DNA of 64,000 nucleotides from Octopus sinensis (Eukaryota), in NCBI RefSeq assembly GCF_006345805.1, contig NW_021833266.1:13528-77527 (forward strand), read 5' to 3'. The notes under the pieces are model-generated. The model saw only the letters and a list, made by a program, of their open reading frames with translations. It ran no database searches and was not told where the DNA came from. Shown piece by piece: positions 1 to 64,000 of the stretch (positions are counted from its first letter, which is position 1; every line of letters starts with the position of its first letter). The translations under genes and the position numbers were made by a program.

Positions 1-382
1 TTTGTCAATTGATGAACGCATGATATTTGCTAAATTTAAATACTGTCGATATTAATCGAATTTTATGTTTATTTAATATTTATCACATCCCTAAAAGAGG
101 ATTAATTTCATAAGGTTTTAAACAAATCTTTCCTAAGTTTTTTCCAATATTTTAAAATTTCTTTACGCTGCTAATAATTAACTTGTAGTTATTATCAAAT
201 AGTTTTTTTTGGAAAAAAAAAATAGTAAAAATTTTTGTCATAAACTTTAGGACTGATAAATAATTGAATTTTTGATTGAATAAAACAATAATTAAAAATT
301 ATATTAAATTAAAAATATTTTAAACTTTAAAAATAAAAATAAATACAATAATTACAGCGTAACTGTCGCGTTATTCGTTGTC

Positions 383-3300
383 ATGAATTCAAATGAAGAA
401 TGTTGGGACAGATCGACCGTTCTCGATCCTACATGGGAAAGACAACAAAAACGTGTATAAAATCTAAAATCCTTATCATTCAAAAATAATGCTCTTATTT
501 ATACCTAAAATCCACTTATTAATAACTCATTTAATCCATTCTAATATTTTAATCATCATATTTAATTACTTATATTATCCCCTGAACTATTAAATTACCC
601 ATATTAAATTATGACGTTATTATTAAATTCCTATTTAATTTGCGGTCAAATTCCTTAAGATAAAATTCTTTTTTGATTATAACATGGACAAAAATTTCAG
701 TACATAAATTATTTTTATACAAAAATAACTTTGCTGATACATATTTTATTTTAATAGGCCTTCACTCAATGGTGTAACTCACATTTGAAAAAACTTAATT
801 TAAAAGTCGAATGTTTCGACACTGATTTTATGGACGGACGTCTTTTGATTAAATTACTCGAAGTGATCTCCAACGAGGGACTCCCAAAGCCGGAGACTCG
901 CGGAATGAGATTTCACAAAATTGCTAATGTCAATATGGCACTCGAATTTATTGAGAGTAAAGGAGTTCAAATTGGTCTCCATTGGGGCGGAAGGTGTTTT
1001 CTGACATTTAAAATAGAAATTGTGGACGGAAATTTGAAAATGACTCTTGGAATGATTTGGACGATAATTCTCCGTTTTGCAATACAAAATATTCAAGTAG
1101 AAGGTATTTTCTATACAACCAAACCACAGAGAGTTCTGCCAAAGAGGGACTCTTGTTGTGGTGCCAACGTAAAACCGCGGGGTACCGAGGAGTGGACGTC
1201 AAAAATTTCCATTCGAGTTTTAATAACGGAATGGCTTTTGGGGCTTTGATTCATCGCCACAGACCAGATTTGATTGATATTAACAGCTTTGACGTAATCC
1301 GACTGTATTACACGATTGTAGTGTTCTACTCCTCGCAAGAATCTAAATAATGCATTTTCCACAGCAGAAAAACACTTGGATATTCCCCGAATGTTGGACA
1401 CTGATGGTTTGAGTATTATTACGTAATCCTGAGACCTTTTACAACCGGGGGGTGCGGATGAGCATTCAGTCATGGCTTATGTCTCTTCTTTCTACCATCG
1501 TTTTACATCCGATCAGAAAGTTGGTTATTATTGACATTGAACTAAGGCTACGAAAGCAGCGGAGAGTGTCAGTTTGGCATTAAAGGTGAATCAAGAAAGT
1601 GAATCAATGATGGGAGACTATGAACGACTGAGTAGTCGGGTAGTCCGTTCATGGCAGTGACATTCAGTTACTTGATTGGATTCGGCAGACTATAAATTGG
1701 TTGAATAGTCGTCCTGATGAGAACTCGGTCGACAAGGCTCTCCAAATTTTAAATTCATATCAAAAATATGGACTGACAGAAAAGCCGTCCTACTATGCTG
1801 AGAAAATAGAATTAGAGACGGTTTACAACACACTCCAAACCAGATTAAAATTGGCGGGAAGGCCATGTTTTCTGCCAACTCAGGGGAAGCTCATTTCGGT
1901 AGTTGAGGTTGTGTTTATTTAAGGATATTGAACGAGAGTGGGGCAAGCTGGATGTGGCAGAACTGGGATTTGAGGATTGGATATTCCAGTTGATAGAAAG
2001 GTGTAAGTTCAGTCGACATGTTTAGATTGCGATTTCTGTCTCATTTGGTGAATAAATTTTACAAGCGTTGTGTGGCATACGAAGTGTGGCTTACTGATAA
2101 AATGACAGAAATGCCTAAAATCAAGCCACGGAGTATCACCGTGGGGAATATAAAGGTATTCTGTCCCGTTAGGTCTTTCAGCCAATGCTCAATATGGCAA
2201 AGGCAGTGAACGAAGCACTCAGAAGGGAGGACCAGGGGAGTGACCCTCTCAGAGAAATTTCCGAAATTGCAGCCTTTCTTAGGTTTTTCTACTCTTTTAA
2301 TGGCCAATAGGGAACAAGGGTATTACGACATTGCGAATATTGACAAGACTGAGAATAAGTTGATAGAACAGCACTCCCTTTTATATAAGACTAGTCAGAC
2401 TGTGATTAGTCGACTTGAGGTATGGATATTGGCTCTAAATTAGAATTCTCAAACTATTTTGGAAAAGGCCGACGTACTGCTCATGGAATATGCCAAGCGA
2501 GTAACGGTTAGTATGTTTATATATATCAATTATAGGCCTTCAAAAAGTGGTTGGATTCTGTAAATGAGGACATGGAGGACACCCACATAGTCAATAACGA
2601 GGACGAGGCACTGCAATTGCAGACATCCCATCGAGAATTCGAACAAAGTCTCCCATCTGCCAAAGCTCGATTGGATCAAATTCAGTCACTTGTTACAGAA
2701 ATAAGCAATTTAAGCCAAGAATCGACCATTTCTCCTCTGACGGAGACAGTCTACACAGTCGTCAGTATTAAAGTTGTGTTTATTCAGTAATTTCCGTAGT
2801 CCGTTGTGGCCGCCTTCGACAAAATGAACAAACTGCGAGAGGAAAGATCAAAAGAACTCGAAAGGGAGGTTCAAAGTCAGAGATATGTATTTCCTCATAA
2901 TTGAATCACAAAGATCAAAGAGATCAAAGAAGACTTCCGCAACTCCTCAAAAGCAACAAATGAGTGGATTATAAGGATGGCAGGCGAGGTGAAGAAGGTC
3001 GAGCAAATTGGATCGAGTGACCTCCAGCCTGAGTTGGACTACCTGATTCAATGTGAGCAAAAAGTAGCCGAATTTGAGCCCCAGTTGAGTATTCCAGAAA
3101 GGCATTATCAAGTATAAAGAACTGTGTTTACTCAAACATAGAAAATTGTGGATGTGAATGTGTTTGACACACGAAATTTGGGTTATAGTATTCAAAAGTT
3201 AAAAATGGACTACGAAAAACTCCGGTCGTACATTTCAGCCCAGTACAGGGAAATAGAGAAGGAGAGATTAGCCAGAGTGGCTTCGACCGGAGTGTCTCAA

Positions 3301-3795
3301 GAGGAGATTGAATATTTCCAAGCCTCATTTGCCCATTTTGATGCCAACAACGATCACAAACTCAACTTTGAGGAGTTTCGCAGCTGTCTTATTTCAGTGG
3401 GATATGACCCTGCTACTGTGGAGAATGTATATTGGTATTGTAGAGTGTAGGACACTGCTTTCGCTGATTTAATGAAGAGGTTGGACAAGGATAGGATGGG
3501 GTATATCACATTCAGTACATATCTCGAGTTCATGAAGGATATTAACGAGTCGAGGGAGACTGTGGAAAATCTCTGCAATTCGTTTCGTGTGTTGGCCAAT
3601 GGGAAAGTAGGCCTTTGGTGGGATTATTCATAGCCTTACATAACTGAGAAACTACTGAGGGATAATTTGGAAAGAGAACAGGCTGATTATTGCATTAGAA
3701 ATATGTCTCCTTACAGTGAGCCCACTGATGAACCAAACCCCTTGGATTATGTCTCTTTTGTATTTTCGCTCTTTGGAGGATCCAGTGACTTGTGA
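383..3795 (+). CDS. ACTN: Alpha-actinin (CH1-CH2, spectrin repeats, EF hands), multi-exon
   Basis: Exon 1 [24 protein letters not shown] splices (455-757) to [12 protein letters not shown]; [22 protein letters not shown]; [14 protein letters not shown]; EF hands [24 protein letters not shown]; ends [17 protein letters not shown]. Micro-introns e.g. 994-1016 (23 nt), 1104-1129 (26 nt). One +1 indel at ~971. Confidence 0.96.
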
Positions 3796-4205
3796 TAATT
3801 CTTATGAACGCAAAAACTTATCGCCTATATTAATTGTTGTCTACTAATTTACTGTCGGATTATATTTAGATAAATTTGTTTCTAGTTTTTTGGTGATTTT
3901 TAGTGTCAATTTTGTATTGCGTAATATACTTTGTGTTTGCACTTGATATTTTTGTCACATGCAAACGTAATATAATTTATAGATACTTGGAATTTTTATT
4001 TTAAAGATGAATATGATAAAGAAATTTTGGGGATATTTTTTGATTTTCATAAAATTTAATCAGTTCAGGTTCAATCAAAACAATTTTTTATTGCAAAAAA
4101 TATTTTAGCAAATAATCAACAAATCATTGTCGTATCATAATTAATTGTGACAAGCGATCTATATATAACAGGATTATTCGATATAGATATTATTACAACT
4201 GATTT

Positions 4206-6345
4206 ATGCTTCCTAAATCTGACACGGCTGCAAGTAAACAAACCTTTGGTGAGAAATACCGACCAAAGTCTCAAAATCGTACAACTCGTCTTCTGAACCC
4301 GGCTAGTTCTTTCAGCATGAAACATGGCCCAGAAAACCGTTTGAACGTTAAGAGTATTGAATATGGATTTGGAGTATCTCAAAGACCTTCGCAAATTCAA
4401 ATTCTGAAGTTGAATTGTTTAAAAATTCGAGAATTCAAGAAAAAACTGAAATGAAAGAACTCAACAGCCGTCTTGCCCATTACATCGAAACATCGAGATA
4501 TAATGAATCTGAAAATAAACGACTAATGCAGGAACTTCAAAGAATCAAGGAAATAGTCGGCAAGGAGAACGACTCTATCAAAAATATGTACGAAACTGAA
4601 CTAAGGCAACTGAGGACTTTGCTCGACAATTCCGAACAAGAAAAAATGAAGCACATATTAACAACCCAGACCGAAAAAGATTCCTTCAACGAACTTTTGG
4701 AAATGTTGGTTTTTTATTTGTATTAAGAATTGTTTTGTCACTCGCTTATCAATATTAACTTTTTTGGAAACATTTAGGACTAACAATCACGCATTTGATA
4801 ACATCCACACTAATGGCACTTTATTGACGTAAAAGATATATTTAGACTTTATTACGATATTTTATTTGCTTTAATTAATTTAAAGGTTAAAAGAATTTGA
4901 AGAGTTGGAACGAGAGCTAAAAGAAAAAATTGAAAGCAAAGAAAATGACCTTTTAAAATGCGAAAGCGAAGTTTCGATGCTTAAAAGACAAAATTCCAAA
5001 CTTTTAAGTGAAAGACAACGCGAAAAAAACAAAATTGAAAAAGTCAGAGCAGATCTGGCTCGTGTAAAAGCCGTAAATAGAATTCTAAATTAACCTTAGG
5101 ACCTTGCAAATGAAACGTTGACTCGAATCGACATTCAAAACAGATTTCAGTCGCTTTGTGAAGAACTAGAATTCATTAAAGATATTCACAAAAAAGTACA
5201 TTCTACCTCAAACTACATATCTGTAGGAAATCAAAGACCTTAGTGACGTAGCAAAAAACAGCCCAATTGGTCAGTGCCGTGAGTGGTGGGCTAATGAGTT
5301 CTCCAACTGCATAGCCGAAATTCAGTCCGAGTATGATGAAAGACTGAGTTCAATTCAGAATGAAATGGAGTCATTTTATACTTGCAAAGTGATTTTTATT
5401 CGAATTTCAATCTTAAGATTCAAGATGTTCAATATGGACAAAATAAAAATATTGTAGAAACCGGTCACATAAGAGATCAGATCTCATCAATAAAATTTGT
5501 AAATTCTGATTTGAAGACAAAAAACAGTCTAATAGAACAAGAAGTTGAGTCTAACATTTGTCGTTATTTATTTTAGAAAGCAATTCTCAATGCTCAAAAC
5601 AATAATCTAAAACGAGAACTAAGTGAACTGCATTTAGAGTTTGACAAAATGATAATCGAAAAAAATACGGAAACTGAGGAAATTAGAAATGTTATGGAAA
5701 AAACTCTTTTGAACTACAGACAATAACCGACCACAACATGTCACTTAAAATGGAAATCCTGGCATACAGAAAACTGATTGAATGTGAAGAAAAACGGTAA
5801 ATTTATTATTTAAACTATAAAACAGTAATGATGGAAATAAACAATCAACTCTTTCATTGCCTCGACAAGACTCGAGAATGAGTTATAAACTAAAATAATA
5901 TTTTTGTAGAACATTCTTCTCCTGTGAAGCGTTCAACCTACCAAAAAAGCACCAAAGGTCCCATAACAATAAATTCTTGTGATGTCGACGGAAAATACAT
6001 TTCAATCGAAAACTTAAATCCAATGAAGGTATATTTAGTTATTTTATTTAAGGACGAAAAATTTGGTGGATGGAAGATAATTCAGACAGTCGACGACCAT
6101 GAGGTGCATAGTTATACTTTTGGTGACTACACTCTCAAAGCGGGGTCAAAAATGAAAATTGTCTGTGAGGGGACCAATCCAGAAAGTAGTACCGATCTCG
6201 TTTGGCATCATAAGAGTAAATTGGCCATCGGAGATTGTGTAGTCACGTCGCTTGTAAATGACAAAGAAGAGGTTGAGTTAATTCTTTATGTATTGAGTAG
6301 GAGAAAGCTGTTTACACGCTCAAGACTATTCATAGTTCTGATTAA
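4206..6345 (+). CDS. Lamin-type intermediate filament protein with lamin tail domain, no NLS and no CaaX (cytoplasmic IF / nematocilin-like)
   Basis: Coil 1A SRIQEKTEMKELNSRLAHYIE; long coil 1B; rod end EILAYRKLIECEEKR; LTD KRSTYQKSTKGPITINSCDVDGKYISIEN; after intron 6272-6300 ends EKAVYTLKTIHSSD*. Probable -1 indel near 4381. Confidence 0.85.
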
Positions 6346-6457
6346 CAATAATATCAAAATGTAATATTAGTTGATAATTAACTAATTAATAATATCAATT
6401 TAATATAAAATTTTTTAATTTACAAAATAATATATTTCTATTTAACGTGCATAATAA

Positions 6458-7391
6458 ATGTCTTCTTGTGACGTTACGAGATTCTCAGAAATTATACTTG
6501 ACACAACCAGACCAATTTCCGAAAGATTTTCAACTCTGCTTAAACTAGGAACTATTCCAGGAGAACAAAAAATCGAAGCAATATCAAAATTATTTTCTGA
6601 TAAGTCAATTCTTCTAAAACACGAATGTGCCTATGTTTTGGGACAAACACAAAATCCAACCGCCATACCAGTTCTCATCAAAAACCTAAAAGATGAGGAC
6701 CAAGATGTGATAACAAGACACGAATGTGGTTTTCTCTCTTCAAAATAATTCCAAGGAGAGGCATTAGGGGCCATCGGATTATCAACCCCCGAAGTTATTT
6801 GTGCCCTTGAAATATACTCGAAATCAGATTTGATTGAAGTTTTATATTTAATGGACTGTAGTTGGCAGAAACGTGTCAATTGGCTCTTGAAAGATTGAAT
6901 TTTGTGAAAAGTGGAGGATCAAAGGGACCTTCCGATTCATATTATTTGTCAATAGACCCGGCATATCCCTTTGATGATGGACAATATTCACTGGGAGAAC
7001 TCGGAGACATTCTTTTGGATGACAAGGAGGATCTCTATCGAAGATATCGTGCGATGTTTTCGTTGAGAAATATAAATTCTGACGAGTCGGTAAAAATATT
7101 AAATTTGGGTTATTTTTTGTGAATTTACAAAAAGGTTTAAAATGTGGTTCTTCTCTTTTTCGTCATGAAATTGCGTATGTTTTGGGACAGCTTCAAAATG
7201 AATTGTCTATTGATGCTTTGAAGGAGAGCTGTGAATGTGAGTTGGAGGCTCCGATGGTTCGGCATGAAGCAGTTGAGGCATTGAGTTCGATTGGTCTCCC
7301 ACGGGCTATGGATGTTCTACGGGGTATTCTAAAGTCTGATACTACTGAATCTGTTGTTATTGACAGTTGTCTTGTGGGATGTTCTTTGTGA
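6458..7391 (+). CDS. DOHH: Deoxyhypusine hydroxylase
   Basis: Four HEAT-repeat His-Glu motifs: LLKHECAYVLGQ, ITRHECGEALGAIG (spliced), LFRHEIAYVLGQ, MVRHEAVEALSSIG; SIDPAYP linker. Exact C-terminus uncertain. Confidence 0.92.
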
Positions 7392-7749
7392 TTTCTCCTT
7401 ATATTGTTGACAATAATAATTGTTTGCTTTATTTAAATGGAAAATAATGAATTCACTCGGAGTTGTTTAGCTCATATTTTATGTTTGGAAAAATCTGAAT
7501 TTGTTTAATTAATAATAAGGATTCTGAGAGGCAACGTCTTCTCGACCATAAGTAGTTTTAGATTAAAACTAACGTAAAAAAATTCTGACATTAAAAAACA
7601 ATTGCATAATCAGTATTGTTAAATGGATAAAAATTTGGCATTTGAATAGAAATTAATTAAATTAATAATTCTGTTTTGTTTTTTATTTTCGATAGAATTA
7701 TAAATAAGTATAATTTAAAAATCCTAGAAAAAAAACAGACCTTATAACG

Positions 7750-7823
7750 GCCCCGGTAGCTCAGTTGGTTAGAGCGTCGTGCTAATAACGCGAAGGTCTA
7801 GGGTTCGAGTCCCTGTCGGGGCA
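7750..7823 (+). tRNA. tRNA-Ile(AAT)
   Basis: Cloverleaf GCCCCGG/TCGGGGC acceptor, anticodon loop CTAATAA, T-loop TTCGAGT; T6 Pol III terminator at 7825-7830. Confidence 0.96.
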
Positions 7824-8989
7824 GTTTTTTGTACTTTAAATAATTTTATTTTTCTACATTTTTAGTCAAATAACCAATATGATTTTTTCAATTTTTTGAA
7901 TATGTTCTAGCATCTGCTTTGTTTTAGATTGTAATAAACGTTATTTTTGAGAAAGTTTAATCCAGCACTTCTCACTTAGTAAGAACTTTTTTCTTAGCGA
8001 CGAGATACTTTCCAATAAGATCAGTTGTTTTCATATAAACCTCAATGAATTAATTTTCTTAAATAACTCATTTTGCAACCAGTTTGTCCTATCTCATTGT
8101 ATATGGAATTACAAGAGGTTTATGATGCCCAAGAAACTAATAATCCACTCATTCCTATCTGTTGTTGAGAATGGTTTGAGAAAAAAGCAATCAATGCAAT
8201 ATTCGCTTTGCCGTACTTAAAAAGAAATTGGAAAGCACGCATGTTAAAAAACGCTGACATCAGAGCCCAACTACAAGATACCTCCTAATTTGAATTGCAG
8301 ATAGATAACCATAAACAATTATCCATTATATCTACTCTTGCTATTTCTAGAGAAAAATGTGGTTCAGAAAAGCACAAATGAATGAATTTTTTTTTCAAAG
8401 TTTTTTTGAAAATAAAAGAAAAATGTTTCCATTATAAATTTTTATCTCAAATGTCTGAAATAATTTGACATTGAGAGCACTAATTAATTTTTGATTTTTT
8501 GTACTCTGATTTTTGAAACTATATGGGCACAAAGTGTCACACTTTTCGTCAGTGAATTTTTTCGTTTCATATCAGTTTGGACCTGATATAGTTTGATTTT
8601 AGCGAGTTTTCTCTTCATTGACTCTTCTCAGTTACTTTTAAGTCAAGTCTTGTTGATAAAGCCTTTATATGCGCATTTTCCAGCATAGATGATATTTAAA
8701 TTTAACAGAGTAGGTATCACAATGAATTTGGATGCTTACATTTAATAATTTAAAATAATGGAAATAATAAACTGACAATTCTTTTTTGATATGACTTTAA
8801 TCACATTCGAACAAAACATTCCAATAAGATGGGAAAATCAATTTACTATTTTGTAAAACTGAAGGGAAATTACGATAATGAAACAAATTTGAAGCATAAT
8901 TTTATTAAGGAAGCATTTAAATCAAAAAATTTTTATTTTTCACATATAATTTATAAAGAGATTGGTCTTTTCATATCAAATAGCAGAAT

Positions 8990-9460
8990 TGCTTCGTCAC
9001 GGGGCACTCAACGACGTCATCTCGAGAGCACTCAATGCTGCCGGTTTCCCGAATGTACTTAAACCAGTCGGTTTGGACAGAGGGGACGGCAAGCGCTTCG
9101 ATGGATGACAACCTTCCTATTTCGAAATGGCAAATGCCTGATCTGGGACGCTACGTGCACAGACGCTTGGTCCCCATCGGCAAAACTCTCATCAGCATCA
9201 TCTCCTGGATCGGCCGCGGCTTTGGCGGAAGACCACATGTCGAGAAGTACAGACAACCCGCCGCACAACATTCCTTTGTCCCTTTGGCTTTCGAGACCTT
9301 CGGACCGCAAACAGCCAAGTTATTGAAGGACGTCGAACTCCTTATCGCGAATTCCTGGACGTAAATCCCCCTGACTGAGACAAAGGATTTTGGCTACGCG
9401 AAAGCTATCCGTTTGACCGGGACATAACCGTTCTCTGGCAATGCTCGTAGATCGAGTTCT
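8990..9460 (+). mobile_element. CRE-clade non-LTR retrotransposon, RLE endonuclease 3' fragment
   Basis: Across frameshifts: [56 protein letters not shown]. Confidence 0.8.
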
Positions 9461-10079
9461 TCTTTCCTTGCGGACTTTTTTATTTTCACTTTTAAAATGA
9501 TTACATTTGGCTGTAATAGCAGAGTTAACTACCCAACATGGGTATCTCCACACACTTGGTGAAAATATTGTTATTTCTTCTTTTAAAATTTCGTTAAAAA
9601 TGTGCAAAAATCGTTCAAAGATAATAAAAACACCACTCTCAGTAATAATACAGTTCGTTCGAAAAATTGACGAAATTTCTATTCAAATTGAGGACATATT
9701 GTGTGATAAATTGAGAAGAATTAAATTTTTTGAAAATGCTGCTTTTTCTCAAAACATTTATTTATGTTGAAATCAGAAATAAATTCCCATTTTCATAATT
9801 TAATAAATATTCAAATTCCACGATGAATCTATACTATTCGAATCCATAATGTACTGATCTGGAATCTAAAATCAAATATTTCGACACATATTTGTGTTCA
9901 GAACTAATTGCGATAATGGACAACATCGAGAGTGATATATCCAGAGTTATCCTTGATTTCGAATTCCTAAATTATAATTCGTGGACCAGAATAAAAACTG
10001 CCCGTGATCTCCACTTAATTCATCGATTTTTACAATAAAAACATTAAATTGATTTGTAATTGATTTGTAAGGATTTGTA

Positions 10080-10345
10080 ATAAAGAAGGAATTGAAACCA
10101 ATGGTTCATCGCTTTTGGAGCACAAATGATCGGATTTGTGTTCTTCAGATCAACATGAATAAGCTTTTCCCATCTAAAAGCTTACTATCCATTATAAACG
10201 TATACGCACCCCACAGTAGATGAATTGAAAAAGACCCCACTGAGATAGACTTGTTCTACTCTTGCCTCTCTGAAGCTTATTCTGAACTTGTTCGCCAAAG
10301 TGGGATTACAAAGAAACCCGGATGAAACCTTCATGGGAAAACACA
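10080..10345 (+). mobile_element. RTE-like LINE apurinic endonuclease remnant
   Basis: TNDRICVLQIN..LLSIINVYAPH..FYSCL; degenerate. Confidence 0.55.
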
Positions 10346-10599
10346 AATATGAATCAACCCCGTCAATTGAATTAACGTTGCGCGTTGTTATTCTTATTGT
10401 TCTCTAATCTTTTATTTCTTTCTCTAATTTCCTTTCATATTAATTCTAATTCTCTTTCATATCAATTCTTATTCGTAGGTGTTATTTTATTTTATCAAGT
10501 CAATTGTATTTTATCAAGTCTCTATCATCCCCTTATTTTTTTTTCCCAGTAATCCTTTCTCAATCCATTATCTGTTTCGATGTTGTATTCTTTTATGCA

Positions 10600-10860
10600 T
10601 TTTCCTAATCCTATTCCCAATCCTGTTTCTCTCTGCATCATCTGCAACATGATTAACAAAAGGAAGAGAGGCCGATCTTGCTCCTCTTGTACGCAGTTCT
10701 TTTATCTTTCATACGTTTCTCTAACTCGCCGAACGTCAGAACGCCTTCCAACCTGGGTCTGTCGCGCCTGCCTTTCTGACGCCTCATCATTGCCATCCCC
10801 TCTTGCGATTTCTGGGTCTTGCCATTCTCCTAATTCCTTCCCTTTTCCCGATTCCATACC
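10600..10860 (+). mobile_element. PHD-like zinc-finger fragment, probably the 5' region of a non-LTR (CRE-like) element
   Basis: CIIC..CSSC..WVCRAC; similar to KTCVSC..LCSSC on the minus strand at ~21330-21400. Confidence 0.5.
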
Positions 10861-10879
10861 CAGCACATTGAAAAAAAAC

Positions 10880-11345
10880 TAAAAAGTCTGCAGATTGAGT
10901 GTCTTTTATCAGCTATTAAAAAGAAAACTCTCCATTCAAAATGATAATGAGACTTTCGATATAGAGACATCCTCAAAATGGATTGTTCTTTCTTCTGCAG
11001 GACAGGAATATTTTCTTCCGCGAGCTGGGTTCGAAATGCCGACATTGCAAAACTTCTAAAAGGACAGTCGACCAGGCGATATAACGAAATTGTTAAATAC
11101 ATACACATGCATCTATGCAGAAAAGTTGGATTCAAAAAATCAAAAAGGTTAAAGACTCACTCTATCCAAAGCGTAATTACCAACGATCGTGATGAAATAC
11201 GAGATGACACTACTATCCCTATCGAATCAAAAATTCAATATAACAAGCCGGAAATTTTCCTATACAACAAAAAATTAAACCAGATATGGCTAATAGAGAT
11301 TGGAGTGACGTGTGTGGATAATTCAAAAGCAGTTGAAATCATAGA
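10880..11345 (+). mobile_element. R4-like non-LTR retrotransposon C-terminal (CCHC/RLE) fragment
   Basis: RRYNEIVKYIHMHLCRKVG..KRLKTHSIQSV..YNKPEIFLYNKK..LIEIGVT; homologous to the 21593-23386 ORF C-terminus. Confidence 0.8.
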
Positions 11346-11718
11346 CTTATAAAGAAGATGGAGAATTACACCATTATCAATGACAAGTACTGTAAATTTG
11401 CAATAAATTTACAGACTTTATCTTAAATCTAGTGATCCCAAGTTAGTCATATCCCTCGATAATGAAACCGAAATGGAGCTTGTGGCAAAATCATTACATG
11501 AGTTTTCACATGGAGGAGTAAATAAAATTGAATATGAATGTCGACAAAGATATTTTACTGTCAAGAATGACATTATCAGAAAAGTCAGTCGAAATTGTGA
11601 AGTTTGCAAATTTTGACGTCCTTTAAAAGTTCAAGATTTTTTGTAATTGTAGATTGGAGATATAAATCACCATGTGTTTGCTTCTTGTCCAAATGAATGT
11701 TTTCAAATAGACATAATA

Positions 11719-12566
11719 TGTCACATGCCCTGTTCGTTACCATGCCCCGCTCGTTACCATTGCTCTAAATTTTTAAAATTTCAATTTAAAATATTAAATG
11801 ATTGAAATATATTACTTATTAATTTAAAAATTAATATATTATGGATTTTTATTTTTCAATGCTTAAACCATTTCATTAAAAAACATAAATTAAGCATGCT
11901 GTTTTATCTCATGGTTATGGTTAGGGTATAGGTTAGGGTTAGGGTATAGGTTAGGGTTAGGGTGAAGGTTAGGTTTGGGTGAAGGTTAGGTAGGGTTAGG
12001 GTGAAGAGGGAATGGTTGGGTTTAGGGTTTGAAAAAATTTAAAGTAGAATTTTCGAATGGAGATACAAAGATTGTTCACATGAAAAGAATCAAAAAAGGA
12101 CAAATTTAATTTTTCGTTTTAAATTCAGATCTATATATGATTTTAACTAAAAAAACTGGATAAAGTTTGAGTTTTTATAAGAGATCTACAGATGATTTTA
12201 ACCTATCTTTTTACATTTCAAAAAATGTTTTAAATAAAACTAAAAAATGGTTAGAGTTAATTATAAAAACTATCAAATTATGTGCCTTTAAAGCGTTTCA
12301 CACAATTCACATTTTTAAAATATGTTTTAATGTGCTTATCAGTCAAAGGTTTGTTGTATAAAAATATTATTTTAATTTATTTGTTTTAAAGCATCTTTTA
12401 GTATATCATTAAATTGTACTCTAATTAACTAATATATAGGTTGAATTTATGTCGTTGTGATTGATTATTAATTTTTCTAAAAAATTGAAAATTCATTAAT
12501 CAATTATTTCTCAGAAATAATTCGGAGGTAAACGAGTGGGGCATAGTATCCCTGAGGCATGTGACA
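11719..12566. mobile_element. 848-bp non-autonomous TIR element (TGTCACATGCC...GGCATGTGACA)
   Basis: About 40-bp imperfect TIRs; flanks TAATA/TTATA (5-bp TSD, one mismatch); its removal restores the integrase reading DII-NLK. Confidence 0.87.
11913..12031 (+). repeat. Interstitial telomere-like (TTAGGG/GGTTAG variant) array
   Basis: ggttagggtataggttagggttagggtataggttagggttagggtgaaggttagg...; lies inside the 848-bp element. Confidence 0.88.
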
Positions 12567-13184
12567 TTATAAATCTGAAAAGATTTTCACACTAAACGAA
12601 AATTTCAAATGGATTTTAACGGTCATTGACATTTATAGTAAGTTGGTTTCTTAAATTTTTTTTATAGATTTGCATTTGCACGACCACTTTATAATAAGTC
12701 TGGTAAAGAAGTGTGTCAAAACTTGAGATCTTTGTTTCGCCTAAATGTACCATGCAAATTTCTTCAATCAGACAATGGGTCTGAATTCAAAAATCAAGAA
12801 ATAACACAACTATACGTTGATTTTAACATCAAACAAATCCACGGAAGGCCTAATAATCCTCGGGCTCAAGGAATTGTCGAAAGATTCAATCAAACGATAA
12901 CCAGGAAGTTGTCAAAAATGATGGACAACAGTAAAAAAAAGTGGGTGATAAATTAGAAAATGCTTTGTACAGTTATAACATATCTGTCCATTCATTTTCT
13001 AACGAAAGATTTTACTCTTTGTGGATTTATTAATAAAATGAAATTAATTGAAGTTAATCTTAATTCAAGCTCAATGTAACAGGCTGCCCATAGGTATCGC
13101 GTGGCCCATGTGACATAATAAAATCAGAGTGTTAACGCGTGTACTGTTGTTCACTCTGGTTTATTTTTCTTTTATTTATTGTAT

Positions 13185-13326
13185 CATTGAGTATTTATGG
13201 GCTCATATGAAGGCTGAAGTACGTAAAATCCATGTAAAAAAATGTAGACGAATTAAAGCAAGAACTTCTCCATATTTGGAAAAATATTCCAAAGCGTTAA
13301 AAGTCAGCGGCGAAAGTTTGAAGTAA
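13185..13326 (+). mobile_element. IS630/Tc1 transposase C-terminal scrap
   Basis: IEYLWAHMKAEVRK resembles the NPIE.LW..K motif. Confidence 0.5.
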
Positions 13327-13419
13327 CCCTTCCTCCTTTCATCACCCTGGCGAATGATTTAGCTTTCTGTAGATCTATTTCAGCTAGTGAATGGATTAAC
13401 CTGGTAGAAGAAGAATATG

Positions 13420-14530
13420 GTTTATTTAATACAATAGCTCCAAAAGAAAAGTGGCCGAGGAATTAGAGCTTAGGGGGCTTGATAACGAGAGCCACGAAGG
13501 TCTCAACTTCGGTTTTGTTCCAGGAGACTGTCTTATCTCCCTCAGCGAATTCAAGTTTTTGCCAGGATCGCGTCTATCGTGTCAACACTCCGCTCATGCA
13601 GGTTTTCCAGCGGACTGCTGAGCTCCAGGCCGAATGCCAGTTTGATGGCAAATCGTCTGGTTTTTTCGAGTTTGGCGATTAGAAGGTCCCTTTCATCAGT
13701 TTGGTACCAGCCCTCCGAACCATAGATTATTAGTGGCTGAACACAAGTCTGGTAGATGTGTAGAAACGTTTCTGCGCTTAGACAAAACGCCTCAGTCCTT
13801 TTAGGATTTTCGCTCCTTGTTTCCGCTTTGCATGCACATGGGGTTTGTATGACCCGGTGGGGTCTATAGTTACTCCCAGGTAACGTAGGTTCTTCGATAT
13901 AATCAGGTTCCCATAATCCTCGAAAGTCGGTTTTTTGTCACGACCCATTGAAATCCAACAAATGGTACTTTTGTCCCGAGCGAGATTCAAGCCTTTACCA
14001 TTGCACCAGATTTCAAGTTCCTCCAAGTACGGTTCTATTCTGCTCCAGGACAACCTTCTTCTGTGTCGGGGTCCCCACATCGAGACATCCGTAACCAAAA
14101 TATCGTCCGCGTAGATAATTAGTCTGCACGTAGGAAAATGTGGTTTCGGGACGTCGGCCAGAAATATATTGAAGAGCAAGGGGCTGAGAACCGATCCCTG
14201 AGGAACACCTCTCCTCAGATTCACGGCCTTCGATAACAAATTTCCACAACAAATGAACGATTTTCTCTCGCACAAGAAGCCCTTTAGCCATCTGACAGTT
14301 TTTCGCCCAGCGCCCAACTCCGCTACTTTATTTAACAACCCCAAGTGCCAGACACTGTCAAAGGCCTTGCAGACGTCCAGGCAGACCGCCGTTAGGCAGG
14401 CTTTATGGAGTTTGGCCCGAAACAGTTCTTCCTCAAGAAGCGAGAAACAGTGACCGGTTGATCGACCAGGTCTAAAACCCCACTGTTCTTCCGCGAGTAT
14501 ATTATTTGTTCCACGTAAGCCGATAAACGA
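13420..14530 (-). mobile_element. LINE reverse transcriptase (Jockey/I-like), 5'-truncated
   Basis: EQWGFRPGRST..LDVCKAFDSVWH..GVPQGSVLSPLLFNIF..YADDI..RYLGVTID. Confidence 0.9.
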
Positions 14531-14579
14531 TTGAAAATAATTCTTTCCATTATCTTCGACGTTGTGCAGATAAGGCTAA

Positions 14580-15089
14580 TTGGCCTATAACTTCCTGCCT
14601 GCGTATTTGGGTATATCTCATTATCAAATAATTGTTGTTGTGGTTATGAATATCTCATTATCTATTCTTGTACGCTCGATCAACACCACAATTGATCCGA
14701 TCCAAGCCGCAAATGTAATTTGCGAATCTCCAACCGCCTTGAGGGCCCGCATTTCGCGGCGCCATAATGGTTCTTACGAACTTCTTTTTAAGAATGCTGA
14801 GGACCGTAACGACTTCATCCTGGATTGGGAGCGGAATCTCCCTTTTGGTCCTAATGGCCACTCTATTGAATACTTGACACCTCGGAACTCAGAACTAATT
14901 ATACGAAACCTGCCTTATTGGGTAACAGACAGTGCCTTGGTCAACATGCTATCCCGTTCAATCTCTCCGGGTACCAGATACATATTTCTTTGGACCTATG
15001 GTAACAAGGATTTATATAATTCCACAACACCTCCTTTCCGAGATAAAACTGGAAAAACTTATTCTATCCGTCAAAAAACGATGTTGTGA
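14580..15089 (+). mobile_element. Possible LINE ORF1-like (RRM-like) fragment
   Basis: 169-aa ORF with ELIIRNLPYWVTDSALVNML; no introns; next to LINE debris. Confidence 0.35.
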
Positions 15090-15780
15090 AATTTTTACGG
15101 CAAAAGGAGGGAATATCAGATATTAATTACGAAGGCGTTATTTTTGAATCATTTTTTGGTCCATTAAATTCTTGTTTTTTTCTATTTTTGTTAAAGAAAT
15201 ACAAATAATAAACAAAAATTGAAAAACAAATAATATAACTTTATGTTATCTTAAATGATTAATTGGGAAAAAATGAAAAAAAAATTTTTCAATCACTATA
15301 AAAAATAAAACATTTTAAACATGATCGTCTCATATCAGACCAGAGAAAATAAAATAATATATAGTATAGACAAAGAAGAAATACTTGAATTAAAAAAGAT
15401 TAAATCATTGTATAATATTATCAATCAGATTGCAGAAAATCAAATATAATAAGAGATTCTACAGATCGAAAATACAATTAATCAATTTTAATACAAATAT
15501 TAACTGTGAATATCAAAAAAATGTAATTATAAATATAACAAAAAAATTCATTGCTACAAAACAACAACCACAAAGCGTGCTTCCGATATTTAAATTTATT
15601 TTTTAAATAAAAATTCGATAATTTAATTCTATTATAATTAATTCGAATTTTTTGCCAGTGCTCAGGCCAGTGTAAATATCTGTGTATTTCAGACTCTTTT
15701 AAGTCTGCCCAGGAATCGTCGGTAAGGCCGCGACTCAACTCCTCACTGACATTGTTAGGAGAATTTTCTCTAAAACAAAC

Positions 15781-15910
15781 GACCCGAAGGAGCTCTTTCA
15801 GCGAATCTCGGTTGCCGTGCTCCGCGGAAACTGCCATTCAATACACATTGCGGCGTCATTGAGCTGACCTTTAGATCTCTTTCAGCCACCTATCCTAGCT
15901 AGTATTTAAT
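15781..15910 (-). repeat. Conserved dispersed motif, copy A
   Basis: Reverse complement ctagctaggataggtggctgaaagag..tcagctcaa..acgccgca..gtattg..ggcagtttccgcggagcacgg..gagattc matches 21125-21205 and 51552-51670. Confidence 0.8.
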
Positions 15911-15990
15911 CTTTTTTTAAATTTGTAATTACTGATTAAAAAAAGAATTTTTTATAAGGTTTCCGAGCTTTTACGTTGAAAGCGCAAGGA

Positions 15991-16330
15991 TTAGTGTTGA
16001 CTCTCAAGCATTAGTGTCGATGAATGTAGGGAAAGTGTTGATGAATTAATACACCTGTTAATAGTATCCGGACTAATATTTAATTCAAATTCAGAAAACA
16101 CCATATCTTTTAACTTTAATAGTGTCAATGATAGATTATCATTGGCCAAACCAAAAATATATTGCTTATGTAAATCATTCAATTTGTAAGAATAATCATC
16201 ACTACGAGCTTTGCTCTCAATATCTCTGGATTTTCTCAAGACAAAGTATTTGGCTTATGGAGGATTGAGGCATATTTAGATAATCAATTATTTCTTTATT
16301 AGATTTTCCATTAATTGAATGTTCAAAAAT
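15991..16330 (-). mobile_element. IS630/Tc1-like transposase HTH remnant
   Basis: NLSLTLLKLKDMVFSEFELNISPDTINRCI. Confidence 0.5.
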
Positions 16331-16596
16331 CAGTTTTCTTTGTCGAAAGGGATAGTGTATTTGTTTTTAGTCCATATATAGCTCTTACTCTAACACAGAA
16401 TTTCCTGAAAACGTTAATCCTTGCTTATTTGTGGATTAAAAGCTAATTTTTAGAGCTTTGGGATTATGCTTGATGCGTCAACATTAATTTTGGTTCTAGA
16501 TTCTAGAACGTTTTACACTTTTTGGAAACATTCTTATGTATAGTCCTTAAATATCTTATACATCTACAAAATACAAATTTATTATGAAAACAGGTT

Positions 16597-16711
16597 CAAC
16601 AGCACAGTCAGAATCATAATTATTCAGCGTAAAGTTTCATTTTATATCTGTGTAATTAGGTGAAGTATTTCTGATTTTTATTTAGTTCCGTTAAAATTGG
16701 GATACAGTCTA
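16597..16711 (-). repeat. About 115-bp direct repeat (second copy 17936-18050): upstream region plus signal-peptide start of tandem paralogs
   Basis: caacagcacagtcagaatcat..tttcattttatatctgtgtaattagg..ttaaaattggg in both copies; both read MILTVLL on the minus strand. Confidence 0.8.
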
Positions 16712-16989
16712 ACCTCCGTTTGGAATGAGGTCTTTTTGGTAAGGATTTTATAAATTTTTTAATAAATTTTGGAAATGTTCCAAATCCCAAAAATCTATCA
16801 AAAACAGATGTTTTCCATCCCTCAAGGTCCCTTCAAAAAAGTTAGACTGTATTTAATAACTCACTATCTCCTATTATCAAAACTTTTATTTAATTACACA
16901 AACAAACACTATACTTGATTAACATCATTTTCTTTACACCATTTCAATATAAACTTAGCAGTCACGTGTCTTTAACAGATAGGCCCAAA

Positions 16990-17956
16990 TTAAAATTTAG
17001 TTATTGTGTCCTGAATTAGTAAAAGTATCGGGATTAAAGGAGAATCAGCATCCATAAGAGTGCACCAGCCATGAAATAAAAACTTATATCCACTATTATA
17101 TATTACACCCTTATTCCAAAAAGGGAAGGGAAATAGAAGCAATATACCTTTCCTGATTCCATCATCGACCTCTGCGCCACTAACCGTATCGTTTCGAGTT
17201 GTAGAATTAATTTCTTGGTTTCCAATGGTATTGGTCGTATTTTCTTCATCTTCAAAATTAGTTTCTCGGTGTTCACTTGTATCTTCTTCATTATCGGTAT
17301 TTTCTTCATTTAGTCCCAATGTCTCCAAAATAGTTTCTCTTTCATATCTTAATTCTCTGAATCTTTGATTCAATCCTCTACTTGGGATAACATTTCTATA
17401 ATTATAAATAAAAAGACTACAATTTATTTTCCGGATTTAAAATACTGTTAGGGTCATTAATATCTTCAAAATTCATTATTTTTAGTAATTTGTATATGAT
17501 AATTCCAGGTTTATATGGCTTATATTAAAACACTGAATATACTTGACATAGGGTATCGTTAAACATTTGATCGCCTATAAATGTGTTATATTTACCTTAA
17601 CCATTCGTTGAACTATCAAGGAATACATTCAATCTTCCAACTCTATTAATCACATGATATCCTTCATCACTAGTTGAACTACAGTTTGACTGACACAGAG
17701 TTCAAACTCAACAATCTCAACTGAAATATCTTCTCCTTGATTGACAAACGAAATATTCACCAATTGAGACAGTGACTACGGCAATTAAATAATCATTCAA
17801 CATTTTTGACTACATCCAACATGAACATCTGAATTAAAATAAAAATAGATTACTCTATTCCCATCATATTTCACCTTTAGTTTACCGAGACCTATTTGAT
17901 GTCAATAAAATAATACTTGATGTGTATTGTAGCACCAACAGCACAGTCAGAATCAT
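16990..17956 (-). CDS. Orphan secreted or membrane-anchored protein, spliced, with an acidic Asn/Thr-rich region
   Basis: MILTVLLVLQYTSS|LGKLKVKYDGNR after a 25-nt intron; 25-nt intron joins PENKL-NVIPSRGLNQRF; EENTDNEEDTSEH..; hydrophobic C-terminal stretch. Internal frame breaks present. Confidence 0.5.
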
Positions 17957-18035
17957 TATTATTCATCGTTGAGTTTCATTTTATATCTGTGTAATTAGGC
18001 TAATTATTTGCACATTTTTATGTAGTTCTTTAAAA

Positions 18036-19715
18036 TTGGGTTATCTCATATTTAATCTCTCTAATCTGACTAACTCTAGCAGAGGTGCCGTTGAAAACGA
18101 ACTGATAATAAAATTCCATCATTTAATAATTATTGATTTAGGATTTGTGGGCATTCATGAACACCTGGACTTCAGTGCCGAAACTAGCACGGAACCTGTA
18201 AAAAGAACGGCCATTGAAAATGTCCAGCCTCGTTCTGTTGATGACAATTAAAGTCTCCCTTATCTGAAAACGAACTCAAAATTAGACGCAGTGAAAGCAA
18301 TTATCTTCTCTATGAATGTTGAAGATAGAAGACAGTGGGCGGTATCAGTTTGCGAAGCTATCCATTCGAGGCTAGGGCGTGTCCCTAGAGGTAGTTGGAA
18401 TGTAATACTAGAGAATTTTAATTTTAAATTTGAAGATAAAATCTTTTTGTCCGAATATAGAAAGTTGGAAAATAAAAGGCAACTATCTTTTGCTGATGTG
18501 GATGAGTCCAAAAAACGGCTGATTTCTCGGGAAGTGGGTGTGATACAGGACTGTTCGCTTGCTGCAAGCTAACTAAAAATTTATATATAAGTGCATGAAA
18601 ATTAGTTGATAGCTAAATTTTCAAAGATTAAATTCAAGGAAACAAATTCTTGCTTCCCATATACATCCGAATGAAATGTAGCACTTATTCACCCAATTCT
18701 GAAGTCCGGGAAGCCTAAGGACAATCTTGACTTATATAGACTTATCTCTCTATTAAGCGTCCTATCTAGAATCCCTGAGAAACTAATACTAAAACTAATC
18801 CAATCATCTCTCCACTTGTTACATTTCAACATGGTTTTAAGAAAAGACCATTTAAATCTTCATATCTGAAAAAAACTCTAATTTTATCTACGAAAGCTTC
18901 AAAACCAAGCCTATCTAAAAAAAATTCTTTGCTCAGTAGAAATACAAAAGGCGTTCGATCCAGTCACTAAAAAGAATCTTTATTGAGCGACATTCCAATC
19001 CCTACTCACCAGGACGACATCTTACTCTTCTATGCTGATGATATCATATAAGATCAACGGACCAAAATCCACTCAAAGCAATCCAAAGACTTCAGAGAAA
19101 CATCCACAACATGTTTTTCTGTAATGTACAAACCAACTGAATCTAAGCTTCGAAAAATGCATAACCACTCTATTCACGACAACAAAAAATTATCCAACTT
19201 CGAAATCAATGTTATTTTAAAAGGAACAAGAATTTAGCAGACAAATACTAGGTGTGATCTTTGAAACTAATTCTCATTCTCTAAGAATATTGCCAATCAT
19301 AAATTAAACTATCGAGAAGATCAAACTTTTTAAATTCCTTTCACGGGAATACAACAATCCTGATTTAAGACTATATACAAGCAAATATGTCGAGCGCAAC
19401 ATTGCTTATGCTTGTGGTGGCTGGAAATCATTTCTGGTCCCCTCCAAAATCTGCAAAAGATCTCGAACCTACAGCTGAAGTCTATCTCCGATTTTACTAA
19501 ACGGATTATAAAGCCAAAAGCTTTTGAAAAGCTTGTAAGGACGACGGGTTCTAGAGTCAGCTCAGACCTTTGGATCCTTGTCCAATCCGAAGATGCGTCG
19601 GATCCCTGGCTGAACACAGAGAGAAGATGCGTAGAGTGATTGGGAATGACGGGATCACCTAAATAATTTGTTTGCCTGCTTAGACGGCGTTTGTTTTCCT
19701 GCTAAATAAAATAAA
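18036..19715 (+). mobile_element. Degenerate LINE (ORF1-like part plus Jockey-like RT)
   Basis: PILKSGKPKDNLDLYRLISLLS..FQHGF..EIQKAFD..FYADDI; A-rich 3' end near 19700. Confidence 0.7.
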
Positions 19716-19778
19716 TAGCTAGATCAAAATGGAGCATTTAAAATATTTCTTAAAGTGGCCAAAATATTTCTTCAAATA

Positions 19779-21007
19779 CAGTGAATACTCCCAAATTCGC
19801 CATTTTTGGTTCCTTCATTTTTTGCGGCGAATTTGAGAAATGGCGAATTTCAGAATATAATCAATAATTTTTGAATGCGAGTAGAACTGTTTAATAATTC
19901 GAAAATAGCCAAAATTGACGTAATTGAAAAAATTAATTTTATTTTAACAAAGAACTATGCTTTTTTATCAAAGTAATATTCCATTCCTGTTTGTTTTCTC
20001 TTTATATTTTGATGTTTTTTCTCAAATCTTCGAATTGAAGTAATTAGACGCACATCTTCGTTTTCGACAATTTCGATTAGTGATTTCTCAATTTCTCTTA
20101 ATTTTGCACCAATCTTATTTCTAGTGAAATGAATTATTGTTTGTTCATTTGAAGGAAAATTTTTATCTGCAGATTGTTTTTTCAGGATCTTCATTATCGA
20201 AATTACTTTCTTCGCTAATTGCAAATTTTTTTATAAGCGAATTAAATTGCATTTTCTTCTAAAAAATTTATAGAAATGAATTCTTCAATTTGAATAGGAT
20301 CATAAATATCTGTTTTAATTATCAATTCATCAATTAAATTTTTATCTGTAAATTTTTCATCAAAATCTATTTTTTTCAGTTTTTTGAAGTAATTTTCAAC
20401 AGTTTTTGAGCATACATTTTCCTAAGCCATTTTTATAAAAAAACTAAATGTTTATAGGATTCATAAACCGAAACTTTGTCAGTTTCCAAAATTTTAGTGA
20501 GATAAAATAATTGGTGCCTATTAAAGTGCACTTTAAATGTTTTGATAATTCCCAAGTCCATTGGTTGAATTATTCTTGTTGCATTTTTAGGAAAGAACAT
20601 AATTTTTATATTTTCAAGATGACAAGGTATACAATGAGAAGAACAATTATCGATCAAAATCAAAATTGACTTTTTTCCTTCGTCAAAAAGTTGTCAAAAT
20701 TAATCAGCCATTTACTAAAAATTTGGCCCGTCATCCAAGCGCTTTTTGAACTGTAATATGAAACAGAGCATTGATAGTCGTAATTTTGGAAACATCTTGG
20801 CATCTTTGAGTTTCCAATTAAAACAGGTTTTAGTTTGTGATTATTTGCACACAACATTACAGATACCTGATCCTTAAAATTTTTATATCGTCCAAATTGT
20901 GGCGAATTTCAGAATTGGCGAATTTCCATAAACTAGAATTTTTTTTAAAAAAAGGCGAATCTAAGAATTAGCGAATTTAAGAATGGCGAATTTGGGGGTA
21001 TTCACTG
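19779..21007 (-). mobile_element. pogo/Tigger DNA transposon, internally deleted
   Basis: TIR CAGTGAATAC(T/C)CCCAAATTCGCCATT; TA flanks; DDE_1 motifs SAWMTGQIF..WL, ILIDNCSSH, IQPMDLGIIKTFK; subterminal GGCGAATT repeats. Confidence 0.93.
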
Positions 21008-21124
21008 TATTTAAAATCAAACTGCTTCCAGCCAGCCACCGTTGTCAATTTTAATTCTCTGATAATGTATCTAATGTATCTATAGATGAGTATTGGACAA
21101 AAATTGATTAATGATTGCCAGACT

Positions 21125-21205
21125 CAAAACGCCTCACTGCGTATTGTCGGCAGTTTCCGCGGAGCACGGCGACCGAGATTCACTGAAAGAGTTAGTCCAC
21201 TCTTG
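21125..21205 (+). repeat. Conserved dispersed motif, copy B (5'-truncated)
   Basis: cgtattgtcggcagtttccgcggagcacggcgaccgagattcactgaaagag. Confidence 0.8.
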
Positions 21206-21209
21206 GAAA

Positions 21210-21420
21210 AACCAGAAGTGATTCTGTTTGTGTCCACAGCCCATCCCACCCTCGGCTTTTGACAGGGCAATGAGCCCAGCAGAGAAAAGAAGCTCTCTGG
21301 CAACGGTTGGAATGGTGCCGATCGCAAGAAGAGCACAAGCGCCCCTTCTTGCGGGAATTGGATAATTTACATGAGACACAAGTTTTCATGTGAGAGATGG
21401 TAAAATGGGGTGAAATAAAA
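21210..21420 (-). mobile_element. CRE-like retrotransposon scraps (PHD-like piece plus RT piece)
   Basis: KTCVSCKLSNSRKKGRLCSSC and FSAGLIALSKAEGG (compare CRE RT GARLIALxKxxGG). Confidence 0.5.
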
Positions 21421-21592
21421 AAAGGAACGATTAACAATTAACAAAATAACAACAATGAGTCAATACATATTTTAATATGAATACATATATTAATATGAAT
21501 TCTAGTGATGAGTGCTCTAGTGGTATAATATCTGTATCTGATAACATCGATGAATCCGAATATTCTGTTTATAATACAAATTTGTTGCAACT

Positions 21593-23386
21593 GTGATGGA
21601 CAGGTGGAACGTCCATCTAAATTACAACAAATGCGATATAGCCGAGGTGAAACTAGAGAGGGGCATATTACAGGGCGACAGCATGTCTCCGCTGCTGTTC
21701 GTCCTCTGCCTAGAACCGCTGACTGCCCAATTCGAACAAATGTCGATCGAACATGAAGGAGGGTGTTTTAGCACCAACCATCTCATGTTCATAGACGACA
21801 TTAAGCTGTTCGCTCGGTCTTCAGAGATCCTTCACTCAATGGGTAAAGTCCTGAAAGGTTTCATGAAGGCCGTGGGGTTGGAGCTCAACTACAACAAGTC
21901 GGCGACTAACACCCCTGTGTGTGGTGACCTAGTCAAAGTCTTGGAGGAACACCAAGGATATAAGTATCTTGGTGTGGTTGAGAGTCCAGCCTCATTAATC
22001 ACACCCGAAACGAGAAAGTGTGTAGTGGAGGGTGTGCGTAGTAGGGCGGCAATGTTATGTAAGACTCGGCTTAATGCACGGAACTTATTTCATGCCTTGA
22101 ACGAGTATGCCATCTCATTGCTAAACTATTACGTTGGCCTGATCGAATTCGAGCCGAGTGAGTACGATGAAATGGACCTTATTGTCCGAAGAGTACTCCG
22201 AGAGAATCATGTCCACGTGTTGGCAAGCAATAAGGAGAGATTGTACTTGTCTCGCGGGCAGCTAGGACGTGGACTGAGTAACATCGTACACTTAAGTGAG
22301 CGAATTCTTACTAAGATGCACGACACCTTGTGGAGTGGGTCGAGTGTATCCCAAAGGAAGGCTGCCATCCTTGCTGCTGAAAAAGCGCGTGGTACACACC
22401 TAGGGACCATAAAAGGCTATGTGTCGGCTAAGTATGGTCTAGGTGCTACCCAAGTTAATGTGAAGGAGTTGATCAAACTTCAAAAGGAGTCTTTAATTAA
22501 AAAGATCAACTTAAAAGTCTTTCACAAGACTCTCTTTAGCAGCCTGGACAACCCGCACATTGACGTATCGTCGTCATCTACGTGGCTGAAATATGGGAAT
22601 AACTCTCCCCGATCAGAAGGGTTGTTCTCATATTTGCAGGATAGAAACTTTTTTAATGGTCAACGGAAACAGTGTAACCACTGTAAGAGTAAGGCAATGA
22701 CCGTTGACCATTTAGCCACGAAGTGCGGGAGTATGCTTTACCATGATTACACATGGAGGCATAACGAGGTGGTGAGGTCCCTCCATCTTTTGCTCTGCAA
22801 TAAGTACGGCTTGAGGCGGTCCAGAAAGTTGCGAACCCATCGAGTTCAATCGGTGTGTGAGAACTCGCGGGTGTGCATTAAGGTGGATACCCCCATACGC
22901 ACCTCGATTGTTGTCCAGCACAACAGACCCGACATTGTGGTCCACGATAAGGTCACCGGGGAGATTGTTATCGTGGAGGTATGCATCACGTGCCTAGACC
23001 GTTTGCAGATAGTGGAAGTGGAGAAAAGGAGGAAGTATGACCTCCTTGCAAACGAGCTAGGACTGATGCACCAGTGCAAAGTCCATGTCATCCCGTGTGT
23101 GATGACATGGGATGGACTGGTCACCAAATACCACAAGCGGTACTTAAGACAGTTGGATGTAGATAAGTCTCTACAGGCTTATATACAGTCAACTGTTCTT
23201 AAGAGGACTCTGGAGAGTGTCTCGTTTGATGCTCGCCGATCCAGCCCTTTCCTGACGTTTAGTCAGCAAGAGGCGCTGGACTGCACCTTCTCGAAGGTCT
23301 ACAGTGACAGAGAAGAGGAGGAAGAAGGGGAGGAGGTGCGTGGAGTGCCGCCTTCTGCTCACTTCGAAGGCTCTGGACTTAGTTAG
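21593..23386 (+). mobile_element. R4-like RLE non-LTR retrotransposon, 5'-truncated, uninterrupted 597-aa ORF (RT, CCHC, RLE)
   Basis: RGILQGDSMSPLLF, FIDDIKL, YKYLGV, CNHC..DHLATKC, RHNEV, NRPDIV, EKRRKY; intronless and visibly GC-richer than flanks. Confidence 0.95.
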
Positions 23387-23559
23387 TAAAATTACTTAGT
23401 TAATTAGTTTCTTTCTTAATAAATACTGTTCATCAATTAATTGCTTCCCCAATCGAAATTAGCACACTCAACAAACTTGCTTATAGAATAACCAAAAAAT
23501 CGGTTCCTTGTCACAGTCATCACTTTTCAACAATACTATCTGGTTGCTACAGAGGTTTT

Positions 23560-23860
23560 TCAGAGTGGGCCGCAAGGTTTGGACTATGGTCCGACTGAGT
23601 ATTGCATGTCTTCACTATTAACTCCCATTTGATTAGAAACATCGCAATCCTGTCCAGGACAGACAACACCCAGGATGCATGTTTCTCCAATTTTCGGTTG
23701 ATTACAAACCCCAGGTCGTTGTAAAAGTAACAAGCAAGTAATCTGTTAACCTAAAGCTTCTATATTCTGTTATTTTCGTTTTTCACAAACAACAGATGGA
23801 CACCTTGTGCTGTTCCAGATTTCTTGCAAGTTGAAATTTTTGTACATGGGATTGTCCCGG
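23560..23860 (-). mobile_element. RTE-like APE endonuclease remnant
   Basis: With frameshifts: QLARNLEQHKVSICCL.ETK..LGFVINRKLEK..DRIAM. Confidence 0.55.
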
Positions 23861-24358
23861 GTTAATTATTATCAAAATAAGATATTTTTGAAATGTGATG
23901 TGAGTTTTATCGAACTTTGAATTTTATCGAATCTTAGCTATGGTTCATTTTTATCAATATTTTAAATCTGATATTTCAATAAATCCAAGTTATTTAGTTA
24001 GTAGCTTCGAACTGTTAAGTGGCCCACAATGTGGGCCGATCGCTCTAGAGATTTCAGAGCGCTGGGTGTGGTAATGACTTTGCCGGTGATCCAGAACAAG
24101 AGAACAAATGGTGGAAAAGATCTTTAACATCAAAAAAGAGATGATGGACTTAATGTTGGCTCTTCAAAGTATAGGCACTTTCAGTTAGGTCATGAATTGC
24201 TACCGTATCATTTGTTTACTAAAAAATAAAGCAATAAAAATAAATCAATGTGATTATTTTATAAAAAGTACAGGAAAACTTTATATTTAAACAAAAATAT
24301 TACGTCAAGTTTCGTTTATTAGTGGAATATTTTCATATTTTACCATTATTTAATTAGA

Positions 24359-24999
24359 ATGGAAACAACTTACATTGAATCATTTAAAATTCCAAAATTG
24401 TCATTATTGAAAAAACCAAAAAATTTATCCAATTCGAATTCTGAAAATGTTTATTAATGTCAATTCTACCAATTTTAGAAATACAAAAAAGAAATCAGTC
24501 GGCCCATGATTACAAATTATCAAAATAGTTTCTGTAATTATAAGAAGTTTTTTGTTAAAAAATCTAACAAATATGACCACATCTTACCTAAAGTACCAAT
24601 AAACGTCAAAGTGTATTTATAGGTTGAAAGTAACATGAACAGTATGGTCACTTTTATGACAAGCAGTAGGAGAATTCAACGAAATGTATTAAAAAGACCT
24701 TGTTTGAATAATATCAACGATTGTCCTCCAAAAGCGTATTATCCAGAAGCAATTACAAACAAACTAAAAATGCGATCTGACCCTTCATTTAGAACTAATT
24801 ATCTCGAATGTGAAACAAGTAACAAAGAGATGTTTAATCCGTGGGGTAAGATCATTTCAAGGAAACCGTCATTTGTTAAAATTAAAACCAAAAAAGGAGA
24901 AATTAATGAATTAGAAGTAAAACTGGAATTATCATAAAGTAGGTACCCCATTACCAAAAACCCGAAATAAAAAAACTACTGAGACAAGTGAAATCATAA
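24359..24999 (+). CDS. Orphan basic protein (~185 aa), 4 exons
   Basis: Three GT-AG introns (30, 30, 26 nt) join one frame: METTYIESFKIPK..KSNKYDHILPK|VESNMNS..ELE|VPHYQKPEIKKLLRQVKS*. Confidence 0.55.
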
Positions 25000-25599
25000 G
25001 AAATTTGCAAATAACAACTCATATTAATTCTTTCTGGCAAATTCCAGATTTTACTAAATAATATCTACTAATAAGAATAAATTTAAAATTTTTGGTCTGA
25101 TTTCCGCTAGTGCTCTTTAAACCTTGAAACTGTTGAATTTGGCAAATTTAGATTAAATACAATTTATATAGAGTTAAAAGATTCTTAGATAATTTGAAGG
25201 TCAGAGATTTTTTAAATGTTTTTATACAAAACTAGGGGATCATTTGAACGGAACTTCCGTGTTCGGCCACTCACTTCCAAAATATTAAAGGAATAATTTT
25301 GGGAAGACTCTTATCAGAGAATCTTACCAATCATGACAGTTTATTATTTTTTAATGGTTTTAAAATAAATCAAACATTTTTTTCTGATTAAACAATTAAT
25401 TGCTTACCTTTTTCAAATAAATTCCAATGCCTAGGGGCAATAAATCTGGTTTAATATATTACAAGTAAAATCAATACTATGTCTCTAATAGACATTCGAT
25501 TAGAAGAGAAGTTTGTGAACGGAAATAGTTTGGTTTGAAAATATTTTTAAATTGGCTCAGTTATCGACGATTGTGTTTGAATTTGGACCCAATAGATAT

Positions 25600-26200
25600 T
25601 TTACTGACAAAAAAATATTTATAGAATAAAAGAAAGACTTGGTAGAAATGAGCGAAGAGAAAATATCTGCCGAGAAAAAAACAGATTTGGTAGAAATGGA
25701 AGGAGAGAAAATATCTCCAAAGAAAAAGAAAGATTTGGTAGAAATGGGCGAAGAAAAAATATTTAATGAGCAGAAGAAAGATGTTGTAGGAATGGCCAAA
25801 ATAAAAATATTTAATGATAAGAAAAAAAATGGGCAAAGAGAAAATATTGACTAAGACGAAGAAAGATTTTAAACAAATGATGATCAAAGAGAAATTTTCT
25901 ACAGACGAGATGGAAATTTTAGCACAAATGATTGTAGATACAATTTATACTGAAAGTAACACAGTTTTGTAGGAATGGTCCGAAAAAAATGTCTAATGAG
26001 AATTGAAAGTTTTAGTACAAATGATCAAATGAATATCTACAGAGATAAAGGAAGTTTTGGTACAAATGGCCAAAGAGTAAATATTTACTGAGAAGGAAGA
26101 TTGAGTACAAATAGGACAAGAGAAATCATTTAGTCCGGAAAGTAAAGAATTCAAACAAAAACACTAATTGTATCAAAGAGAAAATTTTTACTGAGATGAA
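25600..26200 (+). repeat. 48-bp minisatellite with a decay gradient; first units encode DLVEMxxEKIxxxKKx
   Basis: ga(c/t)ttggtagaaatg-type starts at 25636, 25684, 25732, 25780; progressively degenerate copies to ~26200. Confidence 0.85.
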
Positions 26201-26299
26201 TGAAGTTTTAATATCAATAGATAGGCTTTCCAAATTATATAACAATCTCAAATTGATTCATAATGATTTATTAAAAATAAAAGTAATTAACTAATTAAT

Positions 26300-26555
26300 T
26301 AGCTGGCTAAGTCCTAAATCTCCGAAGTAAGCAGATGGTAGGTTTCTATGCACCTACTTCGCTTCTTCCGCCTCTCGTTGACTAAATGCCAGGAAAGGAC
26401 TGGATCAAACGAGATACTCTCCAGAGTTCTCTTAAGAACAGTTGACTTCATATAAGCCTGTAGAGACTCATCTACATCCAATTGTTTTAAGTACATCTTG
26501 TGATATTTAGTGACCAGTATCCCATGTCATCACAGACGGGATGAATATACTTTAA
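26300..26555 (-). mobile_element. 3' end fragment of the same R4-like family as 21593-23386
   Basis: YLKQLDVDESLQAYMKSTVLKRTLESISFD is nearly identical to the 21593 ORF C-terminus. Confidence 0.88.
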
Positions 26556-26843
26556 ATTCAAAAATTACATAAAATTTATTTTTAGCTTGTACTACATAAC
26601 ACTGTCGATATTTCAAAATATATCCTATGCAATCTGAAATAAATTATTAAAAAGTAAGATAAAATGACGGTTGGAGTTATGTAAATTTCGATTTTCAACG
26701 ATTAGCTTTACAAGAATTTTAATTATTGACCCAAGTTTTATTATGATGTCAAAGCTTCAATCAAATCTGTCATTATTAATTTATCTCTCTCGAAATAGCT
26801 TTTACTGTCGACGTTCGTACATAATATAGTTTCGAGTAATTGA

Positions 26844-28235
<1,392 letters not shown>

Positions 28236-28588
28236 TGATACAATTTTGGGACCGACGAAAAAATGGCGAGCAATAGAATTTTTAAAATAATCTATAAACT
28301 TTTCAGAAAAAAGTGACTAAAAAATCAATTTTTTTCTTAAAATAAAAGAAAAAATAGTGACTATGTTCACCATTAATAGACTTTTATTTTCTTTCATGTA
28401 AGCAATAATACGACGTTTTTCATTAATAGAAAAGTAGTGCGCTTTCACATGTTTATTCAAATTTTATTTAAAAATAGTAAATAGTTTACCCAAACAATAT
28501 TTTCTTAGAGAATATTTTGATTAAACTTAAATATAATAAAATATGATTTTTACTTTTAAAATAAGTTAAAACAAAATTGTTGCTTAGT

Positions 28589-29794
28589 ATGAGCTTTGCC
28601 CGAACATATTCGGCTTATTATGAAGGAAAACGTCAAGAAAAAGAAATATTGTTAATATTATGTTAAATATAAAACTATCATAAAAATATTCATTTCAAAA
28701 AATCGTAGAAACCTTCCCCAATTCGATCGAAGGAAGCACGACACGACAGAAAAATTAATAAATGAAACTTTAAACACATTTCAAATCGAACAGGAAATGA
28801 AATCGCTAAAAGAAGTTTTTTAAATCATAATATTTGTAGGAAAATATTTCAAAACGAAAAATTATCGATAAAAGACGTGAAAGATTATTAGAAAAAGAAT
28901 GTAAATTAAAAGAATCGTTTATCAAATTTGAAAGATATCTTTCAGTATATATTTCCTAAAATAAATACATCAGGAAAATTTCAATAAACAAGAACGAGCT
29001 AATAAAAAAATTTCCGAAGAAAAATCATGTTCTAGACAAAAAAACAGCGAATATTTACTGTAAATCAACTTTCCAATTACACCAGATTGCTATACGAACT
29101 CCAAAAAATCCAAGATTATAAGAATTACGTCATTGAGTTAATAAATGATAGAATAAAATTTAAAAACTTTATGGAAAAATTTAAAGAAGCTCACAACAAC
29201 ATGTTTTCTAGTTACGACGCGGCCATTGCACATCACAAAGTACTGACAAGTGAACATAAAGTTAGTTTTGATGACTAAAGTAGGATTTACTTTCAATAAA
29301 TCAAGAAAATCAAAAAAAATTAGAAAAATTAAAAAATGATTTAAATTATGTTTTAGAAGTAATTTTAACAAAAATATGTTCAAGGACCACAAAGAGAAGA
29401 TGTTAGTCTCAAACAACCAAATATCAAAACTTTCCAGAGCTTTAGAAATTGAACAATCAAGAAGATTGGAGTCCGAGACTGCCTGGAATCATATATGTGA
29501 CACTTCGTCAACAAAGACATTGGAAATTGGAAAAATAAAAATGTTTTAGAAAATGGTTATTTTAGGGTGGTTCACAATATTTATACTTTGCTGAAAACTA
29601 AAAGAGGAATGATCTCCACTGAAAATCAAGATTACAATAATCAGTTGAAAAAAGTTTTATTTTAGAAATTTATTTTATAAATAAACTAGATTGGTGAATA
29701 TTCAGTGCATATGACTGGTTTTTTGGAAGAACATTTTCGTGAAAAACTTGCGTCTACATTCATTAAAAAATTAAATAAGGATATTTCAATGTGA
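28589..29794 (+). CDS. CCDC42: CCDC42/CFAP73-family (DUF4200) coiled-coil protein
   Basis: Spliced: TRQKKLINE..EQEMKSLKE..LEKECKLKESFIKFERYLS|ENFNKQERANKKISEE..ESETAWNHICDTSSTKTLEIGKIK|MVVHNIY..NQLKK|IGEY; two homopolymer deletions. Confidence 0.83.
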
Positions 29795-29923
29795 TGATAA
29801 CACATTTAATTCATTTACTAAAATATTTCAATTAATAACTCTTATTATTGATATTTTATTAAATAAAAAAGATTAAAAAAATTATTTTTAAAAATTTAAA
29901 ATAAAATATAGACAATTTTATTC

Positions 29924-30569
29924 ATGTCGTCGTTGTTATCACGTTTTAGACCAAAAATCACAATCTTGAGGCAATAATATCTTAATTACTAAAAAGTCTA
30001 TTTAGAACAAGTGCTAATATCAACTCATTAAACACACCAAATTCGGACAATGAGCCGAAAGCATATGCCCCGACAATAATCAAAATTGCCGATCAGATCT
30101 CTGCACTGACATTGCTAGAAGTCTCGGATTTAAATTCTTTATTAAAGGGACATTATTCGAATTTTATTTTATTAGGAACGTTTTAATATTGATGACACTC
30201 CACTTCATTTTGCACAGCCCAAAAGTGCCCCACAACAACCGAGGTACAAAAAATTTATTAAATAAAAATAATTTAATTAAATCTTTATAATTATTATAAA
30301 TAATAGGAACAATCTATTGTTGCCGAAAAATCATCATATTCAGTAAAATTGATAGGATTTGATCCAGCCAAGAAAATAAATGTCATCAAAGAAATAAAAA
30401 ATCGAATTTCCGACATGAATTTGGTTCAGGTTGAGGTCCAGTCTAAATTTAGGCCAAAAAATTTGTTGAGTCACTCCCTCAAATTGTGAAAGGAGATGTC
30501 CCTAAGACAGAGGCCGAGGAACTAAAATCAGTATTGGAAACCGTAGGAGGGATTATAGAGATTAATTAA
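29924..30569 (+). CDS. MRPL12: Mitochondrial ribosomal protein bL12m
   Basis: IADQISALTLLEVSDLNSLLK; VKLIGFDPAKKINVIKEIK; NLVQ|AKKFVESLPQIVKGDVPKTEAEELKSVLETVGG; basic presequence-like N-terminus. Confidence 0.92.
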
Positions 30570-30674
30570 TTTTTTGATTCTCATAACTTATTTTGTTTTT
30601 ATATGTTTTTTATTATTTATAATGTTATTTTTTAAGTTGAATAAAGTTATTTGTAATAAATATTTAACACCGAC

Positions 30675-32340
30675 ATGTTAATTGTTGTTGATACAATTAT
30701 TGTTTTTACTACTCAAGTATACTTTATTATCCTTAAAATAGATAATATTCTTTTTATGCTCCTGGGTGTTTTTCCTTCAAAAACTATTTAAAGATTATGA
30801 GGTAATCAAATTGTTTTAAAACTAATAGATTAGAAATTTTAGTGTAATTCTCATCTTTTCACTGACATTTGCATTTTCCTGTACACTTTTTGAACTTATA
30901 ATATTCGAAATTCTAAACATTCTTTCGCAAGAGTTATACCTTATACCAACAACTAATAGTTCTCGATACTTTCACTGGAAGTTCAGTCTAATTATAATGA
31001 TTCTTCTACTAATATTCATCATTCCTCTACACATGGCCCACACTTTGGTCAACTCTTTGAACTTTGGTGATTTTATTTGTATATTAAACATCAAAGGGAG
31101 CCGCAATTTTCGGCATTTGATGATTACTTTGATGTGGTCGGTTATGTTTTGTGTTTTCTGGAAGGTCGGAAATCCGTTTCCTTTCATCTCCCAAAGATCG
31201 GGTTGGCTGTTTGGAAATAAATTTAAGGGATTTTATTCTTAGAACAGACTGTGGGGAGAGTGGGAATCATAGGGGTGGCTGTGATTGCTCTCCTCTCCGG
31301 AATTGGGGTCATTACGTACCCCTACAATACAATGTTCTATTTTTTGAGGTCCCTTCCATTTTTTATTTCAGTCGAGTGGAGGAACAGGATGTGGAATTGG
31401 CGCGAAATCAGGTCATTGACAGTCTTCAGTTTCTTGTAAATAAAAAACGAAGGTTTTTGAATATTTTCATGTTTTTTTAGATTTTTATTAAAGTTTTCAA
31501 AAAGTGGAGTAAATAAAAAAAATTCAGTTTTTTCTTCATTTTTTGGAGCAGTCGACAATGAAAAAAGTTGTCAGAAAAATACTTAAAATTAGGAGAAAGT
31601 GAACTGGAAATTGAAATGCTGGAAGATTGCTATCAACGGCATTATTTGGAGTACCGAGATTTATCCAATCGGAGAGTCGAGCTTATTTTTAAACGATAGT
31701 CACGTTTTTTACGTTCGAGGACATTGAAAGGAATATATTTTAATGTGGTGGGTTGGTTGTTCTTCATTTACTGTTGTTGGAAGATATTTATTGTTGGTAA
31801 ATAATTATTATTTTTGCAGACTATTGCAAATATACTGACAAATCGAGTCGGGAAGGTCGATCCTGTGACAAACGGAATTGGATTTTTTGTGAATTATTTT
31901 TCGATTGATTTGGATGTCCGTGATTTGATTTTTCAGTTTTTTAGATCAAATTTTGGTCCCAGCAAGTTTCATTTATGGCGGTTGGAATTTTGACGGTCAC
32001 TTCGGTTCGAGGACTTTTGTTAAATCTTGGAAAATTTTTGGCGGGAACGTCAAAATTGGCTCCATGTTCTGACGCCGTTGTGTTGGTGGTGGCAGAAATA
32101 ACGGTTTGCGGTGACAAGAGTGATTGGCAGGGAATGTATTTTGTCTCATCTGTCCTTTTGATGAGGTCAACCGTCCCTCCCCAGTACAGGACTATTATTA
32201 CGTCTATTCTGGATGGACTGAGGTTTGATTTTTATCAGCGATGGTTTAATATTATATTCCTTTTTTCCGCAATTTCGACGTTTCTTTTTCTTCTGAACAG
32301 ACATGATGTGTTGCGTTACATTAATTACGATTCCCGCTAA
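30675..32340 (+). CDS. GPR89: Golgi pH regulator (GPHR)
   Basis: FLQKLFKDYE|IR..LTFAFSCTLFELIIFEIL; FWKVGNPFP; GRVGIIGVAVIALLSG; YFVSSVLLMR..YRTIIT..FYQRWF. Confidence 0.93.
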
Positions 32341-32493
32341 TTTTTTTTATTATAAACCAAAGTTGATTTTTCCCCAAAAAAAGATTTTTTGGATCAGGCT
32401 TCAATGATACAGTCTCTTCTAACAGAATTGAATGCATAGCCTTCATGAATTTTAAAATTATTGATTACAAATTTAGAAAAACAGGTTACAATA

Positions 32494-33058
32494 CAGTGAA
32501 CAAAAATAAAAACTGAACACGCTTTTTCTCATATATTTACAATGGGACAATATTACAAATATGTCTCAAATTAATTATTTACATGAAATAAAGTATTTTA
32601 CGTTTTTTAGTTTTTTTGAGAAATATATATTTATGCGCTTTTTAAGAAATCAAAAATTCAAAACCCAAAAAAAACTGAACAAATTTAATTACTTAAATAT
32701 ATCAAAAAAAGGTTTTATTTTAAAATAGTTCAAATTCAATCATTTCTAATCTCTCTACATGGCTATCATTGAACATCTAAAGAAAAAGGCAGATAATTGC
32801 ATATATAAATCTGAAAAATACAGAGAAATACAAGATATCACCAAAATATTGCTCGGCATGATATCGAAAATTATCAGAAGCTATTCAAATAAGTGCCATG
32901 GTAGCAATTCGATATTATTTACTTGAAAAAAGCGCTTTGTTATTGCTGAAGTGTGTTTCTTTATTTCAAGGAAATAATTAATTTGAGACATATTTGTAAT
33001 ATTGTCCCATTGTAAATATATGAGAAAAAGCGTGTTCAGTTTTTACTTTTGTTCACTG
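32494..33058. mobile_element. 565-bp Tc1/mariner-type MITE
   Basis: About 100-bp TIR starting CAGTGAACAAAA(A/G)TAAAAACTGAACACG; TA on both flanks; no ORF. Confidence 0.93.
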
Positions 33059-33369
33059 TAAATAATAATATATTAATGAATCGTTTATAGTAAAATAAAT
33101 TTTTTCCCAGTAGGGGGTTTATTTCATTAAAAATTATCGTATTTTATAGGGATGGAGAAAATATTTCCCCAGAAGCAAGGTTTTCCCCATTCGAGGTCGC
33201 ACTGTAAAGTCATTTTGAAAACACCAAGGGATATTCTGCCACCAGGAAATCGACTTGTTTATGAGCAGGTTGTGATTGATTAGCAATTGAAGCAACACTC
33301 ACATCCATCTCAAGTACACAACGTACATTGAGTATCTATATCAAAGCTGACTTATAAATTATTATAAAC

Positions 33370-34942
33370 ATGGAAATTGTCCTCAGAGACGTAAAACCAA
33401 AGGAAAAAAACACAATTCAAAAAATCCTTGATCAAAGCAAATTCGTAGTGTTCCGAGAACAGCAACAAATAAAGTAAATTCCAAAATAATTTCAGAAAAC
33501 TGAAAGACGGATTTGAAATTGTCAAAAAAATGAGAATTAATTCCACAAAAAACGGCAAAGAATGTGATATTTGTGGACTAACGACTGACCCCCGAGCAAT
33601 GATGTACTGCCAAAACTGCGATATAATTCTATGTATAAAATGTTACCACAATATATTTTCTGCACGTGGGACAGGAATGTGTGACTGGTGTGTCAAATCC
33701 TTGTATTAATATTGGCAATATAATTAGTGATATTCATAATAAATCTCAGTGGCAACATTATTTTAAAAACGTGTCTTTACGGTGTCTTTATTTTGGTTTG
33801 TTTTATTGACTTTAATTTCATTAGCTGACAATAATCTCATCAGTTTTAAAAATGACCACGTCGACCAGAATTCAAAAAAGTTTTATTTAAAAATTGCATT
33901 AATTTTTAGTAATAATATATTTAATTCATTTTTAAATGAAATGACCAAAAAAGTACAAAATAAGAAAAAAATCGAAAAACCAAAAATTAACGCACAACTA
34001 ACCCTCGACGATCAAACCGACAATTTTTGCGGAAAAATCCTCGTTCGGGTGACTTACGACGAAAACACGGAAAAACTGCGGATTTACATAAACAACATCG
34101 AACATCCAAATGATTTAAATTTCAAAAAAATGTATTTATTGAGTTAAATGGAGTAAAGAACAGTCATAATGTATCTTATGCCGGATGTTGATTATTCCAC
34201 AAAGATTGAATATAAATTGAACAAAAATAATCAAAATGTGTTATTTAGTAAATTTTTTGAGGTTTGAATATTTTTTAATGCAAAGTATTACGTGGCATAT
34301 GATAAAATAAATTCGATCAGTGTCTTTATTCAGTTTGTTCAAAAACGACGCTGGAAAAGCGAATTTATACGATTTGCAGAAATACATTTTCCAATGATAA
34401 CTCAAAACAGACAAAACTGGTATTATCTGGAGAAAACAGTGACTTTAAACATAAATTGTAGTCGCGAATAAAACCAAAGTCACGATTTTCTCTAAGACTG
34501 AGGTTGGTGATTTCCGTGGAGGAAACTAAACTTTCCGTCACCGTAAAATCACTTTTAGGAGTGAAGGAATCCAAATCAGTCCGTTATAAATTATCAATGT
34601 GATTATTACCTGCATATTTAGAGTTGTAAACGAGACTATTATGGAGTCGGAAAAAGAGTTATTTGGTCAAAAATTGATTGTGTTTTCTCAAAAGTTTAAA
34701 TGTGGCCATTTTGACCAATATGACAACTTTTCTGTCATTATTTATAAAATTAATGGACCAAAGACTTTGTTTGTCCGGGAAGTCATTTCTTTAAATGAAA
34801 GTATTTTTTATTTGTTTATTTTATAGCTTTGTTGCCTCATCAGATTATTATTAACTCAGATTGTACAAATTCGTTGACAAATATTTTATCAATGCAGTCT
34901 TCAGCTGAGCTTATTCTATTTTTAAATTCAATTAATCATTAA
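33370..34942 (+). CDS. Rabphilin/synaptotagmin-like Rab effector (helix, C8 zinc finger, tandem C2), highly divergent
   Basis: EKNTIQKILDQ..QQIKKLK; CDIC..CQNC..CIKC..CDWC..KSQWQHYF; C2A CGKILVRVTYD..YLMPD..WYYL; a second C2-like region follows. 3' end approximate. Confidence 0.7.
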
Positions 34943-34977
34943 AACTAATTCGAAATCCTTTTTAAAACAAACATTTA

Positions 34978-35601
34978 TTATAACTCATTATTCCTGGCCT
35001 GCCTTTCCTTCCATGCCTGGGGAGCATATTTTGGCATCTGCCTTTCCACTGCCCTCACAAAATCGCTCTTCTCTGGACATTGTAGACACGTGTCTTCTGC
35101 ATTCCAATCATTCAATATTTTCTTGAGTTGTTTAATCGGCATTTTGTTAAAATTAGCAGCAACCAAATCAATTGGCTTGTCTATAAATTTATAAAATGGT
35201 AGAAAACCGTATTTTAGTGAGCAAATAATATCATTTTGGTTGTTCAGTGATTGACATATTTTTTCTGTGGGGAGGTATGAGAGAGGACGAGTTATTTCGT
35301 TCAACATGGAGGTTGCTGATGTCTCACTTCCCCCCACTGCGTAACACTTGAAATTAGATTTTTTATTTTTTACAAATCGGGATTCTTTTCCTGTGGCTTG
35401 CTTACAAAGGCTGATTATTTTGTTTTTTATCAAGTCAGGGTCACTTTTTTCAGACTTATTGAGAGATGAAGTTACTTTTTGGAGAAACGTTTGGCACACT
35501 TTTATATATTTTTTATTATTTTTACCTTCACAAGTTTGTTTTGCCTCAAAAACTGTAGACAGACACGACAATATAGTCAGACACAACAAAACAGTATACA
35601 T
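34978..35601 (-). CDS. MANF: MANF/ARMET (saposin-like plus SAP domain), ER protein
   Basis: Signal peptide; TCE|VC..C..KESRF|CYAVGG..SAT..EKIC..ICSLKY|DK..KQLKKILNDW..CLQCPEKSDF..KY; C-terminal NNEL. Confidence 0.93.
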   Translation of the reverse strand: MYTVLLCLTILSCLSTVFEAKQTCEGKNNKKYIKVCQTFLQKVTSSLNKSEKSDPDLIKNKIISLCKQATGKESRFVKNKKSNFKCYAVGGSETSATSMLNEITRPLSYLPTEKICQSLNNQNDIICSLKYGFLPFYKFIDKPIDLVAANFNKMPIKQLKKILNDWNAEDTCLQCPEKSDFVRAVERQMPKYAPQAWKERQARNNEL

Positions 35602-35694
35602 GTAAGTCACTAATTGGTCAATTCAAACATAATAATTTATTATATTCAAAAATAAAAAACAAATTTTATTTTATAACCAATTAAACAAAAACAC

Positions 35695-37225
35695 CTATTC
35701 TTCCTCATTAAGCACATTTTTAGTCCTCTCACTAACAAACTTAACAACTCCCGGCCGACTATGAGCTCTCCGATTAGACTCCCTGAATACCTAAAAACAG
35801 AACAAATACTTTCTTTTATTAGCCGCCTTACTAATCCTGTGTTCCTCCGCCGTTCGGTATATAAACCGGGGAATGTGGCGATGTCGAGCAATCCTTCTCA
35901 CCTGAGGGAAATCCGCGAACTTGTCCTTCAACGACTTGTTATATTTAAACGCTATTTTCTCCCGTGGTTTCAACTATTTATAACTTTAACCACCCAAAAA
36001 TACAATTCCAAGTTTTTCCGAAGCCACAGCCTTCCAAACCCGCACATTCATATCGTCGGAGGCAGAAAAAATGTATTTGGAATCCAAAGACCAGCGGACT
36101 CTGCGGATGTTCTGCATTCTCTTGGTGTGGTATATTTCCCGCGACCCCCCCGAATTGACGTCGAATATTCGAATGCTCTTGTCATACCCCGCAGAGACCA
36201 GTTCTCTACCAGTCGGACTGTAGTCCACGTCCAGTACTGCAGATACGTGTCCCATATGTACATTATATGGCACTTTTAAATTCCGGACATCAAATGAATA
36301 TATACTTTATTAATTAATATTATTTTACTTATAATCTTCGTTGGCTAAACATAGAATAAAAGGTTCCATTGGGTTCCAACATATTCTATTTGATCTCATT
36401 CTTGTGGTGATCTTTCGTAGTGGACTAGCAGCTCTAATATCATACAGAGTTAAGGTCCTATCAGAAGCCAATGCAGCCACATAATTAGTCTAATTAATTA
36501 ATATATAATTAATTACTTCTGTATGATTAAATCTAATATCATCTATACAATCTGCCCCCCAGGAATACTCCCTCAGAGGCTCGTCTCTACAGGCATCCCA
36601 CACAGAGACAGTCTCCCCACAACACACAAATATATCATCCTTATAGTGATGATCCATTCCTAATAGTATATCCTTATATATAACATTCAGAAATATACTT
36701 TATGTAATATTCGATGACTTATTCCCTCTGAATCACACTTGTACCGATTTATAGCATTGTCTCCTCCACACTGAAATAACCCAATGAGAAAGAACTGATA
36801 AAAAGTCCCCGTGGAGACCATAGCAGACTGAATAGACACATCCTTCGTGGGCATTCTTTATATTCCTCACACAACATTTCCTTGGGATGTTCCATAGGCG
36901 GATCTGTGCTGTGAAATATTAGTTGGGGACCTCTCCGTCGTAGGATCCGGTGAGGAGGGAGGACAGTGAGGAGTAGGAACAGCACATTGTACTGATTGAG
37001 TCACTGTGGCCTGATAAATCGCAGAGAAATGGTTTGGCGAATACTCGTTCGAGTTTTACGGCGTTGAGAGCTCGGGTGTATTCTCGTGCCATTTCAAATG
37101 GGTGTTGTTTGGAGTCGTAGTTACGGTGGACTGGTGGGGGTGAGATGGGGGATACTTTTTTGGATATCTTTCTTGGTTTCACGTGTGTATTCCTCGGAGT
37201 TTCGGTTTAAAACGTGAATTCTCAT
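35695..37225 (-). CDS. DCAF13: DCAF13/Sof1 WD40 rRNA-processing protein
   Basis: MRIHVLNRNSEEYTRETKKD..HPFEMAREYTRALNAVKLERVFAKPF; GHVSAVLDVDYSPTGRELVSAGYDKSIRIF; IYHTKRMQ; ends ESNRRAHSRPG..NEEE*. Confidence 0.96.
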
Positions 37226-37269
37226 TTGTATCACAAGACAAGAAGAATTTAAACGTGTTTATTTTTTTA

Positions 37270-37680
37270 TTATTTTAATAATGTTTCAAAAAAATATAAA
37301 ATACATTTTTGTATTAATAAAAGTTAACGTTGAGTTAGCCCACTAAGAGAGAATATATTAGAGAATATATGATCCGGAGATCAAAGTATCCAGGAACCCT
37401 TTGAAAAAAATAAACACGTTTACATCAACTCTTTGTTTCCTCACAGAGAGAGCCTGCTATTTCGGAGGAATTAGAAACGACCCCTGTGAGCTCAATCAGT
37501 TCTTTGAACGTGTCTCAACAGCTGTTTTTAAACGAATAACCAAAAAGTCCGCCCTCTCCTTTATATCAATCAATAATGATACATTAGGGTGCATTTAACT
37601 TTGTTTGACTGTTTGCTTAAAAATATAAACTGTTCATTGGTCAGGTCGGTCATGAACAGTGGAACTGAATGATCGACTCA
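37270..37680 (-). repeat. Degenerate orphan repeat or paralog, related to 43715-44000
   Basis: Shared ~70-bp AT-rich block (aataatgtttcaaaaaaatat..gtattaataa.agttaa) and similar peptides IKERADFLVI / VKESVNFLVI. Confidence 0.45.
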
Positions 37681-37962
37681 GTCCTTACATTTATCTTGAT
37701 CAGTTAGAAAAGATAATTTTTACGTATCTCTTGAATCGCTAAATAAATTTTATTTAATTTTCGACTTAATTTTATGAAAAATGTAAGAAGTGAAAGGAAA
37801 ACCGGCGAGAAAATATCCAATTATTGTTTTTAATTAAAGTCTGGTGTTTAAAAATGATACTGAAATCATAATCACTAAAATCGTGAAATATGTGTCAGCA
37901 ACATATATTTCAAAAAAACAAACTATTGATCCACTACGCTTTGAAAAAAAAGATAAATAAAA

Positions 37963-40900
37963 TTAAAAATGCCAAAAAATAAATGTTAAACTAATTTTAA
38001 AGAGTCCCGGATAGTGAACGTTTACTTCCGTGTGGTGTTGTATTCCGGGAATCATTAAGACGGTTTTTGTACGGATAGCTTTTATGTCCATCATCTATAA
38101 CAGGGGTGTCAAACATGCGGCCCTCAGCGTACTTTACCAAACATAAGTGCGGTCTGATTTAATGGCTATAAAATGCAAAGAATTATTTTTTATTTTTTTA
38201 CATTTAATTAAAATTTTTAATCGTATTTTTAAATCTTGTTTGTTAATGTCACATGCTTCTTCTGGAATAAAAAAGAAACCCTCCTTGAAAGATGAATGGA
38301 GAGTGTTTCAAGATAAATGGGAACTTCTCTATTTTTGCACAATGGTTGATGGAAAAATACATTGTTTCATATGTAACAAGTTTATTGCTATACCGAAAGA
38401 ATACAACCTAAAGAGGCATTATCAATCTAATCATCTATCATACAATTATTTCGAAGGTATTAAGTTGCTTATTAACCAAGAAGGTCCAATGCGTGTTTCA
38501 AAGCTAAATGAATTGCGAAAAAATTTATCTGCGTTACAAACTCATTTCACAAAAAATCATAATCGAAGTACTGCATTAGTCACTGCAAGCTATGAAATCA
38601 GCAGAATGCTTGTAGTAAATGGAAAATCATATTGTGATGGTGATTTTATCAAACAATGCCTTGTAAAAACAGCGAATATTATTTGTCCAGACGACGCCCA
38701 CTTGTTTAAAGATATTAACAAGAAATACTGTTGCCGAACACATTAATGAAATGGCATTGAATTTGAAACACCAATTAAAGTCTGATTTGTTAAAATTCGA
38801 ATATTTTTCAATTGCAATCGATGAAACAGTCGACGTCGTTGGAATTACACAATTAGCAATCTTTTTTAGAGCCTGTGATTCAGATTTTAATATTTATGAA
38901 GAATTTCTCGAACTGGTACCAATGCACGATACTACTACAAGTAAAGATATCTTTATAAAACTTCTACAAATTCTTTTTGAATATGGGTTTGATTTGAAGA
39001 AGCTTGTATGTTTATGCACTGATGGTGCTCCGAATATGGTTGGACGACATGCTGGCGTTGCCGCCAATTGCGAGCTGAAATAGAAAAGGTAAATCCCGGG
39101 TCATCATTTGCTCATTTTCATTGTATTATTCATCAGCAATATTTGTGCTCAAAGATATTAAAAATGGAAAATACCATTAGTTTGGTCACGAAAACAGTAA
39201 ACTATATTAAAGGTCATCCCCTCAACCACCGGCAGTTTAGTAAACTGCTGACAGATATTAATAATCAGTTCAGCGACATTCCTTTTTATACTCCAGTCCG
39301 CTGGTTATCACTTCACAAAGTTGTTAAAAGATTTTATTTGTTGAGATCGGAAATAATTTTATTTATGGAGATGAAAGGGCAAAACACAGACGAAATGAAA
39401 AGTCAATCTTGGATCAAAGATTTAGCATTTGCAGTGGATATTACCACACATATGAACGACCTTAATTTAGAATTGCAGGGCAAAGACAAGCTCATAACTC
39501 AGTTGTCAGATCATATCAAGTGTTCTATTTCGAAAATAAAATTATGGAAGTTTCAGCTATTACAGTATGAAATTTTCTAAAAAAATTCAGCAAACTCTTT
39601 TTCTTCGTCTTAATTATCCATAAAAACTAAATATAAAAGTTATTTTTCATTATAATGCCAATTTTTAATTTATTAAATTTGACCATTTTGATCTACCTGC
39701 AGTGAAAAGAGGCCTTTATTTATTTATAACTTTAAATCAAAAAAACAAAGATTAGTATTTCGTCAAACTTCCTTTACAATTATAGACTGAATATTCTTCT
39801 GGCATCGAATTATATAATTCCCTAATAAAACTGTCATCAATTGCCTCCCATTCCTCTTTCGTAATTTTCCATAAGTCCTGTACTGTTTCAGGGACCTTTA
39901 ATCGTATTTTTGACTTTAGCAAACACCAAACATGCTCAATTATATTGAGATCCGGTGATTGACTTGCCAATACTCTACTATAGTAATGCCACTGTTATTT
40001 AAAAAATCTCTTGTAGATTTGGATGTGTGGCAAGTTGCCCCATCTTGCTGAAATTTGTAATTTGATGTATATAAATCATTTAGTCCTTCAGATATAATAG
40101 ATTGATAACGTGCAGAATTTAGTTTTTCATTGCATAATATTAAACTTCTTTTGCCATCAAATCGTATCGCTCCCCATACCGTTATGCTAGGGGCAAATTT
40201 GACGGTTTCTGAAGTGTATTTTTTTTCATATCTCATTGAAGGTGGTCTTCTGACATATTCTCTTGAATTGAAGAGCTGAATTCGACATTCGTCCGAAAAA
40301 ATAACAAATTCCCAGGCCATATTAAACATCGACTGACACCAATATTTTCGAGCCATCATATGTCGACACGTAAGTCAAGGTTTTTTGACAGCAATCCTCC
40401 CGAATAAATTATACCTCCTCAATGTACGTCTAACTGTATCTATACTCACGGAATTATCAAAATTGATCGATTTTTTAAGTTCAAAAGCTGTTTTTTTGGG
40501 ATATTTTTTAGATGTCCTGACAAGAATCCTTTCTTTTCTAGGAGATAATTTCCTCTTCGCTCCAGTGTGAATACGGTCAAAATAGCCAAAACCAGATATG
40601 TAACGTTGAAATATTTTTTGGATCGCACATCGAGAGATTTTAAGTTCTTTTGATACTTGTCGCTGACTCATTCCATTTTTCAAAAAACTAATAACTTTTT
40701 TACGATTTTCAAAAGATACACGAGGCATGAAATAGAATTAACACGTTTTAGTTAGATTTAAATGGATATTTAACAAAAAAATGTAATTAAATCTAAATAT
40801 ATTTTAAATAAATAAAGTGCCCTCTTTCATTGCATGGCCTAGAAAAGGTCAAATTTAATAAATTAAATAAAATTGGCATTATAATGAAAAATAACTTTTA

Positions 40901-42780
40901 TATTTAGTTTTTTATGGATAATTAAGACGAAGAAAAAGAGTTTGCTGAATTTTTTAGAAAATTTCAGACTTTAATTTTCGAGTATTTCTATTTTTGGAAA
41001 TATTCTTTAGGTGGCCTCTTTTCATTGCATGACCTAGAAATGGTCAAATTTAATAAATTAAATAAAATTGGCATTATAATGAAAAATAACTTTTATATTT
41101 AGTTTTTTATGGATAATTAAGACGAAGAAAAAGAGTTTGCTGAATTTTTTTAGAAAATTTCATACTTTAATTTTCGAGTATTTCTATTTTTGGAAATATT
41201 CTTTAGGTGGCCTCTTTTCATTGCACGGGACTGTAAATAAAGATTTATCTCATTTTCCTACGTGCAAAGAGCTTAGGAGTACTGTTGATGCATATAATGT
41301 AATGAATTTTTCTTAGTATGAAAGACAACTAGAATCGTTGTTAAAGGAATTTCAAGAAAGATTTAATGATTATTCGTCTTTTGAACAACAATTTTCATTA
41401 TTCGCATCACCATTCTCTTTTAATGTTTCCAATGCAGATGAAAGTTTACAAACAGAACTATTGGAAATCCAATCAGATTCTATACTTAAAGCTAAATATT
41501 TGGAGGTTGGAATACCTGCTTTCTTTTTATTCCTGGAAAGTTTAAAAACTTTAAAAAGTTGTCAATCCTCTGGAAGCAACTCTCACCAAAATTAAAGGGC
41601 GATAATTGAATAATTTAGTTTCTCTTATTTTGGTTATTCATCATAATAAATATCAGAACTAATCTTCCCTTAATGAGAAATTATTATAAATGCGGCCCTC
41701 AAAGCGAAATGAGTTTGACACCCCTGATCTATAATGAAACTTGTCTTGGCTAATGTGGGTACCTTAAAAAAGGGATGGATGATGATGTCAGCAATTCCGT
41801 TTTGCGAACTACCAAGACGCTTTTTCGGATTTTTGACAAACAACTAGAATATAAAATCGACATCACTTTTTCAGAATATCTATTGTTTCACAATTCATTA
41901 TTTCGGAAAAGTTAAGTTCGAGTAAAAAATAATCAGGTTCTTTATTAAGTATTGCTTTTATAACAGCATTGTAGTTTTTACCAAAAAATGGAAACTAAAA
42001 AATAAAAGGTAAAATTGAAAACTCTTTTAAATAACATTCGGAACAGACAGACCCCAAACATCCAATGATCAATTGTTCTGGTATATTCTTCTTGTCTAGC
42101 AACTTCTGGAGCGAAATAGTCCACAATTCCCACAATTTCTTTAATTTTTGAATTCATTTTCATGTTTGGTTTGACATTTTCAAAGTTAGCAATTTTAGCG
42201 TACCCGTCTGATTCCACAGAAATGTTTTCCAGTGTTAAGTCTCTGCTAAATTATAAAAACTGACATGCCTGTGCATAATATTATGCTCGTGGAGAAACTC
42301 GAGACCCAGCAAAATACAAACAGCGTAGAATTTTAAAAATCGGAATGTCACTGTGGATATCATAGATTCTAAGTTTCCAAATTCAAGATATTCAAAGACA
42401 ATGAACGAAAAATTCTGAAGTTTTTTTAATATATTAGAACCTTTGAGTAAAAATGTGAATGAAGATGAGACAAAAATTTGTTTTGTGACTTTGTTGCTAG
42501 ATAAAAAACATAAATTTCGTTTCTTCTAGCCTCATTCATTGTAATTCGGTGTTTTTCCCGCTCTTCTTTTTTGATGGCATATAATTTCCCATCTTTTTTG
42601 TATTTATGCAGAGATACCTAAATAAATTATTATTGTCTGCATTTCATACATTTCCGAAGTTTCCCCGCTCAAGCAATCTGATGTATTTAAAGTTCTCAAT
42701 ATACATATTTCTAAAAGTAGTGAATATTTTCTGCTATACTCTGTGAAATAATTTCTACTGATATTGAAATTCGTTTTTGA
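37963..42780 (-). CDS. PKN/PKC-like AGC pseudokinase; last exon separated by a hAT insertion; 5' exons probably extend to ~43.5 kb
   Basis: LLERGNFGN|V..YAIKK..FYAVCILLGLEFLHEHNIMHR|DLTLEN..GYAKIANFE..APEV..YTRTIDHW..KNPKKRLGSS..HPFFK|MMDIKAI. Confidence 0.8.
38101..41726 (+). mobile_element. hAT (SPIN/GTF2IRD2-like) DNA transposon with nested Tc1
   Basis: TIR CAGGGGTGTCAAAC/GTTTGACACCCCTG; perfect 8-bp TSD ATCTATAA; CFIC..NLKRHY, SIAIDET, CTDGAPNM, HCIIHQ, VRWLS, DLAFAVD. Confidence 0.96.
39563..41233 (-). mobile_element. Tc1 transposon with IR/DR-type long TIRs; transposase 40728-39752
   Basis: TA target; removal restores hAT KFQLL-NKDLSHFP; VIFSDE, QQDGATCH, SPDLNIIEHVW; one stop plus indels. 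Confidence 0.95.
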
Positions 42781-43714
42781 CCAACGTCTTTCAAAAAAGT
42801 TGATTTTTTTCTGTATAAGAATATAAAACTGTCTCCCGAATCATAAGATGAATTCAAACAATTATTTGAGCAATTTCCTTTCCCGCAAATGCCACCTTGT
42901 AATTATTAAAATAAGTTTTTAACCATTCGAAAATTCCAATTATCTCAGATCGTCATGTTTATAGTAAATCTTCAATGTTATCTGACTAATTATTTTGACA
43001 AAAATTCTTAATAAATATATTCTTTTACAATCAGTACATAATTGCTCCTCTATCATTATGCTAGTAAATTAATTTTGAAAACAATAAAATAAATTAAACT
43101 TAGAAAGTTAATATATTACAAAAAATGTGAAATTCGGGTTTCTCATGGGGTGATACACTCATTTACTCTTTTTAATCTTCACAAAAATACTAGGCGTCCC
43201 AGCTTTGAGCAAAACGGCAAATAAAATACACGCAAACCTCTCTAATTTACCACCTCTATGATTTGCTCTCTCCCTTTTATCAAAAAAATGAAATTCTGTT
43301 TTTCTCTTATGTTTTTCTATTTTTAACATTTTTCTATTTCTTACCACTTTTTCAGGCTTATTTAAAATTTTTAATGTTTATTAATTTAGTTAATTGCTTA
43401 ATTAATCTTTTAAAAATTGGACGTAGGTATAATCAAGTCCTTCAAGTGAAATTTCAAAACATTTTTTGTTAGAATCGAACATTTTTCGAATTATTGTTAG
43501 TTACATAAAACTATCAAAAACATACAAGGAACTGAGAAAATTGAAAAAACATTAATAAATTATTTAACTGTCTTTCCTGAAAATGTTCTCAAATAAAAAC
43601 TTATTTTCTTAATTTTGACTAATAAACCCGTTGGAAACAAAAAATAGCAAACTAATTAAAAAAACATGATAAAATGACAGTCAATATGATAAAGTGACAG
43701 TCCTTGTCTTATTG

Positions 43715-44420
43715 TACATATAATGTTTCAAAAAAATATTAAATACATTTTTTGTATTAATAAGAGTTAATGCTGAATTAATATGGTCTTATAAGACCTC
43801 ATTTGATTTGTAGTAACTCCGTGATTTCTCGGAATAACCAGAAAATTTACTGACTCCTTTCACCGTGAGGATAATCTCACATCCATCAGCAATGAATATT
43901 GAAAGGAGAGTCATTGACCAGCCAGATTCAGGAGAACTTAAATCAAAGTTGTTTGAGGGACGTTTAAACTAGAAGAAATCATTTCTCCTTCGGTCGTAAT
44001 TCAAAGACAAATGAGACATATTTTAGCATTGGAGGTTATAATTTGAGACTTTTGGATTTTGAATATTCGACAAATCAAATATTTTGATTGATTCCTTTTT
44101 AAAAATGCAAGTCTTTTGCCTTGAAAGTGGATTTTGTATCTTTTTAAATGCGAGTCTAAATGCCAACGACTCCAAACGAATTCCAATCAGTTTGCAGTAG
44201 AAAAACTATGCCTGAAAGAGGGCAGTTTGAACTAACAAACATGTGGCCGTATTTTTTGTCACCATAAAATGAATTGCTCCTAAAAAACGTATTTAAATTC
44301 TGAACACACTCAGTTTCACTGGGTATACTCAGAATGTAGTAAATCAGTGCAAACACAACTAAACTGAGTAAGTATATAGAAATGATAAAAATAAATATTG
44401 TTAGACAAGGATGTCAGAAA
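43715..44420 (-). pseudogene. Degenerate orphan gene, partly paralogous to 37270-37680
   Basis: Broken ORFs with a hydrophobic N-terminal segment and the shared 3' block. Confidence 0.35.
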
Positions 44421-44519
44421 ATTGACAATAAAACGCATTTTCTGAAACGGAAAATTTTACTTTTAATTTTTCCGTTTTTTAATTAATTGAAGTCTGTCCT
44501 GGCCTACTTTTATGATGAA

Positions 44520-44660
44520 CTTTGAGTTGAGAACGGCGATCGAGAACCGCTGGAAAAGCCAGTCCGCTTCCCAAAGATCATGAGTGCGGATGGAGATTTT
44601 GGCCCCGAGTTTGCGGAGGAAGTTTTCTGTCTTTAAACCAAGAGAACCAGACGTTTTCAT
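44520..44660 (-). mobile_element. CRE-like element C-terminal scrap
   Basis: TSGSLG..FLRKLG..WLFQRFSIAV. Confidence 0.7.
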
Positions 44661-44887
44661 CCCTTTGTATAAGTATGGAAAAATGATTTTTTTGAACTAG
44701 TCAAAAATTATGTCAAATTTTTGTATTTGAGAATTCGTGTTTGAAAATGAATTTAATTAAAAAAATTATTTTATTTTGGTCATTATCCTTTAGATTAGTA
44801 GAGATTTTTTTTATGTTTAGATATTATTTTCTGGCTTATAAATAATTAATAAATATTTTGTATAATTTTTAAATCAATATTATATCT

Positions 44888-45836
44888 ATGTCATCGGATT
44901 GTGGTTTTATTAAAAAAGCTTCATGCTTAATACTATTATGTTTATTCGGTACTCTCACTAATAGTATCATTTTAGTACTGTGCATTGCGCTTACAATAAA
45001 GCTTACCATTAAACCTTACGCACGTGGATTCTTCTGTGATGACCAAAGTCTAAAATACCCTTACAAACCTTCTTCCATCAAATATTCACTCCTTCTTTCA
45101 TGCGGGGCGCTCATAAATATTTTTTTAGTTTGTTTTTATTAAATAATTTTTCTAGGTTTTAGTGTCAGAATTATTACTAAGCAGAGTAAGTGGAAAATTT
45201 AAACTTTCAAGAACTCTGAAAGTTATAATTCTCAATTTACTGACTTTATTTTTCACCTACGGTTTTGCGTAAGTGCTTTTATTTTTAGTAAATGTGAAGC
45301 TTTGCTATAATTTATTGAAGTTATATACTGGTCGTCTTAGGCCTAATTTTGTGAGCGTGTGTTCGCCTGATTACACGAAAATGAATTGTTCTGAATACGT
45401 TCAGAATATTGTTTGTCTCAATTCTGATATTGACAATATCAACAGTTCTAGGTTTTTGTTTTTCGACAAAAATTTCAGAGTTTCATTTCCCTCAGGTCAT
45501 ATGGCATCGGCCTCGGTTTTTGCATTTTTTGGGATTGTATATATTTTTGTGATTTGTAGTATTATTTATACCGCAGAATTCCCCAAAATCAAAATTATTT
45601 TATTCGGGCATTGATAATGGTTGTACAGTTTCTGCTCTTTTTGGGAGCAGTTTGTGTTGGAATATCACGTGTTAATGACAATAAACATCACCCTTCTGAC
45701 GTATTGGCTGGTTTTCTTTTAGGGGTCTTTGGGGCGTATTTTACTGTTCTGAATTCTATTTTATGTTTAGATTAAGAAGTGTGATTTTCCAAGTGAGTTG
45801 ACAGTGGAAGTTGAAAATTCAGATGATAATTATTAA
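44888..45836 (+). CDS. PLPP: PAP2 lipid phosphate phosphatase (PLPP/wunen-like)
   Basis: RGFFCDDQSLKYPY; C1 KLYTGRLRPNF; C2 SFPSGH; C3 SRVNDNKHHPSDVLAGFLLG. Confidence 0.93.
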
Positions 45837-46049
45837 ATTAGTTTTCTGTGATTTTTACTTTTAAACTAATCATATTATTTTTCGTTATTGCAATTGTTTT
45901 GTAGATTTGTTTTTCAATCGGATGGTATGCTCCAACAATCGTGTTTTCTTATCTGAAAAACAAACTTTCATTGGTGTGAGGTTTACTGACAGCCACGCTG
46001 TCCAGAAATTTTTTTACTTCCAGCTTTGATTTTTTCGACATGGTCGAAA

Positions 46050-46240
46050 CTTGGCTTTAAGAAAGGTTTTAACAGCGTTATGAGGGGCAGCAAAGGAACC
46101 CCAAGTACACCTCCATACCGCTCTATGAGCTTCCTTATTTTCAGAGATCGAGTCGTCCTATCATAAATGAGTACTCTGCAGGATGACCCTCTCAGTCCTC
46201 TGCTTTTTGTCGGGAATTCGACCTTGTCTATCTATCTACG
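46050..46240 (+). mobile_element. Non-LTR RT scrap
   Basis: TLQDDPLSPLLFV. Confidence 0.4.
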
Positions 46241-49200
46241 AGTCGGGGGAAGCATTATTTTTTAAATTCTGAAAATTTGCACGCAGACTCCTCTGCCTCA
46301 ATCGGCACAATTTCTGTCTTTTTCTAAAAAGCTATTTTCATATACACAGGCTTCTACCCTCATTCTATTTATTCCCATTTAGGGTATTCCGACTACTTGT
46401 CATCCTACATAAAAAAATCAACATGTGTCTTATATTTTGAATGGCATTTATGTCATCGCTGTTTTTGTGAAGCATTATGATTTTGTCAACTCAATTCTCT
46501 TATCTTGTTAGTTGATCTTGATTTATTGAAGATGAGCATCAATCATACACTTTTTACAAGACATTACCTTCGAAGCGGTTGTATATAGCCTTAACAGTTA
46601 ACACCATTATTAAAAGTGATTTTTTCATAGAAAGATAATAACGAGTTGATATAGTAAAAAAACATGTTAAAATACAAAGAAAGAGTCAAAGATGTGATAC
46701 TCAAACCCTTTAGAGCTAATTAAAAGTCTTTTGGGATAATCAGAATATTTAATGAGAATTCGATGAAAATGAAAGGTAACAAAGAATCAGGACTTTGTGG
46801 TTTTGTATAAAGACTTCCTGTTATGGAGGCTAATTGTGCTTCTGGTGAATTCTCAAGATATAGGAAAAGCTGATAGTATAATGTCAAATTCTGCTGACAT
46901 CTTTAACATCTCAGACATCTTTAATGAGGACCCGTTGGCCTGATTTCAGAAAACAAGCCCATAATCAATAAAATAAAAATTTGAAATATCTGATTTAAAA
47001 TATTTCTATAAATAATATTCCACAAAATTTAATGTTACGAGCTCACATCAAAAATCCAAAAAATATTTTAATTTAATTAGCACTTTCATGAGAGTCATAA
47101 TATTTATAGCCCAGCATGTGCAGCAAAAAATAATAGAGAACTAGTTGAGTTGCGTCAAGCTCTTCTGTTCTTAGGTAGATTCTTCAGAGAGTCCAGATCG
47201 TCACTAGATGCCAATGTTTTCTTCACAGTTTTCAAATCATTTTTAAAAGCGATCGGGAAGGTAGTTTTCTGCCAAATATGTCCGCTTCCTTCACTCACTC
47301 ATAGTCTTCCTTCTTGCCCACTCATCTCACTTCCCTACACTAATTATACAACTTGTAGGGCTATCACCACTGGCCTCGCCAACCACACTACTTGTTTCGC
47401 TTTCACGTCCTTGAATATCACACAATCCCTCACTCACTGTCTTTCGGTTCACTTTCCTCCTCATTGTAGCACATTTCCCTGTCATTTCCACACCAAACAA
47501 TCCAGTATATTCCACCATCTTATATTCAAGCAGATGTCTCTCGGAACTATTCGTCGTTTCTTCCAAACTATCTCCTCTGTCATTGATTCTATCAAACATG
47601 AGTTGAGCCCATCGATCATAATTATACATTGCTATATCAATTATCATGTCATCTTTGCCAATTCACCAAATAACAATAAGCTGGTACGTGTAGTCTATGG
47701 TGTCTCAGAGGGCGGTCAGGAAAATTAGATGATAGAGAAGCTTTGAAACAACACTCGGAACTCGCAGAGATATCATAATCTTCGATTTTGTTTTATCTCT
47801 CTTCGAAGACCTTCCTTAGAAAAGGAAAAATATGGTAACTTATGCAGGTGATGAACTATTAAAGATGTACGGGTGGAATTTAATTTACGACAGAGAGATG
47901 AGACACCGGAGTGGATTGGCAAGTGGTTAAGGGAAAATGTGAGGGAAGGTGATTTCTGGATATTCTAGATTTTACAATGCATTTGTGGATGTTTCCATAT
48001 TGGAATATTTTGGATTGGTCGTATACTTAAAATGGAGATTTTTGTTTTCCAATTCACTCAAAAAATAAGGAACCCGGATTTGGAAGGAGATAATTCTTAA
48101 TAAAGTGAATTAAAACTTGATCTGGACAACCTGGGAGTTTGTTGATTTTCGGTTCGGCCTTGGAATGTTCAAATTGAGGTTGATACCTACGAAACGAGGA
48201 ACTAAATGCGAGAAAAGCATTGATTTATTTGTGTGCAGAATGTGAAAAGTCATTCAAATTCATTGAATACTATTGGGACGTCAGTTCGACATTTAAACAA
48301 ACCCACAGAAACTAATCGCCATTTGCTAAAAAGGTTTTTGAATGACCAATCAATTCAAAAATGCAACTGTTAATGCCATATCCTGATAAAAACTCCAAAT
48401 TCAGCCTGACGCCAAAAATATAACATTGCTAAAAAAATTTTGGTGTATAGTTTATCATGGGATGTCTTATTCGTATAGCTAAACTTTATATTTATTAGAA
48501 ATTTCTAATTTGGCTATTTTTAATGGTAAGCTTAATAGATTGTGATTAGTAAAAAAAAAGCTTAATAAATAAAGCCTAATAATTAAGCTGATAAACATGT
48601 TTGATGTAGTTTATTATGTTTTTTTTGTTTTAAAGGAACCGATATAATTAAAAGTTAGCACAGCCATCCATCCGAAGTAGACCCCACCGACATTATCGAC
48701 GTTGCGTTGTCTCTCACGATAGCAACAGAGATCGACTGGAGAAAATACCGTGTCTCACGTGTGTCGTGGCTTTTTAATGTGGCTAAGCGTCAAGTTTATT
48801 ATTGTTTTTATGTTTTTCTTGCGGTTTTATTTATTTTGATTTGGAAAAAATAATTCTTATGAATTTTAATTTTTTAAATTTCATCATTTTTTGAATTTAT
48901 TTTGATTTTATTTCTTCCAAGTCTATTTTTTTACTATTTTGAGATTTTCTTTTTTATACTTGTATATTTTTCTTTTTATACATGCGAAATCTCAAAAATG
49001 ATGACTTAAAGGAATTTCCTCGAAGGGAATTTTTTGTTGAATAAGTCATCAAATTGCCCAATTATTTTCCTAGCTTTTTTTAAAAATTCTGACATGATAA
49101 TGTATGATAATTAACACGCCGATCGTCGCGTCCAGCACAAGCTACCCATCCCATGGTGGCTACATATCACCTGTCAATCTATCATAATGTCTGCCACAGT

Positions 49201-49478
49201 GACTGTCAAAATTAATTGCATTGGGTTCTAATCAATGACCGTTTTAACAATAAAAAATGTATTAAATTTTAGGGTCTATGTTTTTGAATCAAATTATTCC
49301 AAGTGTATCGTTGCCTATCTTAGTAATGATGTTTTTCTTAGGAGCAGATTCTATCGGCTTAAACAATATCAGATATGTTTTTTAGGGGAATTTAACGATC
49401 CAATCATCACAGCAACGTATCTGTGTGATTAGATGTCATGACGACGTCATTCTTCAAACCTAATCCGAGTTTCTGGCA

Positions 49479-49551
49479 CAGACAACCGCTGGGAATCAAA
49501 CCCAGGACCAATCAGATTAATAGCAGATATTAGACTACCCAGCTATTCGCC
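49479..49551 (-). pseudogene. tRNA-derived pseudogene or SINE head
   Basis: A-box-like TAGCTGGGTAG; T-arm CTGGG-TTTGATT-CCCAG; poor acceptor stem; flanked by TCTGGCA direct repeats. Confidence 0.45.
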
Positions 49552-50189
49552 TCTGGCATTGGTTTCTAATCAATTATGGTTTCAAAAATGAAGAATTATT
49601 AAATAGAAGTTTATCCCTGACCTTAATCCGTATAATAACGCGTGATACACAACGTTAATGTCATTTTCGTCGAATTTCCATTTTCGCTTGTTTTTCATTT
49701 TTTTGCTGCTTTCGTTATATTATCGTATTTTAATAACAAATTTTTCGTAATATTTTCATTATCGGTTACTTCATTTCCAACAATTTGTTAAAATCAGAAA
49801 CAAAATTAGATGCAAGTAGCTAAGAGAATAGTCGCGATCCTCCAAAAATTGAATTTCTTCCTCAGCATCTTCTCTAATGAATGGTCAAAGAGCTTCTGTT
49901 TCTACATCAATTGGTGCATTAATGCTTTTTATTCCCATAATGATATTGAAAGGAATATCCATTGTTGTTACATGTTGGCCACGTCCGAATTGCTTTCCAT
50001 ACTTCCGCTGTTGAACGATTTCAGTTCACGGCTGTAGGGATCCGATTCCATTTCAAACAAATGTATCTGTGTTCACTAGTCTTCAATTCCTTGTTCAATG
50101 GTTGGATTTCTTGAGGCGATTTATTTCCTTGCTAAGGTCGGCAGCATGAGGTTGGCGTTTAGGTATAGCCATTGCTCTTACTTCCAGAA

Positions 50190-50975
50190 TAGTCTTCGTG
50201 AAGAAGCCGATGGCCTTGTCGAGAAAGCTAAAGCTGTACAGATTTCAATTCTTTGATTTCGAATTCAAGATCTCCTGGAACTATGACCAGTTGGAACCAA
50301 TGTATAGAATTAGACGCAGCAGGAAATTGAAAAAACATTTGGTTGTGTCAATAATGTCGACACAAAATGTCGAAATCAGAGTTGACACGTCAATTATGTC
50401 TGAAACAAAATTCAATAAACCTGACATTTTTGTCTATGATAAAGAGAAAAAAATTAATTTAATCGAAGTAGGCATTACCTCACAAAATCGTTTGAAGTGA
50501 GTTGAAGTAAAGAAATTTTACGACCATTTTGCAGATGAAGTGTCGATACTCTATGAAGCAAAATTAAAGATTATTTTAATTGTCTTGACATGTGATGGAG
50601 TTTTCTCAAAGTTAATTAAAAGTTATATGGATAAGTTATCCATTAAAGAAAGAACTAGGACATACATTCAGTCGGTTGTGTTGAAAAAGATGCTGGAAAG
50701 TATGCTCATTGAACGCAGACATTGAGTGAAAGTAGACAAAGAAGAGTACGCCTCTACCGCAAATCAACTTGCAGGAGTGGAATGTCTCGAGGACATTGAG
50801 CTGAACAAAAACCTTGACGCAAAAATGAAACATGAAATGAAGATGTGGCAAACCTTTTTTTCAGGCAAAGAAGAGAAATCACTGATTCTTTTTAGTAAAA
50901 ACTTATTATTATACAGAAACAAATTACACAGAAACAAAAGGCAAGCAGATACTGCCCCCCCTAAGAACTGCTGAA
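50190..50975 (+). mobile_element. R4-like RLE C-terminal fragment (divergent subfamily)
   Basis: IRVDTSI..NKPDIFVYDK..LIEVGITSQNRL..TCDG..YIQSVVLKK. Confidence 0.82.
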
Positions 50976-51378
50976 TTCTTAATTAGATCAATTTAAAATA
51001 GAATTTACATAATGAAGTCATAGTCCATACATTTACATAAAATTAATCCAACAATTAAAAAGTTTCAGTGATGTATCACTTCTATTATTTACAAAATTGC
51101 AATTACTCAGCAATTTGTTGGTACTCTGACTTGAAATGATCTAACCTAAAATTGATTATCTAGACGGCCTTTTCAAAGTACAGATTCTCCTCTAGAATTA
51201 GCAAACAAGCTGAGGAACTGATGTTCTTACAAGTAATTAGAACATGTCATTAAATGTCGTATAAACTTAATAACGCATTCTAGTGGGGATTCTGAACAAT
51301 ATACTGAAAAAATGGAACGTCTCACAATGTTTAATTATTAGAGAGATTTATTATAGCGAGTAAGAAAATTAAACAAAG

Positions 51379-51450
51379 GCCTACGTAGTTTAGCGGTTAG
51401 AATTCCTCGTTGTGGCCGAGGGGATCCGGGTTCGACTCCCGGCGTAGGCA
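51379..51450 (+). tRNA. tRNA-His(GTG)
   Basis: GCCTACG/CGTAGGC acceptor, anticodon loop TTGTGGC, T-loop TTCGACT; T6 terminator follows. Confidence 0.96.
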
Positions 51451-51551
51451 TTTTTTATATGTATCAAATTTGTATCAAAATTATTTTTACATTTAAAGAC
51501 TAAGTAAGGTTGGCAGACAATGTAATAATACCAGTTTTTTTTGGAAAAAAT

Positions 51552-51845
51552 TAAATGCTAGCTAGGGTAGGTGGCTGAAAGAGTATTCAAGAGCCTATAG
51601 ATCAGCTCAACTACGCCGCACTTCGTATTGACAGGCAGTCTCGCGGAGCACGAGGAGAGAGATTCGACGATAGAACCAATATAAAATAGTATTGGTTTTC
51701 ATTATAATAAATGATCTACTGTAATCCGAGTCGATACAAACTTCTCGACTGATAATGCTATCGAATAACAAGCCAGACATATTTGTTCATGACAATCGAG
51801 CAACACAATTACTCTTCTTGAATTAGTGGAGGTCACAAATGAAAC
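51552..51845 (+). mobile_element. Conserved motif copy C fused to an RLE scrap (heavily deleted retroelement)
   Basis: ctagctagggtaggtggctgaaagag..ggcagtctcgcggagcacg..gagattcg, then NNKPDIFVHDN. Confidence 0.7.
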
Positions 51846-52204
51846 ACCCAAATGAAATCATTAATTAATAGTCAAATTATAATATATCTATCTCCTTTTT
51901 ATCTTGTAAAGCAGTTTAAATTCGTTGGAGAAAAATTTAATACAAAATTATTGGATGAAAATTCATCATCATCTAAGTTTTCTAGCATCTTTTATACAAA
52001 ATTTACCTGAAACATCTGAAATTTTTTTAAATATGTATACAAATGCAAACAAACAAGTTATAAATTACCTACAGTTAATTGTAATGGTCTTACGAAACGC
52101 TCGGCCACCCTCGCAAATAGCAAAGATATTCCCAGATATTTTCTACATTCAAATCCTCAGATAATATGTATAAAAATCATACAAACTCTCACTTTCTTTA
52201 AAAT

Positions 52205-52393
52205 TTAAAAAAATTGAAAAACTTTATACTCATGAATGACTGTGTTTTTGTCGGGAACTCCTCCCAGTTTTTTAAATTGTGTTTCGTTTATTATAGAATG
52301 AATAGTTGTGTTATACATAAAAGTGCTTCGTTTAATAAATTGAATCCAGTTTTTAATTGAGTCTTCACTCATCAGCTCAGAAAGCGTCGTCAA
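52205..52393 (-). mobile_element. Integrase C-terminal remnant
   Basis: FMYNTTIHSIINET (YN...HS motif that follows the rve core). Confidence 0.4.
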
Positions 52394-53140
52394 GTGGATT
52401 GAAGTTGAATTGTTTTCTCTATACCCATGTCAAAACGCAGACATTAGAATTTCATCTCAATACAATCATCGAGCATCTCTTCCAAAACTCTTGAAACCGC
52501 CAAAAGATAAAAATCGGCCTGTAAGAAGTTGGCTCTTTTGCTGGCTTTCCTGCCTTCCAAATCGGTATTATGTGACATCTCTTCAAATTTCAGGAAACAA
52601 TTCGTGTTTATCGACGCGTTGAAGATCAGGGCTAGCGTCTCCAGCACCAGAGGACCCAGGGGATATAGAATCTGGTCCTCTGGCTCCCGACTTCCGCGTC
52701 CTGACTATCGTCCGACGAACATCTTCAGAAGCAAATAAGATCCAGTTTATGGGTGGTACTGGTTTAATTTTCTTTAATAGATCTTTGAATTGATTCAAAT
52801 ATTTAATTTTAACAAAAAGGCATATTTATCGACAATTCTTTGGCAAGATAATAAGTTTTTGTTATCCTTATAGAGCAATATTCGCACTTTTTATTCGATA
52901 GAGCAATATTCGCATTTAAAACATTAAAATCACAACGAATAATTGTAGAAAAATATTGTTTTAATTTCAACAATTTTTTTTAAAACTTAAAAAATAATTG
53001 ACAATTTCGGAATTCCAAATTTCCACAAAATTTAAAAAATTCCTTTAAAAATTAGCAAATCAGAGAATCGCCAAAAATATGACGAAAATTCATAAGAAAT
53101 TAATGACGTAAAAGGTTATCATTAGAAATGTTAAAAATTC

Positions 53141-53518
53141 CTATTTGAACATTTTTTCGGCAGGAGTGGCATTATCAGGTGCTGTGGCCACTTTGAGGAA
53201 CGCGATCAAATCATCACGGTCTTCCTTCTTCTTTAAGCCAGCAAACACCATTTTTGTCCCCGGAATATAAGCCTTTGGATTAGTCAAATAGACATCCAGT
53301 GTGTCTTCTCTCCCAAATATAGCTTAATTAATAATCAATGAATTCTCACGTTTAGATTTGTTGGCAGCTGTGTAGGTGTAATTTGGGGACTGGCCTGGTC
53401 CTCTACCGAAGATACCGGAAAGATTTGGCCCGGTTTTGTTTTTACCCGTGGAATGAGTCGTATGGCACTGAGAACAGCTTTTGACAAAAAGAGCTCTGCC
53501 TTTTACTGGGTCACCCAT
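53141..53518 (-). CDS. CYC: Cytochrome c, 2 exons
   Basis: [33 protein letters not shown]|..[32 protein letters not shown] plus a C-terminal extension. Confidence 0.96.
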
Positions 53519-53821
53519 TCTTTCAAACTTTATAACTGAAAAGGTCACACTACACACGCTACTATTTAAATAATATATTATTAAAAAATATATAATGAGG
53601 AATAAAATTCAAAATAAAAAAATATATTCTAGATATACAAATACATATTAAATTATACTTTAGTCGCGGTGATTTTTGTTATTTTTAAAATTATAATAAA
53701 TCTTTTAGTGTATATTTATGATTATATTATTAATTGAAATTTATTTTATTAATAATTAACAAATGTGGATAATCAAATAAATAATACATTTTCATAATGT
53801 TGTTTATGTTTGTTAATCACA

Positions 53822-54988
53822 ATGGCGGAAATTGATATCAACATCGCCCAAATATGTGCTATTACTGGTGAATAACCATCTTATCTTTACCCAAAATAGG
53901 CCTAGACCCACAAAGAGCCATAGAAGCCTTACAACTAGCAGACGGGGACATTGAATTAGCAATTCAAATGCACTTTGATGGCACATTAATGCACGAATCA
54001 GCCTTAAATCAGACCGAAAGTCCACCAAATGACCCTCCCAGTCCATACCCTAATTCATCATCTTCTCAGTATTTAATAAAACTTAATTTCCTCAGAATCT
54101 CTGAGTCGTTACCTCAACATGTTCCTCTTTCAGAAATGTATGACCCTGCCTATGAGAATGAGATACGAAAAGACATCGAAGACCGACTTATGTTCAAGCC
54201 CGACCCCCAAATCCTTTTTTCTGGAACCTTAGCCGAAGTATTACCTCCCAATCAAATCTCAGCTTAGAATTGCTGCCAAGGAAAAGAATTGCTGGATTCT
54301 AATAAATATTCAAAATTGTAATTTTTTTGAATGTCATTCTCTAAATCGAGACTTATGGAATAATCCTCTGGTCAAGAATATCATCAACAGTCATTTTATG
54401 TTGTTTCAAGTATAATATATATATTATGAAGACATATCATCAATTGAGTTGTGGGAATGAGTTGGACAGTTCGTATAATAGTGAGAGGGTGTATCCTTTC
54501 CTTGCTATAATTGATCCCCGAACACGTGAGATGGTCAGGAGGTTGAGGCAAACGAGTTGTGAAGATGTTGTTTCTGTTTTATATGACTTTATTGAACAAT
54601 ATCCGAAGCCTGGCTGTGTTTGTAGGCCATCGGATATAAAGCAGTCATATATGGAGAGGATTGGAGAGATGTCAGAGGAAGAAGGTTAGATTTGAGTGTT
54701 GTGTATTGTTTTTAGATGTAGCTGACAATGTGGGGACGTATAAAGTCATATTTCTGGATATGAATGAGTATTTGTTGACTGTGAATTACGGGACGACTGT
54801 GAGGGTTGAGTTGTTGGGTGAATTGGTAGAAATTGCTCAGGAAGATATGTAATTTGGGAGTCAATATTGATGGGTATAAAGTTATGAGTGGAGTCCCTGC
54901 TTTTGATTTGACTGAGATGGACTATAATGCTACGTTGAAGGATGTTGGTCTTCAGAGAAGGCATAAATTGTTTATTCAGAAACGTTGA
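53822..54988 (+). CDS. UBXN7: UBX domain protein 7 (UBA-like, UAS, UBX)
   Basis: ICAIT|GLD..LQLADGDIELAIQMHF; LMFKPD..WILINIQN..CHSLNRDLWNN.LVKNII..FMLFQ; YPFLAIIDPRT; ATLKDVGL. Divergent from cytochrome c across ~300 bp. Confidence 0.88.
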
Positions 54989-55859
54989 TATTTTTTTGTT
55001 GATATTTGTAATTGGGAATTAGATAGAGTATAGTAGGTGTGATATGTATATTGATGTTATGTAATATTTTGTGGAACGAGTATTCATTTTAGTGTTAATT
55101 GAATTATTTATTTTTAATTCAATTGATTTGTAAGATTAAAAACTCAATATTTTTTGACTATTTATAGATTTAATTGATGTAATTCATATCATAAAAAATT
55201 GTAAATGTAATTCATCCGATGTAATTCATCCGGTGCCGCAGTGATAACACTAATTACGGCGTCACTCGTCAATCCGGGTGCATATTGGATGGATGGAACC
55301 CTCGTAATTCATATAAAAGAGTTTTAAAATATTTTTTTTGTAATTTTTTAAAAAATGAAATTAAGAATTATTAAAATTTTTTATTAAAAACCATAAAAAT
55401 GGTATAAGGTAAATTACAGAATTAATGATATTATTTTTGACTCAAAAACTCACTGGGCTCTTCCACTGCTGAACAAGAAAGATCATTTTGCCATGTTGCC
55501 TGGATATTTTAGTAACATGTACATCAGTATGCTTCAAGAGAATGAAATCATTTGTTGATGACATATTGTTAGCATTTCGGATTGGTGATATATTCTATCT
55601 ATTTTGTTGTTAAACATCATATTTTCATGACGTAACTTTAGCGGAGGGCCTGTTTCATCAATCAAACTATAAGTTTATGTAAATAGGAAAAAAACTGGTT
55701 TTGCAGTCACTAAGTTTTTTTAACGTATAGCTATTAATTTTCGAAATGAAATAAAGAGTTTGAAATTGATTATATGTGTAATTTTTTTTACTTTTAAAAA
55801 ATTTCAATAATCGGCGAAATTAAAAAAATTTGAATTTTAGCATGTGAATAAAAAGCCGG

Positions 55860-56000
55860 TTTAACAAAAAGAGTTAACAAAATCAACAGTATGTATGTTG
55901 TGTGGTATCCTCGATTAATAAATAGCTCGTATGACCTTTTAGGCATACTATCAATTAATTTCCGAATATTTTCAGATGGCAATTCGTTCCAAATTTTCAT
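55860..56000 (-). mobile_element. Tc1 transposase C-terminal scrap
   Basis: KIWNELPSENIRKLIDSMPKR..RGYHTTY. Confidence 0.7.
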
Positions 56001-56004
56001 TAAT

Positions 56005-59000
56005 TTGACTTGAGATCAAGTTTATTTTTTGCAGGATTTAATGAATACTTTTGCTTCATTATGCTCCAAACATGTTCCATTTGGTTCATGTATAACTCTT
56101 TCATGAAGCCAGTCAAAATTCCTGTAGTGTTCTAATAGTTCAGAATATACTGAACTGAATAATTCTGCTGTATTCACATATATACATAATTCCTCCGTTA
56201 GCCTAATTTTCTGATCTTTTAAATCTGAAATAATTGCCTCATTTCCAATATCTACAAGGATCTTTAGAAATATGCTATCGACCCCTTGTAAATGTGCACA
56301 TACATTTACATCTAAGCTTACTTTTTGACATATGTCCACAACTATGAAGATTTGAAGGAGGCATTCAAATCATCAGCAGGCGTCCCTCTTGGATTAATTG
56401 GCAGAGTTTGTCTAAAAGCACCTGCTAATACAACTATTGCTCTCCCAAACAACAGTTTTTCACAATTTTTGGTATCTCTATATGTTCTGTCGCTGCTTCA
56501 AATGCGCCCTTATGAGCCATTGTGGATTCAACCCAAACGATTAACTTAGAATTCATAACTCTATGACCCGCAACTAAATTTTTTTCACAGTATTGTAAGA
56601 AGGATTTAACGGAATGTTGAATGTGCTGTTCGTCCGCCATCTAAAAGAGTTAAAGGAATTCCAGAGGATGCTACTGCTAGTGCTATTTAATTGTCGCTTC
56701 TAACCTTCGCTAAAAATAAATTTAGAAGATAAGTCTTACCTGTACCACCCAGTGCATCAATAAAAATAATAGAACCATTTTCTTATTGGATGACTAGGTT
56801 AATTTCTCTGTATATTTTCAACTGATCAGCTAATAATCTATGTTCTCTTTCCTCCACAATTGTTCGGAGTTCTTCTAAATTATAATGTTCATCTAAAGTA
56901 TTTATATTATGAATATCGCGGATTTTAAAACCAAATTCACTTAAACTCTTACCTACGACAGATATTAACAATCTGTCTATCATGATTAATCCAATGTTGA
57001 AAATCTCTTCATCAAAACTGGATCTATTCTTCTCTTTTAATATATCTTCGCACATAATTTCTCGATGACCTTCCCATAATTGCTTAGGATTTACCTTAGT
57101 CGCGATGGAGAATCTGCAATCGCGGCTTCTGTTAAAGTCTGATTCCAGTGATGGTCATTCTCTAAAAGACTTAATTTAAAACAGGCTTCTCTGTATGTTT
57201 CGCAGAGTATACTATTAACAGTCCGGTGACCAGTAAATAATTCTGGCCCCCAATTTTGTGAAAAAGTAACCTAACAAAATAACATTCAAAATTATTCGGA
57301 TGCACGGTATATACTCTACCGGGTAGGGTAGAGTCTACCCAATGCTTCCGTACTTACAATATTGTTATGCCCGTTTACTGGCTCTCCTCTTATCCTTCTT
57401 TATGTTTCTTTCTGGCCACATCCCACGTATAATATCTAGGAACATCTGTCCGACATAATTCGAAGTAGGCCATATTCGTTAAATTTCTTGGATTCATAAC
57501 TTGATTACGGGTAGTTTCTTCTGTAAAATATATCCTTTGCCTATTTTCCAAGTGCACCCCTAAATGCATTACTAATGGATATCTTTCATAAATCGGATAT
57601 CCAAAAATTCTCCATTTTCCTTTATTACTGCAGATAAATCGTCTATGCTGGAAAAAACTTGGCTCGTCATGTTGCTCAATTGTAAAAATTGCTTGATCCG
57701 ACCCTTTATTAATGTATTTACATACACATTTAATGGATCTAATAGAATTACAAAATCCAACATTAATATGTGCATCAAAAATATTACTTAACAGTGGATT
57801 ATAAGGCACCACCTACTTGTTGTCAACTGTTGTTTCATTTTCTTTTCCTTCTTGGAGAGTTACAGTAAATCCTTCTTCAGCTGCGCCCCTTCTCTGGTAA
57901 AGCAAAAATCCATTTTCACCAGTTTGCGTATTATATATTAAGTTTTTAGGGTACCCCTTTGAACAATTACAATCTTTCATACACGGTGATGATCTGTTAT
58001 ACATGCCACATAGACCATGATCATATTTCTTTTAATGATCTCGTATAATTCTCTATCTTCACTTGGATTTAGAAATTCTGCCCGTATGCAATCGTCTATT
58101 TCTGTAGCTCTAATTTTAGTTACTAACCATAACAATATGTGTATATGCGGCAAACCTCTTTTTTGCCACTCTACTGTATACATGAGGCATCTTGTATTTC
58201 CAAATATCTGTCCCTTAGCGAGAAGATTTATAATGTTATCGACTTTCTGTTTAAAAGCTTTTGCCCTATAAATATGTTATCACTAATTTCTGGCCATTTT
58301 GGATTACATGTAAAAGTGATAAACAAATCTGGTGTTCCGTAATTTCATTGCATCTTGTGTGCATTCATGCATATATCTTGGTCCTCCTGTGAATCACGAC
58401 GGCAAAATAACCATTTGACCTACATCAGTTAAATTACCATAATTAATTATTCCATCTCTTAGATGTATATACTCTTCTGCTTGGAGTTTTTCCTGATTTA
58501 AACGAATATAGAGAAGTCTCCCTGCCTCTATCGTTGCATACATATCTACAATAAACTGATTAAATAAATGTCCTGTCCGATTAATCATGTTGAAATCTTG
58601 CTCTCGTATCATTCACCTATAAGAATAAAATTCCATACAACTGATTTTTTTAGTTGCTTTTGAATCAGTTAATGGATTAATATGCATTATCCTGATATTA
58701 TACCCATCCTCTCCTCTGGGAAATATTAATATGTACTGAAGAGCATCGTATGATCGATGCGTTTTTGAAATTCTCATTGATTTAGTGGATATTTTGTTTA
58801 TGATATTGTCTCTTGTGTCATATTGTTGTCCTACTATTAAAATTCCTACCTGGTTTGATGTTGGTGCGTTGTATCGACGCTCATGTTCATTTGCAGGTGT
58901 TCTATCAACATGTATAACCACTTTATAATCGCTCTCGTTTTTATCGAGGATATTCTCGATATGCAAGATTTTTGCCTGAGAGGTATTAATGGACCTCATC

Positions 59001-59030
59001 ATGAGTGTTGAGGACATTCAAGTTGTTCTT
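56005..59030 (-). mobile_element. Helitron Rep/helicase, degenerate, ends missing
   Basis: RSYDALQY..PRGEDG; FNQFIVDMY; GTPDLFITFTCNP; VEWQKRGLPHIHILLW (HUH); MVPYNPLL..AHINV; Walker A GGTGKTY; many stops and indels. Confidence 0.95.
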
Positions 59031-59044
59031 CTACATAGCTAAAC

Positions 59045-60499
59045 TAATGATTTTTTTCATTTTTGATTGATTTTTATTTAGCTTTTAAGTTGTTTTTAAT
59101 TCAATGATTCTTTCATTGAGTATTATTTTAGTTATTTTTTTCTAAAGATAACATTTACAGAAGAATGTTGCTCTTCAGAATTAAAAAAATTGGTCGAAAC
59201 TTACAGCTTAGCAATGATACATTTTCTCGGAGAATTGTGAGCATATCTGACGATCTTCATTACCAGCTACTCACTGAATCCAAGTTTTTCGGTCACTATT
59301 CTATTGCTTTTGACATCACTAAAGATATCAGTGATACAGAACAAATGGCCGTGTTTATTCGGGATGTCATGCCTGACTTCAAAATTTACGAAGAATTTCT
59401 CTCGTTACGTAGTTTTCATGGTTCTACTAAAAGAGTTGATATATTTCGCGAATTTCGCGATTGTCTTGAAATGGCACATTTGAATCCTTCAAAAATGTTT
59501 TCAATTGCTACAGATGGATGTCCTTCTATGGTTGGATGGAAAACTGGGTTTCAAGGTCTCGTAGCTGGATGGCGAGTAGATGATGAGTTGAGTCCTGTGA
59601 TTTGGCATCACTGCATCCTGCATCAAGAAAATTTAGTCGCGAAATCTATAAAAATGGACCATGTTACAGAAACGGTCATTTCGATCGTAAATTTTATTTG
59701 ATCCAGTGCTTTAAATCACCGGAATTTCAAGATATTTCTCGAGGATGTTGACGCCGAGTATGGAGATTTGCTTATGCATACAACTGTACGATGGTTGAGT
59801 CGGGCAGCATGTCTAAAAAGGTTATATAAATTTAAACTAAATCGCATTTAGATTTTATGACCTTCTCCCGAAGATTATGCATTTTATTGATAATAAGATA
59901 TTTTATCCTCAGCTTACTGATAAGGAGTGGATTGCAGATTTAGCATTTATGGTAGATATTTCTACGCACCTTTCAATTTTGAATACTTCTATGCAGGGTA
60001 AGGGCAAACTATGTCATGAATTGTACGGAATGGTTTCTGAATTTATCGAAAAACTACATATATCAACTAGATTAATTGAAATGCAGGCAGATTTACAACT
60101 TACCGCGCTATTTAAGTCAAGTGAACTATTGGATTTTTGGGGTCGAATTCCACAGTGGAAATATTCGAATTTGGTCGATAATGCTCAAAAAAATGCATCA
60201 GTCTTCGGATCAACGTATACATGTGAAGCTCTTTTCAGCAAACTTACGCAAATAAAAACAAAGTATCGAAATCGATTGACTGATGGACACCTAAATCAAC
60301 TTTTACGCACATCGTGTTCGACTTTTACTCCCTCTTTCGACAAAATAATAAAAGCCAAACAGAATCAAGTCTCGCATTGATTTTTATTACTTAATAAAGC
60401 CTTCTTTTCATTAATAACATAAAATATTTTTTGTGCGGCCCGCAAAGATATTCTTAATTATCGATTTGGCCCATGCGCTAAAAAGGTTGAGAACCCCTG
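59045..60499 (+). mobile_element. Second hAT (GTF2IRD2/SPIN-like) transposon, 5'-truncated
   Basis: SIAFDITKD, ATDGCPSM, HCILHQE, VRWLS, DLAFMVD, GSTYTCEALFS; right TIR GGTTGAGAACCCCTG followed by CTCTAAAC. Confidence 0.9.
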
Positions 60500-60746
60500 C
60501 TCTAAACAATTATTTTAATTTAAATTACAAAATTTATAAAAAAATTTATTATTGCCAATATTTGAGACTGTGTCTATCTTTTTTCAGAAACATAAATTTT
60601 TTTTTAAATCAAGAAAAGTGTCCTAGCTATATTTTCACTGAAAAAAGATTAGAGAGCATGGTCGTGTTGAACTGCAAAAAATGCCCTTTGGGATCGGTCT
60701 CACCTGGACTCATTGTGCAGCCAGCGATTGCTGTAAGGAAGTCGGT

Positions 60747-61467
60747 CTATATGGTTCTCAGGGTGGTCGATAGACCTCACCTGATTCTCCACGACGATAG
60801 TCGTAGAGTGCGATGCAGCTGGTGGTGGACCACCAGGCTATATGGTTCTCAGGGTGGTCGATAGACCTCACCTGATTCTCCACGACGATAGTCGTAGAGT
60901 GCGATGCAGCTGGTGGTGGACCACCAGGCTATATGGTTCTCAGGGTGGTCGATAGACCTCACCTGATTCTCCACGACGATAGTCGTAGAGTGCGATGCAG
61001 CTGGTGGTGGACCACCAGGCTATATGGTTCTCAGGGTGGTCGATAGACCTCACCTGATTCGCCACGACGATAGTCGTAGAGTGCGATGCAGCTGGTGGTG
61101 GACCACCAGGCTATATGGTTCTCAGGGTGGTCGATAGACCTCACCTGATTCTCCACGACGATAGTCGTAGAGTGCGATGCAGCTGGTGGTGGACCACCAG
61201 GCTATATGGTTCTCAGGGTGGTCAAAGACCTCACCTGATTCTCCAAGACGATAGTCGTAGAGTGCGATGCAGCTGTGGTGGACCACCAGGCTATATGGTT
61301 TCAGGTGGTCAAAGACCTCACCTGTTCTCCAGACGATAGTCGTAGAGTGCGATGCAGCTGGTGGTGGACCACCAGGCTATATGGTTCTCAGGGTGGTCAA
61401 AGACCTCACCTGATTCTCCACGACGATAGTCGTAGAGTGCGATGCAGCTGGTAGTGGACCACCAGGC
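60747..61467. repeat. GC-rich tandem array, 8 units of ~91 bp
   Basis: Unit starts at 60747, 60838, 60929, 61020, 61111, 61202, 61291, 61377; no spacers. Confidence 0.98.
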
Positions 61468-61669
61468 ATCGGAGACCTAACAGTACGAGGCCGTCCGCAT
61501 ATATCCCAAAGGACATTTTTAATATGTTAATTACTATATAAAGATCGAAATAACTTATTATATTTATTAATTGTTTTATTATATGTAGTTTAATTATAAA
61601 AAATTAAAAGCATAATTAATTTTCTCAATTTTTTTATATTTAGATAAATGAGAAACATTTTATAAAATT

Positions 61670-61780
61670 ATTATTTTTTTTCATTTTTGATTGATTTTTA
61701 TTTGGCTTTTAAGTTGTTTTTAATTCAATGATTCTTTCTTTGAGTATTATTTTAGTTATTTTTTTCTAAAGATAACATTC
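61670..61780 (+). repeat. About 115-bp AT-rich segment duplicated at 59045-59157
   Basis: ttcatttttgattgatttttattt.gcttttaagttgtttttaattcaatgattctttc.ttgagtattattttagtt..ctaaagataacatt in both. Confidence 0.85.
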
Positions 61781-61849
61781 TATTGCATTTCTCCTCAATA
61801 TAGAAAACGATCTGAAAAAACCCAATTCATTTCTTTTGTCAAAAATACA

Positions 61850-63950
61850 AAATCTCTACAAAAGCTGAAAAAAGAACGGAGATTGATAGTATTAACGGAG
61901 AACTCTTGAAATATTCACCAACTTTACTGATGTATGAACTACCCTTCATCTTAAATAATATATTTACTAAACACAAGCCTGTCCCACTAAGGTGAGGAGA
62001 TTTAATACTTAAACAGAAACCCGAGAAGCCGGCTGGACCTGTGAAAAACGTCAGATCGATTATCCTTTGGAAACTAATGTCCTTGATTAATAGGATTTCT
62101 TCTAAGTAGACAAAAACGTATTTCTGAGTTAATGTGGATTAAGAAGAGAAAGGTTCACTCCATACGCTGTATAGACACGCAATGGATATGTGACACGATG
62201 TAGAAATTCCAGAAACTGTTCAGATATAAAGAATTAATCTTTCCCAAATATTTGATAATATAATTGTGACAGTCCGAATAAAATACACGCCGAATAATCT
62301 ACACTTGTCACAAATGGCTGAAAAAATTAGAATCTAAAAATTAGTATGAAAAAAATCAATAATTGATTATTTATTTTAGTAGAATCACATTTATGTTTTA
62401 TATTAAAAAAGCGTGAAACATGCGTGTAGTGAGATTATTTAAGGAAACCTGGACAAAATCAAAAAATGAAAGACTCCACTTTGATACATCGTCAATCGAG
62501 CGGCATGAGCGATACAGGCTCACAAAATTGGGAAAGAATTTCTTTTGAAAATGGAAAAACATATTTTCGAAAAATGGGCTTAAATTGCGTTTTTTCTGTG
62601 AAGATGAAATCGATTAAAGCTTAAGTGCGTGAGGTCCAACTTAATAAATAAAATTTAGGCGGAACATAACTATAACCACTTTGGGAGAGACCGGCTTTTT
62701 TCGAAATTAAGAAATCTCTATTTCTTAATTTCGAAAAACATGTACGTGGGAGGCCTCGTGCTCCTTGGGTACAAGGGCAAGTCGAAAGGTTAATGATTTA
62801 AAATCGATTTGTAGATTTAATCAAAGCATAAAACGCTGGATATCGTCGGCAAGTTCTTCTCAAAATTGTTTTGGACGATATCGCGAATGCATAAAGGACA
62901 TCGTGTATGATTACAATAACAGCATTCATTCTTCGACAAAAAAAATCCCTTTTTATATATTCATGGGTGTTGAAAATCTGGAAGGATTGATGAAGGGGAA
63001 TGGAGCAACTTTTAGCCTATGATTCAACTGGATTATCAGAGGCACGAGAAAGTGCATTATAAAACTTAATTATTGCTGGCGAAAAAATGATTGAAAAAAG
63101 AAAATGGAGATACGACGAAGAAAATATCAATGTCGGAACGACTGTGCTTTTAAGGTCTCAAGCGTCAAATTAATTTTTAGACAGGACAACGATGCCAATG
63201 TTCGGCAGTATCCGCTGTACGATGGACTTGATGTTAATAAGTATATTGTTGTCGAGCGAAGAAATGATCTCTATGTTATCGAAAAGGAGGACGGTGAGCG
63301 GTTAACACGGAATTCATATTTCTCGATTAGCTAAAATTGATTAATTTTCATAAATCCATAATAAAAATAATTTTTTATTTAAATTAACGATAATTTATAT
63401 GAAAATTTTATTAGGATAACCTAAAATGGAATAACAATATTCAAACGTAAAGTTAACTGCGTAAATTGAGTGTGGTTGGTTTTGTTTATATAAATTAGTA
63501 AAAAGGTTAATGAATTTTACATTAAAAATCATATTTTTAATAATTAACATTTTGTTGTGTAAATTTTAATTTCAGTAAAATAAAGAATGTAATTATTCGG
63601 CGTGTATTTTTTCGGACTGTGACATAAATTAATCTACAAAAAAACGATTAAGTTTATTTGGGACCTTGCAAGACGAGGATGCGTGTTCTACATGCGAACG
63701 CCAAAGTTTGGCTAATTTACAGCAGTTTCACCAATGAAAAAGATATCAACGAAATAAGAAAAGTGTTTAATCAAACCCCTGGAGTATGAATAAAAAAACG
63801 GAGATCACAACTGTCAAAATAAAGAGTCAATTGACAGACAAAAAATGGAGAACAAACATATTTGGATCATCTATTGGAGACTGGGAATATTTTCCAGCGA
63901 ATAAAAATGGCCTCAAAGGTTTTTCATAATGAAATTTGGCTTTAGACTTT
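61850..63950 (+). mobile_element. RTE-like LINE RT remnant, interrupted by the 62265-63624 element
   Basis: IDSINGELLKY..ILNNIF..QKPEKPAGPVKNVRSI..LSQIFDNI. Confidence 0.6.
62265..63624 (+). mobile_element. TIR-flanked, intron-containing integrase DNA transposon (Ginger-like), internally deleted
   Basis: About 34-bp TIR TGT(G/C)ACAGTCCGAA(T)AAAATACACGCCGAATAAT; AEHNYNHFGRDRLF; HVRGRPRAPWVQGQVER|FNQSIK; YDYNNSIHS; NVGTTVLLR|QDND; introns 62634-62658, 62789-62814, 63155-63180. Confidence 0.9.
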
Positions 63951-64000
63951 TTGAAATAAAATTATTAGTTGTCATTCTTTAACCATAAGATTATAAATGG

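Follow-up and report, generated by a model that had tools for sequence, protein, structure and literature searches.

The segment at positions 11719–12566 is probably (at odds of roughly three in four) a non-autonomous, Ginger2/TDD-like cut-and-paste transposon that is nested in a decayed element of the same kind. All positions are those of the window, the whole 64-kb stretch of DNA that was analysed, which is AT-rich animal DNA with ~33% G+C. The segment, hereafter the insert, is an 848-bp non-coding stretch (11719–12566, plus strand; 26.5% G+C) that is bounded by inverted repeats and interrupts the integrase-type gene of the surrounding element, hereafter the host element. Because a single copy is visible, the case for mobility of the family is built on structure and not on copies. 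The arrangement would be a textbook-like case of a non-autonomous DNA transposon inside a dead autonomous relative. The features of the locus are as follows.

11413–13007, plus strand: broken integrase-type transposase gene with an H2C2 zinc finger and a DDE core, interrupted by the insert
11714–11718, no strand: left target-site duplication copy TAATA, which pairs with the right flank at 4/5 bases
11719–11758, plus strand: left terminal inverted repeat of the insert, with a TGTCACATG tip, then two tandem 17-nt units, GTTAC last
11913–12030, plus strand: telomere-like G-strand array, with 7 exact TTAGGG units among variants, an 18-nt higher-order period and no C
12527–12566, minus strand: right terminal inverted repeat of the insert, with a TGTCACATG tip and units ending in GATAC and GTTTAC
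12567–12571, no strand: right target-site duplication copy TTATA, with one substitution
13076–13115, minus strand: right terminal repeat of the host element, TGTCACATGGGCCACGCGATACCTATGGGCAGCCTGTTAC
13116–13120, no strand: TAATA flanking the right end of the host element, the left partner being absent from the window

The ends of the insert and the interrupted host gene

The insert begins with TGTCACATGCC and finishes with GGCATGTGACA, ends of ~40 nt apiece that each contain two 17-nt units. An earlier note on this DNA had proposed an 848-bp element with such ends, and the element is present as described, with TGTCACATG in inverted orientation at 11719 and 12566 (11719–11727 on the plus strand and 12558–12566 on the minus strand). 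This 9-mer occurs five times in the 64-kb window, where 0.37 occurrences are expected, and a count of five was reached in 0 of 100 shuffles. Three of the five copies are the two ends of the insert and the terminus of the neighbouring host element. The copies at 3953 and 38247 were considered as element ends and rejected as chance matches, since the repeat architecture is missing there.

The tip inverted repeat of the insert reaches 11 nt, and a second inverted block (11738–11755 and 12531–12548) is 89% complementary. When the first 9 nt were dropped, the score observed between the left and right repeats was reached by none of 2000 shuffles; as a whole, the two repeats are only ~75% alike. At the left end, TRF reported a tandem repeat of period 17 with 2.2 copies and 90% matches, its units being CATGCCCTGTTCGTTAC and CATGCCCCGCTCGTTAC.

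Stop-free stretches inside the insert reach at most 65 aa, and a protein-level comparison with the integrase relatives revealed no homology within 11719–12566. The interior, compared with the host element, the rest of the window and the loci of the relatives, returned AT-rich noise only. It contains a 55-nt tandem duplication at 12108–12202 (plus strand), whose two 40-nt cores are 75% identical. Neither a second copy of the insert nor a direct copy of the 848-bp segment was found within the 64-kb window. Among metagenomes, 67 loci matched the pattern of the insert ends, and these were taken as chance matches; one alone aligned past the pattern (blastn, 41 nt), and it lies on a GC-rich, bacterial-looking contig.

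For the host gene, Pfam searches with the separate pieces identified Integrase_H2C2 upstream of the insert (E = 1e-4) and rve downstream of it (E = 1.7e-7), and tblastn with the relatives gave 40–57% identity. The gene is broken by at least five in-frame stops, three phase changes and one insertion (848 bp). Its first ~45 codons are missing, together with the left end of the element, and the ~165-codon C-terminal region of the relatives has no counterpart in it. One phase change falls on a short GT...AG stretch, possibly an intron. Judged from its sequence, the host copy is dead and unable to supply transposase. A LINE-like endonuclease piece and a C-terminal piece, recognised by eye at 9900–11350 (plus strand), adjoin the truncated left side of the host element.

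The right terminus of the host element lies 108 bp past the last protein homology. On the minus strand (13115–13076), it reads TGTCACATG..GATACCTATG..GTTAC and is then followed by TAATA, just as the earlier note had it, and it shows the same two-unit build as the ends of the insert. With the shared 9 nt removed, the score of the host end against the insert ends was reached by 0.2% (left) and 0.8% (right) of 2000 shuffles. The host repeat matches the insert repeats in the 9–10-nt tip and in the architecture only, whereas the GC-rich inner parts differ, with inner units of the CATGGGC type in the host copy and of the CATGCCC type in the insert. The ends thus support the view that the insert is a non-autonomous element sharing its type of terminus with the integrase element that it interrupts. 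The left end of the host element was not found in the window by the exact tip, by the tip plus GATAC, by a loose architecture pattern or by blastn with the right end.

The flanks of the insert, TAATA and TTATA, had been proposed as a 5-bp target-site duplication. A match of at least 4/5 is expected at random window positions with P = 0.025, and the probability rises to 0.10 if any length between 4 and 8 bases and up to one mismatch are admitted. Taken alone, the flank match is weak evidence. The position of the insertion point within the gene provides a second line of evidence. The insert lies two codons past the first catalytic Asp of the host integrase-type gene, and the motif that it interrupts is contiguous in all of the 32 relatives scored, in which the columns after this Asp are Q (25), I/M, D (32), L (27), I/V, D (30), L/M, R/K, K/S/E/R, Y/F and K/S. 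The left piece of the split motif, at the edge of the insert, reads Q-I-D-I-I and corresponds to columns 1–5, and the right piece, in the phase that starts inside TTATA, reads I-N-L-K-R-F-S and corresponds to columns 5–11. The last three bases of TTATA re-encode the conserved residue with which the left piece closes. Since the column-5 codon is found on both sides of the insert, a 5-bp duplication is supported independently of the flank match. The proposed duplication is therefore borne out, by 4/5 matching bases and by a conserved codon that is doubled across the insert.

A 4-bp duplication was also considered, because the length of the insert plus 4 is divisible by three and the gene pieces on either side of it lie in one window phase. 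It was rejected, as the flanks match at 0/4 positions in this register and the motif fits the 5-bp phase. The 5-bp reading costs one extra phase change in a host gene that is already broken. An AT-only T-W-A-T-A site with a 5-bp duplication, which the earlier note had put forward as the target preference, agrees with the integrase family (TATTA in Dictyocoela; 4–5 bp in Ginger2/TDD).

The split motif bears equally on the reading in which the segment is native to the host element, as an intron or as an internal spacer whose ends became alike by internal duplication. Ginger transposase genes with introns are known (PMC2836005), and the GT...AG stretch mentioned above coincides with another interruption of the same gene. 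However, the motif that the segment divides is unbroken in 32/32 relatives, the genes of the relatives are uninterrupted there, the junction codon is present on both sides, and the ends are TGT...ACA rather than GT...AG. This reading is extremely improbable, and the segment is treated below as an inserted transposon.

Relatives of the integrase and probable assignment to Ginger2/TDD

A HMMER search with a 99-aa core piece of the host gene against 1.84 billion representatives gave 4164 hits, the top ones being 52–59% identical to the host core, whereas a word-indexed protein search with the same piece found nothing. The best overall relative (59% identity) is a metagenome protein. The closest named relatives, with 52–55% identity over the core, come from three microsporidia, Dictyocoela muelleri, D. 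roeselum and Nosema granulosis; their database label is 'Gag-Pol polyprotein'. More distant relatives are 'KRAB-A domain-containing protein 2-like' proteins of animals and glomeromycete fungi, and the best relatives of solved structure are retroviral integrases (E~1e-7).

The typical relative is a stand-alone protein with a median length of 430 aa and the core at about residues 166–262. The relatives contain H2C2 and rve domains only; RT, RNase H and protease are absent. The D..D35E triad was present in 51/51 relatives. GP[YF] was not found past residue 250 in any of the 51 relatives, nor was [YF]P[YF][YF], the YPYY motif, within their first 110 residues; both motif regions are missing in the window copy.

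Two relatives show a complete element. In D. muelleri (SDVU01000034.1, 4756–6571; L001), a 450-aa gene is enclosed by inverted repeats of 213 nt with 98% complementarity, in a 1.8-kb element with TGTCGCG tips and an exact TATTA (5 bp) on both sides; the flank is ATT-periodic, and other duplication registers are conceivable. As its repeats are 98% alike and its gene is intact, this element appears to be young. In L071, a Logan contig, the relative has 600 aa and is enclosed by 48-nt repeats whose tips are TGTGG/TGTCG, the element being 2.2 kb long with TTAA on both sides (4/4). Both elements comprise one gene between inverted repeats and have no RT, RNase H or protease. Of the host element in the window, the right terminus alone is visible. 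Among the other relatives inspected for duplications, no clear inverted repeats were found at L069 and L073–L076, the right end of L072 is cut off, and L077–L081 are collinear across whole contigs, so that no boundary is readable.

When seven ends (three from the window and four from the relatives) were aligned, they shared an invariant ATGT tip and two 17–18-nt units closing with G[A/T]TAC or GCAAC. The score of the host right end against the L071 repeat was attained by 0 of 2000 shuffles. The two-unit architecture that is common to all these elements could mark transposase binding sites.

The microsporidian 'Gag-Pol polyprotein' genes (L001; P0003, P0153 and P0010) are in fact stand-alone integrase-type transposases. 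The nearest named relatives of the animal element are intact elements, bounded by terminal inverted repeats, of microsporidia that infect amphipods, and an exchange of these elements between parasites and animal hosts seems conceivable. In the literature searched, no paper tied Ginger2 to microsporidia, and those elements were not described as Ginger-type. An rve gene that is 43% identical to part of the microsporidian transposase was seen at 4001–4963 of ENA ERZ25039529 contig_57512, with alphaproteobacterial-looking neighbour genes (GcrA, Fur and TsaD). It may be a bacterial insertion-sequence relative of the integrase family.

In Ginger2/TDD elements, the integrase-like transposase has H2C2 and DDE but neither GPY/F nor YPYY, the termini follow TGTNR, the inverted repeats measure about 45–300 bp and the targets are AT-rich; short non-autonomous derivatives are known (PMC2836005, PMC10045372). 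Ginger2 duplications are given as 4 or 5 bp (PMC10045372), with 4 bp in animals and 5 bp in TDD-4/5 (PMC2836005, PMC10045372). Likewise, the elements described here, taken together with the relatives, show a stand-alone H2C2 and DDE transposase that lacks GPY/F and YPYY, terminal inverted repeats of tens to hundreds of bp, a 4- or 5-bp duplication at an AT-rich target and short non-coding derivatives that have just the ends in common. Their tips follow TGTNR, with TGTCA at both ends of the insert and at the host end, and TGTCG and TGTGG in the relatives. All examinable Ginger2/TDD features were found, the single gene between inverted repeats in the relatives L001 and L071, and these features would place the elements there. 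The insert is MITE-like in having no coding capacity and ends common to an autonomous family, with the tip and the architecture shared and the inner sequence different.

There are also differences. Unlike those of Ginger2/TDD, the inverted repeats in the window are short (~40 nt) and imperfect, and the insert bears a telomere-like array. The 5-bp duplication at the insert matches TDD-4/5, whereas the animal families so far described make 4 bp; it would contribute one example of 5 bp among animal Ginger2/TDD-like families. With the Dictyocoela and Nosema elements, the window elements share the TGTC tip, the two 17–18-nt units per end and the 5-bp AT-only duplication. In contrast to the window elements, the Dictyocoela element has 213-nt repeats that are 98% alike, an intact 450-aa gene and a different host organism.

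Three other families were rejected. Ginger1 is characterised by a CCGG/CCGT 4-bp duplication, YPYY, GPY/F and a C-terminal OTU or Ulp1 domain; here the flanks are AT-only, and these motifs and domains are absent in the close relatives. IS3EU/GingerRoot has TA..TA ends, a 6-bp duplication and no HHCC, as opposed to TGT..ACA ends, 5 bp and the H2C2 present here (PMC6839031, PMC10045372). Polinton/Maverick has AG..TC ends, a 6-bp duplication, a protein-primed polymerase and a capsid; the termini and the duplication differ, and the relatives here are 1.8–2.2-kb, single-gene elements.

The ends and the gene content of the relatives also distinguish the insert from a solo long terminal repeat, the remnant of an LTR retrotransposon after recombination. 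Solo LTRs too begin with TG, finish with CA and make duplications of 4–6 bp, and the insert, with 848 bp and a 5-bp duplication, is typical of them in both respects. Those of the Gypsy type are likewise sub-kilobase and come from elements with an integrase of the same superfamily. For LTR elements, duplications of 3–6 bp are given (PMC10045372). Moreover, the window is rich in retroelement debris. However, solo LTRs derive from direct repeats around gag-pol and do not have a 40-nt two-unit inverted repeat. Between the ends of the insert, inverted similarity extends over ~40 nt and has a two-unit build, whereas LTR ends normally share only a few bases, and the same build is found in the inverted repeats of single-gene elements. 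In addition, the host terminus follows the integrase homology at 108 bp, no LTR-length repeat precedes it, and RT and RNase H are absent in the relatives of the integrase. A solo LTR is thus a decidedly unlikely identity for the insert, and assignment to a Ginger2/TDD-like transposon is preferred.

The telomere-like array

The ~120 bp of TTAGGG-variant repeats reported in the earlier note are present at 11913–12030, where seven exact units stand among variants that include TATAGG, TGAAGG and TTAGGT. The array is 47% G and has zero C. TRF gave 74% matches with 15% indels for a period of 6 nt, and 90% matches for a period of 18 nt (three hexamers). As the 18-nt period fits better than the 6-nt period, the array reads as a decayed minisatellite and not as a freshly made telomere. 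Its latest growth would have been in 18-nt steps, following the mutation of some hexamers.

On either strand of the window, G-quadruplex-type motifs were found in the array only (11913–12030). Outside the array, the window holds 11 TTAGGG and 6 CCCTAA, which is about the base-composition estimate by arithmetic, with no shuffle test. An 18-nt inverted repeat (11852–11869 and 12019–12036, 83% complementary) flanks the array, its right arm lying within it; this repeat could be a chance product of AT-rich DNA.

Short interstitial telomeric sequences of vertebrates are attributed to telomerase acting at repaired breaks. The array resembles them in being a short, internal, strand-biased TTAGGG-type tract away from a chromosome end. 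The differences are its location in a transposon, its degeneracy and its higher-order period of 18 nt. A literature search on telomeric repeats within DNA transposons found nothing specific.

The earlier note had further suggested that the element family could spread telomeric sequence, to which telomere proteins would be recruited or which would seed breakage and healing. In favour of this, the array is real, with a strict strand bias, it supplies the sole G-quadruplex-type motifs of the 64-kb window, and it is located within a mobile-type element. However, one copy is present in the window, with seven exact units only. The far better fit of the 18-nt than of the 6-nt period argues for local growth as a minisatellite; moreover, the array is not terminal but internal, and the elements are old and decayed. 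A role as a recruiter of telomere proteins or as a seed of breakage and healing is unsupported for an array so short, degenerate and 18-nt-periodic, and the functional reading as a whole is very unlikely.

An extended version of the preferred reading would make the insert one member of a multi-copy Ginger2/TDD-like miniature family that has the G-quadruplex-capable array as a regular module, accounts for a sizeable share of the interstitial TTAGGG tracts of the genome and has a recent common ancestor with transposons of microsporidian parasites. This version is unlikely; if it were true, an exchange between parasites and animal hosts would be implied. The telomere angle is relevant only if many copies carry the array.

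Proposed history and surroundings of the insert

In the history that we propose, the transposase of an intact relative elsewhere in the genome would have moved the insert in trans. The two 17-nt units of each end would be bound by this transposase, and the TGT...ACA tip would be the site of cleavage and joining, by analogy with integrases. The insert would have been joined to an AT-only T-W-A-T-A site, opened by a cut with a 5-bp stagger, inside the core-coding region of another copy. The array would be passenger DNA, namely a short TTAGGG-type tract that was mutated and then enlarged in 18-nt steps, by slippage or unequal exchange. This tract may have been captured, or may have been made by telomerase-type filling of a break as the deletion derivative arose. 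Both the insert and the host element would be relics today.

The earlier note had attributed the mobilisation in trans to the same integrase as that of the host element. The part of this claim that stands is that the two are transposons of the same kind. In its present state, the host copy itself cannot have been the source: it is dead, has lost its left end and differs in its inner repeats. Because the host copy is dead and its inner repeat is unlike that of the insert, a closer autonomous partner is expected; no matching autonomous partner was found in the window. One relative (L071) has a 4-bp rather than a 5-bp duplication. The ends of the insert are only ~75% alike and the host gene has many breaks, indicating that both elements are old.

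The surroundings contain genes, further transposon remnants and tandem repeats. Exons resembling those of alpha-actinin, of lamin (with a lamin tail domain) and of deoxyhypusine hydroxylase were recognised by eye from ORF translations. Two tRNA genes are present.

7750–7823, plus strand: tRNA-Ile (AAT)
51379–51450, plus strand: tRNA-His (GTG)

Two further, much more diverged remnants of integrase cores are located at 62712–63010 (plus strand) and 52229–52387 (minus strand), with no TGTCACATG-type terminus near either. By eye, a LINE-like reverse-transcriptase fragment was seen at 13778–14344 (minus strand), and a LINE-like open frame of 597 aa at 21593–23386 (plus strand) corresponds to the C-terminal half of a reverse-transcriptase protein. 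An ORF at 38147–38746 (plus strand), which by eye resembles a domesticated transposase of the hAT/GTF2IRD2 type, adjoins the TGTCACATG copy at 38247.

A 91-bp unit is repeated 8 times with 97% matches at 60747–61467, where the DNA is G+C-rich relative to its surroundings, and a purine-rich 48/96-bp tandem repeat at 25610–25856 would give a K/E-rich repeat if translated. Finally, the start of an open frame of ~207 aa at 34978–35610 (minus strand) resembles a signal peptide; the frame has an ARMET/MANF-like relative, and its best database match is only 34% identical.

What the first reader, a model, noticed from the sequence alone, without database searches (positions are those of the whole stretch)
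60747..61467. 91-bp GC-rich tandem array in which each unit folds into three hairpins
Seen per unit: H1 TCAGG..GGTC-GATA-GACC..CCTGA; H2 CTC.ACGAC-GATA-GTCGT.GAG; H3 CTGGTGG-TGGA-CCACCAG. In units 6-8 the H1 loop is AAA instead of GATA while the stem is kept. The first five units are almost identical. The unit length is not a multiple of 3, so it is not a coding repeat, and it is strikingly GC-rich for this genome. Inference: a head-to-tail concatemer of a small structured RNA or ssDNA (rolling-circle or retrozyme-like), a structured retroelement UTR repeat, or a young satellite. I found no canonical hammerhead or HDV core.
Basis: partly seen in the sequence, partly recalled or inferred. Interest (0 to 1): 0.7.

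Follow-up and report, generated by a model that had tools for sequence, protein, structure and literature searches.

The report
Young palindrome-rich tandem repeat in transposon debris
The 8 x 91-bp hairpin-forming repeat is real, but it looks like an ordinary, recently expanded non-coding repeat inside a small inverted-repeat-bounded, transposon-like cassette, not a concatemer of a functional RNA.

Summary
There are 8.0 head-to-tail copies of a 91-bp unit at 60747-61467. The array is 54.5% GC in a 33.5% GC window. Each unit holds three short palindromes that fold better than shuffled controls on both strands, as RNA and as ssDNA.

Nothing supports an RNA function. No Rfam family matches at E<=1, and there is no hammerhead core. 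No stem change among the units is compensated, and about 7 of 10 mutational events fall in stems and break pairs. No second copy was found in the window or in the viral, metagenome, prokaryote-genome or protein collections.

New here: an 18-bp inverted repeat (17/18 complementary) brackets the array at 60677-60694 and 61503-61520. No shuffle (0 of 2000) and no genomic control pair (0 of 143) reaches that length. The locus is a transposon graveyard: a hAT fragment, a dead Helitron and a 115-bp flanking duplication.

The layout (flank, core repeats, flank, with inverted repeats and a palindrome at each unit junction) matches tandem-repeat-carrying non-autonomous DNA elements such as pearl/DTC84 and DINE-1/HINE. 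The microsatellite, the 3' palindrome and multiple copies were not found, so membership is unproven.

Verdict: a young transposon-associated proto-satellite of low interest. The source genome could not be searched for further copies.

The parts
60747..61467 (.). Tandem array of 8 units of 91 bp (units 6 and 7 are shortened to 89 and 86 bp). It forms the central-repeat module.
   Evidence: TRF. Unit alignment. A covariance model finds all 8 units and nothing else in the window.
60758..60784 (.). Palindrome H1 of unit 1, TCAGG-GT-GGTC GATA GACC-TCA-CCTGA. It recurs every 91 bp. The loop is AAA in units 6-8.
   Evidence: Folds. Alignment.
60787..60808 (.). Palindrome H2 of unit 1, CTC-C-ACGAC GATA GTCGT-A-GAG. 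The C/A mismatch on the + strand becomes a U-G pair on the - strand.
60819..60836 (.). Palindrome H3 of unit 1, CTGGTGG TGGA CCACCAG. It sits at the 3' end of every unit, directly at the unit junction, and the array ends with it.
   Evidence: Sequence read.
60677..60694 (+). Left arm of the 18-bp inverted repeat, AAAAATGCCCTTTGGGAT. It contains the palindromic core CCCTTTGGG.
   Evidence: No shuffle (0 of 2000) and no genomic control pair (0 of 143) reaches 18 bp.
61503..61520 (-). Right arm of the inverted repeat, ATCCCAAAGGACATTTTT on the + strand, 17/18 complementary to the left arm. AT-rich DNA begins right after it.
   Evidence: In the fold of the whole island it pairs with the left arm as the closing stem.
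60695..60746 (.). Unique 52-nt spacer between the left inverted-repeat arm and the first unit. It is not a degenerate unit.
   Evidence: Local alignment to the consensus finds only 8-9 nt matches.
61468..61502 (.). Unique 35-nt spacer between the last unit and the right inverted-repeat arm. There is no microsatellite.
60641..60676 (.). A 30-nt moderately GC-rich tail plus an A6 run (T6 on the - strand) outside the left arm. It is a possible subterminal tail if the cassette is a mobile element read on the - strand. The boundary is inferred, not shown.
   Evidence: Sequence. No significant stem-loop here.

Best explanation
The array is a recently expanded, non-coding tandem repeat (a proto-satellite). 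It forms the central-repeat module of a GC-rich cassette of about 0.85 kb bounded by an 18-bp inverted repeat. The cassette lies among dead transposons.

The layout is flank, then core repeats in one orientation, then flank. A short inverted repeat lies inside both flanks, and a palindrome sits at the end of every core repeat. This is the layout of tandem-repeat-carrying non-autonomous DNA transposons: pearl/DTC84 'TR-MITEs' and DINE-1/HINE elements of the Helentron group.

Shown here:
- the array itself;
- the palindromes;
- the flanking inverted repeat;
- the transposon-rich context;
- the absence of any known RNA motif and of structure-preserving variation.

Inferred:
- The three hairpins are DNA palindromes built into the monomer.
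- They extrude as hairpins in single-stranded DNA during replication or repair.
- The junction palindrome H3 then acts as the hot spot for slipped-strand or unequal-exchange gain and loss of whole units.
- One such burst recently produced the five near-identical units, next to three older, decaying ones.
- The cassette was once mobile.

No cellular function is implied.
For: Array and near-identity of units 1-5.

Decay at the right-hand end: units 6-8 carry about 10 mutational events. About 7 lie in stems, which make up 55% of positions, and all of these break pairs. None is compensated. The stems are therefore not under purifying selection.

The palindromes fold equally well as ssDNA (z -3.5) and on both strands.

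The 18-bp inverted repeat brackets the array, 52 and 35 nt from its ends. It exceeds all 2000 shuffles and all 143 genomic control pairs, and it closes the fold of the whole island.

H3 sits at every unit boundary and the array ends exactly after it. DTC84 core repeats likewise each end in a palindrome, proposed there as the hot spot for copy-number change (PMC3879986).

Transposon context:
- hAT transposase fragment 59165-60380, with its 3' terminal repeat ending about 60499-60505.
- Helitron Rep/PIF1 remnant on the - strand below 59010.
- Reverse-transcriptase ORFs elsewhere in the window.

Literature: short arrays dispersed inside Helentron-type non-autonomous elements and transposon graveyards are a described source of satellite DNA, and satellite monomers often contain palindromes (PMC7492417, PMC8268682, PMC12628747, PMC4067079).
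Against: - Only one copy is available, so mobility, true termini and target-site features cannot be shown.
- No copy of the monomer or of the flanks exists elsewhere in the 64-kb window.
- No copy was found in any searchable collection.
- The microsatellite typical of pearl/DINE-1/HINE elements is absent.
- No convincing palindrome follows the outer inverted-repeat arm.
- No unambiguous target-site duplication is present.
- The high GC content of the cassette is not explained.
- Three independent hairpins, all with 3-4 nt loops, in 91 nt (z down to -4.65) is more structure than most satellite monomers show, so a single-strand function cannot be formally excluded.
Confidence: 0.5

Rival explanations
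1. The array is a locally born minisatellite in non-mobile sequence. A 91-bp stretch of unique or old transposon-derived DNA that happened to contain palindromes was duplicated in place by replication slippage. The flanking inverted repeat belongs to that older sequence and has nothing to do with transposition.
For: The array is single-copy in the window and absent from every collection searched. There is no target-site duplication, microsatellite or 3' palindrome. The pattern of young units beside decaying ones fits in-place turnover.
Against: The 18-bp inverted repeat, placed roughly symmetrically around the array, is far beyond chance. It also has no obvious role in a purely local duplication. 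The whole island differs sharply in composition from its surroundings, 53.7% against 33.5% GC, as an inserted sequence would.
Confidence: 0.3
2. The array is a set of protein-binding palindromes. It would be a regulatory or replication-related repeat of a mobile element or virus-like sequence, such as enhancer, insulator or origin-type repeats, or transposase-binding subterminal repeats. The three inverted motifs would be bound as double-stranded DNA by dimeric proteins.
For: There are three distinct inverted motifs per unit, each with a 4-bp spacer. The array is GC-rich, transposon-like and bracketed by an inverted repeat. Tandem arrays of binding sites in transposon control regions are known from established knowledge.
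Against: No adjacent gene or ORF belongs to the cassette. The neighbouring hAT ends about 140 bp before the GC-rich island and about 170 bp before the left inverted-repeat arm, and a related hAT lacks any such array. The motifs are not conserved in units 6-8. There is no match to viral contigs. No candidate binding protein is known.
Confidence: 0.1
3. The array would be a head-to-tail concatemer of a small structured RNA or ssDNA unit that is cut into 91-nt monomers. It would be retrozyme- or viroid-like, possibly with a new self-cleaving motif.
For: Folding is better than shuffled controls, strongest on the - strand (z -4.65 for the monomer, -6.16 for the dimer). A U-G pair completes H2 only on the - strand. 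The two changes in the ancestor of units 6-8 hit the H1 loop, not the stem.
Against: - No Rfam family matches at E<=1.
- No hammerhead core elements are present.
- The monomer is far shorter and more GC-rich than metazoan retrozymes (PMC7229834).
- 0 of 25 pairs covary, and all stem variants are disruptive.
- The structure is three independent short hairpins with no long-range rod or catalytic pocket.
- It folds equally as DNA.
- Only 8 copies sit at one locus.
Confidence: 0.05
4. The five identical units are an assembly artefact that inflates or collapses the true copy number.
For: Units 1-3 and 5 are identical over 91 bp each. Assemblers can miscount such repeats.
Against: The array has unique variants (units 4, 6, 7, 8) and clean unique junctions on both sides. 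At most the copy number, not the existence of the array, would be affected.
Confidence: 0.03

Closest known systems
pearl / DTC84 tandem-repeat-containing MITEs of bivalves (PMC3879986)
   Same: The modular layout is the same: left flank, a few core repeats all in one orientation, right flank. A short inverted motif lies in both flanks, apparently subterminal on one side and terminal on the other. [quoted passage not shown] Copy number is small (1-5 there, 8 here). The element is non-coding.
   Different: The core repeat is 91 bp rather than about 160 bp. No microsatellite adjoins the array. The AA target dinucleotide cannot be verified. There is no sequence similarity. Only one copy is known here, whereas DTC84 is high-copy. 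Three palindromes per unit here against one there.
DINE-1 / HINE, non-autonomous Helentrons (PMC4067079; Cg_HINE, PMC7492417)
   Same: Both have a pair of subterminal inverted repeats (11-15 bp there, 18 bp here, and self-palindromic as in the mite HINEs) and central tandem repeats that can make up half or more of the element. Read on the - strand, the 5' arm abuts TT, and the 3' arm is followed by a 30-nt tail and then T6. This roughly matches subTIRs 2-4 nt from the 5' end and 38-60 nt from the 3' end, with T strings at the boundaries. A Helitron-type Rep/helicase remnant lies 1.6 kb away.
   Different: No palindrome follows the 3' arm. There is no separate inverted repeat next to the 5' arm and no microsatellite. 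No autonomous partner sharing the termini was identified. The neighbouring RepHel remnant is truncated, so it cannot be typed as a Helentron.
Metazoan non-LTR retrozymes (hammerhead-bearing tandem repeats, PMC7229834)
   Same: Both are short head-to-tail repeats in an invertebrate genome whose monomer is predicted to be highly structured.
   Different: No hammerhead or other known ribozyme is present. The monomer is 91 bp against 150-450 bp, and GC is 54.5% against below 45%. The monomer does not fold into a rod-like or branched structure.
Classical satellite DNA
   Same: Both are tandem, non-coding and homogenised, with edge units more diverged and palindromes within the monomer (PMC12628747).
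   Different: The array is only 721 bp and single-locus as far as can be seen. It is embedded in a cassette rather than forming a long heterochromatic block.

Membership tests
Tandem-repeat-containing MITE (pearl/DTC84 type) | Central array of core repeats, all in one orientation, between two unrelated flanking modules | tested here: met
   8 units at 60747-61467. The flanks of 52 and 35 nt are unique and unrelated to the unit.
Tandem-repeat-containing MITE (pearl/DTC84 type) | Short inverted repeat in the two flanking modules | tested here: met
   18 bp, 17/18 complementary, at 60677-60694 and 61503-61520. No shuffle (0 of 2000) and no genomic control (0 of 143) reaches it.
Tandem-repeat-containing MITE (pearl/DTC84 type) | Microsatellite segment adjoining one end of the array | tested here: not met
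   Direct reading of 60695-60746 and 61468-61502. TRF reports no short-period repeat there.
Tandem-repeat-containing MITE (pearl/DTC84 type) | Palindrome near the end of each core repeat | tested here: met
   H3, CTGGTGGTGGACCACCAG, occupies positions 73-90 of the 91-bp unit.
Tandem-repeat-containing MITE (pearl/DTC84 type) | AA (TT) dinucleotide at both termini as putative target site | tested here: inconclusive
   AA follows the right arm (61521-61522), and A runs precede the left side (60641-60646, 60676-60681). In 33% GC DNA this carries no information, and the termini are not defined by a second copy.
Tandem-repeat-containing MITE (pearl/DTC84 type) | Many dispersed copies with variable core-repeat number | not testable with these tools
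   There is no other copy in the 64-kb window. The source genome is not in the searchable collections.
HINE / DINE-1 (non-autonomous Helentron) | Pair of subterminal inverted repeats | tested here: met
HINE / DINE-1 (non-autonomous Helentron) | Palindrome or stem-loop between the 3' subTIR and the 3' terminus | tested here: not met
   ssDNA folds of 60620-60700 and 61495-61570 on both strands are no better than shuffles, with z from +0.2 to +1.2.
HINE / DINE-1 (non-autonomous Helentron) | Short inverted repeat complementary to the 5' subTIR within 1-12 bp, plus a microsatellite in the left flank | tested here: not met
   Only the internal CCCTTTGGG palindrome of the arm itself is present. There is no microsatellite.
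HINE / DINE-1 (non-autonomous Helentron) | Insertion within TT, with T strings at the element boundaries | tested here: inconclusive
   On the - strand, TT precedes the 5' arm, and a T6 run lies 30 nt after the 3' arm. This is compatible but uninformative in AT-rich DNA without an empty site.
HINE / DINE-1 (non-autonomous Helentron) | Autonomous Helentron partner sharing the termini | not tested
   The adjacent Rep/PIF1 remnant is truncated, with no termini recognisable. Its relatives are at most 57% identical, about 50% over most of the query.
Metazoan non-LTR retrozyme | Type I hammerhead ribozyme in each monomer | tested here: not met
   Rfam at E<=1 finds nothing on either strand. No CUGANGA or GAAA occurs in the dimer.
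Metazoan non-LTR retrozyme | Monomer 150-450 bp and GC below 45% (PMC7229834) | tested here: not met
   91 bp and 54.5% GC.
Metazoan non-LTR retrozyme | Expression as linear and circular monomeric RNA | not testable with these tools
   No transcript data are available.
Canonical Helitron terminus | 5' TC, 3' CTRR, and a 16-20 nt hairpin about 11 nt before the 3' end | tested here: not met
   Reading both strands of the unit and the flanks: H3 is followed by G-CTAT and H1 (- strand) by GAACCATATAG. There is no CTRR at either cassette edge.

The most novel reading that the evidence does not exclude
The 91-nt triple-hairpin unit is the monomer of a so-far undescribed small structured RNA or ssDNA replicon. 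It would be retrozyme-like but carry no known ribozyme, and would be processed from the - strand multimer, perhaps by a new self-cleaving motif or a host nuclease. The inverted-repeat-bounded cassette would be its genomic launch pad.
Probability: 0.04. Interest if true: 0.7.

Novelty: new member of a known kind. Interest (0 to 1): 0.2.

Why it matters
If the best explanation holds, this is one more example of how short tandem arrays arise and are carried inside non-autonomous DNA elements in transposon graveyards. It would be a seed for satellite DNA, here with an unusually palindrome-dense monomer.

It would be mildly useful to people annotating repeats in this genome. The genome appears to belong to an animal with 27-nt introns, so probably a myxobolid myxozoan or a dicyemid, where such elements are hardly described.

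It opens no long-standing question. Only the low-probability RNA-replicon reading would be of wider interest.

Tried and rejected
1. Known RNA families. An Rfam E-value scan of 59000-64000 and a gathering-threshold scan of the whole window found nothing at the array, only two tRNAs elsewhere.

2. Hammerhead core by pattern: absent.

3. Covariation within the array: none.

4. A covariance model of the unit, searched with filters off over the window: only the 8 units. The best other match has E 0.77.

5. Other copies:
- window pattern and BLAST searches: none;
- viral contigs, three patterns: one chance 19-mer hit (L001);
- JGI metagenome contigs, two patterns: none;
- prokaryote genome contigs: none, so there is no sign of bacterial origin;
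- all stop-free translations of the array used as a protein query, to catch arrays called as spurious ORFs: none.

6. Is the array part of the neighbouring hAT? No. Alignment with a related hAT (L002) shows the element ends at about 60499-60505, and L002 and L003 have no similar array.

7. Is the left or right flank a degenerate unit? No. The '71%' copy listed only reflects overlap with the array.

8. Are the three hairpins diverged copies of a ~30-nt sub-repeat? There is no significant similarity between them.

9. Canonical Helitron ends, or a target-site duplication for the common DNA transposon superfamilies at the inverted-repeat edges: none recognised by reading.

10. Close relatives of the adjacent Helitron, to inspect their upstream regions. 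The best hits reach at most 57% identity and come from scattered animals, so the comparison was not pursued.

11. Organism identification by exact protein look-up: not on record.

Full report
**Observation**

The array is real and sits exactly where stated. Tandem Repeats Finder gives 60747-61467, period 91, 8.0 copies, 97% matches and score 1344. It is by far the strongest tandem repeat in the window.

Aligning the eight units shows that units 1, 2, 3 and 5 are identical and unit 4 differs by one T>G change. Units 6-8 share GATA>AAA in the first loop and carry further private changes; units 6 and 7 are 89 and 86 bp long.

Folding is better than dinucleotide shuffles throughout:

| Molecule | z-score |
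|---|---|
| + strand RNA, monomer | -2.40 |
| - strand RNA, monomer | -4.65 |
| ssDNA, monomer | -3.52 |
| + strand RNA, dimer | -4.43 |
| - strand RNA, dimer | -6.16 |

Perfect GC-rich hairpins of this kind are rare elsewhere, with 5 in about 63 kb. The array is 54.5% GC in a 33.5% GC window and contains the most GC-rich 300 bp of the window. All six frames contain stops, and the longest open stretch is 56 codons.

**Is it an RNA?**

Every test available here is negative or neutral.

- Rfam finds nothing at E<=1 on either strand across 59000-64000. A tandem array presents every circular permutation of the unit, so a permuted ribozyme would also have been seen.
- Neither hammerhead core element (CUGANGA, GAAA) occurs in the dimer on either strand.
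- The predicted structure is three independent short hairpins joined by linkers. In multimers, the H3 arms of neighbouring units can also pair, as any tandem palindrome can. There is no rod-like or pocket-forming fold.
- Counting pairs across the units gives 0 of 25 pairs with a change on both sides.
- Reading the alignment, units 4 and 6-8 carry about ten mutational events. About seven fall in stems, which occupy 55% of positions. Each breaks a pair and none is compensated. The stems are therefore not visibly protected.
- The only 'structure-friendly' pattern is the two loop changes shared by units 6-8. These are inherited changes in one ancestral unit.
- The hairpins fold just as well as DNA, so the folding excess is a property of palindromic DNA and does not point to RNA.
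- The - strand folds slightly better, because a C/A mismatch in H2 becomes U-G. This is too little to assign a strand.

**What surrounds it**

The array is bracketed by an 18-bp inverted repeat: AAAAATGCCCTTTGGGAT at 60677-60694 and its complement, with one mismatch, at 61503-61520. The arms lie 52 and 35 nt from the array ends.

Among 2000 shuffles of the 150-nt flanks the longest one-mismatch inverted match was 15. Among 143 equally spaced genomic control pairs it was 16. The spacers between the arms and the array are unique sequence, not degenerate units. When the whole island is folded, the two arms form the closing stem.

The GC-rich island runs from about 60655 to 61520 and is 53.7% GC. 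It extends some 20-35 nt beyond the left arm but stops exactly at the right arm.

The neighbourhood is transposon debris:

- A 5'-truncated hAT transposase lies on the + strand at 59165-60380, with a Dimer_Tnp_hAT hit. Its 3' terminal repeat ends at about 60499-60505, as shown by alignment with a related hAT, L002. The array is therefore not part of that hAT.
- A decayed Helitron lies on the - strand below 59010, with Helitron_like_N and PIF1 hits.
- A 115-bp direct repeat (59041-59155 and 61665-61779, 95% identical) flanks the hAT fragment plus the array.
- Reverse-transcriptase ORFs lie further away.

**Search for relatives**

No other copy of the unit or of its flanks exists in the window. 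Pattern searches, BLAST and a covariance model run with filters off all agree.

Exact-pattern scans gave the following:

- viral contigs: one chance 19-mer hit;
- JGI metagenome contigs: nothing, with two patterns;
- prokaryote genomes: nothing.

A protein search with all stop-free translations of the array was meant to catch arrays mis-called as genes. It gave no hit.

The source genome itself is evidently not in the collections:

- The window's ORFs and its spliced proteins are not on record.
- The best hAT relatives are at most 64% identical.
- The best Helitron relatives are about 50% identical over most of the query, at most 57% on partial matches, and are scattered over frogs, nematodes, insects, spiders and cephalopods.

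The decisive comparison, other genomic copies, therefore could not be made.

**Best explanation**

The cassette has the architecture described for tandem-repeat-carrying non-autonomous DNA elements.

In DTC84/pearl elements, a left flank, 1-5 core repeats, a microsatellite and a right flank are combined. An 11-bp inverted motif is subterminal in one flank and terminal in the other. Every core repeat ends in a palindrome, which is proposed as the hot spot for copy-number change (PMC3879986).

These elements, together with DINE-1, are now classed as non-autonomous Helentrons (HINEs). HINEs have subterminal inverted repeats, a 3' palindrome, T strings at the ends and, in some copies, central tandem repeats that fill half of the element (PMC4067079, PMC7492417).

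Features present here:

- the two flanks;
- the inverted repeat, apparently subterminal on one side and terminal on the other;
- core repeats in a single orientation;
- a palindrome (H3) at each unit junction, with the array ending right after it.

Features absent or untestable here:

- The microsatellite is absent.
- A 3' palindrome outside the arm is absent.
- A separate inverted repeat next to the 5' arm is absent.
- Evidence of multiple copies or an empty site is lacking.

I therefore say the cassette works like, and probably descends from, such an element, and I do not file it as a member.

The mechanism I commit to is as follows:

- The palindromes are DNA features of the monomer.
- In single-stranded DNA during replication or repair they form hairpins.
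- Misalignment at the junction palindrome adds or removes whole units.
- One recent burst made the five near-identical units next to three older, decaying units.

The array, the palindromes, the inverted repeat and the decay pattern are shown. Hairpin-driven slippage and former mobility are inferred. Satellite monomers are known to carry palindromes frequently, and transposon graveyards are known to spawn such arrays (PMC12628747, PMC8268682).

**Rivals**

- **In-place minisatellite with an incidental inverted repeat (0.3).** It is not separable from the best explanation without the genome.
- **Array of protein-binding palindromes, as a regulatory or origin-like repeat (0.1).** It has no supporting gene or conservation.
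- **Structured RNA or ssDNA concatemer (0.05).** The absence of any ribozyme, of covariation and of retrozyme-like size and composition speaks against it (PMC7229834).
- **Mis-assembly (0.03).** It could change only the copy number.

**Verdict**

This is a new member of a known kind and of low interest. The most novel reading not excluded is a ribozyme-less 91-nt RNA or ssDNA replicon unit, with a probability of about 0.04.

Noticed in passing
window 59041-59155 and 61665-61779: A 115-bp AT-rich direct repeat (95% identical, 98% over 105 bp). It flanks a 2.5-kb block made of the 5'-truncated hAT fragment, an AT-rich spacer and the array cassette. The hAT is cut exactly at the end of the first copy. 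There is no target-site duplication and the ends are not LTR-like. How this duplication arose is unexplained.
   Followed up: partly
window 35181-35207, 35347-35373, 35499-35525 (- strand, MANF/ARMET gene 34978-35610) and 53323-53349 (- strand, cytochrome c gene 53141-53518): Four introns, each exactly 27 nt (GT...AG). Removing them restores the conserved CEVC, RF-CY and KY-DK junctions of MANF (junctions recalled from memory of human MANF) and the NKxK-5 residues-EDTL spacing of cytochrome c (Pfam Cytochrom_C hit). Introns this short are reported in animals only for myxobolid myxozoans (Henneguya salminicola, median 27 bp) and Dicyema japonicum (PMC13644364). The window therefore probably comes from such a parasite. 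The three MANF introns are in frame and stop-free, so the gene looks intronless to an ORF finder.
   Followed up: partly
window ~55600-59010, - strand: A decayed Helitron Rep/helicase (Helitron_like_N and PIF1 hits) with many stops and frameshifts. The helicase breaks off into sequence that by eye resembles the C-terminus of a Tc1/mariner transposase, but Pfam does not confirm this. The closest relatives are about 50% identical and scattered across distant animals.
   Followed up: partly
window 59165-60505 (+) and 38147-39580 (+): Two separate hAT (FAM200/ZBED5/GTF2IRD2-like) remnants. The second carries a Spin-doc zinc finger. Its ORF at 39068-39580 gives a local alignment score of 107 (no significance control) against the C-terminal ORF of the first, suggesting they are different copies. 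The 3' terminal repeat ...AAAAAGGTTGAGAACCCCTG is shared with a relative in an ENA assembly (L002).
   Followed up: partly
window 11913-12002: A degenerate interstitial TTAGGG-like repeat (GGTTAGGGTTAGGGTATA/GA...), about 15 units, 74% matches.
   Followed up: no
window 8990-9420: The second most GC-rich island of the window (54.7% GC over 300 bp). It has an open frame that by eye looks like a retroelement-derived protein fragment, but there is no Pfam hit.
   Followed up: partly
window 25610-25814: A 48/96-bp tandem repeat (4.3 copies, 76% matches), purine-rich and lysine/glutamate-rich when translated. It is possibly a coding repeat.
   Followed up: no
window 62800-63330 (+): An open-frame fragment that by eye resembles the C-terminal part of a retroelement or Maverick-type integrase. 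Pfam gives no hit.
   Followed up: partly
window 7750-7823 and 51379-51450: tRNA-Ile(AAT) and tRNA-His(GTG) genes, both on the + strand.
   Followed up: no
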